Part shown: positions 1 through 64,000 of the stretch, one piece after another
How positions within the stretch are numbered: the first letter of the stretch is position 1
Layout of the letters: each line of letters begins with the position of its first letter
Virus record (IMG/VR): IMGVR_UViG_3300044680_000280
Location: 248,001-312,000 of that record
Reading direction: 5' to 3' (one strand)
DNA length: 64,000 nt
The notes under the pieces: generated by a model
What the model was told of the DNA's origin: nothing
The model's database searches: none
Seen by the model: the letters and a program-made list of their open reading frames with translations, nothing else
Position numbers and translations under genes: made by a program

Positions 1-89
1 GTAGGTCAGCAATTTCCTGACTTGAATCCATGAGTTTAGGAATACACCGATCGACCTCCCGGTGTATGACAAACAAGAGGAGTACAATC

Positions 90-467
90 ATGGAAGAAGA
101 GCAGACGAAGACAGAGGAAACGCCGAAACCCCCGAGCTTTTACCGCAAGCACACGTTCTCGGTAAAGGGTCCGGGACGCAAGGAAACGAGCGCCTATCTT
201 ATGTCAAGGCAAATTCTCCTACCTCATCCCGTGGGAAGGCAACCGCTGACGAAGGCGCAGATCGACAAGTACTTCACGGAAACTAGAAACCGCCGATTCC
301 CAGAGCAGCGCGTGGCCAACCTCGAGTTGGTGCAACGTCAGCTCGACAAGGACACACGACGTCGTGCCCGCCTGAAGTTGGAGGGTAATGTCGTTGGAAC
401 AGTATCCGCGACGAACCTAGACGAGAAGGTCTCGGGGGAAATTCAGACGATCGCGCAAGAGTCGTGA
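90..467 (+). CDS. hypothetical protein
   Basis: ORF; ATG 90 follows GAGGAG and GGTGTA at 61-66. Confidence 0.7.
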   Translation: MEEEQTKTEETPKPPSFYRKHTFSVKGPGRKETSAYLMSRQILLPHPVGRQPLTKAQIDKYFTETRNRRFPEQRVANLELVQRQLDKDTRRRARLKLEGNVVGTVSATNLDEKVSGEIQTIAQES

Positions 468-751
468 TTTCCGAACGCCCGTTACCTGAACCTTGGTGGG
501 TCTACATTATCCAGGGGTCAGGTAACGGGCGTCTCTATACCGGCATCGCGAAGAACGTTGACAAACGACTGAAAGCCCACAACACGGGACGTGGGGCTAA
601 GTTCACTCGAATCGGCGGCCCGTGGTTCTGTATCTACAGAAAGGAGTATCCCTCACACGGGGACGCCATCCGAGAAGAGATACGAATTAAAAAGCTGACC
701 CGGGCGCAGAAGTTTCAACTGGCTCAAAGACCTCAAAGTCCTCTTCGATAG
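464..751 (+). CDS. GIY-YIG nuclease family protein (YhbQ/UPF0213-like)
   Basis: WWVYII...LYTGIAKNVDKRLKAHNTGRGAKFTR...AIREEIRIKKL. Confidence 0.9.
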   Translation: MISERPLPEPWWVYIIQGSGNGRLYTGIAKNVDKRLKAHNTGRGAKFTRIGGPWFCIYRKEYPSHGDAIREEIRIKKLTRAQKFQLAQRPQSPLR

Positions 752-2315
752 TCATTGCCATGTTGCGTTTGATCTCCGCAATCTTGTGTTTGGCAAAAAC
801 TCTCTTCGTTGCCAACTTGTGAAATTTGGGGTCTCGCTCGATTCCGATGAACTGACGGTTCTCTTCTGTAGCCGCCAGGCACGTCGTACCCGACCCGCAG
901 TAAGGATCGAGAACGACTCCTCCGACCGGCGTGACCAACTTGACGAGGTATTTCATCAGAGAAATAGGTTTTACGGTTGGGTGAAAGTTGGCTTCCTTAG
1001 GCACGTAATCGAGGTGCTCCAAGTACTTCTCTGGGATGTACTGAACGACCCACTCTTCGACCGCGCGCCCTGACTCCAAGGAGAAAGACGTGTCGAGACT
1101 GTCGTCACCCGGATTGAGGGCCAACATATTTCCTAGGGTCGCCTCCTCGATCTCAAAAAGGAGCTCTTCCGAGACGTCTTCTTTGACAATGTGCTCCTTG
1201 AGCTTGCTCTTCGGGAGACCCTCATTGCGTTCCTCCCTTGACGCTTTCGCCGCATAGAAGAACGGGGCCGCCGGCATAAACTGAACGAAGAAGCGAGCCA
1301 TACCGCCCGCATCTTTCGCAGAAGCACTTTGGGCATTCATTGTGGCGACCGGGCAACCCTCGACACATGCATAAAGGGCGACTTCTTCCTTGCCCTCGGC
1401 ATCGCCTGTCTTCATGCTCGTGTACGCATGACCCGCCCCGTGACCGAAGGGCTTCATGCCGTCATCGAATCGATTGATGATCGGGGCATCCACCTTCGCC
1501 GTCCCCGTCTGAGTGCATCCCTCCGCATGGGTGAGAACCGCGTTTGCTGGCCAACGGCCGCCCTCCTTGACGTCGTTGGCGCCCGAAAGATCGCTACTGT
1601 TCTTCCAGGAGTTGCCGAGAGACCCACCCTTTGCCTTGAGGGCGGAGACCATAGCCCTGTGCTGCTCGAGGTCTTTGGCGTTCGCGTGCTTCACCCGCGT
1701 CCCGTCGATGTTGATTCCACCCGTTCCCGTCTGGACAATCTGATCAGCAAGGGTGCCGCTGAACGGCTTCCGCATGCAAAGGATGGGCTCCCAAGCCGGT
1801 TTCAGCGCCGTACCGTACCCCTCAAACTGGTCCGCCCTGGCGAGCAGTTTGGCCTTCAGCTCCGGGTCTTCCGCAACCGCGGCCCGCTTGCGTAACTCCT
1901 TGGAAATGTTCATGGACTTGGGAAAGCCTTGCGCTTGAATCCATTGTAGGCAAGGGGATCCAAAGTACGACGAAATGGTGTCTCGGTTGTCGAACCCTGC
2001 GGCTCGGAGTCCGATGCTCATGACGTCCCAGGTTCGAGTCGAAGCGAAGCTCAAAACGTAGCCCCCTGGCTTGAGCACGCGGAGGCACTCACGCCAAACG
2101 GGCACGGAGGGGATGTCCCACTTGTAAGACATGAAGTCCCCGCCCATGTCGAGCGTCGACCCGCGAAGGTACGCTTCAATGTCCTCCTTCGTTGGCTCCC
2201 TCGTGCCCATCCCGTAGGGGGGATCCGTCACAATACTGTCGACGGAGTTGTCAGGAAGGGTCTTCAGAACTTCGAGGCAGTCACCATTAAGTATGACATT
2301 GGTGGACTCGGACAT
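687..2315 (-). CDS. DNA N4/N6 methyltransferase (beta class)
   Basis: Motif IV DPPY near N-terminus; HPTVKP and motif I DPYCGSG near C-terminus. Confidence 0.92.
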   Translation of the reverse strand: MSESTNVILNGDCLEVLKTLPDNSVDSIVTDPPYGMGTREPTKEDIEAYLRGSTLDMGGDFMSYKWDIPSVPVWRECLRVLKPGGYVLSFASTRTWDVMSIGLRAAGFDNRDTISSYFGSPCLQWIQAQGFPKSMNISKELRKRAAVAEDPELKAKLLARADQFEGYGTALKPAWEPILCMRKPFSGTLADQIVQTGTGGINIDGTRVKHANAKDLEQHRAMVSALKAKGGSLGNSWKNSSDLSGANDVKEGGRWPANAVLTHAEGCTQTGTAKVDAPIINRFDDGMKPFGHGAGHAYTSMKTGDAEGKEEVALYACVEGCPVATMNAQSASAKDAGGMARFFVQFMPAAPFFYAAKASREERNEGLPKSKLKEHIVKEDVSEELLFEIEEATLGNMLALNPGDDSLDTSFSLESGRAVEEWVVQYIPEKYLEHLDYVPKEANFHPTVKPISLMKYLVKLVTPVGGVVLDPYCGSGTTCLAATEENRQFIGIERDPKFHKLATKRVFAKHKIAEIKRNMAMTIEEDFEVFEPVETSAPGSAF

Positions 2316-2325
2316 ACCGAATCCA

Positions 2326-3159
2326 CTACACCGTCATCGTGCGCTCCTCGTGAACGAATTTCATGAGCACCGTCTTGATCTTGGGTTCGTAGATGGCTTT
2401 CCACGACTTGTAGGGCGCCTTGAGACCCTCCGCCTTGAGGTGGGGCAGCATGACGTCTTCCGTCTGCGCATGAGCCTTGAATCCGAGAATCTCAGCCGGA
2501 GTGTACCCCTCCATGAGGAGGTCGAGGTACAGGGGAGCGTCCGGATGCACGTGTTGCAGTGCCTGTCGGACCTTCGGAAGCACACTGGTCGGTAGATTGT
2601 GGTAGAAGTTTGCTTCGGACTCTGGGTCCCCCATCTGCATCGTGGGGTTTCCCTCCTCGTCGGTGTTGTCGATGGACGGACCGAAGTCATACTTCTTGCG
2701 CTTCGTCTTCTGAATGTCCGAGAGGACAACGTAGTTCAAGCTCTTCAAGAGGTACCTGAACACCTCTCCCAGCTTCGCCCCCTCCCTCAGCTCTTTCCAC
2801 CCACCTTCGACCACGAAGGCGAATAGCCAATTCGAGATAGCGACGTCGACTAACTGCTCGGAGTGGTATTTGGCGAGCAGACTCTTTCGGAGGTCCGCAG
2901 CAAAACCCCGAAGGTAATCCGCAGGAAGGAGTTTCGTCGGGTCCTTGTGCTGATCCACCGGAAATTCAAGTGCCGGCTTCCCGTGGATGTCGGGCAAGTC
3001 CTGAATCTTCTTGCGGATAAAAATGACCCCTAAAGATCGGCCGAGAGCCTGGAGTTCCACTCCTGAGAGGGACGCGATTACGTAAGCCAGTCGCATCCCG
3101 AGCGGGAGCGATGCAAAGATAGCTCGGGTTACACGTACCCCCCGACTTCGTACTTCCAT
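2326..3159 (-). CDS. divergent sigma-factor-like protein
   Basis: Region-2-like VFRYLLKSLNYVVLSDIQKTKRK; region-4-like LYLDLLMEGYTPAEI; adjacent to a second sigma-like gene. Confidence 0.45.
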   Translation of the reverse strand: MEVRSRGVRVTRAIFASLPLGMRLAYVIASLSGVELQALGRSLGVIFIRKKIQDLPDIHGKPALEFPVDQHKDPTKLLPADYLRGFAADLRKSLLAKYHSEQLVDVAISNWLFAFVVEGGWKELREGAKLGEVFRYLLKSLNYVVLSDIQKTKRKKYDFGPSIDNTDEEGNPTMQMGDPESEANFYHNLPTSVLPKVRQALQHVHPDAPLYLDLLMEGYTPAEILGFKAHAQTEDVMLPHLKAEGLKAPYKSWKAIYEPKIKTVLMKFVHEERTMTV

Positions 3160-3194
3160 CCTAAGAGTGTTGGGCGAATGAAAGGAAAACCGCT

Positions 3195-4322
3195 TCAGGC
3201 CATCGACGAGACGAAGATGTTTTCCTCTGCCAATTCCACATCTTCCTCAATGGTTACCGACTCTTCCATCAGGTCGTCGGTAATGACCTGATCCTCGGCA
3301 CCCGGAGTAGGACGCATTTGAATCTGTCGACGCTCGCGGGCGATGCGGACCCAAGGACGGAGCAGACGTTGAGTGAGGCGGAGGTCATCCGGAGATAGCT
3401 CGAGCTTGCGGACAGCTTCCTCGATGTCGTACCCTTCATTGATGAACTCGAAGATCTCTTCCGCACGGGCGGCGGCGGGACTCTTGGAGATCTCCCGGAG
3501 CAGAAGGCTGAGTTCGGCACGGGCTTCTTGATTGCAGGGGGTCTTATCCGGCAGTCGGCTTTCCCAGGAGAGGGAGTCCTCGACGAGCGGGCGGAGCTCC
3601 TGGAAGGTGTCCCAAACGCGCTCCTTGTTGTGTCGCTCCTCACCTCGGCAAAAGTTCTTGAAGCGATTGTGCACCGTCTTTGAAAGGTAGTTCTGAAAAT
3701 GCCGCCGGCTCTTGGGGACGATCGTGTTGTGGTCGAGCATGACCGCGTCCTCGAAGTACTCCATCTCACCGAGTCGAATGACCGCCGCGAGATTGTAGGT
3801 AGTGTGCTTGGAGTCCGCCTTGCCCTTCAAAGGAAGGACCATCCAAGGCTCCCGGGGAACCGTCGCAACGAACGTCTTGATCGCGTCACGAAACCGTTCC
3901 CACGTGATTCCAAGGGCCTTGTGGGCTTGTTCCCCGGTGATCGTCTCCGGAACGACGACGTTGCTCTGCTCGAGAAATCGTTCGATCGCGCGGGCTTGCT
4001 TCAGTTGGAGAAAGATCTCCTGAACGATGTCACGCGTTCGGCTGTTCGCCGTGACCTTGTTGTAACGACTGATCAGGTGAACGACGAGGGCGCCGTAGAG
4101 GCGAATGAACTGGTCGTACACTTCGCGCTTGTCGAGAGACCGTATGTCGAAAATGGCCTGAATGTAGTCAGCGTAAATCGGGTCGAACGTTTCGGATTCC
4201 ACCTCGGAGCTTCGATGTCGTCGAACCTTTCGAATTCCTGTGATCTCGTCTTGGAAATCCTCCGCATCAGGTGCGTCGGGGGTGAGATTGACGACGTTCG
4301 AGGCTTGGTTTCGAATTGACAT
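3195..4322 (-). CDS. ECF-like sigma factor with insertion in region 2
   Basis: DIVQEIFLQL (2.2-like), FQNYLSKTVHNRFKNFCR (2.3/2.4-like), FEFINEGYDIEEAVRKLELS (region 4-like). Confidence 0.65.
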   Translation of the reverse strand: MSIRNQASNVVNLTPDAPDAEDFQDEITGIRKVRRHRSSEVESETFDPIYADYIQAIFDIRSLDKREVYDQFIRLYGALVVHLISRYNKVTANSRTRDIVQEIFLQLKQARAIERFLEQSNVVVPETITGEQAHKALGITWERFRDAIKTFVATVPREPWMVLPLKGKADSKHTTYNLAAVIRLGEMEYFEDAVMLDHNTIVPKSRRHFQNYLSKTVHNRFKNFCRGEERHNKERVWDTFQELRPLVEDSLSWESRLPDKTPCNQEARAELSLLLREISKSPAAARAEEIFEFINEGYDIEEAVRKLELSPDDLRLTQRLLRPWVRIARERRQIQMRPTPGAEDQVITDDLMEESVTIEEDVELAEENIFVSSMA

Positions 4323-4396
4323 TTTAGTGGTTCTCCGATTTGTACCCGAAAGGTGGCCAACACACGGGCGTATGGTGTAAGTTTAAGAAGAGCAAG

Positions 4397-5014
4397 ATGG
4401 ACCTAAGTACTCTGACGAACTACGATATTCCTTGGACTCCATTTGGAGATGAGGAGTTCAACGTGACCCAAGATCCCGAGGAGATGCTTCTCGAGTTGGA
4501 TGCGTTGAATGCGGCGGCAAATGTAGTCGAAGGACGAACCTCCGCCAACGGCGTCCGTGACTTCATTCGCTCCGTGCTGAACAAGCGCTCTACCTCTCCC
4601 GACATTGAAAACATTCTGGTGACCAGCGCCATGACCCGCGTAGCGGGTCTCGCGGTGAGTCCCGTCTCCTCTATGCTCCAACCAACGAACTGGGCGAAGA
4701 GGGTTGCTCAAACGGTTGCCATAGCGTGGATCGGATGGGCATCCGGTCAAGTAAATACAACCGAGACCCTTTTGAAAAAACTCCGAAATGAGCAACGGAC
4801 AGAAGAGTATGTACAAGAAAGCTCCGGAGCAGTCAACCTGATGTCGCTATATTTTTGGGCGGGCGCCGTAGAAGCGCTGGCCCAGGAAGATCTGTCGACT
4901 TCAAAGAGGCTCTGGAAGAGATCACTCGAGGTTGGAAGCACCTTCGGAACGAGTTCCAGCCTCCTCGTTCAGTGGTCGTACACTGCAAGTTTCTTCCCTA
5001 TGCTGGCCCCGTAG
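4397..5014 (+). CDS. hypothetical protein
   Basis: Long ORF; GGTGTA at 4374-4379 upstream. Confidence 0.7.
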   Translation: MDLSTLTNYDIPWTPFGDEEFNVTQDPEEMLLELDALNAAANVVEGRTSANGVRDFIRSVLNKRSTSPDIENILVTSAMTRVAGLAVSPVSSMLQPTNWAKRVAQTVAIAWIGWASGQVNTTETLLKKLRNEQRTEEYVQESSGAVNLMSLYFWAGAVEALAQEDLSTSKRLWKRSLEVGSTFGTSSSLLVQWSYTASFFPMLAP

Positions 5015-5516
5015 GGGCCCTGCCTTCGGGAACCGTTGCCGTTCCATCGTGTCGTGTCGGGCCCCCTTCGGGGCCGTTATCTGTTTGTCTTCGAGGTACT
5101 GTTCTCTACGGGACTGTTTCTACGGTCGTTGTTTGAATCGTGGTTGTTTGTGTTGTTGCGGTTGCGGTTGCGGTTGTTACGATCATCATCAGTGACATCA
5201 GAACCTCACCCATCCGTTCTCTCTTATATTTGATACCATCTAACCAACTGTGATCCCTGAGGATACATTGGATCGAAGATCTCCACAGGTGGAACAATGA
5301 TGTCCCACCTCTATAAGGTCGCTACCTGGACGTTCCGCTCCTTCCCGTGAGGGAAAGAGAAGGCCAGCCTGACTTGGGGATGTGTTGCTACGAGTGAGCA
5401 TTCGCGTCTCACTGTAGGACCGTAACTCCGGTACGTCAAGCTCTTACCTTTTAGGTGAGGTGGGACATCGACAGAGAACTCTTGGAAGGGTAGCCTCTGG
5501 TGTAAGGAATCTCATC

Positions 5517-5834
5517 ATGATGACGTTACTGGAATTCTCGGATGTGAATGGGAAACCCCAGGTTAAGATCGATCTTCCGCCGCTTCTCATGGGATCGAAG
5601 GTGCGGTTGCACCTTAGTCTTCAGCGTACGAGTGGGGCTCGAAATGAGATCCTCGTCGTTGACGGACAGTTTCGAGTCGCTGCGGTCGGTGTAGATGCAG
5701 GATGTTCTCCACAGAGACAGGTGGTTTCCGTGGAATCTCTGAACGTCACCCCGACGTGGCGGTCGATCAAGAAAACAGTTGAATGGAGGCGTGCGCTTCC
5801 CCCTGTGAGGGCTCCGCGCACGATTGTTGAATGA
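5517..5834 (+). CDS. hypothetical protein
   Basis: GGTGTA 5499-5504 and AGGA before ATG 5517. Confidence 0.65.
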   Translation: MMTLLEFSDVNGKPQVKIDLPPLLMGSKVRLHLSLQRTSGARNEILVVDGQFRVAAVGVDAGCSPQRQVVSVESLNVTPTWRSIKKTVEWRRALPPVRAPRTIVE

Positions 5835-6136
5835 GGATCACACCGATTGAACCGGAGGCTCTACGGGGTCTTCCACGCACGATCTCGATGGGAGGAACGA
5901 AGCACGTCTCGGTCTACCACGGGACGCCCCTCGAGATGGTCCGCAGCATGGCTTCTGAGATGGGGTTGGGTACGGACGTACACGAAGCCGTCTCCACACT
6001 ACTAGACGCTCTGGGGCGCAACCGCGGCGTTCTGATCGCCATCCCTGAGGATGCTCCCGAGGACGTCGTCGCAACCCTCTTCGTTTACGCGCTCCTCGAC
6101 TCGGGTGTCTCTCGGGCGGTTACGGCTGAGAGCTGA
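5831..6136 (+). CDS. hypothetical protein
   Basis: ATGA overlap with upstream gene. Confidence 0.65.
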   Translation: MRITPIEPEALRGLPRTISMGGTKHVSVYHGTPLEMVRSMASEMGLGTDVHEAVSTLLDALGRNRGVLIAIPEDAPEDVVATLFVYALLDSGVSRAVTAES

Positions 6137-6749
6137 ACATTTTGAACGCCTGGGACTCTACAGGTCCCTCTGCGAGGTTTTCCTTGTACTTCCCAGTCTG
6201 TGAGTACAATTTTTCAACCTCACCCGAAATAGTGTGGAAACGAACCTGACCGATTCTCATGCCAGGGTATAGACGTACGGGGTAAGTGCAGGTAACCTCT
6301 AAAGTTAGCTGACCCGAAAACCCGGGGTCACAGAAGCCAGCGGTTTCATGGATGCTCACAAAAAGTCGCCCGATACTGCTCTTTCCGTCGAGCACGGGGA
6401 CAAACTCGTCGGTGCTGATCCGCTCCTTAGTGTGCATCAAGTAGCCGATCCCGGGTTTCAGGACCCAACCCTCGACTGGGTCGATCCTGAACCGACGGAT
6501 CTTGTTCGGCTTCCGAACGTCGAGGATGGCGGACTTAAAGCCATAGATGGGAACGAGGTTTCGACCGTCGGGGACCTCGTCAGCACCAGACGGAAGCGAG
6601 TAAGTTACAGCCTCGTACACCGCGACGTGCTCACCGAGGGTGACGTCGTAGCTCGTGGGGTTGACCTGGTCGGGGTCGAACGGGTCGATTTTGATACGAA
6701 ACTCGCTAATCGCGTTAAGAATGCCCCGATCGGAGAGAATGCCGTCCAT
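6120..6749 (-). CDS. dcd: dCTP deaminase
   Basis: QVNPTSYDVTLG, GKSSIGRL, AGFCDPGFSGQLTLE, GMRIGQ; start set at ATG 6749, 11 nt after GGTGTA. Confidence 0.92.
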   Translation of the reverse strand: MDGILSDRGILNAISEFRIKIDPFDPDQVNPTSYDVTLGEHVAVYEAVTYSLPSGADEVPDGRNLVPIYGFKSAILDVRKPNKIRRFRIDPVEGWVLKPGIGYLMHTKERISTDEFVPVLDGKSSIGRLFVSIHETAGFCDPGFSGQLTLEVTCTYPVRLYPGMRIGQVRFHTISGEVEKLYSQTGKYKENLAEGPVESQAFKMFSSQP

Positions 6750-6973
6750 GGTGTCCATACTACACCGCTCATCCCTCCCGACATGATCATATCCCACAGT
6801 ATCATGTTCGATTCCAGTGTCACCGCCCGGGTCTTTGTGAAGCGTTACTACCTCGAGCTGAGGCACCCGTGTCTGGTGGAGGACGAGGTGGTGCACATTG
6901 TGCTCCCAAAAAGTGACTTTGAGGCCGCGAGTTTACTTGCCGCCGACCTCAACGGGAGCATACTCTATGCAGA

Positions 6974-7492
6974 ATGGTAGATACGTTGTCATTACGTTAC
7001 TGGCCGGACCCGGTGCTGAACAAAAAGTGCGCTGAGGTTCCGGAGGTCACCGACGAGATCCGTGCCGTTGCCAAGGGCATGCTTGACATCATGTACAAGC
7101 AGGGCGGAATCGGTCTGGCGGCCCCGCAAGTCGGGCGACTCATCCGGATGATCGTCGTGGACGTTTGGTGGCCGAAAACGGGCGCGCGAAATCCCCGGGT
7201 CTTCATCAATCCACTACTGACACTGGGCGAGGAGAAGGAACGAGCTCGCGAGGGTTGTCTATCCCTCCCGGGTATCACGGACTTTGTCACGAGATCAAAG
7301 AGTGTTCAGGTTCACGCGCTGGATGAGCATGGCAAGCCCGTCATGCAACACGCGGACGGACTTCTTGCGGTTTGCCTCCAGCACGAGTGTGAGCACCTCG
7401 ACGGTATCACGCTTGTCGAGCACATGGGGCGGGCGAACCGTCGGATCCTAAAAAAGCAAATGCAGTCCAAGCGACCGCCCCGTCCGGTGTAA
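6974..7492 (+). CDS. def: peptide deformylase
   Basis: GIGLAAPQVG, EGCLS, QHECEHLDG motifs. Confidence 0.95.
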   Translation: MVDTLSLRYWPDPVLNKKCAEVPEVTDEIRAVAKGMLDIMYKQGGIGLAAPQVGRLIRMIVVDVWWPKTGARNPRVFINPLLTLGEEKERAREGCLSLPGITDFVTRSKSVQVHALDEHGKPVMQHADGLLAVCLQHECEHLDGITLVEHMGRANRRILKKQMQSKRPPRPV

Positions 7493-7505
7493 TGCTAGGG
7501 ATACG

Positions 7506-7766
7506 ATGGAAAATTGGGTAAAGTTCCTCCTGTTCGTGGCCACGTACAGTACCGCGATGACGGAGTCGACTGAGGAGAGGCGATTAATAATCGCTGACGC
7601 GAGAAAGGTACCCTATAGCGTGAGCTCAGTCGGTCTCGCAGAGGACCGGGCCTACGACTTCGTACAGTGGGAGCTCGGATATAAGCCGTTACCCTCTTGG
7701 GCTCCAAAAAACATGGCTCCTGTGAGGATGCGAGTGTTTCCTGGAATGAGCGATAGGGGCTACTGA
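7506..7766 (+). CDS. hypothetical protein
   Basis: ORF after GGTGTA 7486-7491. Confidence 0.55.
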   Translation: MENWVKFLLFVATYSTAMTESTEERRLIIADARKVPYSVSSVGLAEDRAYDFVQWELGYKPLPSWAPKNMAPVRMRVFPGMSDRGY

Positions 7767-7770
7767 TTCC

Positions 7771-7965
7771 ATGGACCCGTTTACCATCATCGCAATCTTC
7801 GTGCTCATCGGGTACGCTCTTCGGCAACGGCAGAAGGCCAAGGCCGAACGCGAGGTTCGCCTCCGGGTCGAGCTCAAAAACGCGGCTCTCCTGGCCGAGA
7901 TTGAGCGCCAGGGATTCGAGTTCCGCAGCGCATTCAACAACGGACTGGATCTGCACGTCCACTAG
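7771..7965 (+). CDS. small membrane-anchored protein
   Basis: N-terminal hydrophobic helix followed by charged helix. Confidence 0.6.
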   Translation: MDPFTIIAIFVLIGYALRQRQKAKAEREVRLRVELKNAALLAEIERQGFEFRSAFNNGLDLHVH

Positions 7966-9782
7966 GACAGTAGGTTCAAGAACGTCAAGAAAAGGTCTTC
8001 CCTCTGGGTCGAGGACAAGACAGACTTGAAGCTATCGAGCTGATCCCGAGTCATGTCGTACTCGAGCACGTAGTGGGCAAAAACCTCGGCGAACGCCTCG
8101 TCGATGTTGCTCTTACCGTAGTCGGACACGGGGGTGACGGGACGCTCGTCCGTCTCATACTCCTCGTGGTAAGCTTTCCAGGCATCTCCGACGCGGGCCC
8201 CCTGCGCCTTGTTGAACTCGTCGACTGCGATGTCAATGTACTTGTCAGCTTTGGTCACAGCCTCGACGATCTTTTCCTCGTAGCCGTCGAGCCATTCGGA
8301 CAAGTGTTTCTGAAAAACCTCCATCCAGTAGGCGTCGAAACTCTTCGGCTTTTGACTGGGTTCGGGCTCTGAGTGAATCTTCTTTGAAATGTCCTCGTCA
8401 AAATCAAAGGCGTACCTCTGAACGGCGCTGCTAGCCGTGAGCATTTCATCAAAGGCATGCTTCGTTGTAGGATTCAATGTTGACGAGGCGCCAGCGGAGT
8501 GCACCGCGTCAAGCATGTCGTTGTAAAATGTCCAGCCCGCCTTGGAGACCCGTTCGAAATTCTCCTTGAGGATGTCTCGAAAAAAGCTCTTCTTGGGAAA
8601 AGGGGACGTCAACGGGTCCAGGGACGATCGAACGGCCTTGGCGGCGGCTTGAACCTTTTCTTTGGCTGCTCTCACCGCATCGTTCAAAATGAGAATCGCC
8701 TTACCTGTCGGTTTTGGTTTCTTGTGCACCCTCACCAAGGATTCGAACTTCCCTCTTTGAGACTGGCTCATGAACTTGAACCAGTAGCGGTGCCCGAGCT
8801 CATGAGCCATCAGCTCGACAATGAACCAACTCGGTCGGTTGAACACATTGACGACGTCGGGTCCAATAGGGTAGTTTCCACCCACGCCGCCACCCGTGTT
8901 GTAATTGACCCCTCCACAATCGTTGCAGGAGATGTACACGGTTCCGTACCAAACCTTGTCCAGACGTTTTGCCTTGAGTTTGTGGTACGCCTCCGTCAGG
9001 TACTTGACGTAGTCCTTCACATTTTCTGGCGTTACGGTCAGATCTCGTATAACGACTTTGATGCCATGCAGCTCAAACTGGGTGTGAGTGTCTAGTTTGT
9101 CCTCGGAGTATACGGTCTGAAGCACATCCTTCAGGTGATCGATCCAACTGATGGGATCCACCTTCAAAGCCTTCTTGTCGATGGTGATCAGTCTCTTGAT
9201 GGCTGCATCCAGGTTCAATCGTTTGAAGAGGCCGTACTTCTCATTGAGTCGACTGTAGTCATTGTTCCGACTCCGCTCCAAAGCATCGATCTCGACGGGG
9301 GTCGCCTTTTTGAGCACCTTCTTTGCCAGGGCCACAACAGCTTCCCTGTCGACTTTCCAAACGCCTTTGAGAGCGATTTGAAGACTCGGCACCTTCTCCT
9401 CAAACATCGTCTGTACTTTGGATGTGATTGAGTTGAAAATCTCGTCTTCAACCGTTTGGACTGGATACACGCTATCAATCGCCCGATCAAGCAGAGCGTA
9501 GGAAGCCGATATCTCTTTGAGAGGCTCCTCGATCATCGAGAACCTCATATCGATTGATTGCTCGGCAAACTGGTGGATTCCAAAATTGACTAAGTCCGTT
9601 TTGAATTTTTTGTAGAAGGCTAGGAGGTCGCCAATCTTCCACGACACCTCTCGATTGCTGTCTAGCTTATCCGTAAGGATCTTCTTTAGCTCAGCCTTCT
9701 TCTCCCGCCAGAACTTGTCGGGGATGAACCCACCCGTTCGCAGAAGGAATCGTCGAGCGACACGTTTTGCGAGCTGATCCAC
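7962..9782 (-). CDS. zincin-like metallopeptidase domain protein
   Basis: AHELGH zinc motif plus distal DYGKSNIDEAFAEVF; N-terminal AKRVARRFL. Confidence 0.65.
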   Translation of the reverse strand: MDQLAKRVARRFLLRTGGFIPDKFWREKKAELKKILTDKLDSNREVSWKIGDLLAFYKKFKTDLVNFGIHQFAEQSIDMRFSMIEEPLKEISASYALLDRAIDSVYPVQTVEDEIFNSITSKVQTMFEEKVPSLQIALKGVWKVDREAVVALAKKVLKKATPVEIDALERSRNNDYSRLNEKYGLFKRLNLDAAIKRLITIDKKALKVDPISWIDHLKDVLQTVYSEDKLDTHTQFELHGIKVVIRDLTVTPENVKDYVKYLTEAYHKLKAKRLDKVWYGTVYISCNDCGGVNYNTGGGVGGNYPIGPDVVNVFNRPSWFIVELMAHELGHRYWFKFMSQSQRGKFESLVRVHKKPKPTGKAILILNDAVRAAKEKVQAAAKAVRSSLDPLTSPFPKKSFFRDILKENFERVSKAGWTFYNDMLDAVHSAGASSTLNPTTKHAFDEMLTASSAVQRYAFDFDEDISKKIHSEPEPSQKPKSFDAYWMEVFQKHLSEWLDGYEEKIVEAVTKADKYIDIAVDEFNKAQGARVGDAWKAYHEEYETDERPVTPVSDYGKSNIDEAFAEVFAHYVLEYDMTRDQLDSFKSVLSSTQREDLFLTFLNLLS

Positions 9783-9819
9783 TCTTGAGATCCCCTATAG
9801 AACGATCTTAGCTCTACCG

Positions 9820-9966
9820 TCAAGCGCTCAGAGGTTCCTTCTTCTCGAAGGCGACCCCCCGTTCGTGTCCCTCCGATAGTTTTTTACACTGGGAGCAGAG
9901 CTTTACGGGGCCCGACGTGACAGCGGGCCGTTCATTACAAGCCATGCACATGTTCCGTTCGCTCAT
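9820..9966 (-). CDS. small CxxC-CxxC zinc-finger protein (not in ORF track)
   Basis: MSERNMCMACNERPAVTSGPVKLCSQCKKL..., ATG abuts the upstream TGA. Confidence 0.6.
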   Translation of the reverse strand: MSERNMCMACNERPAVTSGPVKLCSQCKKLSEGHERGVAFEKKEPLSA

Positions 9967-10143
9967 TCAGTCCTCCGGTGTGTCGACGCTCTGCATTTTG
10001 CGGATCTCCGCCTTGGCGATTTTCCACGCGCGCTGAACGACCCAGGAAAGGGATCTGTCCAAACGCCTCGCTTCCGCGCCGATCTCTTCGAGTTGTTTGT
10101 CCGGGAAGTACAAGGATTGCTTACGTTTATCGTCTTTGTTCAT
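9967..10143 (-). CDS. TIGR04563 (MXAN_4361/4362-like) small RHH-type protein
   Basis: DKRKQSLYFP...EARRLDRSLSWVVQRAWKIA matches the family pattern as recalled. Confidence 0.85.
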   Translation of the reverse strand: MNKDDKRKQSLYFPDKQLEEIGAEARRLDRSLSWVVQRAWKIAKAEIRKMQSVDTPED

Positions 10144-10225
10144 GACCCTCTCCCGCGACTTGACTTTGTTCAGAGTCCCCGGTAATGTTGGGCACAACGA
10201 GTATGGCTTATAGGTAGAGTAGCAG

Positions 10226-10984
10226 ATGTACGCACAACGTCACATAATCATAGGAGATATTCACGGCTGTCTGGACCTTTTGAAGCGCCTGTTAGACCGT
10301 GTGCGCTTCGATCCTTCGGGCGACTCTCTTGTTTTCCTGGGGGACTTCGTTGACCGAGGTCCCGACCCCGTGGGGGTTGTTCGCCTTGTCCGTAAGCTCT
10401 GTCAGGAGTCAAAGGCACGGGCTGTAAATGGAAATCACGAGGAAAAGATGCTTCATTGGCTCACCAATGTTGAGCTAGAGAAGACGAAGGGTCGAAAGAA
10501 CAGCATGCAGCGGCCAAAACCCGAGCGCCTCGCTCAATGGGAGGGGATGAGCCCTGAGGACATCAAGTGGCTCGGCTCCCTTCCCTATCAGCTCAAGGTG
10601 TGTCCTGGCTGGCTAGCCGTGCATGCGGGGTTCGAGAATCGGCCCATGTCCGAGCAGTTATCCGAACGTATGTGCCGTGTGAAGTACGTTAATGCCTCCA
10701 CTGGGAGTTTGGTGAAGCCCGACCGTAAGAATAGAAATGTACCGCCTACGGGTGCGGTCGAGTGGATGTCCACCTGGAGAGGCCCTGAGAGCATCGTCTA
10801 TGGGCACATCGTTCATGGTTTGGGGGCGCCTCGAGTCGATCATCCAGCTCCGGGGGTTGAGACTTGGGGGATCGACACGGGGGCGTGTTACGGCGGGAAC
10901 TTGTCCGCCCTCGTTCTCGAAACCCGTGAAGTGTTCACTGTTTCGGACGGAAAGTCGTACGCTCGACTCTACAACGACGACTGA
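10226..10984 (+). CDS. calcineurin-like metallophosphoesterase (PPP/ApaH/PrpA-like)
   Basis: GDIHG, GDFVDRG, GNHE, VHAG, YGH, IDTGA motifs. Confidence 0.92.
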   Translation: MYAQRHIIIGDIHGCLDLLKRLLDRVRFDPSGDSLVFLGDFVDRGPDPVGVVRLVRKLCQESKARAVNGNHEEKMLHWLTNVELEKTKGRKNSMQRPKPERLAQWEGMSPEDIKWLGSLPYQLKVCPGWLAVHAGFENRPMSEQLSERMCRVKYVNASTGSLVKPDRKNRNVPPTGAVEWMSTWRGPESIVYGHIVHGLGAPRVDHPAPGVETWGIDTGACYGGNLSALVLETREVFTVSDGKSYARLYNDD

Positions 10985-11238
10985 GGAGATCGCCATGAGG
11001 CCAGGAGAACCATGGCCTCATGAGTGGTCTTCTCCCTTACTAGAGCCATATCATACATAGCCTCTAAGGCGACGATTGCGGTTCCGCTGGCCAGGGCACC
11101 GTAGATACATTTGTCCAAAACATCGAGAATAGTTATCGCTTTTGGTGGAGATTCCCATTTTTCGATCAGAGGCTTTACGCTGGCATCCAATTGGGAGTCC
11201 GGAGCTCGCAGTAGCAGGGTCTTTAGTTGGTCAGACAT
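10969..11238 (-). CDS. hypothetical protein
   Basis: GGTGTA exactly 10 nt before ATG. Confidence 0.65.
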   Translation of the reverse strand: MSDQLKTLLLRAPDSQLDASVKPLIEKWESPPKAITILDVLDKCIYGALASGTAIVALEAMYDMALVREKTTHEAMVLLASWRSPQSSL

Positions 11239-11287
11239 ATGCCATTTTTACACCAACATGATTCACATGCCGGTGTATGTGCCGCGC

Positions 11288-13621
11288 ATGAACAGCTACC
11301 AGGTGAACCCAAACCTTTACCTCGTCGTGAATGAGGTAAGTAAGGCCCCAGCAACCAAGATCGTTGATGTCCCCGTCGACCATATTCTCGTGTACGACTG
11401 CTCGGGGAGTATGAGCTATGACTTACCGAAAATACGGGAGCAGGTGAAGAAGAAGCTTCCGAAGATGCTCGGGCCGAATGATCGCCTCAGCATAGTGTGG
11501 TTCTCGGGCCGCGTAGAGCACGGAATTCTCCTTGAAGCTGAACCGGTAGCGACGCTATCGGATCTCAAGACCATCGAGCAAACAATCGATCGGTGGCTTC
11601 GTCCTGTCGGGATGACGGGCTTCAAGGGGCCTCTCGAAGACGTGGTCGCGCTCGCGCAACGTTTGGAGAAGACGGGTGGTAATAGAGCACGGTCGATGAT
11701 GTTCTTTACCGACGGCTGTGACAACCAGTCCAGCCAGAACGAAGTTCTCAAAGCAGTTGAGAACGCGGGCATGCATGTACAATCGGCAACCTTCGTCGAA
11801 TATGGTTACTACGCCAACCGACCCCTGCTAGCCCAAATGGCTGAGAAGAGCGGCGGATCCCTTATCTTTGCCGAGACCTTCGACAAATACGAACCTCAGT
11901 TCGAGGCGTCCATCAAACGCAAGAGCACGAATGCCAAACGAATCGAGGTCACCCTCAAAGGTGACCCGGTCGGTGGGTTTGCCTACGCTCTCCAAGGTGG
12001 AGATCTCGTAACATTCGGTGTCGAGGGCGGAAAGATTTCCGTTCCAGAGGACCTCGGCCAATTCTACTACCTGTCTCCGTCATGCGTCGGAACTCTTGCT
12101 TCGGGTACAAGCATGAAGGGGCTCGACGCCACCCTTTCCGCTGTATACGCAGCGATCAGCCTCTTTTCCGTTCGCATGAAGCCTGACGTTGTGCTCCCCC
12201 TTCTCAAGGTGACGGGCGACGCGAGGTTCATCAAGGATTTCTCGACTTGCTTCGGCAAGCAGAAGTACAGCGCCTTCATGGACGCCACCAAGGCGGCGGC
12301 TTTCGATCGGGATCTGCGGTTGAAGGACGGGTACAACCCGAACCTCGTTCCGCCCGATGACGCGGTCACCGTTCTCGATGTACTCGAGACCCTTTATGAG
12401 GATGAGAGCGCGCGTATCCTCCTCAACGATATGACGTACACGAGCATCGGCCGGGGACGGCTCGACGCCACGGATCAGCTCACGGCGGAAGAGCAAACCC
12501 AAGTCGACACTCTCACCGAGGAGATGGGTAAGACCAAGGACGCGAAGAAGATTCGACTTCTTGCCCAGCAAATCGCCGACATCACTGACAAGCCGGAGGC
12601 CCTCAAGTTCAAACGGGAGGTACCGTCGTCGGGTCTGCCCATCAAGAACCTGACCTTCAACGAGGACCGTCCCAACGTAAGCTTCCTCGTTCAAATCCCG
12701 GGTACCATCGACCTTTCGAGTCGCATCGACAAGGCGACGATCGACTTGACGGGCGTCCCGACCATTTTCAAGTGCTTCCAGTTCCGAAACTATGCCGTCA
12801 TTAAGGATGGGCTCGTCAACATCGAGAAGCTCCCCGTCATCGTGTCCCAGAAGACCTTCGACAAGTTTTTGGCCGAGGGCGTCGTGACGAAGGAGGATGT
12901 TCTACGGCTCGAAACCGACGGGCACTCCGTCGGCTTGTGCATTAATCTCAAGTCCCTTCCCGTCATCAACCGCAAGATGGTGAAGGAGCTCAGCGCCAAG
13001 ACCTTCTTCGAGACCGCGTATGAGGTCACCAAGGCCAAGGCGGCGCAGAAGGTACTCAAGGACTATGCCAAGTCTCTCCTGCCGGAGAAGCAAAGCGTCG
13101 GCTATGCGGACAAATACGGCCAGGAGATCGCCGTGTGGCTCAAGGAGCAAGGGATCACGGACTACAACGGATTCCAGCCTCCCCATACGACGTCGGCGCC
13201 GACGACCGATGTATACACGGGTAAGGAACTGAAGGTCTCCCTCAAGGGACTCTCATCTCTGCCCAAGGTTGCCGAAGTGAAGGCGAAGATCCAAAAGGTG
13301 GGCTCCAAACTCAACGCCCCGTCCGCCCTCATGGCGGAGACGATCAAGGAAGTGGAGGCGTTCCTCTCAAGTGCCGTCTACTTGAAGGCGGCTGACCAGC
13401 CAGGGGTCCTCCAGGCGTGGCTCGACGGACAGACGAAGGCGTCGATCAGGAAGACCCGCGCGCTCATGCTCGACATGGCCAAGTTCACGTTTACGACCGT
13501 CGTCGGTCAAACCTGGTTCAAGGAGTTCTCCTCCGTGGACCAGACAGACATGACGATCACCGTGGACGGTAACGACATTCCGTGCAAGGTGGAAATGAAA
13601 GAGATTGAGATCAGGGTGTAG
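11288..13621 (+). CDS. large vWA-domain protein
   Basis: MIDAS DCSGSM and FFTDG; ATG 11288 is 10 nt after GGTGTA. Confidence 0.88.
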   Translation: MNSYQVNPNLYLVVNEVSKAPATKIVDVPVDHILVYDCSGSMSYDLPKIREQVKKKLPKMLGPNDRLSIVWFSGRVEHGILLEAEPVATLSDLKTIEQTIDRWLRPVGMTGFKGPLEDVVALAQRLEKTGGNRARSMMFFTDGCDNQSSQNEVLKAVENAGMHVQSATFVEYGYYANRPLLAQMAEKSGGSLIFAETFDKYEPQFEASIKRKSTNAKRIEVTLKGDPVGGFAYALQGGDLVTFGVEGGKISVPEDLGQFYYLSPSCVGTLASGTSMKGLDATLSAVYAAISLFSVRMKPDVVLPLLKVTGDARFIKDFSTCFGKQKYSAFMDATKAAAFDRDLRLKDGYNPNLVPPDDAVTVLDVLETLYEDESARILLNDMTYTSIGRGRLDATDQLTAEEQTQVDTLTEEMGKTKDAKKIRLLAQQIADITDKPEALKFKREVPSSGLPIKNLTFNEDRPNVSFLVQIPGTIDLSSRIDKATIDLTGVPTIFKCFQFRNYAVIKDGLVNIEKLPVIVSQKTFDKFLAEGVVTKEDVLRLETDGHSVGLCINLKSLPVINRKMVKELSAKTFFETAYEVTKAKAAQKVLKDYAKSLLPEKQSVGYADKYGQEIAVWLKEQGITDYNGFQPPHTTSAPTTDVYTGKELKVSLKGLSSLPKVAEVKAKIQKVGSKLNAPSALMAETIKEVEAFLSSAVYLKAADQPGVLQAWLDGQTKASIRKTRALMLDMAKFTFTTVVGQTWFKEFSSVDQTDMTITVDGNDIPCKVEMKEIEIRV

Positions 13622-14047
13622 TCACGCCCTACTTCTGTGTTCTTTCCTCTCTACCTTCATTTTCAAACCTTTTTTCGCCCTCTTCTCTGCGTAGTGCCGT
13701 GCCATGCTTTCCGATAGTTTTCTGCGTCTCTCTTCGGTCCAAGGCTTCGGCACGTATTTTCGTGTGGTGGGCTCCTCCTGGGGCTTGGCCAACTCAGGAA
13801 CCTTGGCGAGCCCATTGAGGACACCGTTTTGGTGAGCCCCGTTGACTTGAACTACGGTGGGATCCTGTTGAATTTTAGCCAGTTCCTTGCCCTCTTCGAA
13901 TATGAGCTCGATCGCCGCTTCCCGGTTGATCCTTATGTGGATTTTCCCTAGCTCCAACCAAACGTCCCCATCTTCTCCCACGATAATGTTCACGGGAACC
14001 GACCCTAGTCCAATGCGCTTGGTGTGCCGTACGATTTGCTCTACCAT
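13622..14047 (-). CDS. hypothetical protein with NUMOD3-like basic motif
   Basis: WTEERRRKLSESM near C-terminus; GGAGAGG upstream. Confidence 0.6.
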   Translation of the reverse strand: MVEQIVRHTKRIGLGSVPVNIIVGEDGDVWLELGKIHIRINREAAIELIFEEGKELAKIQQDPTVVQVNGAHQNGVLNGLAKVPELAKPQEEPTTRKYVPKPWTEERRRKLSESMARHYAEKRAKKGLKMKVERKEHRSRA

Positions 14048-14237
14048 GGGTTACCTCTCCTAAGGCGCTCATGCCACGAGCCCGGCTTCGCTGTCAAGAA
14101 CTCCGGCTCCTGGCTTCTGCACTTTCTATGCCCGCTCAACCATTCGGACCTGAACCGATTTCGTTCAAAAACTACCCCGGGTTGGTGTAAGAAGAACGTG
14201 GGGAGCAAGCTTTCCTGTAACCCCGGGAGATTTCAAC

Positions 14238-14897
14238 GTGGCTGAAAACAAAAAGGGTCTGTGGTCCTCCTTGAAGAGCCTTGCCATCGAGGACGTGCCC
14301 GACCCGTCGGCAAAGTCCGCGGTTCCTCTGATTCCAACGACACGTCCAAACCCCGGCGCCGTACCTCCCCCGTGGGTCGCTCCCCCGAGGATTGAAGTTT
14401 CGGTCGATCCGGCAACCTTATCGAAGATCGAGGGCAAACTCCAGGCCTCGACCCCTCCTGTTTATGCGGCGTTTATGGATCAGTTTCAGGCGCTCGAAGC
14501 CGTGATCCCCGACGAGGCAACGCGGTTCAAAGCGGCTCTTGTCGCCAGTCGTTCGTCCATCGAACAGATCTCGGGATCCATCGACCAGCTCCTTGTTGTC
14601 CTGGCGTCTCTGCTTGACGAGTTCAATCGGAAGTTCGAGGACAACCAGAGCAAAGCGGAAACTACAGCCAAGCAGCAGATGGAGGCTGACACGAAGCTCA
14701 TCGCCACTTGCGAGGAGCAACTCAAAGCCATCCAAGCTCAGATTGCTACCCTTCGCACGAAGGTCGACAGCGAACAAGCACAGGTTCAGGCGGAATCCGC
14801 TCGTCGAGAGGGCGTCCGCCAGTCGTTCAAAGCAGCATACGACCAGGTTTTCAATCGCCTCACCGCCCAAAAACAACGCATCTCACAGAGGGTCTAA
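14238..14897 (+). CDS. coiled-coil protein, first gene of ABC/OmpA operon
   Basis: Long helical C-terminal half; tight operon spacing. Confidence 0.75.
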   Translation: MAENKKGLWSSLKSLAIEDVPDPSAKSAVPLIPTTRPNPGAVPPPWVAPPRIEVSVDPATLSKIEGKLQASTPPVYAAFMDQFQALEAVIPDEATRFKAALVASRSSIEQISGSIDQLLVVLASLLDEFNRKFEDNQSKAETTAKQQMEADTKLIATCEEQLKAIQAQIATLRTKVDSEQAQVQAESARREGVRQSFKAAYDQVFNRLTAQKQRISQRV

Positions 14898-14900
14898 ATC

Positions 14901-15941
14901 ATGTCCGGCGAACTAGCTCAAGCCACGAAATCTTGGACGTCTCGTCCCGAAGGCAAAGTCGGCACCGTTTTCGGGTTTCTCCTCCTCGGCGGGGCGGCGA
15001 TTGCCGTTCTGTACTTCTGGGGACTCATTCTGCCTTGGCTGATCATGATGGCGGCGAACACGCTGACCCTGATCGGTCTCTGCGCGGCCATTGCGGGGAT
15101 TCTCTTCATCGTCTTCGACCCACGTTGGCGGAACCTCGCATGGTACGGCTACAAGTCGTTCATGCGAGGGCTCACCGGCATGTTCATCGAGCTCGACCCC
15201 ATCGGCATTCTGAAGAGCTACGTCACCAGCCTCAAAGACAAACTCGAGGAGATGGACAAGTCTCTTGCAAACCTCGACGGTCAACGGGGCAAGCTTCGGA
15301 AGCAGATCGCCGACAACGAGAAAGCCCGCGTCCACGCGCTCAAGATGATGGAAGTTGCCCGCGACCAAAAGCAGAACGCGGCGATGACCCTTCAAGGTCG
15401 CCAAGCGGAAAGACTCGCCCAGTCGAACGTCTCTTTGCAGGACCTTCTGACCCGAATGGATCGCCTTGCGACCGTGCTCGGCAAGATGCGGGAAGCCTCC
15501 GCCATCATGATCGAAGACATCACGAACGAGGTTGAGCTCAAGAGCCGGGAACGTGCCGCCCTCCTCGCCGGGTACAACGCCTTTTCCAAGGCTCGCAGCG
15601 TCATGAAGGGCGGCGGCGATGAAGCCGAGATCTTCAACATGACCATGGAGAAACTGACCGACGATTACGGCATGAAGATGGGTGAGATCGACAACTTCAT
15701 GAAGGTTTCTCAAGGATTCCTCGAGACCGTCGATCTCGAAAATGGCGTTGCCCAGAAGTCCGCAATCGAACAGCTCGAAGCGTGGGAAAATAAGAGTGCC
15801 AACATTCTTGGGCCGACGAACGGCACCGACGTCCACCTTCGAGTCGGCGATGCGGCACCCGCACTTCCGGCCAGCAGCGACGATTTCGCCGACCTCTTCA
15901 CCTCCGATCCCGCGACCCTTTCGGCTTCGGTCAAACGCTAA
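14901..15941 (+). CDS. membrane-anchored PspA/IM30-like coiled-coil protein
   Basis: Two N-terminal TM segments followed by a long coiled coil; PspA likeness is inferred. Confidence 0.6.
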   Translation: MSGELAQATKSWTSRPEGKVGTVFGFLLLGGAAIAVLYFWGLILPWLIMMAANTLTLIGLCAAIAGILFIVFDPRWRNLAWYGYKSFMRGLTGMFIELDPIGILKSYVTSLKDKLEEMDKSLANLDGQRGKLRKQIADNEKARVHALKMMEVARDQKQNAAMTLQGRQAERLAQSNVSLQDLLTRMDRLATVLGKMREASAIMIEDITNEVELKSRERAALLAGYNAFSKARSVMKGGGDEAEIFNMTMEKLTDDYGMKMGEIDNFMKVSQGFLETVDLENGVAQKSAIEQLEAWENKSANILGPTNGTDVHLRVGDAAPALPASSDDFADLFTSDPATLSASVKR

Positions 15942-15980
15942 CCGTGCAACTGAAACCAACCCACACAAGGATCTAAATCA

Positions 15981-17777
15981 ATGGCTACTCGTGTCAAACC
16001 GCTCCCGAAGATTCTCCTGGCACTCGCCCTCTTCGGCGGCCTCTTCTTCGTCTTTCACACCCTCGTCGCCAACGGCATCATCTCTCTGCCGGGAACCGCC
16101 GCCGAGGTTCCCAAGGTCGCCGCCGTTCCTACGGCGATTCCGACCGCAACGTCCGCTCCTCTTGTTCCCGCCGTGCCGATGCCGTCGGGCTCCGCCATCT
16201 CGAGCGGGACGAACATTCGAGCCTCCATGTGGGCATGGAACGCTCAAATGGGATTCATGTTCGCCAACGGCGGCCCCGATACGACGTCGGGCTCTCTCAT
16301 GGCCCAACACGGACTGAACGTCCACGTCAAGCGCGAGGACGACACGTCCAAGATGCAAGGAATGCTCATGGCTCTTGCCAAAGGCCTCAAGACCGACCCG
16401 AACACGTCCGCGGGTGTGCACTTCATCACGCTGATGGGCGATGGTACCGCGGCCTTCTTCGCCGCCGCCAACCCCGAGCTCAAGAAGATCTGCAAGGACT
16501 GCGAAGCCGAAGTCGTCGGTGTTCTCGGCTACTCGCGCGGTGAGGACAAGCTCATGGGTCCCGCCGAATGGAAGTCCAACCCGAAAGCCGCTCGCGGTCA
16601 CCTCATCGCGGGCGTCATCCGTGACGGAGACTGGAACGTTGCCATGAAGTGGGCGGGGGACAACGGACTGCTCAACAATCCCGACGAGACTACGTATGAC
16701 CCAGACGCACTGAACTGGCTCAACGCCGACACCTACATCGAGGCTGGGAACAAGTACATCTTGAACGTCTGTGAGCCTCGTCCCGTCGTCCACGGGGGCA
16801 AACGAACGGGCGAGACCAAGAGTGTCTGCGTCGACGGCGTCGTGACCTGGACTCCCGGAGACGTGAACGTGGCCCAAAAGAAGGGCGGTCTCGTTTCGAT
16901 CATCTCGACCAAGGAGTACAGTGGTCAAATGCCTTGCGCCCTTATTGGCATCAAGAAGTGGGACGTAGCCCACAAGACCGAGATCGAAGGCTTCCTGAAA
17001 GCCTCGTTCGATGGTGCGGATCAAGTTCGCCAATACCCGAGCGCCCTGCACAAGGCCGCGGAAATCAGCGCAGCGGTCTACGCAGACCCGGAAGCCAACG
17101 CCGATTACTGGGAGAAGTACTACAAGGGCACGTTAGAGACCGACCGTCAGGGCGTGAAAGTCTCTCTCGGTGGATCGTCCGTCTCCAATCTCGCTGACAA
17201 CCTCCAGATCTTCGGGCTCGCCCCGGGTTCCGCCAACCTTTACGAAGCCACCTACGTGACGTTCGGGGACATCGTGGTGCAGCAGTACCCGAAGCTCGTG
17301 CCGAACTACCCCAAGGTGACCGACGTCGTAAACGTGTCGTTCGTTCAGGATCTCGCAAATTCCGCTCCCCCTTCCCCCGCCGCAACCGCCGAACACAACA
17401 CCTTCGTTGCCGGCGCCCCGGTCGAAACGGTCTCCAAGAAATCGTGGTCGATCAACTTCGAAACGGGTAAAGCAACATTCACGCCAGACGCGATGAAAAC
17501 CCTCACGCAACTCGAGCGCGAACTCGTCATCACTGACCTCGCCATCGAAGTCGACGGTCATACGGACAACACGGGTGACCCATCATTCAATCAGACCCTC
17601 TCGAAGCAGCGCGCGGCGGCTGTTCAGACCTGGCTCTCACAGCAGTCCAGCGCGAACTTCCCACCCGAGCGATTCACCGTTCAAGGCTACGGAGATTCCA
17701 AGCCTATCGCAACGAACTCGACGCCCGTTGGTCAAGCAAAGAACCGTCGAGTCGACGTCGTCCTCGGTCAGCAGTAA
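15981..17777 (+). CDS. ABC substrate-binding (NMT1/TauA-like) domain fused to OmpA-C domain
   Basis: N-terminal anchor; GYSRGEDK...VTWTPGD core; C-terminal VDGHTDN...LSKQRAAAV...GYGDSKP...NRRVDV. Confidence 0.85.
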
Positions 17778-17849
17778 TCAGCAGTTCCAAAGCAGATTCT
17801 GGGGTCTCAGTTTCCATATTGAGGCCCCAGCTCTTTTAATGAGGGTACC

Positions 17850-18638
17850 ATGAACAGACACGACTTGTCCGAAGCTCTCAAACCGAACGGCCATGTGTCA
17901 TCCAGAGCCACCACGATCCTTTTCGTCGGCACCCTCGTGGCCCTCATCGGGGCCTGGTTCGCTCGACCCGACTTCATTCCCGGTCCCGTCGAGGTGGCTC
18001 AAGCGTATCCCCGACTGTTCGATCAGGGTCTCTTCTATCAGCTCTACATCAGCCTCTCGACAAACCTTCAAGCCATCGCCCTCTCCTGCTTCTTTACGAT
18101 TCCGTTGGCGTACTTGAGCGTTCTTCCCGTCATGCGGCCCCTCGTCCACATGCTTTGCAAAGGACGGTTCCTCGGTGTCACCGGGTTCGTCATCCTCTTC
18201 ACCATCTTCTTCGGCGGTGGACACGCGCTGAAGGTCGCTTTGCTCGTCTTTGGAATGAGCTTGTTTCTCGTGACATCTCTTTTTGACATCGTCGAGAGCA
18301 TCCCCCGAGAGGAGTTTGACCACACCCGAACGCTCCGCATGGGGGACTGGGGCTCGGTGATCGAGGTGGTTATCCTAGGAAGGTTCGACCAGGTTCTCGA
18401 CGCCATCCGTCAGAACGCTGCCATGGGTTGGGTCATGTTGACCATGGTGGAGGGACTCGTCCGGTTCGAAGGAGGACTGGGGGCTCTCATGCTGGCTGAG
18501 GACAAGCATATCAAACTGGACGCCGTCTTCGCCGTTCAAATCATCGTTCTGGTCATCGGTATCCTTCAGGACGTCGCCCTCCGTGCCATACGGCACCTTC
18601 TTTGCCCCTATGCCGAACTATCCCTCGAAAGGCATTAG
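17850..18638 (+). CDS. ABC transporter permease (TauC/SsuC-like)
   Basis: Multiple TM helices; EAA-like loop; WVMLTMVEGL...GGLG. Confidence 0.85.
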   Translation: MNRHDLSEALKPNGHVSSRATTILFVGTLVALIGAWFARPDFIPGPVEVAQAYPRLFDQGLFYQLYISLSTNLQAIALSCFFTIPLAYLSVLPVMRPLVHMLCKGRFLGVTGFVILFTIFFGGGHALKVALLVFGMSLFLVTSLFDIVESIPREEFDHTRTLRMGDWGSVIEVVILGRFDQVLDAIRQNAAMGWVMLTMVEGLVRFEGGLGALMLAEDKHIKLDAVFAVQIIVLVIGILQDVALRAIRHLLCPYAELSLERH

Positions 18639-18640
18639 AC

Positions 18641-18862
18641 ATGAATCCCCTCAAACAACGAGAACAAATCCTCGTCGACTTTCTCTGTTTCATGCTGTTT
18701 GGACTCGTACTGTTCTTATTCGGAGGAGTCCCCCTTGTTCGTATGATTGGTGCCACGATCATCGCAAGCACCATCATCATTCACGGGTATGTCCAAATGC
18801 GGCTCTGCCAACAGATTGAGAAAGACGGTTACGATTCAGTAACCGGGGAGAAGAAGTCGTGA
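18641..18862 (+). CDS. small two-TM membrane protein
   Basis: Two hydrophobic segments; sits between permease and ATPase. Confidence 0.6.
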   Translation: MNPLKQREQILVDFLCFMLFGLVLFLFGGVPLVRMIGATIIASTIIIHGYVQMRLCQQIEKDGYDSVTGEKKS

Positions 18863-19680
18863 GTCAGGTCTGTGAACGCAAAGAAGTTCTCGTCAAGCTC
18901 GACAACATCTCCCTATCCTTTGACGGGCGGCCGGTTCTCTCCGACATCAACGCGGAAGTTCGGGACATCGTTCGTCCAGGTTGCGTGACGGGTCAGGTCG
19001 TAGGAATCCTCGGCCCGAGCGGTGTGGGAAAAACTCAGCTCTCGCGAATCATGACTGGACTCATGGAGCCAACGACGGGCGCCGTACGAGTCGGCGTCAG
19101 GCTCGAACCGATCCACGCTGGACTTGTTGGCTACGTTGCCCAGAACTACCCTCTTCTCCGTCACCGGACCGTGCTCGGGAATCTCATGGTTGCCGCTCGT
19201 CGTTCGGGCCTGAGCTCCGACGGGGCAAAGGATAAGGCGATGGGATACCTCGGCATGTTTGGACTCCAAGACAAGTGGGACGCTTATCCCGCTCAGTTAT
19301 CGGGTGGACAGCGCCAACGAATCGCCATTGCCCAGCAGCTTCTATGCTCGGAGCACTTCCTCATTCTGGATGAGCCAACAACGGGACTCGATCCCATCAT
19401 GAAGGACAAGGTCTGCGGTTTCATTCGTCAGGTTGCCAGCCTCTACGAGGAGAACACGATCTTCGTCATCACTCACGACATCTCGGCGATCCTCACGATT
19501 GCTGACACACTTTGGGTCCTCGGGCGCCGTAAGGACGCGGCGGGCAACGCCATCGGGGCGACCATCGTCAAGACTTACGACCTCATCGAACGTGGCATCG
19601 CCTGGGAAACGGACGTCGCCACCACCCCGCAGTACCGCGACGCTCAACGAGAGATTCGATCTCTATTTGAGACCCTCTAG
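18859..19680 (+). CDS. ABC transporter ATP-binding protein (TauB/SsuB-like)
   Basis: Walker A GPSGVGKT, LSGGQ, Walker B LILDEP, H-loop THD. Confidence 0.95.
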   Translation: MSQVCERKEVLVKLDNISLSFDGRPVLSDINAEVRDIVRPGCVTGQVVGILGPSGVGKTQLSRIMTGLMEPTTGAVRVGVRLEPIHAGLVGYVAQNYPLLRHRTVLGNLMVAARRSGLSSDGAKDKAMGYLGMFGLQDKWDAYPAQLSGGQRQRIAIAQQLLCSEHFLILDEPTTGLDPIMKDKVCGFIRQVASLYEENTIFVITHDISAILTIADTLWVLGRRKDAAGNAIGATIVKTYDLIERGIAWETDVATTPQYRDAQREIRSLFETL

Positions 19681-19962
19681 ACCGGGCCACGTAGGAAGTC
19701 CGTTCACCATATCGAATGGTGGGCAGCCGCATCTGTACCAATGAAGGAGACCCTTCTTCCCCAGGAGTAGAACAGGAACTTGCCAGGCTTCAACGCTCCA
19801 GCAGTCCTCGTACTCGGCGTCAGGGAATTGAGCTCGGACGTCTTTCAGTACCTCTTCCTTGGTCGGCGCGACGAACAATTTCCCGTTTCCAACCACCACC
19901 CATCCAACGGTGCTGCTGTTGTACGGGTCCCCATTGCTGATCGAATGACACGTAAACTCCAT
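19663..19962 (-). CDS. hypothetical protein
   Basis: GGTGTA 10 nt before ATG. Confidence 0.6.
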   Translation of the reverse strand: MEFTCHSISNGDPYNSSTVGWVVVGNGKLFVAPTKEEVLKDVRAQFPDAEYEDCWSVEAWQVPVLLLGKKGLLHWYRCGCPPFDMVNGLPTWPGLEGLK

Positions 19963-19998
19963 GACCCTCCCTTACACCACTTGGTGTAATAGCCCCAT

Positions 19999-20604
19999 AT
20001 GTACCCGGATCAACTCGCACTCATCGACCTCGATAGTACGGTCGCGGATTATGATGCCGCCATGAAAGAGGAGATGCTGAAGCTCCAAGCACCGGAAGAA
20101 CCTCCGTACACGGGGCGTTACGAGAGTGACGCCGCCGAGCCCTCGTACATGGAAGCTCGTCGCAAGCTCATTCAACGCAAGCCCGGGTTTTGGCGGAACC
20201 TGAAGCCCCTCGAGCTCGGAATGGACCTTATCGAAGAGATTCGAACCGTCGGTTTCGAACTGCATGTGCTGACGAAGGGACCCAATAGCACCCCCGGGGC
20301 CTGGGGAGAAAAACTCGATTGGGTAAAGGAGCATCTCCCTGGGGTACCCGTGACGGTCACGTCTGACAAGAGCCTCGTCTACGGCCGCATTCTGGTCGAC
20401 GACTATCCACCGTACTTTCAAAAGTGGCTTCAAGTTCGACCGCGGGGGCTCGTCATCTGTGTGGCCCAACCCTGGAACACTGTCTACGGGGGGGACCCCA
20501 ATGTTTTTCGATACACTGGGGAATCAAACAATCGCGGGCTTCTTCGAAGCCTTCTCGATAGGGTGTTCAAGCGAAAGTCAGGAGAAACCTTTTACTCCGC
20601 CTGA
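19999..20604 (+). CDS. 5'(3')-deoxyribonucleotidase (NT5C-like HAD)
   Basis: IDLDSTVAD, W..K..WV..HL, LVDDYP. Confidence 0.8.
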   Translation: MYPDQLALIDLDSTVADYDAAMKEEMLKLQAPEEPPYTGRYESDAAEPSYMEARRKLIQRKPGFWRNLKPLELGMDLIEEIRTVGFELHVLTKGPNSTPGAWGEKLDWVKEHLPGVPVTVTSDKSLVYGRILVDDYPPYFQKWLQVRPRGLVICVAQPWNTVYGGDPNVFRYTGESNNRGLLRSLLDRVFKRKSGETFYSA

Positions 20605-20792
20605 TTGTTGCTAGGAGGCGGGGGTATCGTCTGAACCAGCTTACCGTTGGCGTCGACACGGATTGCCTTCATCTTGTCTACTGAGCCGGGCCGCTTGATG
20701 ATTGCGTGGAGTTTTTTGCAGATCTCCTCGGTCTCTTTGGACTCATCGACAAGTTCAAGAGCACTCTTCTGCTCTGCTTCCGTGACTGACAT
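20592..20792 (-). CDS. hypothetical protein
   Basis: ORF with AGTGAGGGG upstream. Confidence 0.55.
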   Translation of the reverse strand: MSVTEAEQKSALELVDESKETEEICKKLHAIIKRPGSVDKMKAIRVDANGKLVQTIPPPPSNNQAE

Positions 20793-20799
20793 CGTCCCC

Positions 20800-21504
20800 T
20801 CACTTCTTTTTCGGTGGGATAGGTGGGAACTTCGGAATGTTCAAGGGCGGCATTCTCCTCGGAGGATCGGGACGCGGCGGTCGTGGGGGAGGGGGCGTGG
20901 AAGGAGTATCCGGCATAGGGGTTGCGTTCGTTTCTGGATCGACGTAACCCATGGCAGCCATAACGCCTCGCAGGAAGGAGTTGGCGGACTTGAGACTCTC
21001 TCGAATACGACGTAGCTCCTCGGCGCGATCCTTCGAATCCTTGTCATACTCGTCTCGCATGATGACCCCTGGGATGTCAGGACTCGAGCGGCCGATTTCG
21101 TCGTGAAGACGTCTCTCCCTCTCATCGAGGTCATCTTCCAGCCTTTGGAGAGAACTCTTAAACGAGTTCATCCGTTGCTCGATGCGCTGTTCGAATTCGG
21201 ACCAATGCTCACCCGTCATCGACCCACGGTTGGCCGTTCGGGATACGATACGGATGAGCCAGTCGGGGGGAGCGTCCCTCCAGCTATCGACCTCATTCCT
21301 TAGCGCCCGAACACTCTTGGAGAGTGTGTCCAGGGTGTAAAAAACGCCCGTCGGGGGTTCGGTCTCAGCATCCCCAAGTAGCTTCTCAAGCTTGGAAATT
21401 CGCGTACGGATAGCCTGAAAAACCCCAAGAAACGTCGTTCCTGCGGCCGATCCGCCGGTGATGACTCCCGGAACCAGGCTTTGGAGTGCCGTAATGATAT
21501 CCAC
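20800..21504 (-). CDS. coiled-coil protein with hydrophobic N-terminus and Pro-rich tail
   Basis: Hydrophobic N-terminus, heptad region, PPPPRPPRP tail. Confidence 0.7.
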   Translation of the reverse strand: MDIITALQSLVPGVITGGSAAGTTFLGVFQAIRTRISKLEKLLGDAETEPPTGVFYTLDTLSKSVRALRNEVDSWRDAPPDWLIRIVSRTANRGSMTGEHWSEFEQRIEQRMNSFKSSLQRLEDDLDERERRLHDEIGRSSPDIPGVIMRDEYDKDSKDRAEELRRIRESLKSANSFLRGVMAAMGYVDPETNATPMPDTPSTPPPPRPPRPDPPRRMPPLNIPKFPPIPPKKK

Positions 21505-21526
21505 ACCTACGTGGATAAAAGAAGAC

Positions 21527-21670
21527 TTAATCGATCAGGGGACTATCCCACTGGTAGTACTCCGCGTCGAAGTCAGGACTTGCGGGATTCCCAGGATGTC
21601 CAGACGGCCCGGACGACCCTTTTTCGTCTGATTTTTCGTCCTTGTCGTCATTCTTTTCGTTGGGTCCCAT
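21527..21670 (-). CDS. small acidic protein (not in ORF track)
   Basis: GGAGA-N5-ATG; MGPNEKNDDKDEKS...EYYQWDSPLID. Confidence 0.45.
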   Translation of the reverse strand: MGPNEKNDDKDEKSDEKGSSGPSGHPGNPASPDFDAEYYQWDSPLID

Positions 21671-21679
21671 ACTGTTCTC

Positions 21680-22261
21680 CTACCGTGACTTGATGTAGTT
21701 CTTCCGTGGAATGTCCGCGAGTCTATTGACAATGTCCAAGTTGTTTGAACGCACGGCCGCCGACAGATTGACCGAGACCCTGCGGTAGTAGGGAGATTCG
21801 AGCCATTCTGCGTAGGGGGTGTTGCCTCGAGCCTTGTTGCACTTCCGGCACGACGCCAGAAGGTTGTCCGGGGTACTCGGTCCTCCCTCTTCCCAGCAGA
21901 TAATGTGGTCGACAGTAAGAGGAACGTCATCTTTCCCGCAGTAGCAGCACTTGTAGGAGTCCCTCTTGAAAACCCTCCAAGAGATGTTCGCCTCGATAGT
22001 ACGGGCGCTCTTTCGGAGAATTGCCTTCTTGATGGTTCCGTCCCCCTCCCTTGCCGTGACCTCGGTTTCGAGCGTGTCCAGTTGGGTCATGAGCTTCTGC
22101 CAGTCCTCAACTCCCATACTGAGGTTTTCTAGCTCTGCTGTAAGATCCCGCTCTTCCGGAAAGAGGGCCAAAAAGGCTCGTCCTTCCCCCGCGTAGACAA
22201 CACCTACCATACCCACGGTGTGCCCAAATTTCAGCAGGTCCAGTTGGGAAAGTTTCACCAT
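21680..22261 (-). CDS. HNH endonuclease
   Basis: RDSYKCCYCG...LTVDHII...GG...NLLASCRKCNKARG. Confidence 0.92.
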   Translation of the reverse strand: MVKLSQLDLLKFGHTVGMVGVVYAGEGRAFLALFPEERDLTAELENLSMGVEDWQKLMTQLDTLETEVTAREGDGTIKKAILRKSARTIEANISWRVFKRDSYKCCYCGKDDVPLTVDHIICWEEGGPSTPDNLLASCRKCNKARGNTPYAEWLESPYYRRVSVNLSAAVRSNNLDIVNRLADIPRKNYIKSR

Positions 22262-22307
22262 GTTCCCATTAATACACCAAGACTGGCGTCTCGGACCACC
22301 AAAATAG

Positions 22308-22418
22308 AGCGGCTGCCTCGAATCGAACGAGGGACCTCCGGACTAACTACTCCGGTGCTCTTCCATCGGCCCTACTTCCCTGGCGCCAGGCTTTCGAACC
22401 TCGCTGAGCTACAGCCGC
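22308..22418 (-). tRNA. atypical tRNA-like gene (45-nt D-loop, 8-nt anticodon loop, no encoded CCA); identity unassignable
   Basis: Acceptor GCGGCTG/CAGCCGC, D stem GCTC/GAGC, anticodon stem CCGGA/TCCGG, variable AGGTC, T arm CCTCG-TTCGATT-CGAGG; GGTGTA 12 nt upstream. Confidence 0.8.
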
Positions 22419-22464
22419 ACTCTTGACAATTACACCGGTTCTCTACTTGTGCCCTCACTCGAGT

Positions 22465-23250
22465 ATGACAACGACTCGCAAAGTTCAACGCTACGGATGG
22501 GTCCCCGACCTTCCGGACCATCGAGACCATCTCTACGCCGCTCCCAGCCCCGTGCTAGCGGCCCTTCCCCCGTCAGTCGACCTTCGCCCCAACTGCCCCG
22601 CCGTCTACGACCAAGGTCAATTGGGAAGCTGCACCGCTAATGCAATCGGTGCTGCGTTCGAGTTCGACCAGATCAAGGAAAAACTTCCTCATGTCTGGAG
22701 GCCATCGCGCCTGTTCATTTACTACAACGAGCGTTCCATCGAGGGCACCGTGTCGCAGGACGCAGGAGCTCAAATTCGAGACGGCATCAAAAGCGTTGCG
22801 TCCCAGGGCGCTTGCTCCGAAGACCTCTGGCCGTACGACATCACGAAGTTTGCGGATCAGCCACCGGCGGACACCTACACGAACGCCTCGAAGCATCTCG
22901 TGACGAGCTACCAGTCGGTTGCTCAGGACGCGCAACAGATCAAGGGCTGCCTCGCCTCGGGTTACCCCGTAGTTTTCGGCTTCACGGTCTACTCGGACTT
23001 CGAGTCTCAGCAGGTTGCATCGACCGGCGTCGTCAACATGCCGACCTCGAGTGAAACGGTCGTCGGTGGTCACGCGGTTCTCTGCGTTGGCTACGACGAC
23101 TCGACGAGCCAGTTCATCGTTCGCAATTCTTGGGGCAACGGGTGGGGTCTCAACGGGTACTTCCTCTTCCCGTACCAGTATCTCCTCAGTTCGAGCCTCG
23201 CGTCCGACCTGTGGACCGTTAGATTCGTACAGGGTACACCGAACTCGTAA
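22465..23250 (+). CDS. papain-family (C1A) cysteine protease
   Basis: YDQGQLGSCTANA (Gln/Cys), GGHAV (His), IVRNSWG (Asn); N-terminal YGWVPDLPDHRD. Confidence 0.95.
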   Translation: MTTTRKVQRYGWVPDLPDHRDHLYAAPSPVLAALPPSVDLRPNCPAVYDQGQLGSCTANAIGAAFEFDQIKEKLPHVWRPSRLFIYYNERSIEGTVSQDAGAQIRDGIKSVASQGACSEDLWPYDITKFADQPPADTYTNASKHLVTSYQSVAQDAQQIKGCLASGYPVVFGFTVYSDFESQQVASTGVVNMPTSSETVVGGHAVLCVGYDDSTSQFIVRNSWGNGWGLNGYFLFPYQYLLSSSLASDLWTVRFVQGTPNS

Positions 23251-23270
23251 TTCTCCTAAACGAGGACTGA

Positions 23271-23302
23271 GAAGGGGGGCGGGCGAAATACCGCCCCCCT
23301 TC
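23271..23302. terminator. perfect 12-bp hairpin between convergent genes
   Basis: GAAGGGGGGCGG-N8-CCGCCCCCCTTC. Confidence 0.65.
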
Positions 23303-23310
23303 TGTGTACC

Positions 23311-23886
23311 TTATGGTTGGGAATTCGATTCACCCATCGCGGGAACGATAACGGGGTGGGCCTGAATTGTAACGGCTGGGACTGCGACGCCCACTGCGGT
23401 CGGATACCTTCGGATTCGATAGATTTCGAGTTTGAAGTTTTCCGCTTGCTCATGAACCGTTCCCGGGCCTAAAGAGAAGCCCCATCGGCCGTCATCTTGA
23501 ATGCGGCCCCGAAGGTTCCGTCCGATGACCAACTTTGCCCTCTTGACGTCCTCAAAGCGGCAAATGACCTTGTCTCCGAAGACCGAGATGAACAGAACCC
23601 CTCCGAGGGTCTCCAGAATCCACGCTCCGAGCGGGTGAACGGGAGGCGTAGCCCCCAACTTTTGAAGGTGACTCTCGAGGATCATGCCGAGGTGGGCCGC
23701 ACGATTGATCTCTGCCTCGCTTTTCACGGGCGCCGGCGGGGCGTCCTGCTTTTTGATCGTGACGGACGATTTTCGTCTCGTTACGGGCACGGGGGTTGGG
23801 ACCAGCTTGATTCTGGCAACGCTGGCAACCTTTTTCTTGCCCGGTACGAACGAGTAGCCCATCTTTGTGCGCTCTTTGTCAGCCAT
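23311..23886 (-). CDS. hypothetical protein
   Basis: Long ORF with GAGAGG upstream. Confidence 0.65.
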   Translation of the reverse strand: MADKERTKMGYSFVPGKKKVASVARIKLVPTPVPVTRRKSSVTIKKQDAPPAPVKSEAEINRAAHLGMILESHLQKLGATPPVHPLGAWILETLGGVLFISVFGDKVICRFEDVKRAKLVIGRNLRGRIQDDGRWGFSLGPGTVHEQAENFKLEIYRIRRYPTAVGVAVPAVTIQAHPVIVPAMGESNSQP

Positions 23887-23981
23887 GGGAACCGCCTCTC
23901 GTCCTTTAGTACGGCAAAATCGCCTCGAAGTTCAATCTCATCCTTCAATTCTATGAGCGCCGCACCTACACGAAAAATAGG

Positions 23982-24010
23982 TTGAACCGTTCGAGGGCTT
24001 GCGCTGTACT
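23982..24010 (+). promoter_or_regulatory. class-2 promoter TTGAAC-N17-TGTACT
   Basis: Repeated bipartite motif upstream of gene at 24029. Confidence 0.7.
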
Positions 24011-24028
24011 CGGTCTAGGAGCAAGACG

Positions 24029-24436
24029 ATGCGAAATCACTTCCGGATTGGAAAAATGGCTGACCTCGAGACTCTTCTACCCGGGTTCAAAAAGGTTTGG
24101 CCGGAAATCAAGGCGCTCTGCGGAACGTCGCAACGTCACCCCAAGTTGGTCTGCTTCACCGACAAGCCCGAGCAGGTGTACCCCAACGACTACGACCAGG
24201 CCAGGCGCATCTCGTTGAACCTCGAGACCATGCAGGTCGAGGGCACCGTTCATATTTCCGCCGGCGAGTGGGCATGCCACGGGGGCAGCAACAACGACCG
24301 CGAAGTCACTGCGATTCCGACAACGCACGCTCTGCTCACCTGCACCTACAGCGACTACCACCGCACCTTTACGATGGTCGTTCAGGTCGCAAAACTTCCC
24401 GAGGCTCTTTCGCCTCCCGCTCAACAACAGGGTTGA
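24029..24436 (+). CDS. hypothetical protein
   Basis: AGGAG before ATG; class-2 promoter. Confidence 0.7.
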   Translation: MRNHFRIGKMADLETLLPGFKKVWPEIKALCGTSQRHPKLVCFTDKPEQVYPNDYDQARRISLNLETMQVEGTVHISAGEWACHGGSNNDREVTAIPTTHALLTCTYSDYHRTFTMVVQVAKLPEALSPPAQQQG

Positions 24437-24461
24437 ACCTTCTGCGGCGTCCCGTTGTACT
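24433..24461 (+). promoter_or_regulatory. class-2 promoter TTGAAC-N17-TGTACT
   Basis: 6 nt before ATG 24468; -35 overlaps the upstream stop. Confidence 0.75.
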
Positions 24462-24467
24462 AATCCC

Positions 24468-25286
24468 ATGAGCACGACTCGATACATCGGCAACTGCCAG
24501 ATCTGCGAAGGGGACCAGAAACTTCACAAGGGGAGTATGGTTCACCATGGGTACAGACGCCCTGGTAATGGGTCGATTCGAGGAGACTGTCCCGGTGTAG
24601 GATACGAGCCGTACGAAGTATCCTGCGAGCTCATAAAAATCTACAAGTCGAATCTAGAGGACTCGGTGCAGGAACACGAAGCCCACCTCGATGAGTTGCA
24701 GGAAGGTCGAGTTCAGGAGATCCGTAGGATGGAGCTCAAAAACCGCGTAGAGACCACCGTGATCTATGTTCGGGGACAAGTTCCTGACCGTGACTTCGAA
24801 CGAGTCCTTCGGGAGAGGATCAGAGAGGTTACGCACAGAATTCACTACCTCAAGCTCGAGATCGGACGGTACACCATTCGCATCGCCAACTGGAAACTCC
24901 TTCCTCTTCGCACCGTCGAAGAAGAGGAGGTCAAGGAAACCGTTTCTCGCGCCGTCCGAGCCGAGGAGGTGGCCAAGCGTCGCGAAGCCAAGCTCGCCAA
25001 GGAAGCCGCCACGCGGGCCAAGAAGGAAGCTCTCAAGGTCAAGCGGGCCGCCATCGAAGCCGAGTTCGCCAACGGCTTCCGTGCTATTGCGGCCAGCTCA
25101 GAGAGCCTTGAGGTTCGTAAGGCCGAGGCGATGAAGCTGGCGTACAAAATGGCTCTGAAGAAGTATGACTACATGGGCGCCCGTCAGCTTGAATGTGACG
25201 ACGTTCTCCTTCTTCTCGGCCTTGCCGTGTGCAAGGGAGACTGGATTGAATACAAATACCCCCTGAAGGGTGGACATCGAATCTGA
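24468..25286 (+). CDS. phage hypothetical protein with N-terminal CxxC...HHG...C motif and coiled coil
   Basis: GNCQICEG...VHHGYRRPG...GDCPG. Confidence 0.75.
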   Translation: MSTTRYIGNCQICEGDQKLHKGSMVHHGYRRPGNGSIRGDCPGVGYEPYEVSCELIKIYKSNLEDSVQEHEAHLDELQEGRVQEIRRMELKNRVETTVIYVRGQVPDRDFERVLRERIREVTHRIHYLKLEIGRYTIRIANWKLLPLRTVEEEEVKETVSRAVRAEEVAKRREAKLAKEAATRAKKEALKVKRAAIEAEFANGFRAIAASSESLEVRKAEAMKLAYKMALKKYDYMGARQLECDDVLLLLGLAVCKGDWIEYKYPLKGGHRI

Positions 25287-25368
25287 AACCCCGCATCAAG
25301 GACAATGACAATGGCCGGTTCAAAGGCGAAAGCAACGAAGGACATCGGACAACAGCAATAAACCGTGG

Positions 25369-25602
25369 GTGAGCAACTACCCGGCTCTCGAGGACTGGCT
25401 CGACACGATGGACGCCGTGTGCATGTACCAGGAGGTCTTCGGTAAGAACATGATCGAGATGTGGATGATCAAAGGGCGGCCGTTTATCGTGCTCGTACAT
25501 CCGAACGGTCTCGGGTGGAACATCTTCACCGACGGCTCGACGGGGGACGTCAAGGCCACTCTCGATGATGCTGAGAAACGCATCACGGCCACATACAAAT
25601 AG
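25369..25602 (+). CDS. hypothetical protein
   Basis: ORF in co-oriented cluster. Confidence 0.6.
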   Translation: MSNYPALEDWLDTMDAVCMYQEVFGKNMIEMWMIKGRPFIVLVHPNGLGWNIFTDGSTGDVKATLDDAEKRITATYK

Positions 25603-25603
25603 G

Positions 25604-25631
25604 TTGAACTCCACGGCTCCCGCTCTGTATT
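25604..25631 (+). promoter_or_regulatory. class-2 promoter TTGAAC-N16-TGTATT
   Basis: Same motif, before AGGAG and ATG 25649. Confidence 0.7.
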
Positions 25632-25648
25632 GACTTCAGGAGAAGCGA

Positions 25649-25936
25649 ATGCGGTACGAAGGCTACCACGACATCGGTGAGCTCCCCATCAAGGCGGGGG
25701 ACCGAGTTACCCTTCCGAAGGGAACGCTCGTGATGACCACCAACCCAAAGCACGATGGTATCCGGGTCCTGAAGCGAAAGTGCACCGTGACAGTGCATCA
25801 CGTGGGACACGGCTCGAACGCCTACGTAAACCGTGGCGAAAAAATCCCCGTCAGCAATCCAGAGGTGTTCTGGGCAGACACCAGCGGGTACTGGTGCCGT
25901 GTGGACATTAACACGGTGCTCGCTAAAAGTGCCTAA
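25649..25936 (+). CDS. hypothetical beta-rich (SH3-like) protein
   Basis: IKAGDRVTLPKGT pattern; AGGAG upstream. Confidence 0.65.
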   Translation: MRYEGYHDIGELPIKAGDRVTLPKGTLVMTTNPKHDGIRVLKRKCTVTVHHVGHGSNAYVNRGEKIPVSNPEVFWADTSGYWCRVDINTVLAKSA

Positions 25937-25968
25937 AGGTTCACCCCAAACCGACGTTCCATAAGGTC

Positions 25969-26244
25969 ATGGCAAAGAAAAGCGCTCGCGGTAGGACGGA
26001 ACTGGTCCACGTTGTTCACGCGTACGACGTTAACCTCAGCGAGACCACGCGGTCTCCCAGCACCGTCGTCTGGCGCCGCATCTCTCGGGCGCTCATGAGC
26101 GACGGTGTGATTCTCGAGAAGGTCGACATCCGGTTCGAGGATGGGCAGAAACACTCCTACGGCTGGAAGGTTAAGGACAAGTCGGAGCTCTCTCCGGCAG
26201 AGTTCACCGCGGACTACGTCGAACGAGGTTGGGAGGTCAAATAG
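25969..26244 (+). CDS. hypothetical protein
   Basis: ORF in cluster. Confidence 0.65.
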   Translation: MAKKSARGRTELVHVVHAYDVNLSETTRSPSTVVWRRISRALMSDGVILEKVDIRFEDGQKHSYGWKVKDKSELSPAEFTADYVERGWEVK

Positions 26245-26283
26245 TTCGGGGTGGGCTTCACCGCCCCGGTGTATTGAAGGGGT

Positions 26284-26883
26284 ATGACCCCTTCCAGATT
26301 CATCCGAAAATTTCTATTCGCAGGAATCGCAGCTCTGACCATGGCGAGCACCGCCATGGCTCAGGACGCGTACGTCTCCCCAACGGAGTACCACCCTGAC
26401 ATTTCGCAGCCCCCGTACGAGGCGCATCGATGGTTGGGCTTTCAGTTCGATCTCGGCCTCCCGAGCGGAACCGCTCTCGGTCTCGTCGTTCGCCCGAAGG
26501 TTGAATGGCTCCGGCTGAACCTCGCCGGAACGTACAACACCGCCTCTCCGGGAGCGCGAGTGGGACTGACCCTCGATCCCGTTCCGTTCGGCATCGCTCC
26601 TACACTCACGCTCGAGGGGGGCTTCGCGGGAACGGGCAGTCCGGTGTTCGTCGGGTCCAAAGTTCCAGCAGTCGGCTACGAGTACGTCAACTTTCATGCT
26701 GGACTCGAGTTCGGGAAACGAAACAAATGGCGTCTGTTCATTCACGCGGGACCGACCTACACCCACGTGACGACGTCCGATTTCAACAAGGCTGTCAACG
26801 TACAGAACCTTGTTCTCGCGAATCCGACCGCAAACCTCTGGGTCGTATCGACGGGTGACCTCGGTGTCACCGTGTACTTCTGA
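26284..26883 (+). CDS. secreted outer-membrane beta-barrel-like protein
   Basis: Signal peptide ending AMA; amphipathic strands; C-terminal VTVYF; GGTGTA 10 nt upstream. Confidence 0.7.
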   Translation: MTPSRFIRKFLFAGIAALTMASTAMAQDAYVSPTEYHPDISQPPYEAHRWLGFQFDLGLPSGTALGLVVRPKVEWLRLNLAGTYNTASPGARVGLTLDPVPFGIAPTLTLEGGFAGTGSPVFVGSKVPAVGYEYVNFHAGLEFGKRNKWRLFIHAGPTYTHVTTSDFNKAVNVQNLVLANPTANLWVVSTGDLGVTVYF

Positions 26884-26924
26884 GTCGGCCTCCAAACCAC
26901 CACCCCGAACTTCTGAGAACCACA

Positions 26925-27464
26925 ATGAAAATTCAATTCGCACTCCTCCTGTCCCTTCTCCCCGCATGCGGTGTGTACGGCTCGGTCGACGAGCCCCCCT
27001 CCTGTTTCAGCAGCACCATCGAGCCCGTAGGTGTCGAGGGCGGCCTTCCCATCTTCGATGGCGGCGCTCCGAGCGAAACGTTAACGCTTTCCGCCAACTT
27101 CGACTTCTCGGGCATTGCAAGTGCTTTGAAGGACGTCTCGAAGTCCCAGACGATTCGAGTCACCAGCATCACCCTTGAGACGCAAACGCTGTCCGAACCC
27201 ATGCGATGGCTTGAAGACGCCACGGCCACCGTCTCGAGCCAAGACGGCAACCAAGACGACCTTCTGGGCACGTATACGGCTCCGGTCGGTGGCGCCGGGT
27301 ACACGGCCGACTTCGCCGTCGACGCCAACACCCCCATCCAAACGCTCATCACGCATCCGGTGACCCTGGACCTTGCCATTACGGGCACGGCAGCCCCGCC
27401 AAACGAGGCTCTCAACGTGACCATGTGCGTCAGCTTCGACGGAACGATTTCGAAGAAGTTATGA
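26925..27464 (+). CDS. lipoprotein
   Basis: Lipobox LLPA-C. Confidence 0.7.
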   Translation: MKIQFALLLSLLPACGVYGSVDEPPSCFSSTIEPVGVEGGLPIFDGGAPSETLTLSANFDFSGIASALKDVSKSQTIRVTSITLETQTLSEPMRWLEDATATVSSQDGNQDDLLGTYTAPVGGAGYTADFAVDANTPIQTLITHPVTLDLAITGTAAPPNEALNVTMCVSFDGTISKKL

Positions 27465-27901
27465 AACCTGTCGACGGGCTCCCGAACTTCACCAAAGGAC
27501 TCTACCTGCTCGTTGGAAACAACGAGCAGGAGCTCTCCGAAGTACTTCTTGATCTGGTCAAGCGGGTCAATAAGGAGTACCTCTTGAATGGGCAGGGAGT
27601 TTATTTCAAACATTTCGTCGGCGATCGTATGAACCGTCAAGAGATCCTCGAATGGTCGACTCAGGTTCAAAACGAGGGTATGGGGCCCGACAACGATAAT
27701 TGGCCCGTCCTCGCATCTACAATGCATCCGTGGGTTGTTGACAGCCTGCGAATCGCCGAGGACGTCCAGGAGAGGCTCCTTTTTGTCCGTGACGGCAAAC
27801 TCATGCGACTCGACGAAGTGGAACTTCACGATTTCCTGAGGGATTATCGTGCGGGCATCTGTCACACGTCCGAAATCATGGTCTCCAACGGTTTATGGTG
27901 A
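27461..27901 (+). CDS. hypothetical protein
   Basis: ATGA overlap with upstream stop. Confidence 0.65.
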   Translation: MKPVDGLPNFTKGLYLLVGNNEQELSEVLLDLVKRVNKEYLLNGQGVYFKHFVGDRMNRQEILEWSTQVQNEGMGPDNDNWPVLASTMHPWVVDSLRIAEDVQERLLFVRDGKLMRLDEVELHDFLRDYRAGICHTSEIMVSNGLW

Positions 27902-27906
27902 GCTAA

Positions 27907-28386
27907 ATGACCACGGAAAGATACAAACGGTGCGAGCACTGCGGTGCTCATTACGTACATCAAAGCAGCGGCGGATGCACCCCGAAGTACAATCACGGCA
28001 AATGGTGCCACGACTGTTACAAAGTGGTGCAAGACGCTCTGACTGCCCAACCAAGGCAATACGAGTGCCGATATCAAAGTACTTCGGGACACCCTCGTCT
28101 ATCGTTGGTCACGGTAGACAAGCTCCTCGGATGGGAAATCCTAAACAGAGCAGAACAGAGCCTCCCCATCACCCGTATCTTTTCAGGCCTTTATGACCTG
28201 AAGTCCCAGGACTCTCAGAGCGTTCGAGAAATCCGAGGTCGGGACCAGTACAGTGGGATTTCCTTCAAACTCGCTGTCTGGAAAAACAACTCCGAGAAAC
28301 CGGAGATCGAAGCGGCCATGGAGTACGATATTCAACAGGGGTGTTTCACGGGGCGAGCTTGGAGCACCACCCCATGCATCCCCTAG
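27907..28386 (+). CDS. hypothetical protein with N-terminal zinc ribbon
   Basis: CEHCG...CHDC. Confidence 0.65.
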   Translation: MTTERYKRCEHCGAHYVHQSSGGCTPKYNHGKWCHDCYKVVQDALTAQPRQYECRYQSTSGHPRLSLVTVDKLLGWEILNRAEQSLPITRIFSGLYDLKSQDSQSVREIRGRDQYSGISFKLAVWKNNSEKPEIEAAMEYDIQQGCFTGRAWSTTPCIP

Positions 28387-28580
28387 GACATTACGTCCCA
28401 CTTGTGCCAGGTGTACAGAGTTCGGATGAGGACACCAAAAAATACCATGACCGTAAGGTGGAAGGAATCACTGTCCTCAAATTCACCGAACCATACTACC
28501 GCGAACATGATAGTCGTGAGAGCCGCCTCCAAATGGAAGCGAGCCTGGTAATCATCAGCGGTACGCCTTTTCGTTCTCAT
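28383..28580 (-). CDS. small membrane protein
   Basis: Two hydrophobic segments. Confidence 0.45.
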   Translation of the reverse strand: MRTKRRTADDYQARFHLEAALTTIMFAVVWFGEFEDSDSFHLTVMVFFGVLIRTLYTWHKWDVMS

Positions 28581-28657
28581 CTGTTCCTCTTTAAAGGGAA
28601 AACCCGGGCCGCTTTTGAGCCGTTCCCGGGTTACAGTCCTTGAGATAGGTAGGTTGG

Positions 28658-28987
28658 TCAGTTGACCGATTCTCTGATCTTGACGGAGTCCCCGACGTCG
28701 ACAGTGTGGGCCACACCGATTCGCGGTTCCGTCGGAAGGTCGTTGGAGACCTCTTGTGGCTCGACGTTGAAACGGAGGTTCGACCAGAGGTCATCGACGC
28801 TCTCCGGATACCGAACCGCTACGGTCACCTCGAGAAGATTCGGCGACGTCTTTCGCGTGGTGCCGATCATGTTGTCGAGCGTCTTCGTGAAGGCTTCGAT
28901 GATGGCAGCCCGTTTGCTCTGAAGTGTCGGTGCCTCGACCGGTTCCTCTTTGACCGCACCCGGCGTACCCGTTCTCGTCATACCCAT
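28658..28987 (-). CDS. hypothetical protein
   Basis: GGGAGA upstream; GGTGTA (minus strand) at 29028-29033. Confidence 0.6.
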   Translation of the reverse strand: MGMTRTGTPGAVKEEPVEAPTLQSKRAAIIEAFTKTLDNMIGTTRKTSPNLLEVTVAVRYPESVDDLWSNLRFNVEPQEVSNDLPTEPRIGVAHTVDVGDSVKIRESVN

Positions 28988-29058
28988 GGCTTTGATCTCC
29001 CTGTTTTCGTGTCGTATTCCCTATCAGTACACCGGGGCGACCGCGAAAAAATCAGAAA

Positions 29059-30258
29059 TCAGAACTTTGATGGGTCGCCCCACTGGCTCAGGGCTTCCTT
29101 GAGCTCCTCATGGAGCGAGGCGGGCTCCGTGGTCAGGGCGTCGAGCAAAAGTTTGATGGCGACCCCACCGTGCGCCCCCAAATGCCCGCCCCGCATCTTT
29201 GTGAGGTTCTTGGGTACCTTGTCGTTTGGATCATAGCTGAACACGGCAAGAACGAATCCATTCTTCTTCAGGTTCTCCACGGTTGCCGCAGCAAGTTTCA
29301 CGCCAGCTTTCCCGTCGACACTGACGTAGTAGTCGAAGTACTCGTAGCCGAACATTTGTTTACCTTGGGCGGCCCGCTCCTTCTTGAGCTCTCTCGCCAT
29401 CGCCAGGTTGTACACGGGGGTAACTTCGACGTTGGTCTTTCTACCCGACATAGACGGGTGGTCCTTGGACACGAGCCCGCTCGAGATCAGAATGTCCTTC
29501 AGGCTTGCACCGCCCGAACCCATTTTCACACTCAAGACAGTACTCTCGTTGAGCTCACCCCCTGGCCACGCAATGTACTTTTGAGGCGCCTTGCGGACCG
29601 TGCCCCCGTCCCCGAATTCCATTACCTCTCGGACGAGCTTTGGACACAATTTCGTTAGGTCCGACTTCAGAGGACCCTCGGTAAAATGACCCAGCCAGTC
29701 CGACTCGATGATCACGTTTCCAGACTTGTCGGCGTCAAAAACGGTGTTCGCCCCGCGATGGCGAACACCCTCGGCGATCAACTTGTTTTCAATTCGACCA
29801 AAGACAACCCACATATCCGCGGACCAACCCCGTTCCTTGTAGCTCATCCATTCGGGCTTCGAAATGAAGAGCCACTCAACCCCGCTAGGATGGTGGACCC
29901 CTTCCGCAAAGTTTTTGCCCTTGATCGTGTCGACAACAGGCGGGGGCTCCCTCTTCGGACGATCGGGCGTTGGGGAACGTTCGGGACGCCACTCGCTCCG
30001 AGGAGCTGATGCCCCCGCTTTGAGGAGGTAGTCCTTTGCCATGTTGATCGCCACAAGAGCCTCGTGGCTACCGCCCTTGTCGGGATGGTTTTCCAGGGCT
30101 TTTTGGCGCCAGTTCTTGGTGATTTCCTCGGCAGAGGGCGTGTCCTTCGGATCGAAACCGAGAAGTTTGAGCGCGCGTTCTCGGGTCATGTCCCCAACAT
30201 ACTGCCACGCCAGCTTCTCCAGGTATCGTTGGGCAACTCGGGACGCAATACGGCTCAT
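29059..30258 (-). CDS. J-domain (DnaJ-like) protein with long uncharacterised C-terminus
   Basis: ALKLLG...EEITKNWRQKALENHPDKGGS...AINMAKDYL; N-terminal ASRVAQRYL. Confidence 0.85.
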   Translation of the reverse strand: MSRIASRVAQRYLEKLAWQYVGDMTRERALKLLGFDPKDTPSAEEITKNWRQKALENHPDKGGSHEALVAINMAKDYLLKAGASAPRSEWRPERSPTPDRPKREPPPVVDTIKGKNFAEGVHHPSGVEWLFISKPEWMSYKERGWSADMWVVFGRIENKLIAEGVRHRGANTVFDADKSGNVIIESDWLGHFTEGPLKSDLTKLCPKLVREVMEFGDGGTVRKAPQKYIAWPGGELNESTVLSVKMGSGGASLKDILISSGLVSKDHPSMSGRKTNVEVTPVYNLAMARELKKERAAQGKQMFGYEYFDYYVSVDGKAGVKLAAATVENLKKNGFVLAVFSYDPNDKVPKNLTKMRGGHLGAHGGVAIKLLLDALTTEPASLHEELKEALSQWGDPSKF

Positions 30259-30331
30259 GGGGGTATCCTAGTAGAGCTTACAAGAAACTTAAAGCTAGGC
30301 AAACCCCCATCCTTGGGTGTATACTGTAAAC

Positions 30332-30445
30332 GGGTCTCGTAATTGACCCACCTGAGCCACAGACCCACAACTGTTCTGAAGACTAACCTTGCAACCAAGC
30401 AAGGCTCCACTCTTTAGACTTGTGGGTCTCTGTCTTTAACGGCTC
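30332..30445 (+). ncRNA. candidate structured small RNA
   Basis: Starts 10 nt after GGTGTA 30316-30321 with no ORF; 5' hairpin plus long interrupted stem. Confidence 0.45.
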
Positions 30446-30462
30446 GGTGTAGTGGGTTCGGT

Positions 30463-30966
30463 ATGTCGTACGAAACTGATCCGAAAGTTCACAGGTGGGA
30501 TCTCCGTTACCTGGAGGCGGCCAAGCACTTTGCTCAGTGGAGCAAAGATCCGAGCACAAAGGTCGGAGCCGTCATTGTTACGAGACAACAGACCTACTCC
30601 GGCGACCTCTTGGATCTGAGAAAGATCGATATGGGCCGGATCGTTTCGGTCGGATACAACGGATTCGCACGGGGCATCAAGGACTCAGATGATCGCCTCA
30701 ACAATCGGGAGCTCAAGTACAAGATGGTTGTTCATGGGGAGCGAAACGCCATGCTCTACGCCCAGCGGGATCTCACCGGTTGCACGCTTTACACATGGCC
30801 TTTCATGCCGTGCGCCCCCTGCGCCGCCATGACGATTCAAACGGGAATCAAGCGGGTCGTGGCACCAAAAAACGACAATCCTCGTTGGGTGGAGGACTTC
30901 CAAATCACACGAACGATGTTCAGGGAAGCTATGGTAGAGCTGGTCGAAAAGGAGATTGAACTATGA
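30463..30966 (+). CDS. dCMP deaminase
   Basis: SKDPSTKVGAVI, GYNG, VVHGERNA, PCAPCA. Confidence 0.93.
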   Translation: MSYETDPKVHRWDLRYLEAAKHFAQWSKDPSTKVGAVIVTRQQTYSGDLLDLRKIDMGRIVSVGYNGFARGIKDSDDRLNNRELKYKMVVHGERNAMLYAQRDLTGCTLYTWPFMPCAPCAAMTIQTGIKRVVAPKNDNPRWVEDFQITRTMFREAMVELVEKEIEL

Positions 30967-31265
30967 TGATTTCCCGCGTTACTCTCACCCTCGAAGTCCA
31001 GTGTACGGACGGAACGACTTTCAAGTCCCCCATCTCCGTCTCTCCGTACTTATACGATGTTGTAGACTCGGAGATTCTCGCAGAATTAGGCGCGGAGCCC
31101 GAGAAATCCACTCCCGATGAGAAACTGTTCGCCATCTTAGTCAACAAGATCCGACGAAACGAAGGGTTTGTCGTGTATGAGGCTCCAACCGAGAATCGAG
31201 ATATCATCGATTGGCTGTCCACTCACATTCTCTCGATGCTTCGACTGAAGTCAAAGGACAAGTAG
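30963..31265 (+). CDS. hypothetical protein
   Basis: Overlapping start/stop with dCMP deaminase. Confidence 0.6.
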   Translation: MMISRVTLTLEVQCTDGTTFKSPISVSPYLYDVVDSEILAELGAEPEKSTPDEKLFAILVNKIRRNEGFVVYEAPTENRDIIDWLSTHILSMLRLKSKDK

Positions 31266-31268
31266 CCG

Positions 31269-32129
31269 TCAGTTGCAAGTGCAGGCTTGTTGGCTCCAGA
31301 CCTTCTGAACGCTGTACCCGTCGATGGTCTCCCACCAGAATGGTTCGTTCGCGACTTGACAGAGATCGGCAACTTCTTCGCCTGTATTGTCGTCGAACCA
31401 GCCGTTGGCGACGTCTGGGTTCGTCGACGCTTCGTAAAGCTCGTGACTGATAATACCCATCATCTCGTCGAACCAGCCCGAGTAAAGAAAGATTGCGAAC
31501 GTGTACTTCTGACTGCCGTAAGACCCGTATCCGTGGAAGCCGCCGAGCGTGAGATTGTAGTCGTTCGTCGGAATATAACCCGGAGGAAGAAACACCCCGT
31601 AGAAGGTATTCGAGTCCGGAACCGGCAAGAGCCCGACCTGAATCTCATTGTTCAGCTCGTTCGGAACGAACTGGGTCGGAAGAACCGTGAGGATTTGAGC
31701 TTGAGCGTCCGTCGACGCATCGTAGTATGTGTCCTGCCCGAGGCCGCCGTCCCCTGTTGGAAGAAGAAGATTCGCGTTCGAGTTGTAAACGTTCGTGTCG
31801 AAAGAACCCGAACCGATCCCGTATTGGGACAGACGATCGAGAACATTTCCTCCGTTCAAGAGCACGTCCCACGGTTTGTAGTATTGGCTCTGATCAACAT
31901 CTCCTTGAAGAGAACCTGTCCAGTAGCTCCCCCAGAAGACGAAGTGAACCTGCGGATGAGTGAGGAGCCAACCGTTCGCCTGATGACGGTAGACATCATA
32001 CGGACAAGTTCCAGCGTCCGGAGTGGCACCCGGAGGCGTGAAGTTCGTGGTGTCGTTCGAATCCCCGTAGGCGCAGGCACTCGCGAGAAGAAGCAGGGTG
32101 ATCCAGCTACTGTTCAGTTTGCGGCTCAT
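31269..32129 (-). CDS. lipoprotein, possibly Phi-1/EXORDIUM-like
   Basis: Lipobox LASA-C; SHELYEASTNPD...GWFDD..GEEVADLC; GGTGTA 10 nt upstream. Confidence 0.6.
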   Translation of the reverse strand: MSRKLNSSWITLLLLASACAYGDSNDTTNFTPPGATPDAGTCPYDVYRHQANGWLLTHPQVHFVFWGSYWTGSLQGDVDQSQYYKPWDVLLNGGNVLDRLSQYGIGSGSFDTNVYNSNANLLLPTGDGGLGQDTYYDASTDAQAQILTVLPTQFVPNELNNEIQVGLLPVPDSNTFYGVFLPPGYIPTNDYNLTLGGFHGYGSYGSQKYTFAIFLYSGWFDEMMGIISHELYEASTNPDVANGWFDDNTGEEVADLCQVANEPFWWETIDGYSVQKVWSQQACTCN

Positions 32130-32173
32130 ACTAAACTAGTACACCGAATCAGTGTACCGGGAGACAAGAATCC

Positions 32174-32482
32174 TCAGCCATCGGAATCAATTGGCTCTAT
32201 CGACTCCTCGCTGGTTGACAGCATGTGATCCCACACGGACTGACGCTTCTCGAGGGATTCCAACCCGCACTTTGAATCCAAAGCGAATTTCTGGCTGGAG
32301 GTGAGCATGAGCTTGGCTGATGTCTTCTTTTCGCTCTCCCAGAGCCAGAGAGACATCTTGATCTCGAGCTTGGCTTTCGGGGCGTACAGAAAACCCTTCT
32401 CGGACGCCTCTTGAGCCAGTTTTCTCCACACTTGTTCGAAAACGCGTTTGACCTTAAGTCGGTTATCGTTGAAAAGACCCAC
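32174..32482 (-). CDS. hypothetical protein with C-terminal WDHML tag
   Basis: KRQSVWDHMLSTSEE near C-terminus. Confidence 0.65.
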   Translation of the reverse strand: MGLFNDNRLKVKRVFEQVWRKLAQEASEKGFLYAPKAKLEIKMSLWLWESEKKTSAKLMLTSSQKFALDSKCGLESLEKRQSVWDHMLSTSEESIEPIDSDG

Positions 32483-32485
32483 GGG

Positions 32486-33160
32486 TCACCGAGACTTCGC
32501 CCAATCGACGAGCTCCTGCGTCACGATTCGCATGTTCTCCTCGGTCATGGGTTTCAGGGGGAGCTTGAACAGGACAACGCCCGATTCCTCTTCGCATGCG
32601 TCCGCAACGATGAGGGGCGACGAATGATTCTTGTTCGTCGAGACGGTTAGGACAACGCTCTCCCGCTCACCCGGCTTCTTTTCCAGGATGTAGCAAACGT
32701 CGGTCATGTGATCGTTTTCATGCGGGAAGAGTGTTCCCTTGAGACCCGAGGCCATGAAGACATCCGAGACGATATTGACCATGCCAGCCCTTCCGTCTGT
32801 AACTACACCGAATTTCGTCTTTGCCCAATCGATAAGTCGTTGAGCCGACATCAACGCATTCGCTAGATTGAGCTCCTCGTGTGGGAAGTCTCGCAGTGTC
32901 GCCCCCGATCCTTCCAGGGTGATCTCGGAACCCAACACGCGTTCCGCACTGTCGGCGTCAGGACGGTAGAGCTTTGCTCCGACCTTGTAGATCGAGAGGA
33001 CGACCCGTGCCGTTCGCCCGTGCGAATCAGCCAACATTTGGGGGAGGACATACCAGAGCGTCCAGTAATCAGAGTCGTGACCCTGATGCAGCTCGATTCG
33101 TCCTCCCAGCCCTGAATCCTCGAACACCTGCCACGCGGAGTCGGCAATGTCGTTCTGCAC
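32486..33160 (-). CDS. hypothetical protein (paralog of 33208-33546)
   Basis: GTG 10 nt after GGTGTA; C-terminal VTQELVDW. Confidence 0.7.
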   Translation of the reverse strand: MQNDIADSAWQVFEDSGLGGRIELHQGHDSDYWTLWYVLPQMLADSHGRTARVVLSIYKVGAKLYRPDADSAERVLGSEITLEGSGATLRDFPHEELNLANALMSAQRLIDWAKTKFGVVTDGRAGMVNIVSDVFMASGLKGTLFPHENDHMTDVCYILEKKPGERESVVLTVSTNKNHSSPLIVADACEEESGVVLFKLPLKPMTEENMRIVTQELVDWAKSR

Positions 33161-33207
33161 TATTTTAGTTTACACCGGATAGTGCCCGCATGCATCTACA
33201 GAAAAAA

Positions 33208-33546
33208 TCAAGCAAATGCGGGCTTTTGGTGGCACAACTTCCACCAGTCGACGAGCTCTTGCACGACCTCTTTGACCGCGTCGACGCTTATCGTGCGGGC
33301 CCGAATCGACTTCAGAACCTTCCCCGTCTGGTCGTCGTAGACCACCGCCGAGACGATCTTTAGAGGGCTCATCGAGATCCCACACAGAGTGTATTCGGAC
33401 GGAGCCTCACCCCCGAGCCGTAGATACGGCATTTTGAAGGTGAGGCACACGTACGAACTCGTGCTAGAGGACCACTGGTTCAAACTTCGACCGAAGCCCG
33501 CTTCCCGGAGCATTTCTTCGGCGATTTTGCTTTCTTTCTTCCACAT
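33208..33546 (-). CDS. hypothetical protein (paralog of 32486-33160)
   Basis: C-terminal VVQELVDW. Confidence 0.65.
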   Translation of the reverse strand: MWKKESKIAEEMLREAGFGRSLNQWSSSTSSYVCLTFKMPYLRLGGEAPSEYTLCGISMSPLKIVSAVVYDDQTGKVLKSIRARTISVDAVKEVVQELVDWWKLCHQKPAFA

Positions 33547-33611
33547 GACGACATCCCACCCCCACGACGGGGTGAATGGTACACCGGAGGACTGACGTGC
33601 GCCCGTCCTTT

Positions 33612-33812
33612 TTAAAGCTCGCGCGATAGCGAGAGCTCTATCTCGATTCGGGACAACACGACGGTGACAGCCTCGTCCATGTCGATCTCGTCCTGTAGGT
33701 GCTGAGTCATTTCGGGTTGTGGTTCGACCGCTCTAAATTCTTGCTTTTCCATTGACTTTGTATCCTGGTGTTCTTTCGTCATTCCCGGAGGGAATAAGTT
33801 ATTACCAGACAC
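33612..33812 (-). CDS. hypothetical protein
   Basis: ORF in co-oriented run; start uncertain. Confidence 0.5.
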   Translation of the reverse strand: MSGNNLFPPGMTKEHQDTKSMEKQEFRAVEPQPEMTQHLQDEIDMDEAVTVVLSRIEIELSLSREL

Positions 33813-34044
33813 CCCAGCACATCGCGGCCGTCTCGACGAAGACGTTCGACTTCATCTGGACCTTCGACTGAGCCCCGATTCTGAAAAGCAGGGGCTCCTC
33901 CGGGTCGTCCGTCGCGACGATTAGCATGGAAAGGACTTGGGGCTTGTTGTTCGGCAGAAGGCCGATAAAGCGGTACGTCTTGGGTCCGTGGTAGAAGACG
34001 TCGCCCTGGTTGAGTTTCGAAGCCTGTTTTTCTTTGATGAGCAC
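33802..34044 (-). CDS. hypothetical protein
   Basis: GTG 34044 after AAGGAG; ASKLNQGDVF beta-rich pattern. Confidence 0.55.
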   Translation of the reverse strand: MLIKEKQASKLNQGDVFYHGPKTYRFIGLLPNNKPQVLSMLIVATDDPEEPLLFRIGAQSKVQMKSNVFVETAAMCWGVW

Positions 34045-34048
34045 CGGG

Positions 34049-34306
34049 TCACTCCTTGGGCGTTTCGCCCGCTGCACTGAGCCACGTGTCGAGCCTCGTC
34101 GAGTTCGTGAAGTTGCGCATGACGTCGCTACGGACGCGACGGACTTTGCTTGCCTGGCTCGTCGTCTTTTTACCCGTCGCAAGCAGACGCCGAGCCGCTT
34201 TTCGTCGGTTACGGTCGTTTCGCCACTCGGCGGTAAGTTCGTGATTTTCGTCGAACTTCACGGGGCGACTCATGTGTAAAACCTGAAGGGCGGTCTTGAT
34301 GTCCAT
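34049..34306 (-). CDS. basic hypothetical protein
   Basis: GGTGTA 10 nt before ATG. Confidence 0.65.
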   Translation of the reverse strand: MDIKTALQVLHMSRPVKFDENHELTAEWRNDRNRRKAARRLLATGKKTTSQASKVRRVRSDVMRNFTNSTRLDTWLSAAGETPKE

Positions 34307-34350
34307 TCCCCATTATTACACCGGAGACACCCCGGACTCAGCCAGAAAAA

Positions 34351-34536
34351 TCAGTCGATGACGAGCAAGGTCTCCAGTTCGTGGGTCACCCCGTCGCGGG
34401 GCTGTGCCCACTTGTGGTTGCACTCTGGGCACTGCTTGATGAGGCGGTCCCGCTTGACGAGTCGGAGCTCGATCTTTTCCGCGGGGCAGTGGCATTCGGG
34501 GCAGTGTGCGTCTGTGGCCATGTTCGTTTCCCTCAC
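34351..34536 (-). CDS. zinc-ribbon protein
   Basis: CPECH...CPECNHKW. Confidence 0.7.
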   Translation of the reverse strand: MRETNMATDAHCPECHCPAEKIELRLVKRDRLIKQCPECNHKWAQPRDGVTHELETLLVID

Positions 34537-34615
34537 CCTAGTAGAACGGAAGGAGCCCAGGAACCTTTACCTTGAGCTCCTATTTGGTCAGAATGCTCGG
34601 TACGCCGAGACAGCC

Positions 34616-34861
34616 TCAGGCCACCTTCACGGCTGGCATCGAGGGCACCGTGGGGCGATCGTTCGGGCCACGACGGCTCTCTTCGAGCAACTTGAGGAGC
34701 TCCGCCTTGTTGATCTCTCGCGTCGGGCGAAACGGGGGAGCCTGAATCTCTACGACATTCGCGAAAGCAACGAGGGCGTCTTCAATTGAGTCGAATGGCT
34801 CATCCAGTCCGACCACGGGCTCGAGTTTGTCGATCTGGTCCAGGGTGTCTTCGGCTTCCAT
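34616..34861 (-). CDS. hypothetical protein
   Basis: GAGG upstream; class-2 promoter TTGAAC-N16-CGTACT at 34884-34911. Confidence 0.65.
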   Translation of the reverse strand: MEAEDTLDQIDKLEPVVGLDEPFDSIEDALVAFANVVEIQAPPFRPTREINKAELLKLLEESRRGPNDRPTVPSMPAVKVA

Positions 34862-34930
34862 TGTGATCTACCTCTTGCAAGATAGTACGGCCGGTCAGAA
34901 GCGAAGTTCAATAGCCGGCGGACAAAAACG

Positions 34931-35164
34931 TCACACTAACGTTTCTTTCAAGCTTTCGATCCTGGCTACCGCACGACCCCCCTGAAGGAGGAGCACCCGC
35001 TTCTCGCCTCGTTTCATGGCCTCGAAAAATGCCGACCACGCGTCCCGCTCCGATAGGTTCTCGTGTAGGAGAACGTCGTTTACAATGACGGTGAAAATCG
35101 ACCTATCGATAGGCGGGGGTACGCTGACTCTGAAAACTCGTCTCCCGCTTCCCCTACGCCGCAT
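34931..35164 (-). CDS. hypothetical protein (paralog of 35880-36104)
   Basis: FTVIVNDV...ERDAWSAFF...RVLLL. Confidence 0.6.
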   Translation of the reverse strand: MRRRGSGRRVFRVSVPPPIDRSIFTVIVNDVLLHENLSERDAWSAFFEAMKRGEKRVLLLQGGRAVARIESLKETLV

Positions 35165-35169
35165 GCCTC

Positions 35170-35457
35170 CTAGCTTAGCAGTTCAGGAGGGGTCCAGCGA
35201 GGTTGTTCCTTGTTTTGGGGCTCGGGGAGCGGAGCGTCACTCTCGGGAACGAAGACCTTGAAGGCACCGAATTTGGTTTCCATCGTGGTCCAAAGAACCC
35301 GGATGACGTAGTCGTCGCCGAGAGCGGGGACATTGACCTCGAAGTGCGACTTCAGCACCTTGGTGACCGTGCCATTAAGGGCACCGCTGACGAACTTTTG
35401 GCAAACCCGGACGGTCTGCCCTTTGTTGACCACTTGGACGGTTTTGGGGTCACTCAT
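35170..35457 (-). CDS. hypothetical SH3-like protein
   Basis: GGAG upstream; VNKGQTVRV. Confidence 0.65.
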   Translation of the reverse strand: MSDPKTVQVVNKGQTVRVCQKFVSGALNGTVTKVLKSHFEVNVPALGDDYVIRVLWTTMETKFGAFKVFVPESDAPLPEPQNKEQPRWTPPELLS

Positions 35458-35638
35458 TTTTCTTCTCCTTCAAAATGGGCGGATACTTCGAAGACTTCCT
35501 CGGAACCTCCTCCTCCTCGATCGGGGGAACCACCTTTCCGAGGATGTGGGCCACCAGAGCTCGCGCGGCCTTGAACTTTTGGCTCGATTCTCGACGTTCG
35601 GCTTCTCTAGCCGGAGCTTTCGGCCACTCGTCACTCAT
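35450..35638 (-). CDS. hypothetical protein
   Basis: MSDEWPK..., fits operon packing. Confidence 0.5.
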   Translation of the reverse strand: MSDEWPKAPAREAERRESSQKFKAARALVAHILGKVVPPIEEEEVPRKSSKYPPILKEKKNE

Positions 35639-35649
35639 CGGTTTCACTC

Positions 35650-35883
35650 TCACCCCCGCGAGGGTGCCCCCTTGCGCTTTCGGTTCGGTCTTGCTGTCCG
35701 CACAAACGACTTCATGAACACTTTTGCCCACCTTTCGGGAATGACCCGAGCGTTTGGACCTTTACCCTGGACCGCATTGAGCGCCAGGTCAAGCACGGAA
35801 CCGTGGATACGATTCACGTGCGTCCAGTGGCCCTGAATTGAACCCTCCCTCTTTGCCTGTCGGCGACTCGTGATCTCGTTCAC
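35650..35883 (-). CDS. hypothetical basic protein
   Basis: GTGA overlap with upstream stop. Confidence 0.45.
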   Translation of the reverse strand: MNEITSRRQAKREGSIQGHWTHVNRIHGSVLDLALNAVQGKGPNARVIPERWAKVFMKSFVRTARPNRKRKGAPSRG

Positions 35884-36104
35884 GGACGGTCCCCCATTTG
35901 AGCGAGGGGACGCCCGTTTCGCAAAAGTCGAACCCGTCGATCCTGCCGGATCGACGCAAAGAACGACGCCCAGGCTTCCTTCTCGCCGAGCTCTTCGCCC
36001 TTCACGACATCGTCCACGATGACCGTGTAATCGCGAAACACTTCCTTCTCCGGCATTTGATGCTCCAGACGGGAAAGCTCCCGCCACTTGTTCTTGGTAC
36101 CCAC
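35880..36104 (-). CDS. hypothetical protein (paralog of 34931-35164)
   Basis: YTVIVDDV...EKEAWASFF...RVRLL; upstream promoter has both TTGAAC and GGTGTA. Confidence 0.65.
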   Translation of the reverse strand: MGTKNKWRELSRLEHQMPEKEVFRDYTVIVDDVVKGEELGEKEAWASFFASIRQDRRVRLLRNGRPLAQMGDRP

Positions 36105-36141
36105 GGTTATAGTACACCGGTCAGGGGTAGAAGTTCAAGGT

Positions 36142-36501
36142 TCAGGCGTCGTTCGTGACGAGATCCGTTCGAATCGTCAGGTCGAACGGGGACTCCGCAG
36201 CGAGGACTTCCCGGGGTAGGCTGTACGTGTCGGCCAAAGTCATGTTGACCATCGAAAGGAGAGCTCGCTGGGGGAAGACGATGCTGTACGTCAGCAGGGC
36301 CTGGCGTGGACGGCCGAACTGGTCGGCGTCCACGTTCGCAGACTTCATCCACGCCTCGAGCCAGGCGACGTACGCCGGATGGCCCATATCGGTGTAGCCC
36401 TCAAGCACGATGTTTCGGCAGAGGTCCTTCAGCTCCTGCATCTCTTCGTGGTTCATGTAGGGTTTGAACAGGAGGGTCGTCGAGTCCACTTCGTAGCTCA
36501 T
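36142..36501 (-). CDS. hypothetical protein
   Basis: GGAGA upstream; overlap with upstream stop. Confidence 0.6.
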   Translation of the reverse strand: MSYEVDSTTLLFKPYMNHEEMQELKDLCRNIVLEGYTDMGHPAYVAWLEAWMKSANVDADQFGRPRQALLTYSIVFPQRALLSMVNMTLADTYSLPREVLAAESPFDLTIRTDLVTNDA

Positions 36502-36926
36502 TGTTCGTTCTCCGTTGGGGTTGGATTCGTGGAAGGGGCTCCGCATGTGCATGAATCGCAAATCTCGCACACATAGAGCCCGTGATCGTTACAGGAAATG
36601 GGAATGGCACACGTTAGGGCGAGGCGCCGCTGGCAGCCGATCGCGTGCTGTCGAGCCTTTTCGCAGACGCACTGAATGAGCTGGCAGTCACAGTCCGCAA
36701 CTCGACCGACGGCCATGTACTCGTCCAATGACATTTTGCCAAGAACCTTGTAGACACCGTTTTCATCGGGGATATCTGAAAAAAGTATAACCTCGGTACC
36801 GTCATGCGACGCCCCGTTTATGGCCCGAATCAACTCCTGGTACGGTCCCTCTTCGGGTATGGATCCCTCTTCGGGTATGGATCCCTCTTCGGGTATGGAT
36901 CCCTCTTCGGGTATGGGGTCAGACAT
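36498..36926 (-). CDS. Cys-rich hypothetical protein with N-terminal IPEEG[SP] x4
   Basis: Tandem repeat plus CDCQLIQCVC...CEICDSCTC. Confidence 0.65.
   Translation of the reverse strand: MSDPIPEEGSIPEEGSIPEEGSIPEEGPYQELIRAINGASHDGTEVILFSDIPDENGVYKVLGKMSLDEYMAVGRVADCDCQLIQCVCEKARQHAIGCQRRLALTCAIPISCNDHGLYVCEICDSCTCGAPSTNPTPTENEQ
36847..36916. repeat. 18-bp tandem repeat, about 4 copies
   Basis: CCCTCTTCGGGTATGGAT x3 plus a 16-bp fourth copy. Confidence 0.95.
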
Positions 36927-37410
36927 CGAGACAGTCGATTCGCCACCGGGTCAAACGGCAAATATCCCCCTCTGAGTCGCTCATGAGACTGAGGAGCAGG
37001 CCTTCTCCGAGGCTTGTTCGCATCTTGATGTTCTCAATGCACTGGCTCGGAGTGAGAAAAATCTTGCCGTACGGCACGGTGGGTGAATCGACTGACTCAA
37101 GCCCGGCAAGCCAATCGAGCCAACGTTTCCGCTCGGCATCGAGATCGACACTTTTGGTCGGGGGCGTAGGACGGTACTCGCTCCCGTACGCCGTCAGGAT
37201 GACTCGAGACGGGCCCGTCATGTCGACGGGGGTACAGGTCGTTTGGCTCCTGTCGAGCCAAGCCTGGGGCGTCTCGTCGCCCGCTTGACCCATGGCGAGG
37301 TATCGGGCCATTTCCTCCGTCTCCGCCAGGATGACGAGACCGAGCGTTTTGTTGGGCGCGTCCTCGACGGGACCGATGAGTTCGAGATGCCAGAGCTCCA
37401 TGAATTCCAT
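36919..37410 (-). CDS. hypothetical protein
   Basis: GGTGTA at 37414-37419; start may be ATG 37401. Confidence 0.65.
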   Translation of the reverse strand: MEFMELWHLELIGPVEDAPNKTLGLVILAETEEMARYLAMGQAGDETPQAWLDRSQTTCTPVDMTGPSRVILTAYGSEYRPTPPTKSVDLDAERKRWLDWLAGLESVDSPTVPYGKIFLTPSQCIENIKMRTSLGEGLLLSLMSDSEGDICRLTRWRIDCLDV

Positions 37411-37412
37411 CC

Positions 37413-37565
37413 TTACACCGGAGAGGGGGGCTCAACCGCCCCTTTTTTGCCCTCGAGTATCCGTTTCACACGAAGCTCCCGCTGGGCCAGCTTGAGCAAG
37501 ATCTCCATCACCGCGAGTTCGAGCCGATCGTACTCCCTGTTGGCTGAGGTCGAGATGCTCTCCAT
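37413..37565 (-). CDS. small hypothetical protein (not in ORF track)
   Basis: MESISTSANREYDRLELAVMEILL..., fills the gap between co-oriented genes. Confidence 0.5.
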   Translation of the reverse strand: MESISTSANREYDRLELAVMEILLKLAQRELRVKRILEGKKGAVEPPSPV

Positions 37566-37568
37566 GTG

Positions 37569-38045
37569 TTAGTTCGCGTGACGTATTCTGACCGCACCGT
37601 TCATTCCACCACATTCGGAGAACATGTCCGGTGGCCAGCGCCGCACCGCCTCTTCGACGGCATCCCTCCACGTGCCCGTGTTGATCCCCGCGTACTCTTC
37701 AGCGGTCGTGGATTCTCCGTTGAATCCACTGACAAAGAAAAGCCACGGACCGGCGGCTTCGTCGGAATGCTTTGCCAAAAGGGCGTCCTTAACTTGCTGT
37801 TTGGTTTCCGCCAAACGACGAGGAGCCTCCTCCTCTTCCCTCTTTTTGCGAGCCCTCTCAGTTTGAGCTTGTTTTTCCCGGTGGAGCCGATCTTCGCGCA
37901 ACGTGTTGCGGAACTCCGCCATTCTCCGGGTCAGAACCTCGAGACGACGTCTCACGGGCCCATCTACAGCAGGCACCGTCTCATCCAAGAACTGCACCAG
38001 GACGTCGTAATCCTCCTCATTCAACTGCTGAAGCTTCTTCGCCAT
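37569..38045 (-). CDS. coiled-coil hypothetical protein
   Basis: Long ORF; GAGTGAG upstream. Confidence 0.65.
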   Translation of the reverse strand: MAKKLQQLNEEDYDVLVQFLDETVPAVDGPVRRRLEVLTRRMAEFRNTLREDRLHREKQAQTERARKKREEEEAPRRLAETKQQVKDALLAKHSDEAAGPWLFFVSGFNGESTTAEEYAGINTGTWRDAVEEAVRRWPPDMFSECGGMNGAVRIRHAN

Positions 38046-38051
38046 GATCTC

Positions 38052-38522
38052 TCACTCCTCGGGTCTTTTGGCTCGCTTCCCTTCCAACCATTTCAGTAGG
38101 TCAACCCGTCCTGAGTAGAGCACGGGAATTGTCTGCGCTTCCGCGAGATCCGCCGCGCACAGCCGGTGGTGCCCGTCAACGAGAACGAGAATGGGGTAAA
38201 CATGACCGTTCGCGCATTTGTTGTCGAGCACAATCGGATCGAGAGCCTCCCCCGATCGCAACATCTCGTAGAAGTACCGAATCCGACCCCAATGCCACGC
38301 GTACTGGTGACGCTCTCGCATAAGACGAGATTGCCATGGGTGGGGGTACGAGCGGTCGGCCTCCTCAACGTACTCCTCCTCGGGGGGATACCGCAGGACA
38401 AACTCAAGACGTCGCTCGCGATCGGCGTTCCCGCTGTCGTCACGGGAACCACCGAAGAGAGATACAAAAGGATCGTATACTTCGCGTACTCGACTGACGA
38501 GTACAATGTTTTCCGTCAGCAT
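38052..38522 (-). CDS. ParB/Srx-like domain protein
   Basis: LDPIVL...LVDGHHRLCAA...IPV. Confidence 0.65.
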   Translation of the reverse strand: MLTENIVLVSRVREVYDPFVSLFGGSRDDSGNADRERRLEFVLRYPPEEEYVEEADRSYPHPWQSRLMRERHQYAWHWGRIRYFYEMLRSGEALDPIVLDNKCANGHVYPILVLVDGHHRLCAADLAEAQTIPVLYSGRVDLLKWLEGKRAKRPEE

Positions 38523-38821
38523 CAATGATCCCCCGCGGGACCGGCACGGTACCCGGCCGATCTGATCCAAAAATGTCTGACCCCCTGATCGATGGTCGCA
38601 CTCGTCGCAGTGAAGTACTCGACCGCATACTTCAACACATCCGGCTCGAAGTCGCAGGAGTCGGGGTTGATGCAAGCGTTGATCGGCCCCTTTGGGTCCT
38701 CTCGGTTTTCAACGAGACTGAACGCCGACCGAAGGATCGTGTTCTCGACGAGCATCCTCGTTGCAAACGTAGGGGCGGCGTCCGTAACCATCTTCAAAAC
38801 CGCGAGACTGATTCGTTCCAT
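38522..38821 (-). CDS. hypothetical protein
   Basis: Class-2 promoter 6 nt before ATG. Confidence 0.65.
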   Translation of the reverse strand: MERISLAVLKMVTDAAPTFATRMLVENTILRSAFSLVENREDPKGPINACINPDSCDFEPDVLKYAVEYFTATSATIDQGVRHFWIRSAGYRAGPAGDH

Positions 38822-38827
38822 GTCAGC

Positions 38828-38855
38828 AGTACAACGCGATCCGCGCCGAGTTCAA
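38828..38855 (-). promoter_or_regulatory. class-2 promoter TTGAAC-N16-TGTACT
   Basis: 6 nt before ATG 38821. Confidence 0.75.
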
Positions 38856-38899
38856 CCGAAATCGACAGCTCTACCGAACGGTGTCACCGCCCAATTCTC

Positions 38900-39304
38900 T
38901 CACATTTGAATGTCAAGCACTTGGGCAACGAGCCTGAGCTGAGCATCCTCATCCAAGGCACGAAAGTCTCGGAGAGTCTCCTCGAGCTCGGGCGGAACGC
39001 GGGGCACGTCGTCCATTGCCAGACACTTTTGTACATGAAAGACAAGGTCCTCCCCAAACCAATCGATTGCGGCCCCATCCCGCCATTTGATCAAGGCCTC
39101 GAGCTTCTGGGACGCCCGTTCTTCTGGGACGCCGCCCTCGATGAAGTCTACGACAGCCGCAGAGCAAGTTACGCACATGTTGAAGCACTCCCCTTTTTGA
39201 AGGAGGCTTCCTCCAATCTCTTCCTTCGAGATCCTCTTTCGGCACCTGGCACAAAACTCTTCCATGGTACCTCTACTCGTACGCCCGTTTGGGTTGAAAT
39301 GCAC
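38900..39304 (-). CDS. hypothetical protein with CxxC-CxxC
   Basis: CARC...CVTC. Confidence 0.6.
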   Translation of the reverse strand: MHFNPNGRTSRGTMEEFCARCRKRISKEEIGGSLLQKGECFNMCVTCSAAVVDFIEGGVPEERASQKLEALIKWRDGAAIDWFGEDLVFHVQKCLAMDDVPRVPPELEETLRDFRALDEDAQLRLVAQVLDIQM

Positions 39305-39442
39305 GAACTAAATGGGCCGCGGTCAACCCGTGGTGCCGTACCCGTCCCCGGCCGGACGGGCTGCAAAGCCAGAGGTCAAAAAAGACACGGTTCGTTACAA
39401 AATAGTTTCTGAAACCAAAAACCTCCGGTGTATTGACTAGCT

Positions 39443-39760
39443 ATGGACACCCTTTCAACCCAAATCAAAAACCTCGCCGCTCAATTCGCCGACGACGTCG
39501 TCACGGCCTTCCTGTCCTCGTCTCCGAACGAGATTCAGAGCCTGACGAGCCGCCCCCGAACCACCACCACCGCCGCTCGCGCCCCGCGGACCACGAATCC
39601 GGCAACGCGCTCTGGACGCCTCCCCAAAATCCAGAGTCGATTGTATCAGGTCGGAGACCGCTTCTACCTCGACACGAGCGACGGCCGGACCTACACCAGC
39701 ACCCGAAAGCGAGACCTCATCCGACGCGCCGCCGCGCGCGGTATCGAAGTCAACGTCTGA
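39443..39760 (+). CDS. small basic putative DNA-binding protein
   Basis: Helical N-terminus, Thr/Arg-rich linker, GRLP motif; GGTGTA 10 nt upstream. Confidence 0.6.
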   Translation: MDTLSTQIKNLAAQFADDVVTAFLSSSPNEIQSLTSRPRTTTTAARAPRTTNPATRSGRLPKIQSRLYQVGDRFYLDTSDGRTYTSTRKRDLIRRAAARGIEVNV

Positions 39761-39925
39761 AAGATTTTTGACCTAATTCTCCGGTTCGACCCGCGCGGGT
39801 CACCCGGGAGGGTCAAAGACGGGGAAAGCAGCCCGCACAACGCAGTGAATTAAAAAGTAGCTGCTAGCTTGACGCCTCGGAGAGACGAGGAGGCCTAACC
39901 TCTAATCACCCCACAATGGGGGACA

Positions 39926-40633
39926 ATGCCCGTCGAAACCTACACTGTCTTGTCGACCTTCACGATCTCCCCTCTCCCTGGAGAAACTAGGGAGAGGGTC
40001 TTCACGGAAGGCGGTACCCTATCTTACGATAGGACCATAATCTCGCGGTACACCGAACAACTTGATCAGGCCCTCTATAACGGGTGGATCGTCCGACTCG
40101 TCCCTCTTGAACAGGACGACGGAAATGACGGAGACGATGGGGACGACGGAGACATTCGTCGGTGGAGCTCCGATCCTCAAACCCAAGAAAGAATCGCTAT
40201 ACGAGATTGGAATCGTCGCCGCGACCGTACGACAATTCTAGGTCCGGATGAGCCTCGATCTCCCTACATCAGTGCGATTGATTATTCGTACTCTTCGACG
40301 AGTAACGAGATTCTAGTACCGCTCCCAGAAACCCACAGCCTCGTGATGGATGGCGATCACCTCGTCGGACGGGCTCAGCAAGAATCCGATGAAAGCGAAA
40401 GCGACGATAGTTCGATTCCCATCGAATCCCCTCCTATCGAAGTTGCCGTGGTTCACATTTCCAAGAAGTACTTGGAACGTTGGGAAGGACTGCACGGGAA
40501 CACCCTTCGGGCCGAGCTCACCGCCGCGGTCACCAAATTCATGACTTTGGAAACGGACGACGAAGCGGAAACCCTTCCGAAAGAGCCAAAAAAGTCTCAC
40601 TGGGAACATGTGCTGGAAGAGGTAGCGGAATGA
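39926..40633 (+). CDS. acidic hypothetical protein with C-terminal WEHVL tag
   Basis: Ends PKKSHWEHVLEEVAE. Confidence 0.7.
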   Translation: MPVETYTVLSTFTISPLPGETRERVFTEGGTLSYDRTIISRYTEQLDQALYNGWIVRLVPLEQDDGNDGDDGDDGDIRRWSSDPQTQERIAIRDWNRRRDRTTILGPDEPRSPYISAIDYSYSSTSNEILVPLPETHSLVMDGDHLVGRAQQESDESESDDSSIPIESPPIEVAVVHISKKYLERWEGLHGNTLRAELTAAVTKFMTLETDDEAETLPKEPKKSHWEHVLEEVAE

Positions 40634-40827
40634 CACCGATCGATACGGACGGGGAACTCGGGCAAGCCATGATGGCCGCCATTCGGGAAGCCCGAACCCT
40701 GTGCGAAAGAACTGGGAATACCCCGGAGAACGAAGCCCTGCGGAAGGCTATTGATGATATGGATCAGATCGTCATCCGAGGCATTCGCAAAGATCTCGAG
40801 GCACTGGCAAGAAGCCCCGTCAACTAG
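40630..40827 (+). CDS. small helical protein
   Basis: ATGA overlap. Confidence 0.55.
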   Translation: MTPIDTDGELGQAMMAAIREARTLCERTGNTPENEALRKAIDDMDQIVIRGIRKDLEALARSPVN

Positions 40828-41483
40828 ACGCCACTCACGAGCGTCTTCTTGTCCCTTCGGTACGACTTCCGCGTAAGGTCTAGCCACGGGTCCATATGCT
40901 CGAACTTCTTGAAATCGCAGATCGTGATGAGCAGATAATCTCGCCACGAGCGTGTCCCGTTGTCGATGGCGTCCCAGACCTTGCCCCGAGCTTCCCACCG
41001 CCGATAGTCCGCCTTCGTTCGAATGTAGCTCGGCGGATCCACATTGTTCCAGTAGCAGAAATCCTCAAGCCTCGGATCCCTCTTCATGAACTTGACCGTG
41101 TTCCTTACGAATCCGTTCGCGTAGGGGATGACGTAAAGGTTGCCCCTGTACTCTCGAATCGTCACATCCACCGTGAGATCCATCGGATTATCAAACGATG
41201 ATACCGACGCCTCTTTGAAAGCCTTCCGTATCCTCACTTGAGCCATAGAAAGCCGAATGCGGTAATCGTTCCTCTTCTCGACGGGGTAGTAGCCCGCATT
41301 CTCCTTGTACTCGTCGGACTCGGGGTCGATGCTCTTCACGATGTTCGAGTAGCAGTCACGAAGAACCTTGATGACCTCTTTTTCGCCCCGCTCGTTCGTG
41401 TCCCGAACCCACTGCCAGAACTTGGCGGGACTCTTCGCAACCGACGGTTTCAGACGGTAAGCGGTCCAGACCTTCGTGCTCAT
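40824..41483 (-). CDS. hypothetical protein
   Basis: GGTGTA 10 nt before ATG. Confidence 0.75.
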   Translation of the reverse strand: MSTKVWTAYRLKPSVAKSPAKFWQWVRDTNERGEKEVIKVLRDCYSNIVKSIDPESDEYKENAGYYPVEKRNDYRIRLSMAQVRIRKAFKEASVSSFDNPMDLTVDVTIREYRGNLYVIPYANGFVRNTVKFMKRDPRLEDFCYWNNVDPPSYIRTKADYRRWEARGKVWDAIDNGTRSWRDYLLITICDFKKFEHMDPWLDLTRKSYRRDKKTLVSGV

Positions 41484-41511
41484 GCCCTAGAGATACACCG
41501 AAACGAGACTA

Positions 41512-41736
41512 CTACTCGTCGGTTTCCGTCTTGATGATGTTCTTGTCGTGCCGTCGACGAGCCGCGCTGGTCGCCTTCTTGGCCCCGCGTCTGGCCCTCG
41601 CCGCCCCGTGGATACCCCGGCAATGATCGTGCCCTTTAACGGACTCGGAGGACAGGAGACCGTTCGCCATGGTTGCGTCGTTGTGCTCGACCCGCTTCAT
41701 AGGTTGAGCCGCTCCGCTTATCGTTTTGGAACCCAT
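41512..41736 (-). CDS. small basic hypothetical protein
   Basis: Arg/Lys/Ala-rich C-terminal half; start uncertain. Confidence 0.4.
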   Translation of the reverse strand: MGSKTISGAAQPMKRVEHNDATMANGLLSSESVKGHDHCRGIHGAARARRGAKKATSAARRRHDKNIIKTETDE

Positions 41737-41756
41737 GGCGAACAGCTTACCTCCGG

Positions 41757-43070
41757 CTATGAGATCCGTCGAATCTGATCTCGAAATGGGCTCCCGTCTG
41801 GAAAAATATTGATGACCGTGGACAGCTTCGACAGAAGAATCAAAGCTCTCTTCCTGTTGTAAATGACTTGCTGGCCGATAGGTCCTCGCAGGGGGAGTCG
41901 AACCACGAACTTATCGGTGAGAGTTGGAAACACATGAAGGAACACCGTTCCTCTGTGCTCGATTCCAGAATAAATGTACTCCAGCTCTTCTGCATGACTC
42001 TGATTCACTGCTAGTCGAACATCGTTGTCCTTGCCAAACAACTTGGGCAGCTCTGAAAGATTATAGGTGCGTGGTGGGGGTCGGTCAAACGTCCCACTCT
42101 CTTCCTTGGGTTGGACAGAGAGCATAGCCGCCACAACGCTCAAAACCTCCTCGTTGGATGCGTACTCAATGAAAGGCACAATCGCTCTTGAAGGGCGTAC
42201 GACGGATAGTATGTGGAGGTCATTGACCTTAAATGATCCTAACTCGGTGGTGGTGACAAATAACGCCTCATCCCCAGGAGACTTGTCAAAGGCAACGCCT
42301 TGTTCACCGCTCGAGTTGATGGGAAACGTCGGTTGGATATGCAGCTCTCCCTTGGGAACTTCCTCACCGAGAACCGTTTTCTTCATGATGACGGACAGGG
42401 GATCCAGCATTCGAATGACGGCGCCTTTACCATCCGTTTTCTTGTCTTCGAGTTCAAAATTGTCGCCGTAACTCGGAGCCACGTTTCCGAAAGTGAGGTA
42501 CCCGCAATTCCGTACGTGGGACAAAAGCTCCTCGGAAAGTAACTCGAGCTCTTCAGTCCGTTTATCGGGATAAATCCTCTTCAAGAGAGGAACGATGGTA
42601 GAGAATCGTTTGGTCTCATTGGACAACCAATTCGACTCAAAACGAAGCTTCTCGTGTCGAATCAATACGGGCTGTGGTGAGGAGCTGTCACACGGAAACG
42701 CAAAGATAAGAGAGATGGGACACTCTGCGTCCTCGGTGACCCCAACCTCACGCTTCTTATTGGTAGAATAAGCCAAGGTCAACGGAAGCACACGACGGGG
42801 CGGCTCAAGCATATTCCAGCAGTCAGGACCCCTTGACCGTAAATAAATAGATTCAGCTACGCAAAGAGCTCTACGATCCTCGGGGGATAGGATCACGTGC
42901 AGAGGACTCGGACCCTCTTCCGGAAACAGGACGGACATGATTTCTTGCCGTTCGAACTTCGGCGGAGCCACGACCTCCTGGGTCTCCCCTCGAACATGCC
43001 TCGATGCCGTTTGCCAGCTCTCCCCGGTCTTTTCTTGACGTGCCTCTATCTTCTTTTTGAGATTGCTCAT
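41757..43070 (-). CDS. hypothetical protein, AT-richer, with KKKIEARQEKTGESWQTASRHV N-terminal module
   Basis: GGGAG upstream of ATG 43070; 437-aa ORF. Confidence 0.7.
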   Translation of the reverse strand: MSNLKKKIEARQEKTGESWQTASRHVRGETQEVVAPPKFERQEIMSVLFPEEGPSPLHVILSPEDRRALCVAESIYLRSRGPDCWNMLEPPRRVLPLTLAYSTNKKREVGVTEDAECPISLIFAFPCDSSSPQPVLIRHEKLRFESNWLSNETKRFSTIVPLLKRIYPDKRTEELELLSEELLSHVRNCGYLTFGNVAPSYGDNFELEDKKTDGKGAVIRMLDPLSVIMKKTVLGEEVPKGELHIQPTFPINSSGEQGVAFDKSPGDEALFVTTTELGSFKVNDLHILSVVRPSRAIVPFIEYASNEEVLSVVAAMLSVQPKEESGTFDRPPPRTYNLSELPKLFGKDNDVRLAVNQSHAEELEYIYSGIEHRGTVFLHVFPTLTDKFVVRLPLRGPIGQQVIYNRKRALILLSKLSTVINIFPDGSPFRDQIRRIS

Positions 43071-43416
43071 TGTTCGTCTCCCTTGGAAACGTCGCCCTCG
43101 CCACCCCGAAACGACGTCGCCAAAAAGGGAAACCAACCGAATCGCTCCGAGGCATCCCCCTTCGCCCCGCAGTAACGCTCGCGGGTGGGCGAACGAACGC
43201 AGGGTAAGGTCCGAGCATGGACCTACCTTACTCTATTACACCGGGGACAAGAAGAACGCAAGGATCCTTTTGTGCCACGGATTACTTGCTGAGGGACCCC
43301 TGATGGTTCATACCGTGTCGAGCTGGGAATAGCTCGGCTTGCCGTCCCCGTAAGGGGACTAGATCCTTCGAGCCTCAATTTCTTCCGTAAGCGTAAGGGG
43401 TCAGCGCTACGGAAAA

Positions 43417-44151
43417 CTACTTGATGAGCTTCAAAAGTCGTTCCTTCTCCGCGTTCAACTCCTCAGACTTCTCTGGGGTTAGGTAATCGACCTGGCGGAG
43501 TTGGTACTCAACGTCTCGGAGTCTCTCCTTCGCTCGGTACACTTTTTCTGCTCGCGCTGATCGAGGCTTTAGGAGATACTGCACGTGCTTGTCGGGCATG
43601 TGGATAACCCGTTTGCCTACGATCGTTCCTTGATCAGTTTCCGTACCGATGCTCTCTGAGTGGAGCGTAAAGGTCGGTGCACGATCCGAATCAAAGTCGT
43701 GTCCGTAAATTTTCGCCCTCTCGCTCAGGATGATGCATCCAGGCTTCCAAGGGACCTCCGCCTGGTCCCTTGGAATTCTTTCTGGCTTACCGAGTTGCGT
43801 GCCCTTAAAGTACTGTACGATCCACGTGATCGCATCGAGCTTTTCCCTTTCGAGAGCTTGAAGCTTACTTTTGTGGGAATGCTCCCATTCCTGGTACACA
43901 AGCTTCGCGGAGGGTACTTTGCGATTATTGGGTCCCGAGAATCCGTTGCTCTCCACGTAAAGGCTCGAGGCGAGCCCCGTACCGATGCGTTTTTCGTAGG
44001 GAGCCGTTCCAAGCTCCGAGACTTCTTTACGGAACGCCTCCCAATACGGGCCGAGTTCGCCTTGGAGCCTATCGATCTTGGCCAGAAACTGGTCGTAAAT
44101 TGCCTGCGGGGTCAGAACCTCTGTCGCACGGCGATCGTAGCTGTAGCTCAT
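43417..44151 (-). CDS. hypothetical protein (MSYSYDRRA N-terminus)
   Basis: Long ORF followed by hairpin 43383-43414. Confidence 0.7.
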   Translation of the reverse strand: MSYSYDRRATEVLTPQAIYDQFLAKIDRLQGELGPYWEAFRKEVSELGTAPYEKRIGTGLASSLYVESNGFSGPNNRKVPSAKLVYQEWEHSHKSKLQALEREKLDAITWIVQYFKGTQLGKPERIPRDQAEVPWKPGCIILSERAKIYGHDFDSDRAPTFTLHSESIGTETDQGTIVGKRVIHMPDKHVQYLLKPRSARAEKVYRAKERLRDVEYQLRQVDYLTPEKSEELNAEKERLLKLIK

Positions 44152-44210
44152 GTCCAAGTTTACCACCTGAAACCTCAGGTGCCATCAATTTCGAACGCCG
44201 CTACGGAAAG

Positions 44211-44510
44211 TCAATCCTCTTCCAGTAGGTGTTCCCAGACGGACTTCTTCGGCGGTCGTACATCCGAAGAATCGGATGTTTTTAACGCGGGTTGGAGCCA
44301 CCCCGTTTTGTGGGTTCTCTGTAATACGGGAGCGATTCGATACATGAGAGGCGTGGTGAAGGAGATCGGTCGACGAGTGCCCTCTTCTAGAAATCGAGGC
44401 TCGGAGAAGAGTGGAATGAACACCGGCTCTCCCGATTGAATGGGCGAATTCACGGGGGGATGAATGAAGCTCAACATCCCGTCAGACCTGAAATCTGAAT
44501 CCGTCGGCAT
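44211..44510 (-). CDS. hypothetical protein with C-terminal WEHLL tag
   Basis: Ends PKKSVWEHLLEED. Confidence 0.7.
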   Translation of the reverse strand: MPTDSDFRSDGMLSFIHPPVNSPIQSGEPVFIPLFSEPRFLEEGTRRPISFTTPLMYRIAPVLQRTHKTGWLQPALKTSDSSDVRPPKKSVWEHLLEED

Positions 44511-44514
44511 TGAC

Positions 44515-44955
44515 CTAACCCTCGTCCTCGAGCATGTGTTCCCACACGGACTTTTTGGGTGACCGCGACTCCACGGGTGGCTGTTCTTTTAGAGAACTAA
44601 GCCACCGTCGGCCACGCTCATACGCTATTTGAGCCGTCGTCGCGGGTCCCTCTGGACCCATCCCATTCAACTGCTCGTCCGATACACGGCGAAGCCAATC
44701 CATAACATCATCGTTCACCCAATTCGGTTGTACCTCACGGGGCTCGAGAGGAAGAGGGGTCGTTAACGCTCTCGTTTGGCTGACCTCCGACGGTCTTTCG
44801 AACATCGAGCTTGAGACGGCCTCATCCGAACGCCTTGTGGCGATCTCCGTCCGTGCGCCCAACTCATCGAGTGATCGAAGAATACGGTCGAGACGCTCGA
44901 TGATCGCTTGATCAAATCGTTCGAAATCAAGCCTATCCGTATCCTCAGACGGCAT
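44515..44955 (-). CDS. hypothetical protein with C-terminal WEHML tag
   Basis: Starts MPSED; ends PKKSVWEHMLEDEG. Confidence 0.7.
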   Translation of the reverse strand: MPSEDTDRLDFERFDQAIIERLDRILRSLDELGARTEIATRRSDEAVSSSMFERPSEVSQTRALTTPLPLEPREVQPNWVNDDVMDWLRRVSDEQLNGMGPEGPATTAQIAYERGRRWLSSLKEQPPVESRSPKKSVWEHMLEDEG

Positions 44956-46150
44956 CGGTGTCGTCCTCGGATAAATGCTCCCACAATGACTTCTTCGGCT
45001 CATTCCTTGGGGAAAGGTTGATCTGATTGAAAGACACAAGCCCCGCCTGAATGTAGGTTAATGCCAATCCCCACATGGTGTGCTCCGTCCCTTTCACTTC
45101 GCTCAAAACCCGAGCCTGCTCCTCCAAAGTCGAGATCATGTCCAGGGGAAGGAAACACGTGAACTCATGCAAGTCCTCGCCCGGCGGCCTCGGTTGAACG
45201 TACCATGCGGAAACGCTGTCAACCTCGTCATCTTGCTCAACCTCGTTTTGGTAATCCTCTTGCTGAGGGGGCGGACCCAAAAGTCTGTACTCGTTAATAT
45301 CAATCTCTCGGGTCGTAATCTCCGCCTCCGAAAACAGGGTCTCCCCATGCTCTTCATCCTCCGGATGACCGATAACCCACTCTTGAATTCGCTGGAGCAC
45401 CCATGGAGTACGATATTCGTCCAAGTCCGAAGACGATAGCACTTGAGACGTTCCCGAAGTGAGCTGCTGATTTATGATGCGGTCTAGATCGACCCGCCAA
45501 CGAGAACGTATGAAATCCGTGAATTCGTGAAAGGTTCCGTTTAGTACTCTACGAAGTCCCTGGGCCTCGGTTTCACCGCCCGAAACCGCCGTCGTCTCTG
45601 TCCTCGTCGTGGCCCTTGTCCTCGCCCGTCTTCCCCGCTCTCGTTCGACTTGATCCATCGTTACCGTACGACCCACGAGCTCGTTTAACTCCTCATTGGG
45701 TACGTGGCGAAGCCACGCGGGCGGCTCTGCGTCCAGGAGCACGAGAAGACTACGGGACTCGTTCAAAAGGGAGATCGTCACGAGTTCCCCGGTCGCCCGA
45801 AGAATCGTCTCCGTCTCGTCCGCCTCCAACAACGGCATCTGATAATGATCGTACATCCAATGTCCGACTTGATTGTCAAGCCAAGCGGTTCGAAACTGAA
45901 TCAATCCGAGACGACTGAACTCGAAAATACCGATCCCGTCGAACCCCCCGATCGTCCTAGTTTCCTCAATTCGCATCAGCACCCGCTGCCACTGGGGTGC
46001 AATAAACCGTTCGAATAAAGACGCCTCCTCCGACGACGTACGATTCGAACGACTCTGCTCCGCGAGTCTCAACTCCTCAATCCGCGCTTCCGCTTCGACA
46101 AGACGAGCAAGACGAGCCGCGAGAGACTCTACCGTGTCCTCTGAAGGCAT
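44945..46150 (-). CDS. multi-module protein with RHH-like domain and WEHLS tag
   Basis: Starts MPSED; FTCFLPLDMISTLEEQA...TMWGLALTYIQAGL; ends PKKSLWEHLSEDDTDAV. Confidence 0.7.
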   Translation of the reverse strand: MPSEDTVESLAARLARLVEAEARIEELRLAEQSRSNRTSSEEASLFERFIAPQWQRVLMRIEETRTIGGFDGIGIFEFSRLGLIQFRTAWLDNQVGHWMYDHYQMPLLEADETETILRATGELVTISLLNESRSLLVLLDAEPPAWLRHVPNEELNELVGRTVTMDQVERERGRRARTRATTRTETTAVSGGETEAQGLRRVLNGTFHEFTDFIRSRWRVDLDRIINQQLTSGTSQVLSSSDLDEYRTPWVLQRIQEWVIGHPEDEEHGETLFSEAEITTREIDINEYRLLGPPPQQEDYQNEVEQDDEVDSVSAWYVQPRPPGEDLHEFTCFLPLDMISTLEEQARVLSEVKGTEHTMWGLALTYIQAGLVSFNQINLSPRNEPKKSLWEHLSEDDTDAV

Positions 46151-46151
46151 G

Positions 46152-46868
46152 TTACTCGGACTCCCCTAGCAAATGATCGAACACCGTCTTCCGCGGTTCA
46201 AGCCCGACATTATTCAGCTTTCCAAGACGACGACAGTCGTTCGACAGACCCTCCTCAATGTACCGCACCATCAGATCCTGCCACATAGTCCCGTCTCGTT
46301 CGTATGCCTCGAAACTCAAATTCTTGATCGCTTCGATCGTCTCACGGGGAATGCGTAACGTCACCGCTAAATCAACTTCGAGACCCCCGATAAGAACGGG
46401 CGAGCGGGTCGTCGGCAAAATGGGGTTCATCACGGACCACGTGGCTCGGGTCGCCACAATAATGATCGCATTCCAAAACCGATCCCGCTCCGAGTCAGGT
46501 AACGACCGACACAATCGCTCGACCTGAAGACGTATCCAGTCATCCCTGTGCGCTTCTAATCCATCCTGATTGAACGGCAAGTTGCCCGGTATGGTTTGAC
46601 TGCGGCTAATGAAATCCAACTCCCGTTGCCACCGCTCCCGCACCTCATCCTCAAAGTTACGGCCCCCATTGTGAAGAATGCGGTTCAACCGAGTTGGCTC
46701 GTTCACACTCAAATCTACGCCGTCAGGACTCAGGTTCCGCGGGCCCGGGTCCCAACCCTGAACGGACCCCGCCCCTCGAACGGCCGCCTCAATGTCTTTG
46801 ATAATGTCCGCCCGCTCCTCCGCCGATAGGTGCGTCGTCAGAGCCGGAAAATCGGACGGCAAAGGCAT
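46152..46868 (-). CDS. RHH-like DNA-binding protein with FDHLL tag
   Basis: VTLRIPRETIEAIKNL...DGTMWQDLMVRYIEEGL; ends PRKTVFDHLLGESE. Confidence 0.7.
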   Translation of the reverse strand: MPLPSDFPALTTHLSAEERADIIKDIEAAVRGAGSVQGWDPGPRNLSPDGVDLSVNEPTRLNRILHNGGRNFEDEVRERWQRELDFISRSQTIPGNLPFNQDGLEAHRDDWIRLQVERLCRSLPDSERDRFWNAIIIVATRATWSVMNPILPTTRSPVLIGGLEVDLAVTLRIPRETIEAIKNLSFEAYERDGTMWQDLMVRYIEEGLSNDCRRLGKLNNVGLEPRKTVFDHLLGESE

Positions 46869-46911
46869 GATCCCTAAGGATACACCGAAACCCCGGCGTT
46901 ACACTGACCCG

Positions 46912-47127
46912 ATGCCCGCCAAAATCATCGTCGGTCCCTGGAAGGGACCCTCGACCGCTCCCAACGATGAAAAAAGTCCGGCCCCCTTCGTTGCCTTGTA
47001 CGTCGCCCTCGCCGCCCCGCTGGGCGTCTTTGCGGTGCTTCTTCTCCTCTACCAGGTCTTTCTCAAAGACGTGCCCTGGAACGACTTTGTCGAAGCGTTG
47101 CCGAAAAACTCATCCGTCTTCCAGTAA
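46912..47127 (+). CDS. small membrane protein
   Basis: Single long hydrophobic segment. Confidence 0.5.
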   Translation: MPAKIIVGPWKGPSTAPNDEKSPAPFVALYVALAAPLGVFAVLLLLYQVFLKDVPWNDFVEALPKNSSVFQ

Positions 47128-47592
47128 ATGCTCCCAAACAGACTTGGACGGTTCCTCCGTAGGCATCGCGGACACCACGGATCCCTCCTCGAGAGTCTCC
47201 TGCTTGATGAGCCAGTCCCAGAGTAGCTCCCTCGACTTGGCCGCAATCGAGGTCGACTGACCACGAACCGCCCGGTCAAGCCGAGCCCATTCGTCGGAGT
47301 TGAAGAACAACGTCGTAAACTTCTCAGAGGGGGACGCCGGGTCCATACGATCTTCGAATAAACCCCTCAGACGCATTAACCCTATGTACGCATCCTCAAT
47401 ACTCCGCGCCTCGTGGGGCCAATTCAACAACTCCCTGAGCTCGTTATGGTCAGCGTAGGCGTTCGGACTCTTCTGCCAGGGCTCCACCTTCAAGTGATAT
47501 AGGCGAACCTCTTCTAAGTCCTGGTCCAAGGAGTCATACTCCCTTCCCGACAACCGAATCCACCGATCTACAACCCAACGTACAGTCGGCAT
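47110..47592 (-). CDS. RHH-like protein with WEHLL tag
   Basis: FTTLFFNSDEWARLDRAV...SIAAKSRELL; ends PSKSVWEHLLEDG. Confidence 0.65.
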   Translation of the reverse strand: MPTVRWVVDRWIRLSGREYDSLDQDLEEVRLYHLKVEPWQKSPNAYADHNELRELLNWPHEARSIEDAYIGLMRLRGLFEDRMDPASPSEKFTTLFFNSDEWARLDRAVRGQSTSIAAKSRELLWDWLIKQETLEEGSVVSAMPTEEPSKSVWEHLLEDG

Positions 47593-47658
47593 GAGATCCC
47601 TACCCCTCCGTCGTGGGCATGCCCCCATTGTTACACTTTGATGTCCGCCAAAACCAGG

Positions 47659-48159
47659 TCATTCGTCCTCTTCGGGACAGGACGAATCCCCGATGGCCGC
47701 CGCCGTGATCTCCCTCACTCGTTTCTGCTCCCGTTTCAAAAACTCCTCAACCGTAATGCCCAGCTCCCCCGCCCGCTTCTCCGCCGTCTCCCGTACCGAT
47801 GGCCATTTCACACGGTCCCGAAGAGGACCCTCCTTTTCCTTGGGAACCACGACGATTCCCCGTCGGAGCGTCTCCTCCGCGGTCACCATCCATCGCAATT
47901 CGCGAACGATGGATCGCTGAACTCGCTCCGACGGTTCCACCTTCCCCTCTATCCACCGAGTAACCGCAAACGGAGCCACTTCCAAGAGCTCCGCCATTTG
48001 TTCCACGCTTACCCCGCTGAGCGATATCCCGTCCCGAACAAGGTCGGCAAAGCTCCCCTCGTCCTCGAATAGGAACAGCCTCGCCCTCGTCAGGTACGAA
48101 CCCAAATCGCCCAGTACGTCCATGATCCCGAAGATACGCGGAAACAATCTCCGGGTCAA
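47659..48159 (-). CDS. XRE-type HTH transcriptional regulator
   Basis: SGVSVEQMAELLEVAPFAVTRWIEGKVEP. Confidence 0.7.
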   Translation of the reverse strand: MTRRLFPRIFGIMDVLGDLGSYLTRARLFLFEDEGSFADLVRDGISLSGVSVEQMAELLEVAPFAVTRWIEGKVEPSERVQRSIVRELRWMVTAEETLRRGIVVVPKEKEGPLRDRVKWPSVRETAEKRAGELGITVEEFLKREQKRVREITAAAIGDSSCPEEDE

Positions 48160-48187
48160 GAAGTTCGCCTCGGTGTATCAGTAGGGC

Positions 48188-48601
48188 ATGATGACCGACG
48201 CCAAAAGTCACATGGAATACTTCACCTTCGCATGTGAGCACGTATGCCCCGAACGGAAATTCTCTGCCGCCGACATCCAAGGCGTAACCCTTGGGGGTAC
48301 TTCCATCGGCTTACGATGCGCCTGCGGCGACGAAGTACGCCTGGGCTTGAGCATCGCAAAAGCCCTGCCCAAACCGATCCAACCCTACCTGCTGACAACA
48401 GAAGCCCGTCTCGAAACTTTGAAACGTATCAATGAGGACCCGAAAACCCTCCTCTCCGAACTGATGAACTCGGGCGGCTGGTTCCAGCCAGACCCAGGAG
48501 TCGCCAAGATGACCGCCATGGCTGCCTTTATGGGTCCCGAAGGCAACCCCATGCAGAAAAAACTCGAAGCCATGTTCGATGCCCAACCAAAGACGTCATG
48601 A
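48188..48601 (+). CDS. hypothetical protein with CxxxC-CxC motif
   Basis: GGTGTA 10 nt before ATG. Confidence 0.65.
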   Translation: MMTDAKSHMEYFTFACEHVCPERKFSAADIQGVTLGGTSIGLRCACGDEVRLGLSIAKALPKPIQPYLLTTEARLETLKRINEDPKTLLSELMNSGGWFQPDPGVAKMTAMAAFMGPEGNPMQKKLEAMFDAQPKTS

Positions 48602-48831
48602 ACACCGACCAACTGAAGGACGCCATCTGCCTCGCGAAGGGAATCCTGGCCGAAGCCCAGGTAAGTATTGACCACGCATTTCCGCTACCGCCCGACTCAA
48701 GGTACGAGCCGCTCGAGTGCAGAGAATGCACCCTCGCCCGAGCTGTCCTGGAACTCTCCGACAGGCTAGGAGAGAAAGAGGCGGAGAGATTCGACCGCAA
48801 CTTCGTCGAAACTCAGAGAGATCAGCCCTAA
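48598..48831 (+). CDS. small hypothetical protein
   Basis: ATGA overlap; CREC. Confidence 0.55.
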   Translation: MNTDQLKDAICLAKGILAEAQVSIDHAFPLPPDSRYEPLECRECTLARAVLELSDRLGEKEAERFDRNFVETQRDQP

Positions 48832-49067
48832 CCCCTCTCCCACTTCCCCTCATCATTCCACCTTCCAGACCCAAGAAGGAACGACGGCGACCCAGGCTCC
48901 CCCTCAAATGGGGCCCTCGAGTTCCCCTCGGGTCGGGACAACCCGTGCTTTCTCAGCCGTCGACCCCGACGGGCATTCTCAATGTCCCACATCACAAGAG
49001 CCACAAAGACCGCCGCGCCCCACAGCACCATCGAAACCGCGCCCCGTACCCGTTTCCAAATGCCCAT
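48828..49067 (-). CDS. small membrane protein
   Basis: GGTGTA 9 nt before ATG 49067; TM segment. Confidence 0.55.
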   Translation of the reverse strand: MGIWKRVRGAVSMVLWGAAVFVALVMWDIENARRGRRLRKHGLSRPEGNSRAPFEGEPGSPSFLLGSGRWNDEGKWERG

Positions 49068-49113
49068 GGGAAAGGTTACACCGAAGACGAACAGCGGGCG
49101 GGGGCTCGATGAT

Positions 49114-49186
49114 GTCGACGAACATCGAACCCAGCTCGATGTTCGTCGACGCAGTTCGATGAGTGGCTCGACGAACATCGAACCCA
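49114..49186. repeat. 15-bp perfect inverted repeat plus 19-bp direct repeat
   Basis: GTCGACGAACATCGA-N7-TCGATGTTCGTCGAC; TCGACGAACATCGAACCCA again at 49168-49186. Confidence 0.9.
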
Positions 49187-49801
49187 TGCCCGCGAAGCAG
49201 GGCGGTGGGGGTTTCCCCTTTTGGTCAAAAAGTATACCGACCTAAAAAATTCTGTTATTTTTCAAGGGCTTACCCAAAAAGGAATGACGTATGGGGTTAT
49301 CCGTATTACCATCTAACCGACCCGGGACCATACGTATACTCAATATGCCCCTTTCCCGAGATCTGTGAGGGCGAGTAAGATAATGGAGCGGTTCTACGCT
49401 CACTGTAACTAGACCGCCTCGATCGGTATACCCGACCCCGCCCTGCTTCGCGGGCCCGGGTCGATGATCCCCACTGAACAGACTTACCATACAGCACTGA
49501 ACTACCTACATCGCGCCATCTGTTCAGCACTGGTCACGTCAAGGGCTGAACAGAAGCCCTCACTGAACGCTGAGCTCAATCAGGTGTGGGCGAAAATCAC
49601 ATGTACCCACCTCTGGGCGATTCGAAGAGCGAGCTCCAAGATGGGACCCAAAAGGGGCGGCGGGGGTCGCACTACGGTTCAGTTCGCTACACACGAACGA
49701 ACCTACACACCTACCTACGAACACGGGCGGGTCGTGTGTGTGGTGGGCGGCGCCCAGGTATATATACCAGTGTTCGTAGAGGGGGGAGCGGTGAAGGTAT
49801 A

Positions 49802-50111
49802 TGGGGAACAAACACAAGCCCGCGGAGCAGGGCCCGGTGTATGTGATTCTATGGGCAATAATTGAAGCTGGCCCTCTTGGGCTACCCCGCAAGTGGCGTA
49901 TGAGGTTGGGGTCGGACCACATCGTTCACCTCGAGTGGAGCCACGACCACATCACCTGGACGACCGTCCCTCGAGTGGCCCTCCCGACGACGTATGGAAC
50001 GGGCACCTACGTCACATGGGACCTCGTGGGGGACCTGATGCAAGAAGGGGTTCCCGGAGCGCCCGCTTCCATTGGGGAACAAGCACAAGCCCGCGAAGCT
50101 GGGCCCGGTGT
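49802..50111 (+). repeat. 39-bp direct repeat pair (3 mismatches)
   Basis: 49802-49840 and 50073-50111. Confidence 0.9.
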
Positions 50112-50268
50112 CTGAACTGTTAACCGAGCCTGGGGTCAGAACCCCTAACGCCGCGCCGAGGATGCCCTCAGAGGGGCTTTGGGAGGACGCCTAGGCTTGG
50201 AGCCGTCCATATCGGGCGATGGGCTGTTGAGCCGGCTGATGTCCATCTCGGCTCTCCTTGCAGAAACG

Positions 50269-50392
50269 GTCAGTGAGCCCCGATTTAGGGTTGCGAGCCC
50301 TAGACCCACCCGAGGATACCTCCTGCGCTTCCCACGCGTAGGCACTTCAATGGTACCGGCCCTACCTCGGAAGCCCATCGGGGCTCACTGAC
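50269..50392 (-). ncRNA. candidate structured RNA closed by a perfect 16-bp stem
   Basis: GTCAGTGAGCCCCGAT/ATCGGGGCTCACTGAC; TTGAAC-N16-TTTACT ends 6 nt before 50392. Confidence 0.55.
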
Positions 50393-50453
50393 ACAAGTAG
50401 TAAAGCGCCGGGAAGGCGGAGTTCAAGTGGATGAGCTCAAGGTTTCGCTCTTT

Positions 50454-50642
50454 TTACTCGCCAGTGTCCTGTAGCTCCCACAACGGCTGTGTGTTCAGCA
50501 CGAGAGCCCGCACCGCCGCCGCGAGTGCGGTGACCGCGTCATTGAGGCGCCCGTTCTCGCATTCGCCCAGGTCCTTCTCCACCTGCTCCACCTGCTCGAG
50601 TATCCGTAGCCCGGCGACCGACAGCGTGTTTACCTTCGCCAT
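50454..50642 (-). CDS. small helical protein
   Basis: AAAGGAA upstream of ATG. Confidence 0.6.
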   Translation of the reverse strand: MAKVNTLSVAGLRILEQVEQVEKDLGECENGRLNDAVTALAAAVRALVLNTQPLWELQDTGE

Positions 50643-50670
50643 GTCTCGATTCCTTTCGTAGAAAAATCTC

Positions 50671-50832
50671 TCAGCTCATCCACCACTGAAGCAGGCGAGT
50701 CCACCAGCTCGGGAGATGGGCTTGCACGTGACTGCGCCAGGCATACTCCGCCAACTCGCACCGTACGATGAACTGTTTGTCGCAAATGGGGCAGCGCACG
50801 GCACCTCTGGGGAGGTCTACATCGAGCCCCAT
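50671..50832 (-). CDS. C2H2-like zinc-finger protein
   Basis: CPICDKQF...WRSHVQAH; ATG overlaps upstream stop. Confidence 0.55.
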   Translation of the reverse strand: MGLDVDLPRGAVRCPICDKQFIVRCELAEYAWRSHVQAHLPSWWTRLLQWWMS

Positions 50833-51005
50833 CAGTGGCCACAGACCGTGCATTTGACGCGGTCGCTCGGGGAGCCGTTCCGATTGATCCGCTCCTCCGT
50901 GTGACCGCAGGCAAGGACGAACGTCCAATGGTTCGCGGGAACGGCACGACGGCTCCGACGACGAACGATCGTGGTCTCGACCTTGAAAGAGCTGATGACG
51001 TCCAT
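50832..51005 (-). CDS. small zinc-binding protein
   Basis: LACGH...CTVC. Confidence 0.5.
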   Translation of the reverse strand: MDVISSFKVETTIVRRRSRRAVPANHWTFVLACGHTEERINRNGSPSDRVKCTVCGH

Positions 51006-51365
51006 GGTGAAAGTACAGCTCGGAGCGGGGCGAAGTTCAAACTTTGGGCTCATTCACCTGAGCTCGCAAAGCGATCGCTTCTTTTCGTGCGGACCAAGCA
51101 TCGGCGAACAGGGCATTAGCCGACCATGCGTCATGGTTGTCAGCCGCGGCCTCTGCCCGCTCTTCCAAGGCCGCCGCCTCTCGGTCCAACTCGTCGGCTC
51201 TCAACTCGTTCATGGTCCGTCCCTCCTGAAGGTAGTAAAGCGCCCGGACGATGAAAGTTCAATCCCCCGCCCCTTGGGGGAGTCTAGACCGAGCCCATTT
51301 TCCTCGAGCTCCGGCCGCCGAAAACGTTTCATTGCGGGGAACCTCACTTTTACCTACATGCAACG

Positions 51366-51430
51366 CCTCGAGCCCGAAGGAGCTCCGTTTCCCCGGTGTA
51401 GGCTAAGTCCCCTCGAGCCCGAAGGAGCTC
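51366..51430 (+). repeat. 20-bp direct repeat CCTCGAGCCCGAAGGAGCTC x2 flanking a GGTGTA motif
   Basis: Copies at 51366 and 51411; GGTGTA at 51395-51400. Confidence 0.9.
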
Positions 51431-51481
51431 GGTTCTCCATTTGGGCTTGCACAGCCGAAAAAATCCGGCAGATTGTGTCGG

Positions 51482-51592
51482 GTAAAGGTAACGTCACACC
51501 TTGAGATGACGAGACCTGATCAGTCGTATGGCGTAAAGGTAACGTCACACCTTGAGATGACGAGTCGTATGGCGTAAAGGTAACGTCACACC
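51482..51592 (+). repeat. GTAAAGGTAACGTCACACC x3 (two copies extend to 32 bp)
   Basis: Copies at 51482, 51533, 51574. Confidence 0.9.
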
Positions 51593-51714
51593 CCTCTCGG
51601 CAGCCGTCGAAAGCTTCAGCCGAGAGGTCTCGATATGGCAGCTCAGAGCCTTCGTATCTGAGACTTGTAACGACTGATCAGGTGGAGGTGGCCCGATGAG
51701 CCCCTCGAGCGGGT

Positions 51715-51743
51715 TTGAACCTTGGACGGTTCCGCGCTGTACT
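51715..51743 (+). promoter_or_regulatory. class-2 promoter TTGAAC-N17-TGTACT
   Basis: 6 nt before ATG 51750. Confidence 0.75.
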
Positions 51744-51749
51744 TCTCCC

Positions 51750-52157
51750 ATGAGCACTGAGACAACGACGATGGAAACGGCAACGACAACGACCCTCGAG
51801 AGCCTCTTGGCGGGTCACGAAGTTTCTGAGCCGCGTGTAGTCAGCCTGCAACTCGCGATTGAGCTCGGAGCTGACAAGGCGACCCTAGAGCGCATCCGCG
51901 ACGCAGCGAAGGTGAACCGACGTGATTTCATGGTCTTACCGGCTCACCGATTCGAAAACCTGAGCCGAGGGCGCGGCTGGGCCCGCAAGGGTCGAGGGGA
52001 CAACGTGGCATGGGGAGAGCGGTGCGACGGCGGCTACCGCGTCGGCCCTGGCCGCTGGTCAGTCGGCGCTACGGACGGATACAGCCGCAAGGCCTCCGTC
52101 GAGTGGCAGGTCGAACAGATTGTCGTCGGCGCCGAGACGTGGACGATCGCGAACTGA
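51750..52157 (+). CDS. hypothetical protein
   Basis: Class-2 promoter, leaderless spacing. Confidence 0.7.
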   Translation: MSTETTTMETATTTTLESLLAGHEVSEPRVVSLQLAIELGADKATLERIRDAAKVNRRDFMVLPAHRFENLSRGRGWARKGRGDNVAWGERCDGGYRVGPGRWSVGATDGYSRKASVEWQVEQIVVGAETWTIAN

Positions 52158-52176
52158 ACCCCGTTTCAAACGACAC

Positions 52177-52205
52177 TTGAACCCCGTTCGGTTCCGCGCT
52201 GTATT
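52177..52205 (+). promoter_or_regulatory. class-2 promoter TTGAAC-N17-TGTATT
   Basis: 7 nt before ATG 52213; shares GGTTCCGCGCTGTA with the 51715 promoter. Confidence 0.75.
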
Positions 52206-52212
52206 TCCTCCC

Positions 52213-52500
52213 ATGAGTACCGAGGCAGGAATCGAAGCGTTCAACGACGAGGTGGGAGCCATCGGTGACGCTCGCCGATGCCCCCGTCACCCGGGAGTGA
52301 AGACCTCGTCTGATGACGGTCTGTTCGATGGCGTCTGCGGCCTTTGCGAGGCTGACATGGCGGATGATACCGATCGTTGGGACGTCGACTCGGAGAACCC
52401 GCATCGTAGCCAGTGTGGGTACGGGGTCGGACGATTCCCGCCCGGCCCGCGCCTCAGTATTGCGTGTGTCCCGTTCGAAGACGACGGGATCCCGTTCTGA
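52213..52500 (+). CDS. Cys-containing hypothetical protein
   Basis: CPRH...CGLC. Confidence 0.65.
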   Translation: MSTEAGIEAFNDEVGAIGDARRCPRHPGVKTSSDDGLFDGVCGLCEADMADDTDRWDVDSENPHRSQCGYGVGRFPPGPRLSIACVPFEDDGIPF

Positions 52501-52590
52501 GGACTTGAACCCCGTTCGAGCACGATTCACGGTGGGTGTGAAAAGTTCGAAAAAACCTCAACCTCGAGCGGCAACCGCCGTTCTATCTAA

Positions 52591-52848
52591 GTGAAGGGAC
52601 AAACGACAATGTCAGCTCTCGAAACCATCAAGCAGAACGGCAGCATCCTCGAAGACCTCATCAAGCCCGTCAAGGTATTCAAGGGCCCGTGGACGAGCTC
52701 GGACGAGTCCATCACCACCCCGACCGAAGTTCACCTCTACGCGGACGGCTCCGCCATCGCGTGCCACCCCGACCAGGGTGACTTCCCCTACGAAACCCTC
52801 TTCTTGCTCCAGAGGGCCTACCTCATCACCATTCCCGAAGCGTTGTAA
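52591..52848 (+). CDS. hypothetical protein
   Basis: ORF followed by a GC hairpin. Confidence 0.6.
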   Translation: MKGQTTMSALETIKQNGSILEDLIKPVKVFKGPWTSSDESITTPTEVHLYADGSAIACHPDQGDFPYETLFLLQRAYLITIPEAL

Positions 52849-53020
52849 TCCCCCTTGCCCCCCTTCGGGGGCTCGGGTTACGCTCCCGATGCTCTCACCG
52901 GATGGTCCGTGAGAGTCGACCCCGTCGTAAGGACCCTGCGCAGGCCTCACGACGGGGTTTCCTAATTTGCACGATCCCCTAACGTGATACGCTGAGCTCC
53001 TCGTAGAGCCCCGCATTCGA

Positions 53021-53068
53021 AGAAGCCCCGTGACGTCGCTCAGCGACTTCGCGGGGCTTCTGCTTTTT
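53021..53068 (+). terminator. intrinsic terminator-like hairpin
   Basis: AGAAGCCCCG...CGGGGCTTCT followed by GCTTTTTG. Confidence 0.6.
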
Positions 53069-53764
53069 GTCCCCAGCCTGGGGACAACCTGGGTGTTGCC
53101 TCAAACCCGCCCGTTGCACGACATGTACAACACCACGAATTCATGTCATACATTTTGACACACCTGAACAACGGTTCCCCTCGAGCGATAGGCACTGAAC
53201 AGAGACCCTCGTTCAGTAGCTGAACATAAATACAGCACTGTTCGCACGGTTGGTTCAGTGCCACCTGTCCGCGAAGCGGGACAGGTGCGAGCTGGAGGCG
53301 AGCTCCCACATATCTCGAGGGTAATGCCGTATTCGCTTGACTTTGTCATGACCGAGTTTCTTAAGCGTGTTGAGGCACATCCCCAAAAGAAATCAAGCTC
53401 TTCCGCCGAAGGACGGACCGATTTATTCCTCCGGGATTCGAAATCCCAACTCATCCGTGGGCTTGACCTCTACCATGAGTGGAGGGAACCTACCTTCGCC
53501 CTGCTTCGCGGGCCCGTGGTAGACGGTTAGATGGTTCGATGGACCGACGGGGTGATGGGTAGATGGATCGACGGGGTGACCGGAGAGCGTACCGCGAGAT
53601 TCCCCTAGCCGCACCGGTTCGAATGGTTAAGCTTGCCAGTAAGGGTATCAAGCTTCCTTTGGGGAGCCCCTAGAGGGGTCGGCCTTGCTCTTGAGGTTGG
53701 CCCTTCGCCATTTCCAGCCCTGCTTCGCGGGCATGTAGAATGGTGGGTGGTGTATACTGGAGTC

Positions 53765-54001
53765 ATGTTCAATCCGTCCTCACCTGAGGTCAAGGTGTGC
53801 GGGGAGGCGGGTCAGCGACTGTATGACAAACTTGAGGCGGAGGGGGTCTCTCTGATGGCGGTCGGGGTGGGCGTCAGTTGGAACGGACAGCAGCCTGCGA
53901 TCCACCTGATGCTTGTCCGGAGCACGGACAGACCGATTCCTGAGACCTTTGAGGGGTACGAAGTCCACTGTCGCGTCACGGGGCGGATTGTGCCGCTGTG
54001 A
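53765..54001 (+). CDS. small alpha/beta protein (homolog of 57340-57576)
   Basis: GGTGTA 10 nt upstream; AVGVG...IP..FEGY.V...VTGRIVPL. Confidence 0.7.
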   Translation: MFNPSSPEVKVCGEAGQRLYDKLEAEGVSLMAVGVGVSWNGQQPAIHLMLVRSTDRPIPETFEGYEVHCRVTGRIVPL

Positions 54002-54073
54002 CGGTACGGGCTGAAACATTTACGTTTGTAAAAAAGCCCGAACTCTTAAAACCCCCATGGTGTACTAAAAGAG

Positions 54074-54598
54074 GTGGAGCCTTTACACGGTGGACTCCTA
54101 GATGAGAGGAATTTTAGAGACCGCGGCTCGGTCCCCTTCGAACTCGACGAGCCGGTACAGGTTGAGGCTGTGGGAGGGGAGAGTTGGGAACTACCTACGG
54201 GAAAGTACTACATTAAAATGGTTAGATATTACCTCAGGATTGAAACCGTCGTCCTAGAGGCAGCACCTCTCTCTGTAGCGGAGCTGGAAATCGTTATCGC
54301 TAAAAACTTCGAGGAACGATGCTCGCTCACACGTAGAGTAGACGGTCGTATTTTAAGCCGTACATGTGAGTTCAAACACCCTACACAATTGGGAGAATTC
54401 CTTTACGGCCCTAAATGCATCCAACCTGGGTGTAATGGGGTCATCTCCTCATTTACCTTCGAAGCGGAAGAACAGATCTCCCTGTGTCCCAAACATACAA
54501 CTCCTAAAGGTTCATTCCACTTAGGAGCTGACGATGACGATGACGATGACGATCAAAAACCTCCACGTTACGACCGCATGAGAAGGCAATTCCAATGA
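54074..54598 (+). CDS. hypothetical protein with Cys/His motif and poly-Asp
   Basis: GGTGTA 9 nt before GTG; CIQPGC...CPKH. Confidence 0.6.
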   Translation: MEPLHGGLLDERNFRDRGSVPFELDEPVQVEAVGGESWELPTGKYYIKMVRYYLRIETVVLEAAPLSVAELEIVIAKNFEERCSLTRRVDGRILSRTCEFKHPTQLGEFLYGPKCIQPGCNGVISSFTFEAEEQISLCPKHTTPKGSFHLGADDDDDDDDQKPPRYDRMRRQFQ

Positions 54599-56001
54599 GT
54601 GGCCAAGTCACCGAAGCCGTTTACCAAACGCCAGAGCCGAACACACCTATCGTGCTCTACGAAGGTGACATGGAGCTCAAACAGGGAGACGGTGAAAGCG
54701 AGACACACATCTGGGGTAAAGGTAGGATCACTTACCACTGGCAACCCACACCGAGTATTGAGTGGGAGCTGCCTATGGAAAAGTATATAGGCCGTCCAAA
54801 GTTCGAGAACTGCACAATAACCATCCCCTCACGTTTCTGTGTATTTCCGGCTTACGTATCCCGAATTAGACCTGGTAAGGTTTCTGGCGATGCAATTGAA
54901 GCGGTACTATCCAACCATAATTGGTACTCACCCAAAGTTCAACAATTGCGGTTACATATACCCAATTTTCTCACCGATCGGTGGGGTTCTTGGATTGCTG
55001 CACCGAATGAACATTGCGAGTACGCTGGGCGAACTAAAGTTGAACTATCCGACTGGACACTGACTTTGGACTTGTTGGGGCATATTCCTCGGAATCGTAG
55101 AGATGGGGGACATATGGTCACCCATGTTATGGTCGTTGAGCGACCCGATAATTCGGAATTCGACCCGAACATGGCGAGGGAGCTTGTGGAGTCCCTGTAC
55201 AGTGTCTTCTCTTTCTGTACGGGGCAAGCTACGGGTGCAGTGCTTGTGACGGGGCACAACCTGATGGGTCAAGTTTGCTGGAAATGGTGGCGTACCCTTC
55301 ATATCGACGCCTACCAATCTCGTACCACATGGCTTCCGTCTGATTACAAGGGGGCGGGCACTCAACATCATCCTTCTTTCTCAAGACAAGATGCTTTTAA
55401 AGCGCTTTTACGCGGCTTCACGGAGGTAACCTCGATTTCTCCTATCGCCCGTCGTACCCTTTCTACCTGTGTGTATTGGTATTTGAAGGCACGAGATCAA
55501 TCTGTTGAGAGTGCCGTGATCTTCTCAGTTCTTATCCTGGAGACTCTGACATGGTTCGACAGCGTCATCACTCACGGTGAGGACCCCAACGCCTTTGAAG
55601 CTTCTCCAGCCAAGGTGTCTGCGTATTTGGAGACTCTTGAGATACCTCATGATGAGCTGTACGAAGGTCAGGGCGCTATCGAGCGTCTTATTGAGATGCG
55701 AGACACAATGACGCATCCGCCAAAAGGAGGGGATTTCAAAGAGTACCCTGACATAATGCGAGATCACGTCCTCGCCTTGTATCTGATGGAGAGGGCCTTT
55801 CTAAGAGTCTTGGGCTACAACGGGTACATGTTCGATCGCAGGACCGGCCGAGACGTTGTGGTGGGTGTCCTGCCAGAACCACCCACCGTTAGTGGAGAGG
55901 AACTAGAAGAGATAAGACAGAACAGGATGAGAGGACCTCAGCAGGTCGGGGAACACGAGTGGCATATAGGGGGCCCCATCGACCAGTCTCGTAAGCCCTG
56001 A
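54595..56001 (+). CDS. ApeA/YopA-like protein with putative C-terminal HEPN RNase
   Basis: Beta-rich N-terminus, helical C-terminus with R-x4-H motif RDTMTH; AT-richer DNA. Confidence 0.5.
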   Translation: MSGQVTEAVYQTPEPNTPIVLYEGDMELKQGDGESETHIWGKGRITYHWQPTPSIEWELPMEKYIGRPKFENCTITIPSRFCVFPAYVSRIRPGKVSGDAIEAVLSNHNWYSPKVQQLRLHIPNFLTDRWGSWIAAPNEHCEYAGRTKVELSDWTLTLDLLGHIPRNRRDGGHMVTHVMVVERPDNSEFDPNMARELVESLYSVFSFCTGQATGAVLVTGHNLMGQVCWKWWRTLHIDAYQSRTTWLPSDYKGAGTQHHPSFSRQDAFKALLRGFTEVTSISPIARRTLSTCVYWYLKARDQSVESAVIFSVLILETLTWFDSVITHGEDPNAFEASPAKVSAYLETLEIPHDELYEGQGAIERLIEMRDTMTHPPKGGDFKEYPDIMRDHVLALYLMERAFLRVLGYNGYMFDRRTGRDVVVGVLPEPPTVSGEELEEIRQNRMRGPQQVGEHEWHIGGPIDQSRKP

Positions 56002-56031
56002 CCATTTAAACCCTCGGTGTAATGCCTCTCC

Positions 56032-56493
56032 ATGGATCTCGACACTCTTCTAGCTCACCTTGAGAGCACGGCGGGCGTTAGCGGGACCAGCCTACACCCG
56101 GACGACTGGCAATGGTCCGAGTTGTTCAGGGATTACCTGGGGAAGCACTCACGGGTCTTTCGGGGATGTCCGTGCATCGGTACGGAGGCGACGACAGGAC
56201 AGTGTCACCGTAAGAGCGCCGAGTGGGCTCGAGAGCACGGCGGAACTTTTTGGTCCGGCTACGCCCTTTCCGAGGGGGAGTGGGTAACGCACTCGTGGGC
56301 GGTGCACCGAGGTTCTCTTGTGGTGGAATGCACTCCGATTGCACGGACGGTGTACGTTGGTGTGAGACGACTATTGACAAGGCGGGAGCTCATCGGGAGT
56401 CGTCTCAATGTCGGTCCCTCCGTGTTGGAGACGGTGGAAGAGCGACGCCTGCGGAAGCGGTTAGCTGAACCGTCCTTTACCTCATGTCCTTAG
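56032..56493 (+). CDS. hypothetical protein with possible Cys-His catalytic motif
   Basis: GQCHRKSA...GYALS.GEWVTHSW; GGTGTA 10 nt upstream. Confidence 0.6.
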   Translation: MDLDTLLAHLESTAGVSGTSLHPDDWQWSELFRDYLGKHSRVFRGCPCIGTEATTGQCHRKSAEWAREHGGTFWSGYALSEGEWVTHSWAVHRGSLVVECTPIARTVYVGVRRLLTRRELIGSRLNVGPSVLETVEERRLRKRLAEPSFTSCP

Positions 56494-56524
56494 GGCGTCT
56501 GACCCCTCGGGAAGCAACCGCGGT

Positions 56525-56740
56525 TTGGGGACAAACATAGTTGACCTTTGGCTTCCGACGGTTAGGATTTGCTATATGGGTCCGCGCGATCAGAACCGGC
56601 CGGATGGTTACCCCATCGACCAGAAGTTCGACGAGGCCGCGAGCCGCGTGCTCAAAGATCGGCGCCTCGATGAGGAGAAGGCCGACGACTTTCTCCGCGA
56701 GATGGAGAAGCGCCTGCGAGCCGCCCAGAAGAAGGGTTGA
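56525..56740 (+). CDS. small hypothetical protein
   Basis: ORF ends in the terminator hairpin; start uncertain. Confidence 0.45.
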   Translation: MGTNIVDLWLPTVRICYMGPRDQNRPDGYPIDQKFDEAASRVLKDRRLDEEKADDFLREMEKRLRAAQKKG

Positions 56741-56759
56741 GCTGCCCGGCTCAACCCTT
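56732..56759. terminator. perfect 11-bp hairpin between convergent genes
   Basis: AAGGGTTGAGC-N6-GCTCAACCCTT. Confidence 0.65.
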
Positions 56760-56805
56760 AGGGGTCCGGGCGACGTAGACGCCCGTGCATTCGGGGATCG
56801 ACCCT

Positions 56806-57078
56806 TCATGAGTCATGAGTGACCTCCTCAGTCAAAAGGTGTTCCCAATGGTTCATGCGGGGTTCTGTAGGTTGTGAGCTGGAGGGGGCATCAGGTACGT
56901 AAACATCGATCTGGCAGCGGCTAGAATCAGCCTCATCTTGAAGCAAGAGGACGACTCGTCCTTGTACTTCCCACTCCCACCCCGACCCGAATTCGGCGGA
57001 TGCCACCCCGCGGATCGTAACCCAGGAGCCGATGTTCGGGCGGACACCGTCAGGGATGGGCATCGTGAATCTAGGCAT
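56806..57078 (-). CDS. small beta-rich protein with WEHLL tag
   Basis: GGTGTA 12 nt before ATG 57078; ends PRMNHWEHLLTEEVTHDS. Confidence 0.7.
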   Translation of the reverse strand: MPRFTMPIPDGVRPNIGSWVTIRGVASAEFGSGWEWEVQGRVVLLLQDEADSSRCQIDVYVPDAPSSSQPTEPRMNHWEHLLTEEVTHDS

Positions 57079-57142
57079 CGTTCTTACCCCTACACCGGGT
57101 CCTTGGAGGGCGGTTATGACGGAACTGACTTGACCCATCGGC

Positions 57143-57313
57143 TCAGTTGGGTCGGAAGGCCCTCTTGACCATGGGGATCTCTAGCAGTCCTTCGGCCTCG
57201 TAGTTGGGTCCTTGGAGGGCGGGCCCTTTACATGCGGGCTGGCAGATCGGGTTCTTCTGTCGGGCCGGGAGTGTTCGTCTACAGAAGAGGCATCGAGGGG
57301 TGCGAGAACGCAT
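57143..57313 (-). CDS. small zinc-finger protein (not in ORF track)
   Basis: MRSRTPRCLFCRR...ICQPAC; GGTGTA at 57330-57335. Confidence 0.5.
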   Translation of the reverse strand: MRSRTPRCLFCRRTLPARQKNPICQPACKGPALQGPNYEAEGLLEIPMVKRAFRPN

Positions 57314-57339
57314 GCGGGGTAGGCATTACTACACCGTAG

Positions 57340-57576
57340 TTACAGCGCACGGATGTTGCCCACGGCGTTAATCATGACTCGAACTCCATTCACGGCGGGA
57401 GGGACCGCTGCTCGTACTTCATCGCTCATGACGTCGACGTTGACTTTGACGCAGTAATTCCCCGACTCGCCCGCGATTCCGATGCCACGCAGCCAGTGAG
57501 GATGCCCAAGCTTCTCTTTCAGAGTCGCCTTGGCATGCTGTGCTTGCACCAGGGCGGTCTCGTCTCGACTGTTCAT
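57340..57576 (-). CDS. small alpha/beta protein (homolog of 53765-54001)
   Basis: RGIGI...VKVNV...VPPAVNGVRVMINAVGNIRAL. Confidence 0.7.
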   Translation of the reverse strand: MNSRDETALVQAQHAKATLKEKLGHPHWLRGIGIAGESGNYCVKVNVDVMSDEVRAAVPPAVNGVRVMINAVGNIRAL

Positions 57577-57653
57577 CCCGGACGCAGCACATAAGTAAAT
57601 CCAGGTTTGAACTTCGCCCCTCCTTGGGCGGTACTTTCCGTTGAAAGGCGGGT

Positions 57654-58055
57654 ATGAGGATGCACCGTGTTGTTTTCATCGAGAAGAGCGGCAAGTCGGG
57701 CTCGGCGTCGTTTCCCACCCTCCACATTGCGACGATGTACGCGAGGACTGTCAAGAGCGGCAAAGTCGTGGAGGGCGGGACGGACGAGCTCACGTCGGTC
57801 GCAGTGGTCAAGTGCGAGGCTCCCGAGATCGTGAATGCGAAGAGGCAGATCCTGAACGAGTCCATTCTCAGGGAGCATGCGGCGGAAGCCTACATGGAGG
57901 CGGGAACGGAAACGCGCCTCCTGGGCGGGTCGACGTCGGAAGCCTTGGACAATGCCAGCTCGGCTCGAGCCCAGGTCATGCGTAACCTGTGCGCATGCGG
58001 CAAGTCCTGCCCGATCGGCATGAGCGTTTGCTACTCGTGCCGTCGGTATCGGTAG
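57654..58055 (+). CDS. hypothetical protein with C-terminal zinc finger
   Basis: TTGAAC-N17-GGTACT at 57607-57635; CACG...CYSC. Confidence 0.65.
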   Translation: MRMHRVVFIEKSGKSGSASFPTLHIATMYARTVKSGKVVEGGTDELTSVAVVKCEAPEIVNAKRQILNESILREHAAEAYMEAGTETRLLGGSTSEALDNASSARAQVMRNLCACGKSCPIGMSVCYSCRRYR

Positions 58056-58117
58056 CCGTTTGCAAAGTGACGGAACACGGGCTCGATCCAAGGTCGTGCC
58101 GGTGTAAGAGATTGAGG

Positions 58118-58555
58118 ATGAGAAAGTCGTATGAGCAACGGCGGGCGGCGAGAGCGGACAGATTCGTCGCGTCTCTTACGGACGAGAGCGAGTTTTTCGG
58201 CCTAATCGGCGCGGGTTGTCCCGACTCCTTCTACCGGATCTACGTTCGACTCACGAAGGAGTCTCGAACGTGGTGGCGCTTCGAGGTTGGAGCGGGTCCG
58301 TCGAGCATCAATCCGATCAAGCGTCAGGGCAACATGAACGTAGCGGATCGGGCGGTAGCGATGTGGGGACCTATTCCGTTCCTCGCCGATTACACCTACG
58401 ATCCCGAAAAGCTTTCAATTGCCAAGTTCAACTCGAGGAGCCTAGTCATACAGCCGAGTTTGAACCCGATGTTGCGCCGACAGAAGAAAAACGTTCAATC
58501 TACGAACATATACTCGATCCAGGCCAGGGCCTCCTCAACGGTGGAACTGGCGTGA
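58118..58555 (+). CDS. hypothetical protein
   Basis: GGTGTA 11 nt before ATG 58118. Confidence 0.6.
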   Translation: MRKSYEQRRAARADRFVASLTDESEFFGLIGAGCPDSFYRIYVRLTKESRTWWRFEVGAGPSSINPIKRQGNMNVADRAVAMWGPIPFLADYTYDPEKLSIAKFNSRSLVIQPSLNPMLRRQKKNVQSTNIYSIQARASSTVELA

Positions 58556-58938
58556 TTTGCCAGCTCCGCGGCACGGATGGTTCGTTGGACGAGCTCTTCC
58601 AGGAGAAACTCAGAGTCATCGACATCCGACGTGCCGATGACGACGTCAACGACATAAACCCCTTCCGAGACGGTTAGACGGTCCCATCGTCCGAAGTGGT
58701 TGCCGGGTATTGAGGGGATGACGACGCACGATGAGCCATCCTCGGATACCCGTAGACCGACATCTCGGCTATAGTTGAAGTCTCCATTGTGATCCACTTG
58801 GAGGTTTCGTAGCCGTAGAGGCGGAAGCACAACGTTACCCTCCATCTCCATCCCACGGGGAAGCGGTCCAGCATTACGAAGAGCCGCTTCGCGCTCTTCT
58901 ACAGCTCTGGCGTAAGAAACTTGGAGGGAGTCGGGCAT
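58495..58938 (-). CDS. hypothetical protein
   Basis: GGTGTA at 58956-58961. Confidence 0.6.
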   Translation of the reverse strand: MPDSLQVSYARAVEEREAALRNAGPLPRGMEMEGNVVLPPLRLRNLQVDHNGDFNYSRDVGLRVSEDGSSCVVIPSIPGNHFGRWDRLTVSEGVYVVDVVIGTSDVDDSEFLLEELVQRTIRAAELANHASSTVEEALAWIEYMFVD

Positions 58939-58965
58939 GGGGTTGTTACCTTTCTTACACCGGCC

Positions 58966-59601
58966 TCACGTGAGCTCCTCGTCGGGCGCCATCATGTGGT
59001 CATAGACCGTAGTTCTGTTTTTCCTCTCTCGCTTCTTCCGTTGGTGGGGGAACGCAAGGGGCCAAGCCCCGTTGAGGTCGTACCGTACGAAGGGTTCGTT
59101 GTACGAGGGCATGAGCGGGTGTCTCGGTTGGCCGTCTAGGAGAAGGTCTCCGATATGTCCCACTTCGACTTCGATGGAGAGCTCGTGTGCTCGAAGCATG
59201 AGCTGGAACTCTTGTACTCGTCGATCGACGTGGGCGCGGCATTTGGCGGAGCCCCAGCCGAGGACGACGCGGCACACGTTTTTGTTGTAGAGAGCCGCCG
59301 CGAGATAAGAGTTCGTTTTAGGTCCTACTGCGAACCCGTAGTCCAGTTCGGCAAGGGTGCTGGGGTTGCGGTTGCGATAGGCGAAGAGGTTTTGGATTTC
59401 GAACGAGCCGAAGCCCCATCGGGAGGCGAAGCCGAAGCATTTGCGGACCGTGGCATCGTCTTGGAGGACGTCCGCCGTGCTCGGGTTCAGGAGTACGAAG
59501 AGACACTTCAGAGTTGGACCCCATGTTCGGGTCAACGAGTAGCGGTATATACCGTCTTCCGATAGAACCGCGTCCCTTTGGCATCGAGCTAATGTGGGCA
59601 T
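58966..59601 (-). CDS. DUF1643 family protein with appended YDHMM tag
   Basis: YRYSLTRTW, FVLLNPSTAD...DDATVRKC, NLFAYR, HPL; ends RTTVYDHMMAPDEELT. Confidence 0.85.
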   Translation of the reverse strand: MPTLARCQRDAVLSEDGIYRYSLTRTWGPTLKCLFVLLNPSTADVLQDDATVRKCFGFASRWGFGSFEIQNLFAYRNRNPSTLAELDYGFAVGPKTNSYLAAALYNKNVCRVVLGWGSAKCRAHVDRRVQEFQLMLRAHELSIEVEVGHIGDLLLDGQPRHPLMPSYNEPFVRYDLNGAWPLAFPHQRKKRERKNRTTVYDHMMAPDEELT

Positions 59602-61394
59602 CAGTATCCGTGTATGGGGCAATACCTACCCGCGGTATCATCGTTGGCGATGATCATGCACCGACACTGTAGTTCGTACGCCTCTTTGGTCAGGTTGAAC
59701 TCTTCTAGTTGGCGCTTGGCCTCTTCGAGCTCGGCATTGCGGGGCGTGGGGCCCTTCATGTCCTTGATGAGGTCGTGAACCCCGGGTACATGATGCTCGA
59801 TGCAGTCACACAGGAAATCCTCGATATGTGCGCGATCTTCGTACGTTTCGACGGTGCCGTCGGTCTTGAACTCTTTGACGACCCCTCCGCCTACTTGAAG
59901 CGCGTGCCACGTTAGTTTCCCTTTGAGGGTCACGAGGACGCCGCCGTAACCCAAGGACGGTTCAATCACACATGATATGGGGCGCCTATCGAGTCTGACG
60001 GTGGCGTACCGTCTTCGTAGTTCGGACACTTCTGTCTCGCTGAGGGTAGCTTTCGGGTTCGGTGGGCCCGAGAATAGGAGCGGTTCTACCACGATGTTCA
60101 TGCCCGGGTTTCTCACCCAGGCGTCCATGACGGAGATGCAGTCGCGAATTTCACTGTCGCTCGATTCGGCGGGATTCGGCCGGTACGGTTGAAGCTTCTG
60201 GAAGCCGAGCACGGACAAATGGTCGTAGGGGAAACCAGGCGCAGCTTTTGACGTCTCCTCACGGGCTTTCGTCTGCTGGGCGTTCTTCTGTACCCATTCG
60301 TTCACGATCGTTTGGGCCAGTTCGGACGGGGGGGCATCTTTCTCCTCGGCCAGGTCGTGATCGGGGAAGGACGGAAGCTGGAACAAGCGTAGCTCGGCGA
60401 GGAGCTCATTGACGACCTTTACGCGGTTGTCCCTCTCGACCCCTAATTGCCGCTGGAATTCGTCCTTTTCCTTCAGCAGCGTATCTTTCTCCATTTTCAC
60501 CGTATCGAGGTCCTGGATGAGCGCTTCGTAGTCTTTGATCTCCAGTCGGCGGCTCGACGCAATCGGAGGAAGCTCGGCCTTTTGTCGGAACGTGTTGACG
60601 GCGTGTCGAAGCTCTTCCGTATCGGGCGTCTTGGCGGTGAGGAGACATTCGGCAATGGTCACGAAGCGGGCATACTCTATGGCCATGTTGAGGTGGTCGT
60701 TTTCGACTTGCCGTTTGCTTGCCACGAGCTCCGCGTTGTCTCGGTTGTCGTTGGACAGGCGCTGACGCGCCGTATCAAGCTCGCCTTTGAGTTCGTTTCG
60801 CTCGCGCTGCACCTCCGTCAGAGCTTCGCTCAACGACATGCTCGACGCACGAAGCTCTTCAACATGAAGCCGCAGTTTGTCTCGCTCGTCAGCCAACTGC
60901 ATGTTGTCTGCCAATGCACGCTGTAGCTCTGAGCGCGTCTCATATTGGGGGCTCGACGCAATCGGAGGAAGCCCGGCCTTCTGTCGGAACGTGTTGACGG
61001 CGAACCGAAAATCGATGTTCAGTCTCTCTTGATCTGTTCCCGTACTTGTCAGGAGACGTTCGGCAAGGTGTACGAAGTTTTCATACTCCTTGCCCTGTTC
61101 TGAGTAGAGACTCGAGAGTCTCTCGTTGCTGGCCGTGAGCTGGTCGACGCGGTGGGCCAGCTCGAGTCGTTCTCGTCTAAAGTAAGGTGACTCGTAGGTC
61201 TCCTTCATGGGCGATGTCGGTCCTTGCCCTAGGGCTCTATCGAAGTCTGCATTCCAGGCGTCACGGAAGCGCTGAAGCATTCCCAGGTCGAAACTATCCC
61301 ACGGCTCGTTGGTGATGTACCGGATGAGTTCTTTCCACGCCGGCGTCGTTGACGGTTGGGGTTTATCTGAGTTCATGTGCGCATTCCTTTTCAC
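59601..61394 (-). CDS. large coiled-coil protein with internal duplication
   Basis: AVNTFRQKA[GE]LPPIASS twice; heptad repeats. Confidence 0.8.
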   Translation of the reverse strand: MKRNAHMNSDKPQPSTTPAWKELIRYITNEPWDSFDLGMLQRFRDAWNADFDRALGQGPTSPMKETYESPYFRRERLELAHRVDQLTASNERLSSLYSEQGKEYENFVHLAERLLTSTGTDQERLNIDFRFAVNTFRQKAGLPPIASSPQYETRSELQRALADNMQLADERDKLRLHVEELRASSMSLSEALTEVQRERNELKGELDTARQRLSNDNRDNAELVASKRQVENDHLNMAIEYARFVTIAECLLTAKTPDTEELRHAVNTFRQKAELPPIASSRRLEIKDYEALIQDLDTVKMEKDTLLKEKDEFQRQLGVERDNRVKVVNELLAELRLFQLPSFPDHDLAEEKDAPPSELAQTIVNEWVQKNAQQTKAREETSKAAPGFPYDHLSVLGFQKLQPYRPNPAESSDSEIRDCISVMDAWVRNPGMNIVVEPLLFSGPPNPKATLSETEVSELRRRYATVRLDRRPISCVIEPSLGYGGVLVTLKGKLTWHALQVGGGVVKEFKTDGTVETYEDRAHIEDFLCDCIEHHVPGVHDLIKDMKGPTPRNAELEEAKRQLEEFNLTKEAYELQCRCMIIANDDTAGRYCPIHGY

Positions 61395-61419
61395 GGGACG
61401 TCGTTATCGGTCATGAAAC

Positions 61420-61740
61420 CTACAACACACGGTCGAACCAATGGGTTTCCGTTGGCGGGGGACACCATCTACACCGGCAGGCAGACCCTTCTTGTCCCGC
61501 CATGTGTGCGTTGTGGAGTTCGGTTTCAATTCGCTCCCGGGCTTGGTGGGAGAGCCCAAACATCTCCTGCAACTCTCGGGCGACCTCGTGATAGTCGGTC
61601 CTATTGCTCATCAGGTGCCTTTGGGTTGATGACGTGACCCCGACGACGGTCGGCTTCCACGGTCCGAAGTGGAACCACAACCATGCCCTGGCACGAAGTT
61701 TGAGCTGACCCCTTTCGAGCTGTTCTTCTTCGGTCGGCAT
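61420..61740 (-). CDS. hypothetical protein
   Basis: GGAG upstream; ends PPTETHWFDRVL. Confidence 0.55.
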   Translation of the reverse strand: MPTEEEQLERGQLKLRARAWLWFHFGPWKPTVVGVTSSTQRHLMSNRTDYHEVARELQEMFGLSHQARERIETELHNAHMAGQEGSACRCRWCPPPTETHWFDRVL

Positions 61741-61749
61741 GAGCTTATC

Positions 61750-61929
61750 CTACTCCTCGCTGGTGCCGTAGATCGATGGTCTGACGAACCATGTCCACGC
61801 TTTCGCGTGGAATTCTTCTGGGCTGAGGTTAGTCATCCCCTGTGTGATTCCGAGTCGCCAAGCGGCTTCTGATGGGCGCCTGGCGACTCGGGGGCTGTGC
61901 GGATCAAGGCCGTAGGACCTGGGGTCCAT
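61750..61929 (-). CDS. small hypothetical protein
   Basis: ATG overlaps upstream TGA. Confidence 0.5.
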   Translation of the reverse strand: MDPRSYGLDPHSPRVARRPSEAAWRLGITQGMTNLSPEEFHAKAWTWFVRPSIYGTSEE

Positions 61930-62189
61930 CACCGCTTTCTCCAATTCGGAGGGGGGTGATTCTGGGGAGCCGAAAAAACGCACTCCTGGAGCACCTTCTC
62001 TTCTTTGTCGTCACGCTTCCGCCTCTCGGCGAGCATCGTGTCGGCCATCTCGGCCGCATCGGCGGCAAGATCCTCCCTTTCATCTTCGCCTACCGGGGTC
62101 ATGGAGCTGCTCGAGAAGGCGCCCCTGATGACGGCGGCAGCGAAGCGATCCCAGGCCTTGCGCTCCTCTTTCGTTCGAATTCGATCCAT
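61929..62189 (-). CDS. small hypothetical phage protein
   Basis: WDRFAAAVI...AADAAEMADTMLAERRKR; GGTGTA 11 nt upstream. Confidence 0.7.
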   Translation of the reverse strand: MDRIRTKEERKAWDRFAAAVIRGAFSSSSMTPVGEDEREDLAADAAEMADTMLAERRKRDDKEEKVLQECVFSAPQNHPPPNWRKR

Positions 62190-62289
62190 GTTCCTCTACA
62201 TACACCGACGCGGAGCGGGAGCCGAGCCCGAAAGGGGCTGGATAGTTGACCGATTTGCATGGCTTCGAGCCGGTGTACTTATATTCTAC

Positions 62290-62511
62290 ATGAGCACAGA
62301 GGACATCGTAAGGCTTACGCTCTGCATCATCCTATTCACGTTAATATGTCTCGCCTTGTCGGGCGTCTTGGACGAAGGGTCCGACAAGTCGAAGTCCGTG
62401 GCGGAGAAGGGCGACGCTCTGTTCACTGAAGCCTGCGTTAACCAAGAGAACAGCGGGTCACCCCCTGAAAGCGGTGTATGGATAAAAAAGAACACCCATG
62501 CCCACCGTTGA
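62290..62511 (+). CDS. small membrane protein
   Basis: TM helix; GGTGTA 12 nt upstream. Confidence 0.55.
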   Translation: MSTEDIVRLTLCIILFTLICLALSGVLDEGSDKSKSVAEKGDALFTEACVNQENSGSPPESGVWIKKNTHAHR

Positions 62512-63289
62512 CGACGCTGCTTCGCCCCGACCTCAATTTGGCGTCATCTTTGACGTTGACGGGGTCCTTCTGGACTCCCTTCCCGCGCACCTGGACGTTT
62601 GTCGAAAAAGGGGTCTCGAGTATGGGCTCAACCTCTCGATCCCGGACCCCGCGGCTTTCCGTTCGATGGTCCGTCAGGGCGTGAAGATCAGCCCCATGGT
62701 CGACTTCTTCCGAGCGGTCGGCTTTCCGAGTGACCTAGCCGAACGTGCGGATTACGACTACCAACACAACTTCAGCCGTGAGTACACGTCTCCCCTCTTC
62801 CCCGGTGTTTCCGAGATGCTGGCACGGTTCAAGACGGCCAACTGGGAGATGGGAATCGTGACGTCGAATACACGGGGAAATATTCGAGAATCTCTTGGAA
62901 GTCTCAAGACGTACTTTCGGCACGAAAGCATATTCACCCGAGAGGACGGGATCTCCAAAGCGGTCGCCATCGAGTGCCTTACCGACCTGTTCTATCTCAA
63001 ACCCCACCAGGTCGTCTATATAGGAGACCAACCCGCCGATGCCAAGGCCGCTCTCGACGCGGGCGTCCGTTTCCTGGGCGTCACCTACGGTTGGGGTATC
63101 GAACGGGGAGACAACGGCATGGAGACGGTCGGTCACCCCAAGGAAATAGCCGATTATCTTCTCGCCGGTTTTACGGGCGGTACAACCCCGACGGAATCTT
63201 CGCCTTTGAGCGAGGATGCCCACATTTCATCAACACGTACATCGGCAAAACCTGCTCCTGCGACGACGCGCCAGTCCAGGAGGTCTTGA
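62498..63289 (+). CDS. HAD-superfamily phosphatase (Gph-like)
   Basis: IFDVDGVLLDS, LFPGV, IVTSN, YIGDQPAD..AA. Confidence 0.9.
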   Translation: MPTVDDAASPRPQFGVIFDVDGVLLDSLPAHLDVCRKRGLEYGLNLSIPDPAAFRSMVRQGVKISPMVDFFRAVGFPSDLAERADYDYQHNFSREYTSPLFPGVSEMLARFKTANWEMGIVTSNTRGNIRESLGSLKTYFRHESIFTREDGISKAVAIECLTDLFYLKPHQVVYIGDQPADAKAALDAGVRFLGVTYGWGIERGDNGMETVGHPKEIADYLLAGFTGGTTPTESSPLSEDAHISSTRTSAKPAPATTRQSRRS

Positions 63290-63593
63290 AGCATGGGGCA
63301 GACAAAGCACGGCTCTCTAGGTTCAGTAAGCAACCTACACCTAACCACTTTCTTTTGTACGGCGTTGGGAAAGTGGCTTGCTCGCTGACCGTGCTCGGTT
63401 AGACTCTCCGTTGTCGAGGCGGTGAGTCGGTCCTGAGCACGGGCCGGTCTTTACAGCGTCGCAAGCCGGGCGAAACGACCGGCTAGAGCCCTGATTCGGT
63501 GTTCCACCACCGGGTCGGGGCTCGTGACTTTTGTGGGTTTGGATTGCGGCTAGGACTGTGCCTTTCGTCGGACCCGCGGTGTATTAAAAAGGA

Positions 63594-64000
63594 ATGTCAA
63601 CAATTAATCCGGGAGACATCGTGCAACTCAAGTCGGGCGGTCCCAACATGACCGTCTCTCACCTCAACTCGGAGGGTGGGCATAGGGCTCACTGCTTCTG
63701 GTTTGATGGAAATACCCGACGAGATGCGGAATTTAATTCATGCACCTTGAATAAGGTTACGCCTAAGGTTACGCCAAAGAAGGAACCTCTCCCTCATGGT
63801 GGGTATCTCGAGTACAGTGGTGTCATCATTAATGTGACGCCTACACACCGCAACTTTGCTGTTTCAGTGCAGGTCGATGGGTTCGGGGATTTCGTGGCGT
63901 ATACCGCAGTCGGTCAACATGCACCACCAGTAGGTGCCGTGGCTAAGATACGAATTTACGAAAATCCCAGTCTCAATCGCATCCTAGAGTGGTCGACTTG
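63594..64000 (+). CDS. DUF2158/YodC-like protein, 3'-partial (not in ORF track)
   Basis: PGDIVQLKSGGPNMTV...CFWFDG; GGTGTA 10 nt upstream; open to window end. Confidence 0.8.
   Translation, partial: MSTINPGDIVQLKSGGPNMTVSHLNSEGGHRAHCFWFDGNTRRDAEFNSCTLNKVTPKVTPKKEPLPHGGYLEYSGVIINVTPTHRNFAVSVQVDGFGDFVAYTAVGQHAPPVGAVAKIRIYENPSLNRILEWST

What the first reader, a model, noticed from the sequence alone, without database searches (positions are those of the whole stretch)
49188..53732. Covarying bulged GNA-triloop hairpin (4 bp + 2 bp + GNA + 1-nt bulge) clustered in a poorly coding region
Family A, GCCC-GC-GAA-GC-A-GGGC, occurs at 49188(+), 49440(-), 53498(-) and 53717(-). The 49818(+) copy changes only the loop (GGA, still GNA). 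The 50089(+) copy changes only the bulge (T). Family B, GAGC-CC-GAA-GG-A-GCTC, at 51370 and 51415 has different stem bases but identical geometry. Minus-strand GCCC-CC-GAA-GG-G-GGGC (52857) and GGCC-CC-GAA-GG-G-GGCC (5060) also fit, but may be ordinary terminators. Established knowledge: C-GNA-G mini-hairpins such as d(GCGAAGC) are unusually stable in ssDNA and occur in phage G4 origin and N4 virion-RNAP promoter contexts. Several copies sit just upstream of GGTGTA (49836, 51395, 53749). Inference: a structure-recognised cis element for replication initiation, DNA entry/packaging or hairpin-dependent transcription.
Basis: partly seen in the sequence, partly recalled or inferred. Interest (0 to 1): 0.75.

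Follow-up and report, generated by a model that had tools for sequence, protein, structure and literature searches.

The report
Repeated bulged hairpin in phage control region
A 16-base bulged hairpin is repeated around two mirror-image gene-free control modules in a 407-kb peat phage; it most likely punctuates transcription, but a role in starting DNA replication is not excluded.

Summary
GCCCGCGAAGCAGGGC occurs 6 times (at most 1 mismatch) in window 49188-53732, against 0.1 expected, and 8 times in the whole 406,734-bp myovirus-like phage genome. The geometry itself (4 bp, GC, G-purine-A loop, GC, one 3' bulged base) is over-represented. A paralogous copy at 53267 keeps it through a compensatory C:G to T:A change.

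The copies are organised. Two gene-free gaps of about 0.95 kb each hold an inverted module of about 0.45 kb: repeats, hairpin, a 215-236-bp spacer, inverted hairpin, repeats. The gaps flank six small genes with strong host-type promoters. The left spacer holds the most AT-rich 100 nt of the genome. The local G-C skew minimum falls on the 53498 copy.

Four copies carry U-rich tails or abut promoters, like the terminator-promoter cassettes (PeSLs) of T4-type phages. My best reading (0.4) is an RNA-level terminator, insulator or leader hairpin of such cassettes. The main rival (0.25) is a single-strand initiation signal at a replication origin. An N4-type hairpin promoter is not supported, because no phage RNA polymerase was found.

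Family B and the 52857 and 5060 hairpins are ordinary RNA hairpins on the opposite strand. No relative conserves the region, so function remains inferred.

The parts
49188..49203 (+). Family A copy (GAA strand on +). It is the outer hairpin of the left module. On the minus strand it reads hairpin-ATG.
49440..49455 (-). Family A copy, the inner hairpin of the left module. It has a significant 6-bp outer helix.
49818..49833 (+). Family A1 copy with a GGA loop, part of a 42-nt repeat. On the minus strand it is terminator-like, with the stem extended by G.U pairs and a U-rich tail.
50089..50104 (+). Family A1 copy with a T bulge, part of the same 42-nt repeat. It is terminator-like on the minus strand, downstream of the leftward operon.
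53267..53282 (+). A' paralogue GTCC-GC-GAA-GC-G-GGAC, the inner hairpin of the right module. It has a compensatory change in the lower stem, a different bulge base and a contiguous 5-bp outer helix.
53498..53513 (-). Family A copy in the right module. The local minimum of cumulative G-C (53507) falls on it.
53717..53732 (-). Family A copy 20 nt upstream of TATACT-N6-ATG of gene 53765-54001. It forms a perfect 19-bp inverted repeat with 49185-49203.
49114..49186 (.). Three copies of TCGACGAACATCGA, two of which form a perfect 15-bp inverted repeat. This is an operator- or iteron-like block next to hairpin 49188.
49204..49439 (.). Left spacer. It holds the most AT-rich 100 nt of the genome (49219-49318, 36% GC), three GTATAC motifs and one sigma-70-like promoter match pointing left (49258 to 49231).
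49470..49580 (.). Cluster of CACTGAAC/CTGAACAG repeats (left module).
53190..53260 (.). Cluster of CACTGAAC/CTGAACAG repeats (right module). It is collinear with the left cluster in the inverted alignment.
53514..53577 (.). Repeats containing GGTTCGATGG, related to the left TCGATG repeats, directly after hairpin 53498.
51370..51430 (-). Two family B hairpins. On the minus strand as RNA they form a perfect 6-bp stem with one G.U pair and a CUUC loop.
52857..52872 (+). Perfect hairpin with a 4-nt CUUC loop (it contains the letters UUCG), 8 nt after the stop of gene 52609-52848. It is an ordinary 3'-end hairpin.
50426..52210 (.). Central divergent promoters of the family TTGAAC-N16/17-TGTAYT. The leftward ones are at 51262, 51040 and 50426; the rightward ones at 51715 and 52177.

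Best explanation
Family A is a structure-constrained stem-loop that punctuates a block of small early or accessory genes transcribed by the host RNA polymerase.

Proposed mechanism:
- The strand that reads GCCC-U-GC-UUC-GC-GGGC folds as RNA.
- In that form it acts as a terminator or insulator in front of the next promoter, or as a hairpin at the start of a leader.
- In this it resembles the composite stem-loop/promoter cassettes (PeSLs) of T4-type phages.
- The copies stay nearly identical because the cassettes duplicate and recombine.

What is shown:
- The hairpin and its geometry are non-random.
- Four copies (49818, 50089, genome 333316 and 390751) share hairpin plus a U-rich 'TTTGT' tail or a promoter.
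- Two of these lie exactly where the leftward operon ends.
- The phage has a strong host-type promoter family and no RNA polymerase of its own was found.

What is inferred:
- The other four copies and A', which bound the two inverted control modules, also act on RNA, as attenuators or leader hairpins of outward and inward transcripts from the spacers.
- The repeats beside them are operators of a regulator, possibly the weak XRE-like HTH protein at 47659-48159.
For: - The terminator scan flags 50107-50086(-) and 49836-49815(-): a 7-bp stem and then a T-rich tail.
- On that strand the stem is lengthened by two G.U pairs that would be A.C on the other strand. It folds at -16.2 and -14.1 against -14.2 and -12.6 kcal/mol.
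- These two copies lie downstream of the leftward genes driven from promoters 51262, 51040 and 50426. They mirror the three hairpins that close the rightward genes: 52857, 52919-52958 and 53021-53061.
- At genome 333316 the hairpin abuts the -35 of a consensus promoter (TTGAAC-N17-TGTAAT-N7-ATG).
- At 53717 it lies 20 nt before TATACT-N6-ATG.
- The related CCGAAGG hairpins sit after genes or a tRNA on that same strand: 52857, 5060, and genome 245177, which is 8 nt after tRNA-Gln.
- No phage RNA polymerase or sigma factor was found.
- The setting is a set of ORFan genes with no family hits. A relative's contig diverges right after a promoter repeat at 52520.
- PeSLs are near-identical, lineage-specific stem-loop plus promoter units, eight in about 5 kb, in ORFan-rich regions, and they are tested terminators (PMC2839356, PMC4122927).
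Against: - Four of the eight copies (49188, 49440, 53498, 53717) have no U-rich tail.
- A terminator needs neither an exact 16-mer nor a fixed bulge.
- The preferred loops (GAA, GGA closed by C-G) are those of stable DNA mini-hairpins, not of stable RNA loops. Elsewhere the genome uses UUCG/UACG-type loops.
- G.U variants of the lower stem are not enriched.
- At genome 333316 no gene lies upstream on the strand in question, so nothing obvious needs terminating.
- One exact copy lies in frame inside the recombinase gene.
- No RNA contig covers any copy.
- The inverted two-module layout with repeats and an extreme AT-rich spacer is not a PeSL feature.
Confidence: 0.4

Rival explanations
1. Replication origin with single-strand initiation signals. 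Each module would be an origin unit. An initiator binds the repeats and the AT-rich spacer melts. The two opposed mini-hairpins, one on each strand with their 3' sides facing the spacer, stay folded on otherwise protein-coated single strands. They mark where a primase starts the two diverging leading strands, as ssiA/ssiB do in RSF1010 oriV or hairpin I does in the phage G4 origin.
For: - The layout is repeats, hairpin, 215-236-bp spacer, inverted hairpin, repeats, present twice in inverted order.
- The left spacer has the most AT-rich 100 nt of 406 kb.
- The local cumulative G-C minimum lies at 53507, on a copy, and skew flips sign across the region.
- The loops are of the DNA mini-hairpin type, GCGAAGC/GCGGAGC and CCGAAGG, the latter as in ssiA (PMC13037366).
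- The geometry is enriched with Watson-Crick pairs only.
- GGT lies within 8 nt 3' of the GAA-strand hairpin in 9 of 15 cases (1.55 expected, p = 4e-6). This gives 5'-GTN-3' sites like those used by T7/T4-type primases (my own knowledge, not tested).
- The phage encodes a DnaG-type zinc ribbon and a DnaB-like helicase.
Against: - The primase and helicase genes lie about 257 kb away, near the global skew minimum at 44,847.
- Skew here also follows the divergent gene orientation, so it is not independent evidence.
- The right spacer is only mildly AT-rich.
- Copies at 49818, 50089, genome 333316 and 390751 have no origin-like context.
- No RepB'-like or Prim-Pol primase was found, although the RepB' control search was silent.
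- The 'iterons' include a perfect palindrome typical of an operator.
Confidence: 0.25
2. Binding site of a regulator, on double-stranded DNA or on both DNA and RNA. The 16-mer would be an operator at early promoters, and the hairpin potential would be a side effect of its partial symmetry, or would be used a second time in the mRNA leader.
For: - The 16-nt core is exactly conserved while the flanks are unrelated.
- At genome 333316 it lies between two divergent promoters, filling the spacer of one and touching the -35 of the other.
- At 53717 it is centred about 40 nt upstream of the predicted start, where the -35 is missing.
- A weak XRE-type HTH protein is encoded 1 kb away.
Against: - Only the outer 4 bp are symmetric.
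- The compensatory variant A' and other stems with the same geometry but different sequence fit folding better than a fixed protein site.
- Positions relative to promoters differ between copies.
Confidence: 0.1
3. Recombination sites of the single Xer-like tyrosine recombinase. Inverted pairs would flip the 232-bp promoter-bearing spacer or the whole 4.5-kb block (an inverton or shufflon-like switch), and direct pairs would excise cassettes.
For: - A 24-nt inverted repeat flanks 232 bp, and a perfect 19-nt inverted repeat flanks 4,513 bp.
- The central 8 nt are asymmetric and conserved, like an overlap region.
- One tyrosine recombinase is present, and it carries an exact copy inside its own gene.
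Against: - Only 4 bp of each arm are conserved, where 9-13 bp are usual.
- The recombinase gene lies 89 kb away.
- Contigs from other runs and a second assembly all show the reference orientation at the junctions they cover.
- The compensatory variant argues for folding.
Confidence: 0.08
4. Hitch-hiking repeat without a function of its own. A short palindromic piece would have been copied along with promoter and terminator modules by illegitimate or homologous recombination.
For: - Five copies are identical and three differ by one base, as after recent copying.
- The related 363-kb phage has neither the region nor the hairpin family.
Against: - The flanks of four copies are unrelated right up to the 16-mer.
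- The geometry is enriched with other stem sequences, and 4 of those 7 lie within 13 kb of the cluster.
- The placement in the two modules is ordered and mirror-symmetric.
Confidence: 0.1
5. N4-type hairpin promoter read by an injected or phage-made single-subunit RNA polymerase on extruded template-strand hairpins.
For: The core GCGGAGC/GCGAAGC with a purine-centred 3-nt loop is the N4 promoter heptamer (PMC13037366, PMC4496689).
Against: - There is no PF00940 hit, though that control search was silent.
- None of the 12 largest proteins matches an RNA polymerase family.
- There is no conserved sequence between hairpin and start.
- The stem is bulged and the copies lie in both orientations in the middle of the genome.
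- A host-type promoter family drives the local genes.
Confidence: 0.02

Closest known systems
PeSLs (promoter-early stem-loops) of T4-type myoviruses (PMC2839356, PMC4122927)
   Same: - Near-identical, lineage-specific stem-loops tied to a conserved promoter.
- Clustering: eight in about 5 kb in RB49, six in 4.5 kb here.
- Location in an ORFan-rich plastic region of a large myovirus, with an AT-rich stretch.
- A junction between relatives at a cassette repeat.
   Different: - Here the stem-loop is a 6-bp bulged hairpin with a G-purine-A triloop.
- Half of the copies lack a U tail or an adjacent promoter.
- Copies form inverted pairs in two mirror-image modules with extra repeats.
- One copy is inside a coding gene.
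- Terminator activity is untested.
ssiA/ssiB of RSF1010 oriV and the G4-type complementary-strand origin (PMC13037366)
   Same: - A C-GAA-G mini-hairpin on a GC stem with an irregularity.
- Two copies on opposite strands beside iterons and an AT-rich stretch.
- A short conserved trinucleotide 3' of the hairpin.
   Different: - No RepB'-type primase was found.
- The DnaG-like primase gene is far away.
- There are eight copies, some in promoter or terminator contexts.
- No sequence similarity beyond the loop, and no functional data.
Phage N4 early promoters (PMC4496689)
   Same: A GC-rich heptamer GCG(A/G)AGC forming a 3-nt loop closed by C-G, with a few copies clustered in one region.
   Different: - No virion RNA polymerase was found.
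- The stem is bulged.
- No conserved -17 to +1 block.
- Copies lie in both orientations and in an internal location.
Lambda-type immunity region (OL/PL-nutL and OR/PR-nutR)
   Same: - Two inverted control modules about 4 kb apart with repeated protein-site-like sequences.
- Divergent outward genes.
- A GCCC...GGGC hairpin near the start of outward transcripts.
- A recombinase elsewhere in the genome.
   Different: - No boxA, and no N-like or repressor protein was recognised.
- The hairpin has a different loop type.
- Whether the phage is temperate is unknown.

Membership tests
N4-type hairpin promoter | 5-7-bp uninterrupted stem with a 3-nt purine-centred loop closed by C-G | tested here: inconclusive
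   The loop and closing pair are present in all copies, but the stem is 2 bp + bulge + 4 bp.
N4-type hairpin promoter | Conserved sequence from -17 to +1, including the spacer to the start site | tested here: not met
   The flanks are unrelated among the four module copies. Only GGT is enriched, at variable distance.
N4-type hairpin promoter | Giant virion RNA polymerase of the T7-like family | tested here: inconclusive
   PF00940 gave no hit, but its control genomes were silent too. The 12 largest ORFs, up to 2706 aa, hit only tail, baseplate and helicase families.
Single-strand initiation signals (RSF1010 ssiA/B, G4 type) | GAA-type mini-hairpin on a GC stem in the template strand | tested here: met
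   PMC13037366 for the reference sequences
Single-strand initiation signals (RSF1010 ssiA/B, G4 type) | A pair on opposite strands next to iterons and an AT-rich segment of an origin | tested here: met
   Both modules have opposed hairpins, repeats and a spacer. The left spacer is the AT-richest 100 nt of the genome. That this is an origin is not shown.
Single-strand initiation signals (RSF1010 ssiA/B, G4 type) | A cognate primase and demonstrated priming | not testable with these tools
   A DnaG-type zinc ribbon and a DnaB-like helicase exist at genome 39.6-40.8 kb. The RepB' search was silent, and so was its control.
PeSL-type terminator/promoter cassette | Conserved stem-loop directly coupled to a conserved promoter between small genes | tested here: inconclusive
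   The coupling is clear at genome 333316 and 53717. The promoter is degenerate at 49818 and 50089 and absent at 49440 and 53498.
PeSL-type terminator/promoter cassette | Many near-identical copies clustered in an ORFan-rich plastic region | tested here: met
   Six copies lie in 4.5 kb. All ten local proteins lack family hits. The related phage lacks the region.
PeSL-type terminator/promoter cassette | The stem-loop terminates transcription | not testable with these tools
   Two copies pass a consensus terminator scan. No read-level RNA data were available.
Intrinsic terminator | GC-rich hairpin followed at once by a U tract, downstream of a gene | tested here: inconclusive
   Two copies pass the scan, 49818 and 50089. 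By eye, genome 333316 and 390751 also have U-rich tails. The four module copies do not meet this.
Tyrosine-recombinase site / inverton / shufflon | Inverted repeats flanking a promoter-bearing segment, plus a recombinase | tested here: met
   A 24-nt inverted repeat flanks 232 bp containing a promoter-like match. A 19-nt inverted repeat flanks 4.5 kb. One Xer-like recombinase is present.
Tyrosine-recombinase site / inverton / shufflon | Conserved recombinase-binding arms of about 9-13 bp around a 6-8-bp overlap | tested here: not met
   Only 4 bp are conserved on each side.
Tyrosine-recombinase site / inverton / shufflon | Both orientations present in a population | tested here: inconclusive
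   Contigs of other runs and a second assembly show only the reference order at the junctions they cover. The data were contigs, not reads.
REP element / RAYT | Y1 (HUH) transposase and a conserved GTAG next to the palindrome | tested here: not met
   There is no PF01797 hit, and the controls worked. GTAG is present beside only two copies.
parS centromere | ParB protein and a symmetric 16-bp palindrome | tested here: not met
   No ParB_N hit, and the controls worked. Only the outer 4 bp are symmetric.
Lambda-type nut site | boxA plus a boxB hairpin in the leader of early transcripts, and an N-like protein | tested here: inconclusive
   No shared boxA-like block lies upstream. The position in leaders rests on weak promoter matches. 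The protein was not tested.

The most novel reading that the evidence does not exclude
The two mirror-image modules are a bipartite replication origin of a jumbo phage. Opposed, bulged DNA mini-hairpins followed by GGT would serve as structure-recognised start signals for a DnaG-type primase. This would be a phage counterpart of plasmid ssi signals, with further copies used as priming or pause marks elsewhere.
Probability: 0.25. Interest if true: 0.7.

Novelty: new variant of a known kind. Interest (0 to 1): 0.45.

Why it matters
Control regions and origins of jumbo phages from uncultured hosts are almost unknown. This region offers a compact, well-bounded test case:
- two inverted modules;
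- a host-type leaderless promoter family;
- one hairpin whose shape, rather than only its letters, is kept.

If the hairpin is a cassette terminator, PeSL-style modular shuffling would extend beyond T4-type phages. If it is a priming signal, it would give the first sequence rule for where such a phage starts DNA synthesis. It would also show DNA mini-hairpins at work in a double-stranded DNA genome. Either way the 16-mer is a simple handle for reporter, footprint or pull-down experiments.

Tried and rejected
- **Searches for relatives.** The exact 16-mer in IMG/VR gave only 31 singleton, chance-level hits. Two flanking proteins gave no related loci. Megablast against phages and plasmids found nothing.
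- **Homologues of protein 51696-52157.** They occur in many unrelated phages without such hairpins.
- **The nearest relative.** This is the 363-kb G001, with 71% identity in the helicase. It has no homologous region and only 9 scattered geometry hits.
- **Exact-protein contig look-up.** It returned only identical copies of this genome.
- **Two-hairpin pattern in metagenome contigs.** It gave 14 loci. Most look like chance matches in GC-rich DNA (judged by eye from the flanks), and a few are unrelated long palindromes.
- **Covarying outer helices.** I first thought these were present, but they are not significant in most copies. I withdrew the claim.
- **G.U asymmetry as a way to pick the folded strand.** There was no signal in the lower stem.
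- **Integrase pseudogene fragments as the source of the repeats.** None were found.
- **Genome end.** The record's ends lie elsewhere, and another assembly spans the region.
- **Second origin-like gap at the global skew minimum (44.8 kb).** That stretch is densely coding.
- **Other families.** Rfam gave nothing relevant. No ParB, Prim-Pol, Y1 transposase, Rpb2 or sigma-70 was found.
- **RNA runs for the left module.** None was listed.
- **My own gene caller.** It was too weak in this region, so I used the source's gene calls.

Full report
**What the window is.** The window is bases 248001-312000 of a single 406,734-bp virus record. It comes from peat metagenomes and has 55% G+C. Tail-sheath, tail-fibre, baseplate and helicase families identify a myovirus-like jumbo phage. 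Almost all other proteins, including the five largest, have no Pfam family. The genome carries 38 tRNA genes, one Xer-like tyrosine recombinase, a DnaB-like helicase and a DnaG-type zinc ribbon. No T7-like or multisubunit RNA polymerase and no sigma-70 domain were found. The T7-like search had silent controls.

The 16-mer GCCCGCGAAGCAGGGC occurs at the six stated places, with the stated loop and bulge variants, against 0.10 expected. The genome has two more copies. The strict geometry (4 bp, nC-GNA-Gn', one 3' bulged base, 4 bp) occurs 35 times against 4.6 +/- 2.6 in simulations. The mirror geometry occurs 3 times, and 12 of the 35 lie in this 4.5-kb interval.

Split by core, the picture is as follows:
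- GCGNAGC with the 3' bulge gives 14 hits, 7 of them outside family A, where about 0.7 is expected from 184 cores. The 5'-bulge form gives none.
- Four of those seven lie within genome 294-307 kb.
- With inner stem GC/GC the loops are GAA (4 distinct sequences) or GGA (6 distinct), against seven other singleton loops.
- The heptamer GCGAAGC alone is not enriched, so the whole structure is what is special.
- Of the eight genomic 16-mers at three mismatches from the consensus, three keep all six pairs. The reversed control gave none.

I withdraw one early impression. The outer helices around the cores are no better than shuffled flanks, except at 49440, 53267 and 58881.

**Family B and the 'possible terminators'.** The CCGAAGG-core hairpins are different in kind. 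On the opposite strand, as RNA, family B forms a perfect 6-bp stem with one G.U pair and a CUUC loop. The hairpins at 52857, 5060 and genome 245177 lie a few bases after a gene or a tRNA on that same strand. These are ordinary RNA 3'-end hairpins.

**Anatomy of the region.** The source's gene calls leave two gene-free gaps, 48832-49800 and 52849-53764. Between them lie six small genes, none with a family hit.

- The centre carries a promoter family, TTGAAC-N16/17-TGTAYT, often followed after 6-8 nt by ATG. It fires leftward from 51262, 51040 and 50426 and rightward from 51715 and 52177. 28 of 29 strict matches in the genome lie in 272-406 kb.
- Each gap holds one module. Aligned in inverted order, the modules are collinear: CTGAAC repeats, a hairpin (GAA strand), a 215-236-bp spacer, a hairpin (opposite strand), TCGATG-type repeats.
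- At the inner position the left module has the consensus hairpin. The right module has GTCC-GC-GAA-GC-G-GGAC, a compensatory change with a different bulge base.
- The left spacer contains the most AT-rich 100 nt of the whole genome.
- The G-C skew is strongly negative up to 49 kb, flat across the region and positive beyond. The local minimum at 53507 falls on a hairpin.
- Genes to the left run leftward and genes to the right run rightward. Skew and transcription therefore cannot be separated here.

**Two sub-families.**

*Sub-family A1.* The copies at 49818, 50089, genome 333316 and genome 390751 share more than the core. On the strand that reads GCCCTGCTTCGCGGGC, each is followed by a T-rich 'TTTGT' tail or by a promoter.
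- The first two pass the terminator scan. They gain two G.U pairs on that strand only and sit where the leftward operon ends.
- The copy at 333316 abuts the -35 of a consensus promoter and fills the spacer of a divergent one.
- The copy at 390751 lies in frame (AAREAGL) inside the recombinase gene, about 170 nt past the stop of a convergent ORF. No other piece of that gene is repeated.

*Sub-family A2.* The copies at 49188, 49440, 53498 and 53717, together with A', bound the modules and lack U tails. 49188 and 53717 form a perfect 19-bp inverted repeat that includes an ATG.

**Which molecule folds?**

Evidence for RNA on the 'TTC' strand:
- the A1 tails and G.U pairs;
- the placement of A1 at the end of the operon;
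- the phage's apparent reliance on host RNA polymerase.

Evidence for DNA on the 'GAA' strand:
- The loop type matches the extraordinarily stable DNA mini-hairpins found in N4 promoters (GCGGAGC, with GGA or GAA loops), RSF1010 ssiA (CCGAAGG) and the G4 origin (PMC13037366, PMC4496689).
- G.U variants of the lower stem are absent.
- GGT lies within 8 nt 3' of the hairpin in 9 of 15 cases, where 1.55 is expected. ACC is enriched on the 5' side, so part of this may be pairing.

In single-stranded form the two left copies can also pair with each other (z = -7), as any inverted repeat would. RNA contigs from one peat metatranscriptome cover 50684-50918 and 52575-52853 but no hairpin copy. No RNA run was listed for the left module.

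**Relatives.** None helps. The nearest phage found (363 kb, 71% identity in the helicase) lacks the region and the hairpin family. Other assemblies of this phage are identical. Run X10 holds a 94-98% relative as single-read contigs. One of them departs from the window at 52520, directly after a promoter repeat, as expected of cassette shuffling.

**Verdict.**
- The best-supported reading (0.4) is that family A is the stem-loop of lineage-specific terminator/promoter cassettes in an ORFan-rich early region. The closest known parallel is the PeSLs of T4-type phages: eight in about 5 kb, with an AT-rich stretch and a tested terminator function (PMC2839356, PMC4122927).
- This reading does not explain the fixed bulge, the DNA-type loops, the GGT or the mirror-image modules.
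- The main rival (0.25) is an origin with opposed single-strand initiation hairpins, as in RSF1010 oriV.
- An operator (0.1), recombinase sites (0.08), a functionless repeat (0.1) and an N4-type promoter (0.02) follow.
- The element is real and orderly, but its function is inferred.

Noticed in passing
window 50269-50392 (minus strand): A 16-bp perfect long-range stem closes a structure of about 125 nt just downstream of the promoter at 50426 and upstream of a 33-codon ORF. As RNA it folds at -69.8 kcal/mol with z = -3.5. It has no Rfam match. It could be a candidate leader or small RNA.
   Followed up: partly
window 51475-51605, with 14-nt inverted repeat 51514-51527 / 51670-51683: Three tandem units containing GTAAAGGTAACGTCACACC lie between the central divergent promoters. 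The two family B hairpins follow on the minus strand. This may be a leftward non-coding transcript.
   Followed up: no
genome-wide; window 50426, 51040, 51262, 51715, 52177: The promoter family TTGAAC-N17-TGTAYT often has ATG 6-8 nt after the second hexamer, which would give leaderless messages. 28 of 29 strict matches lie in genome 272-406 kb.
   Followed up: partly
genome 390106-390939 (L040:9106-9939): This is the only tyrosine recombinase, Xer-like and 277 aa. It carries an exact in-frame copy of the 16-mer (AAREAGL) and has a consensus leaderless promoter.
   Followed up: partly
genome 34758, 93667, 313369, 332985, 335968, 352027, 386911: A second dispersed repeat, GTCCCCATTGAGGGGTGATTG, contains a small hairpin. 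One copy lies 330 nt from the 333316 hairpin. There are also four copies of the UACG-loop hairpin GCTCGGTACGCCGAGC.
   Followed up: no
window 54595-56001: A 468-aa ORF lies in a 50% G+C island. The source tables mark it YopA_M/YopA_C, and it contains an R-x4-H motif of the HEPN kind. It may be an accessory or defence-type gene.
   Followed up: no
window 51696-52157; loci L044, L047, L049, L051: This small protein has 140 homologues (45-69% identity) in many unrelated phages. In the four phage contigs examined it follows an intergenic gap, and in three of them the preceding gene is on the opposite strand. It has no known family.
   Followed up: partly
window 52503-52520: A contig from run X10 matches the window from 52520 onward, but its first 51 nt are unrelated. 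The break falls directly after the promoter repeat ACTTGAACCCCGTTCG.
   Followed up: no
window 49801-50115: This called 104-aa ORF begins and ends inside the two copies of the 42-nt hairpin repeat, so it may not be a real gene.
   Followed up: no
L084:6871-7134, L087:3767-4024 (gut metagenome contigs): These are long palindromic elements of about 260 bp whose two ends read GTCCGCG(A/G)AGCGGGGC, 15 of 16 bases like the A' hairpin. Their relation to this phage is unknown.
   Followed up: no
genome 44847 and 39584-40778: The global minimum of cumulative G-C lies in densely coding DNA beside the DnaG-type zinc ribbon and DnaB-like helicase genes, all on one strand.
   Followed up: partly

What the first reader, a model, noticed from the sequence alone, without database searches (positions are those of the whole stretch)
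50269..50426. Promoter-defined ~124-nt RNA closed by a perfect 16-bp terminal stem
GTCAGTGAGCCCCGAT (50269-50284) and ATCGGGGCTCACTGAC (50377-50392) are exact complements. Internal helices include CCGAGG/CCTCGG, GGTAC-CATTGAA-GTGCC and TAGGG/CCCTA. A minus-strand class-2 promoter (TTGAAC 50421-50426, TTTACT 50399-50404) places the start site at 50392, the same 6-nt offset as for leaderless ATGs and exactly the first base of the stem. No convincing ORF covers the region. Alternative: a MITE-like insertion.
Basis: partly seen in the sequence, partly recalled or inferred. Interest (0 to 1): 0.65.

Follow-up and report, generated by a model that had tools for sequence, protein, structure and literature searches.

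The report
Promoter-coupled RNA clamp in a megaphage
In an uncultivated peat megaphage of over 400 kb, a genuine phage promoter is predicted to start transcription on the first base of a perfect 16-bp stem closing a 124-nt segment, most likely the structured 5' end of a short messenger; it is a neat orphan with no relatives and no transcript evidence.

Summary
The core observation holds. Arms 50269-50284 and 50377-50392 are exact complements, single-copy, and far beyond chance.

The minus-strand promoter (TTGAAC 50426-50421, TTTACT 50404-50399) is real by recurrence. It scores 27.3 bits in a family with 40 matches (about 36 distinct sites) at 18 bits or more, against 0 in shuffles. In 14 of these sites, the 7th base after the -10 hexamer is the first base of a leaderless start codon. 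Here that base is G50392, the first base of the stem.

Three parts of the reading are not supported:
- The 92-nt interior folds no better than shuffles (z = +0.08), so the listed internal helices are chance-level.
- There is no terminator after the stem, so a 124-nt species is not defined.
- Eight bases after the stem lie the phage's usual ribosome-binding site (CAAGGAGAG), an ATG (50246) and a 33-codon frame.

My best reading is a 5'-terminal clamp on a short leftward transcript. It would act as an RNA stability or processing determinant.

I found no Rfam match, no homologues and no sequence variants, so covariation is untestable. I also found no target-site duplication and no other copies. 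One metatranscriptome has contigs beside the element but not on it.

Rivals are a stand-alone small RNA and a DNA-level inverted-repeat element. Interest is modest.

The parts
50421..50426 (-). -35 hexamer TTGAAC of the phage promoter family
   Evidence: TTGAAC is near-invariant in the family: 34 of the 36 distinct sites at 18 bits or more have it.
50399..50408 (-). Extended -10 element GCGC-TTTACT. The family consensus is GCGC/T-TGTACT, and the TTTACT variant is shared with the promoters at 51262-51234(-) and genome 352131(+).
   Evidence: The whole promoter scores 27.3 bits. No shuffle reaches 18 bits.
50392..50392 (-). Predicted transcription start (G), the 7th base after the -10 hexamer and the first base of the stem
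   Evidence: In 14 promoters of the family the 7th base after the hexamer is the first base of a leaderless start codon (13 ATG, 1 GTG) opening an ORF of 57-277 aa. This is inferred, not mapped.
50377..50392 (-). 5' arm of the clamp (RNA nt 1-16, GUCAGUGAGCCCCGAU)
   Evidence: Mean pairing probability is 0.98.
50285..50376 (-). 92-nt interior, with no fold beyond chance. It holds an SD-like AGGAGG (50324-50319).
   Evidence: z = +0.08 on the minus strand and -1.2 on the plus strand. Codon scores of the overlapping frames are negative.
50269..50284 (-). 3' arm of the clamp (RNA nt 109-124)
50253..50259 (-). Shine-Dalgarno AAGGAGA, 9 nt after the stem (CGUUUCUG-C-AAGGAGA). The same CAAGGAGA(G/C) follows the promoters at genome 347807, 352166 and 381208.
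   Evidence: It stays largely unpaired in the 323-nt fold.
50145..50246 (-). 33-codon frame MDISRLNSPSPDMDGSKPRRPPKAPLRASSARR; uncertain as a gene
   Evidence: Of 16 AAGGAGA+ATG sites in the genome, 15 open ORFs of 48 aa or more and this is the only short one. Its codon score is -2.3. One gene caller extends it to 54 aa from GTG 50309.
50076..50107 (-). Terminator-like hairpin with tail (CGGGCCCAGCUUCGCGGGCUUG UGCUUGUUCC). It is a possible 3' end for a transcript of about 315 nt. A 90%-identical copy lies at 49805-49836.
   Evidence: It overlaps the 3' end of the plus-strand ORF 49801-50115. Its function is not shown.

Best explanation
The element is the 5'-terminal module of a short leftward phage transcript, not a gene with its own defined 3' end.

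Proposed sequence of events:
- RNA polymerase starts at G50392 from a promoter of the phage's TTGAAC-N16/17-(GC)TGTACT family.
- After 124 nt, the last 16 bases pair perfectly with the first 16. The transcript's 5' end is then buried in a blunt duplex with no unpaired 5' nucleotide.
- The transcript runs on through CAAGGAGAG and AUG 50246 into a 33-codon frame, perhaps as far as a hairpin near 50107-50076.

The clamp most likely acts at the RNA level as a stability or processing determinant. It would deny 5'-end-dependent decay enzymes (RppH, RNase E/G, RNase J) the single-stranded 5' end they need. It may also offer host RNase III an uninterrupted duplex, and cleavage there would release an RNA of about 124 nt.

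Shown: the repeat, membership of the promoter family, the offset, the ribosome-binding site and AUG, and the autonomy of the fold.

Inferred: transcription itself, the exact +1, the 3' end, and the effect on decay or processing.
For: - Promoter family: 40 matches (about 36 distinct sites) at 18 bits or more against 0 in shuffles, and this site scores 27.3 bits.
- Of 34 sites at 20 bits or more, 18 are leaderless (14 with the start codon exactly at the predicted +1) and 11 have a ribosome-binding site and a start codon at +12 to +17. This is the only site followed by more than 100 nt of untranslated sequence, and the only one that starts on the first base of a perfect long repeat.
- I estimate that one end of a given repeat would coincide exactly with one of 34 start sites about 8 times in 100,000.
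- The fold stays an independent 5' domain in the 323-nt transcript, with the ribosome-binding site largely unpaired.
- The CAAGGAGAG-N6-ATG after the stem matches the leaders of other promoters of the family.
- RppH needs at least two unpaired 5' nucleotides, and RNase III cleaves uninterrupted duplexes, including those in the rnc and pnp leaders (PMC3997798).
- A mobile DNA element is not supported: no other copies, no target-site duplication, and none of the three transposase families searched.
Against: - There is no transcript evidence. The RNA run X9 has no contig on the element.
- No homologue or variant exists, so there is no covariation.
- A 16/16 Watson-Crick stem with sharp borders and no G-U pair is what a DNA-level event would also leave.
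- The genome holds four other long-range perfect repeats of 14-16 bp that are not coupled to promoters. This suggests a DNA process makes such repeats.
- A simple hairpin would be enough to stabilise a messenger, so the 92-nt interior is unexplained.
- The 33-codon frame has no coding signal.
- The record encodes no RNase III, and the host is unknown.
Confidence: 0.45

Rival explanations
1. This is the first reader's view: a stand-alone, trans-acting small RNA of about 124 nt. The transcript would end or be trimmed right after the stem, giving a stable RNA whose two ends are paired, as in 6S, Y or 5S-type stable RNAs.
For: The promoter and +1 are as above. Paired 5' and 3' ends are typical of stable RNAs. 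The frames over and after the element score poorly as coding.
Against: - No U-tract or other terminator follows the stem.
- A ribosome-binding site and AUG follow within 9-22 nt.
- The interior has no fold beyond chance.
- There is no Rfam match even at E = 10.
- No target complementarity beyond chance exists in the genome.
- No Ro/TROVE or reverse transcriptase partner is encoded in the record.
Confidence: 0.17
2. This is a DNA-level inverted-repeat element with no selected RNA function. It could be a MITE-like insertion between a promoter and its ribosome-binding site, or a perfect repeat made by template switching during replication. It would be transcribed only because of where it sits.
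For: - The 16/16 arms are perfect, with sharp borders and no G-U pairs.
- The interior is chance-level.
- Removing the element would leave a 15-nt distance from the -10 hexamer to the ribosome-binding site, close to the family norm of 7-8 nt.
- Four other perfect repeats of 14-16 bp with 131-142-nt loops exist in the record, against about 0.1 expected.
- Relatives of the neighbouring 62-aa gene lack the element.
- The size class matches ERIC and Correia elements (PMC2649163).
Against: - It is single-copy in the record and absent from the viral, metagenome and genome collections by stem pattern.
- There is no target-site duplication.
- No rve, DDE_Tnp_1 or TnpB transposase is in the record.
- The arms of the five repeats share no sequence.
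- The exact coincidence of the outer border with the predicted +1 is left unexplained.
Confidence: 0.25
3. This is an invertible DNA segment (inverton) flanked by 16-bp inverted repeats and flipped by a site-specific recombinase, which would change the leader sequence.
For: The geometry fits known invertons, with short perfect repeats around about 100 bp next to a promoter. One tyrosine recombinase is encoded at genome 390433-390900.
Against: - No strand-switch joints appear in any laid contig, and the X3 contig spans the element in the reference orientation.
- The promoter lies outside the segment, and flipping yields no obvious new signal.
- The recombinase lies 92 kb away.
- No serine invertase is encoded.
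- The five repeats share no consensus.
Confidence: 0.03
4. This is an origin-activating or primer transcript. The promoter fires toward an origin-like region at 49100-49600 (hairpins, iteron-like repeats, an AT-rich stretch), and the structured RNA takes part in starting replication, as at the T7 primary origin or with ColE1 RNA II.
For: The direction of transcription fits. The region has origin-like features and sits at a local minimum of cumulative GC skew.
Against: The AT-rich stretch lies about 1 kb downstream, beyond a possible terminator. No replication-initiator gene was identified nearby. The origin itself is only a guess.
Confidence: 0.05
5. This is protein-coding: a 54-aa frame (GTG 50309) or a 77-aa frame (ATG 50378) on the minus strand that runs through the element in frame with the 33-codon ORF.
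For: One automatic gene caller calls the 54-aa frame. AGGAGG lies 10 nt before GTG 50309. The three starts are in frame.
Against: Codon scores are -5.7 and -8.3. The products are Arg/Gly/Pro-rich and low in complexity. The JGI caller leaves the region empty. A perfect 16-bp repeat is not explained by coding.
Confidence: 0.03

Closest known systems
5'-terminal stem-loop mRNA stabilisers (E. coli ompA leader type; B. subtilis 5' stabilisers such as ermC or the cryIIIA STAB-SD)
   Same: The structure begins at or within a nucleotide or two of +1, so no single-stranded 5' end is available to RppH, RNase E or RNase J (PMC3997798). It sits upstream of a ribosome-binding site. An internal SD-like AGGAGG is present.
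   Different: The known examples are short local hairpins. Here a long-range 16-bp clamp encloses 92 nt. No half-life data exist, and the start site is predicted rather than mapped.
RNase III processing sites in leaders and phage early transcripts (T7 R sites, lambda N leader, E. coli rnc and pnp leaders)
   Same: An uninterrupted duplex lies in a promoter-proximal untranslated region of a phage transcript. Cleavage would separate a structured 5' piece from the downstream messenger.
   Different: The duplex is 16 bp, shorter than the roughly two helical turns of classical sites (my recollection). Its arms are 92 nt apart. The record encodes no RNase III and the host is unknown. Cleavage is untested.
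Correia/CREE (NEMIS) and ERIC-type small palindromic elements
   Same: These are units of about 100-155 bp bounded by terminal inverted repeats. They are co-transcribed with neighbouring genes, fold as hairpin RNAs, are bound or cleaved by RNase III, and sit next to promoters (PMC2649163).
   Different: Those elements are multi-copy families with conserved repeats, and their insertions duplicate the target site (a TA for Correia elements, from my recollection). This element is single-copy, has no duplication and has no relatives in any collection searched.
Leader-derived phage immunity RNAs (P1/P7 c4, P4 CI)
   Same: Each is a small structured RNA made from the 5' leader of a phage operon under its own promoter.
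   Different: Those RNAs have defined complementary targets downstream and known processing by RNase P. Here only a 9-nt match (nt 13-21 with 50225-50217) exists, and it is partly buried in the clamp.

Membership tests
Phage TTGAAC-N16/17-(GC)TGTACT promoter family of this genome | Both hexamers and the GC-rich extended -10 at 16-17 nt spacing, scoring above the shuffle range | tested here: met
   The site scores 27.3 bits. The genome has 40 matches (about 36 distinct sites) at 18 bits or more, against 0 in three shuffles.
Phage TTGAAC-N16/17-(GC)TGTACT promoter family of this genome | Directly followed by a start codon, either leaderless or led by a ribosome-binding site within about 35 nt | tested here: not met
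   This is the only one of 34 strong sites with more than 100 nt before a ribosome-binding site and AUG.
Any Rfam family (riboswitches, 6S, Y/YrlA, tmRNA, ribozymes, known phage RNAs) | A covariance-model match at the gathering score | tested here: not met
   There are no matches in the window at gathering score. At E up to 10, the one match inside the element is a 12-nt XIST-repeat noise hit, and the other two lie beside it. ARAGORN finds no tRNA or tmRNA.
Intrinsic terminator | A GC-rich hairpin with a 3-8 nt loop, followed by a U-tract | tested here: not met
   The loop is 92 nt and the tail is CGUUUCUGC. The scan does not list it.
MITE / Correia-like element | Terminal inverted repeats | tested here: met
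   The arms are 16/16 perfect.
MITE / Correia-like element | Target-site duplication flanking the repeats | tested here: not met
   The plus-strand flanks are ...GAAACG and ACAAGT..., with no direct repeat.
MITE / Correia-like element | Multiple dispersed copies in the same or a host genome | tested here: not met
   There is one copy in the 406,734-bp record. The stem pattern finds none in viral contigs, metagenome contigs or genome contigs. Those scans find exact matches only, and the host genome is unknown.
MITE / Correia-like element | A parent transposase with matching repeats | tested here: inconclusive
   No rve, DDE_Tnp_1 or TnpB is in the record. The host could supply one.
Retron ncRNA (msr-msd) | Terminal a1/a2 inverted repeats together with an adjacent reverse transcriptase gene | tested here: not met
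   The repeats are present, but there is no RVT_1 match anywhere in the record.
Bacterial or phage Y RNA | An end-paired stem with a Ro-binding site and a Ro (TROVE) gene in the genome | tested here: not met
   There is no TROVE match and no Rfam match.
Inverton | Both orientations present in a population, with a nearby invertase | tested here: inconclusive
   No strand-switch joints appear, but only contigs could be laid. No serine recombinase is encoded. The single tyrosine recombinase lies 92 kb away.
5'-terminal stem-loop stabiliser | The stem begins within a nucleotide or two of the transcript's 5' end | tested here: met
   The predicted +1 is the first paired base. The start site is inferred from 14 leaderless genes, not mapped.
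5'-terminal stem-loop stabiliser | It lengthens the half-life of the downstream RNA | not testable with these tools
   This needs rifampicin-chase or reporter assays.
RNase III processing site | Cleavage of the duplex by RNase III | not testable with these tools
   A 16-bp uninterrupted duplex is present. No RNase III is encoded in the record, and the host enzyme is unknown.

The most novel reading that the evidence does not exclude
The clamp is one example of a new design in giant phages. In this design, a promoter-coupled RNA has its 5' and 3' arms forming a perfect duplex from +1, and the phage makes it as a free RNA of about 124 nt. That RNA might serve as a double-stranded decoy or sponge for a host nuclease or an RNA-sensing defence, or as a primer or activator for the origin-like region 1 kb downstream. 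The other long-range perfect repeats in the genome (E3-E5) would then be further members.
Probability: 0.07. Interest if true: 0.7.

Novelty: new member of a known kind. Interest (0 to 1): 0.35.

Why it matters
If transcribed as predicted, this is a clean natural case in which a phage places its transcription start exactly on the first base of a long-range duplex. The phage's many leaderless genes fix the start site to the nucleotide. That would make it a convenient test object for how 5'-end pairing controls RNA decay and processing in hosts that use leaderless messengers.

The by-products may be more useful than the element itself. They are a promoter family of about 36 sites with 18 leaderless genes, and a candidate replication origin, both in an otherwise unannotatable peat megaphage.

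As it stands, the element is a single-copy orphan without conservation or expression data, so its wider significance is limited.

Tried and rejected
- Rfam at gathering score and at E up to 10 gave nothing. ARAGORN gave nothing.
- blastn against phage GenBank records found no match.
- Stem-pattern scans of viral contigs, metagenome contigs and genome contigs found 0 matches.
- Protein-anchored searches for syntenic relatives:
  - The 62-aa and 104-aa neighbours have no relatives in viral contigs.
  - The 62-aa protein has two homologues (82% and 71% identity) on short contigs L002-L004, but their downstream DNA carries other genes and nothing like the element.
  - The 104-aa protein has no homologue other than itself.
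  - The alignment-based metagenome scan found nothing.
- The sequencing runs that hold this stretch show it as 100% identical wherever the four laid runs cover it, so there are no variants to test covariation. L005 and L006 are identical to the window.
- The promoter-pattern scan of viral contigs gave only scattered single hits and no related phage.
- Searches of the record for partner genes found no RNase III, reverse transcriptase, Ro/TROVE, serine recombinase, TnpB, rve or DDE_Tnp_1.
- A search of the genome for complementary targets found nothing beyond chance.
- Treating the five long-range perfect repeats as one family was rejected. Their arms share no sequence, E1 lies inside a coding HTH gene, E3 lies in a divergent promoter region with operator-like repeats, and only the finding is promoter-coupled.

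Full report
**Source**

The window is bases 248001-312000 of a 406,734-bp IMG/VR virus record. The record is labelled provirus, is estimated 85% complete and has 55% G+C. The same sequence lies on a 463,523-bp JGI contig. It also occurs, 100% identical wherever covered, in peat and lake-water metagenomes. Most genes are orphans. I take it for an uncultivated megaphage.

**The observation**

- The two arms, 50269-50284 and 50377-50392, are exact complements with 92 nt between them.
- Both borders are sharp: the next pair outward and the next inward mismatch.
- In the whole record there are 14 perfect inverted repeats of 14 bp or more with loops of 200 or less. Mononucleotide shuffles give 0-1, and none reaches 15 bp.
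- The 124-mer folds at -65.7 kcal/mol on the minus strand (z -4.8) and -60.6 on the plus strand (z -5.55).
- When the arms are removed, the 92-nt interior folds no better than dinucleotide shuffles. The minus strand gives -34.2 against a mean of -34.5 (z +0.08), and the plus strand gives z -1.2.
The only non-random structural feature is the terminal repeat.

**The promoter**

This is the strongest part of the finding.

- TTGAAC-N15-18-T.TA.T occurs 29 times in the record, against about 3 expected.
- The aligned sites show extra conservation: pyrimidines after the -35 hexamer and GCGC/T before a TGTACT -10 hexamer.
- A two-block weight matrix finds 40 matches (about 36 distinct sites) at 18 bits or more, against 0 in three shuffles. 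Of the distinct sites, 34 lie between genome positions 261.9k and 406k; the two outliers, at 29.5k and 62.8k, score 19.1 and 19.6 bits.
- The finding's site (50426-50399, minus strand) scores 27.3 bits.
- Of the 34 sites at 20 bits or more, 18 are followed by a leaderless start codon with an ORF of 57-277 aa. In 14 of these the start codon begins exactly at the 7th base after the hexamer.
- Another 11 sites have a ribosome-binding site and a start at +12 to +17. Four more have short leaders of up to about 35 nt.
- The leaderless genes thus calibrate +1 to the nucleotide. Here the 7th base is G50392, the first base of the stem.
- This is also the only strong promoter of the family followed by more than 100 nt of untranslated sequence. 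It is the only one that starts on the first base of a perfect long repeat.
- By my estimate, one end of a given repeat would coincide exactly with one of 34 start sites about 8 times in 100,000. The coupling is therefore unlikely to be accidental.

**What follows the stem on the minus strand**

- The sequence after the stem is CGUUUCUG-CAAGGAGAG-CCGAG-AUG (ATG at 50246). It opens a 33-codon frame that ends at 50145.
- CAAGGAGA(G/C) followed by 6-7 nt and ATG is also the leader found after three other promoters of the family.
- Of 16 AAGGAGA+ATG sites in the genome, 15 open ORFs of 48 aa or more. This is the one short case.
- Its codon score is -2.3, so the frame may or may not be translated.
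- There is no U-tract after the stem, and the terminator scan does not list it.
- A terminator-like hairpin with a U-rich tail lies at 50107-50076 on the minus strand, with a 90% copy at 49836-49805.
- In a fold of 50392-50070, the clamp stays an autonomous 5' domain and the ribosome-binding site is largely unpaired.
- The '124-nt RNA' is therefore not defined at its 3' end. The data fit a structured 5' end on a transcript of about 150-315 nt at least as well.

**Coding**

The frames that cross the element score -8.3 (77 aa, minus strand) and -6.1 (70 aa, plus strand). JGI's caller leaves 50116-50453 empty. Another caller calls a 54-aa frame from GTG 50309, which scores -5.7.

**Conservation and expression**

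- There is no Rfam match and no tRNA or tmRNA.
- There is no similar DNA in phage records, viral contigs, metagenome contigs or genome contigs.
- The upstream 62-aa gene has two homologues at 82% and 71% identity. Similarity on their contigs stops at that gene.
- Every run laid that covers the element shows it as identical sequence, so covariation cannot be tested.
- One peat metatranscriptome (X9) has contigs at 50684-50918 and 52575-52853 but none on the element. It is shallow, not a small-RNA library, and held only as contigs. It shows nothing either way about the element.

**RNA or DNA element?**

Against a mobile DNA element:
- It is a single copy.
- There is no target-site duplication.
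- None of the three transposase families searched (rve, DDE_Tnp_1, TnpB) is in the record.
- There is an exact fit of its border to +1.

For a DNA-level origin:
- The arms are perfect, with no G-U pairs and with sharp borders.
- The interior is chance-level.
- Four further perfect repeats of 14-16 bp with 131-142-nt loops exist, where I expect about 0.1 by chance. None of them is promoter-coupled, and one lies inside a coding gene.
- A process such as template switching may therefore create perfect long-range repeats in this genome. That would not exclude later use at the RNA level.

Partner genes were not found:
- No reverse transcriptase, which a retron reading would need.
- No Ro/TROVE, which a Y RNA reading would need.
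- No phage RNase III.
- No serine invertase.
- The only tyrosine recombinase is 92 kb away.

**Mechanism I commit to (confidence 0.45)**

The element is a 5'-terminal clamp of a short leftward transcript.

- Once nt 109-124 are made, they pair with nt 1-16 and leave a blunt, fully paired 5' end.
- RppH needs at least two unpaired 5' nucleotides. Decay that depends on the 5' end starts from a single-stranded end.
- RNase III cleaves uninterrupted duplexes and acts in the rnc and pnp leaders (PMC3997798).
- The clamp would therefore stabilise the transcript, or be a processing site that frees a piece of about 124 nt.

The repeat, the promoter membership, the offset and the ribosome-binding site are shown. 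Transcription, the 3' end and the effect on decay are inferred.

**Closest known kinds**

- 5'-terminal stem-loop stabilisers.
- RNase III sites in phage leaders.
- At the DNA level, Correia/ERIC-type elements of 100-155 bp, which are co-transcribed and bound or cleaved by RNase III (PMC2649163).

Membership in the Correia/ERIC kind fails on copy number and target duplication.

**Verdict**

The repeat and the promoter coupling are real and non-random. The reading as a free 124-nt RNA with internal helices is only partly supported. The element is an orphan with no conservation or expression data. I score interest at 0.35, as a new member of a known kind (a structured phage leader or small RNA).

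Noticed in passing
whole record; in the window, start sites at 23901(-), 24017(+), 24468(+), 25638(+), 36104(-), 38821(-), 50392(-), 51005(-), 51227(-), 51750(+), 52212(+), 57642(+): A phage promoter family, TTGAAC-N16/17-(GCGC/T)TGTACT, has about 36 distinct sites at 18 bits or more, 34 of them between genome 261.9k and 406k. Of the 34 sites at 20 bits or more, 18 drive leaderless genes whose start codon begins 7-9 nt after the -10 hexamer, and the rest have leaders of 12-35 nt with AAGGAG-type ribosome-binding sites. This suggests one temporal class of genes and a host that translates leaderless messengers.
   Followed up: yes
window 48832-49800: This stretch of about 1 kb has no convincing gene and looks like an origin or regulatory hub. 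It has a perfect 15-bp hairpin (49114-49150), two copies of TCGACGAACATCGAACCCA, and 24-nt inverted repeats (49182-49205 and 49438-49461) around an AT-rich 232-nt stretch that is among the 10 lowest-GC 200-nt windows of the genome. It also has CACTGAAC x3 and CTGAACAG x3 iteron-like repeats at 49470-49570. A local minimum of cumulative GC skew lies nearby.
   Followed up: partly
window 49185-49203, 49440-49455 (inverted), 49815-49836, 50086-50107: Four copies of a small hairpin motif, GCCCGCGRAGCWGGGC, lie within 1 kb. The two longer copies (42 nt, 90% identical) keep the stem and differ in the loop, and on the minus strand they look like terminators with U-rich tails. They also coincide with the start and the end of the plus-strand ORF 49801-50115.
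   Followed up: partly
window 47665-47828 (E1), 51514-51683 (E3); genome 377342-377504 (E4), 387205-387363 (E5): Four more perfect long-range inverted repeats have 14-16-bp arms and loops of 131-142 nt, where I expect about 0.1 by chance. Their arms are unrelated in sequence. E1 lies inside an HTH repressor-like gene, and none is coupled to a promoter of the family. What generates them is unexplained.
   Followed up: partly
window 51480-51600: Three direct copies of GTAAAGGTAACGTCACACC, about 50 nt apart, lie in the divergent region between the promoters that start at 51227(-) and 51750(+). They partly overlap E3 and look like operator sites.
   Followed up: no
window 50684-50918 and 52575-52853: Contigs from a peat metatranscriptome (run X9) are identical to the phage here. 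They lie over the small minus-strand genes upstream of the element and over the 85-aa ORF 52591-52848, which has the best codon score in the area. This hints at expression in situ, although DNA carry-over is not excluded.
   Followed up: partly
whole record: A JGI contig of 463,523 bp carries the same sequence and extends beyond the end of the 406,734-bp record. The true genome is therefore larger, and the 'provirus' label may be an artefact. Identical 151-nt pieces also occur in a lake-water metagenome.
   Followed up: partly
genome 390106-390900 (outside the window): The only tyrosine recombinase of the record is a leaderless gene under a 29.4-bit promoter of the same family, about 3 kb from repeat E5.
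   Followed up: no
window 3195-4322(-), 687-2315(-), 15981-17777(+), 7962-9782(-): The Pfam scan gave a weak sigma-70 region 2 match (a possible phage sigma factor), an N6/N4 DNA methylase, an OmpA-domain protein (which suggests a diderm host), and a sub-threshold match (E 0.009, 16 bits) to the ATLF metalloprotease domain. That last match is probably only a zinc-protease motif.
   Followed up: no
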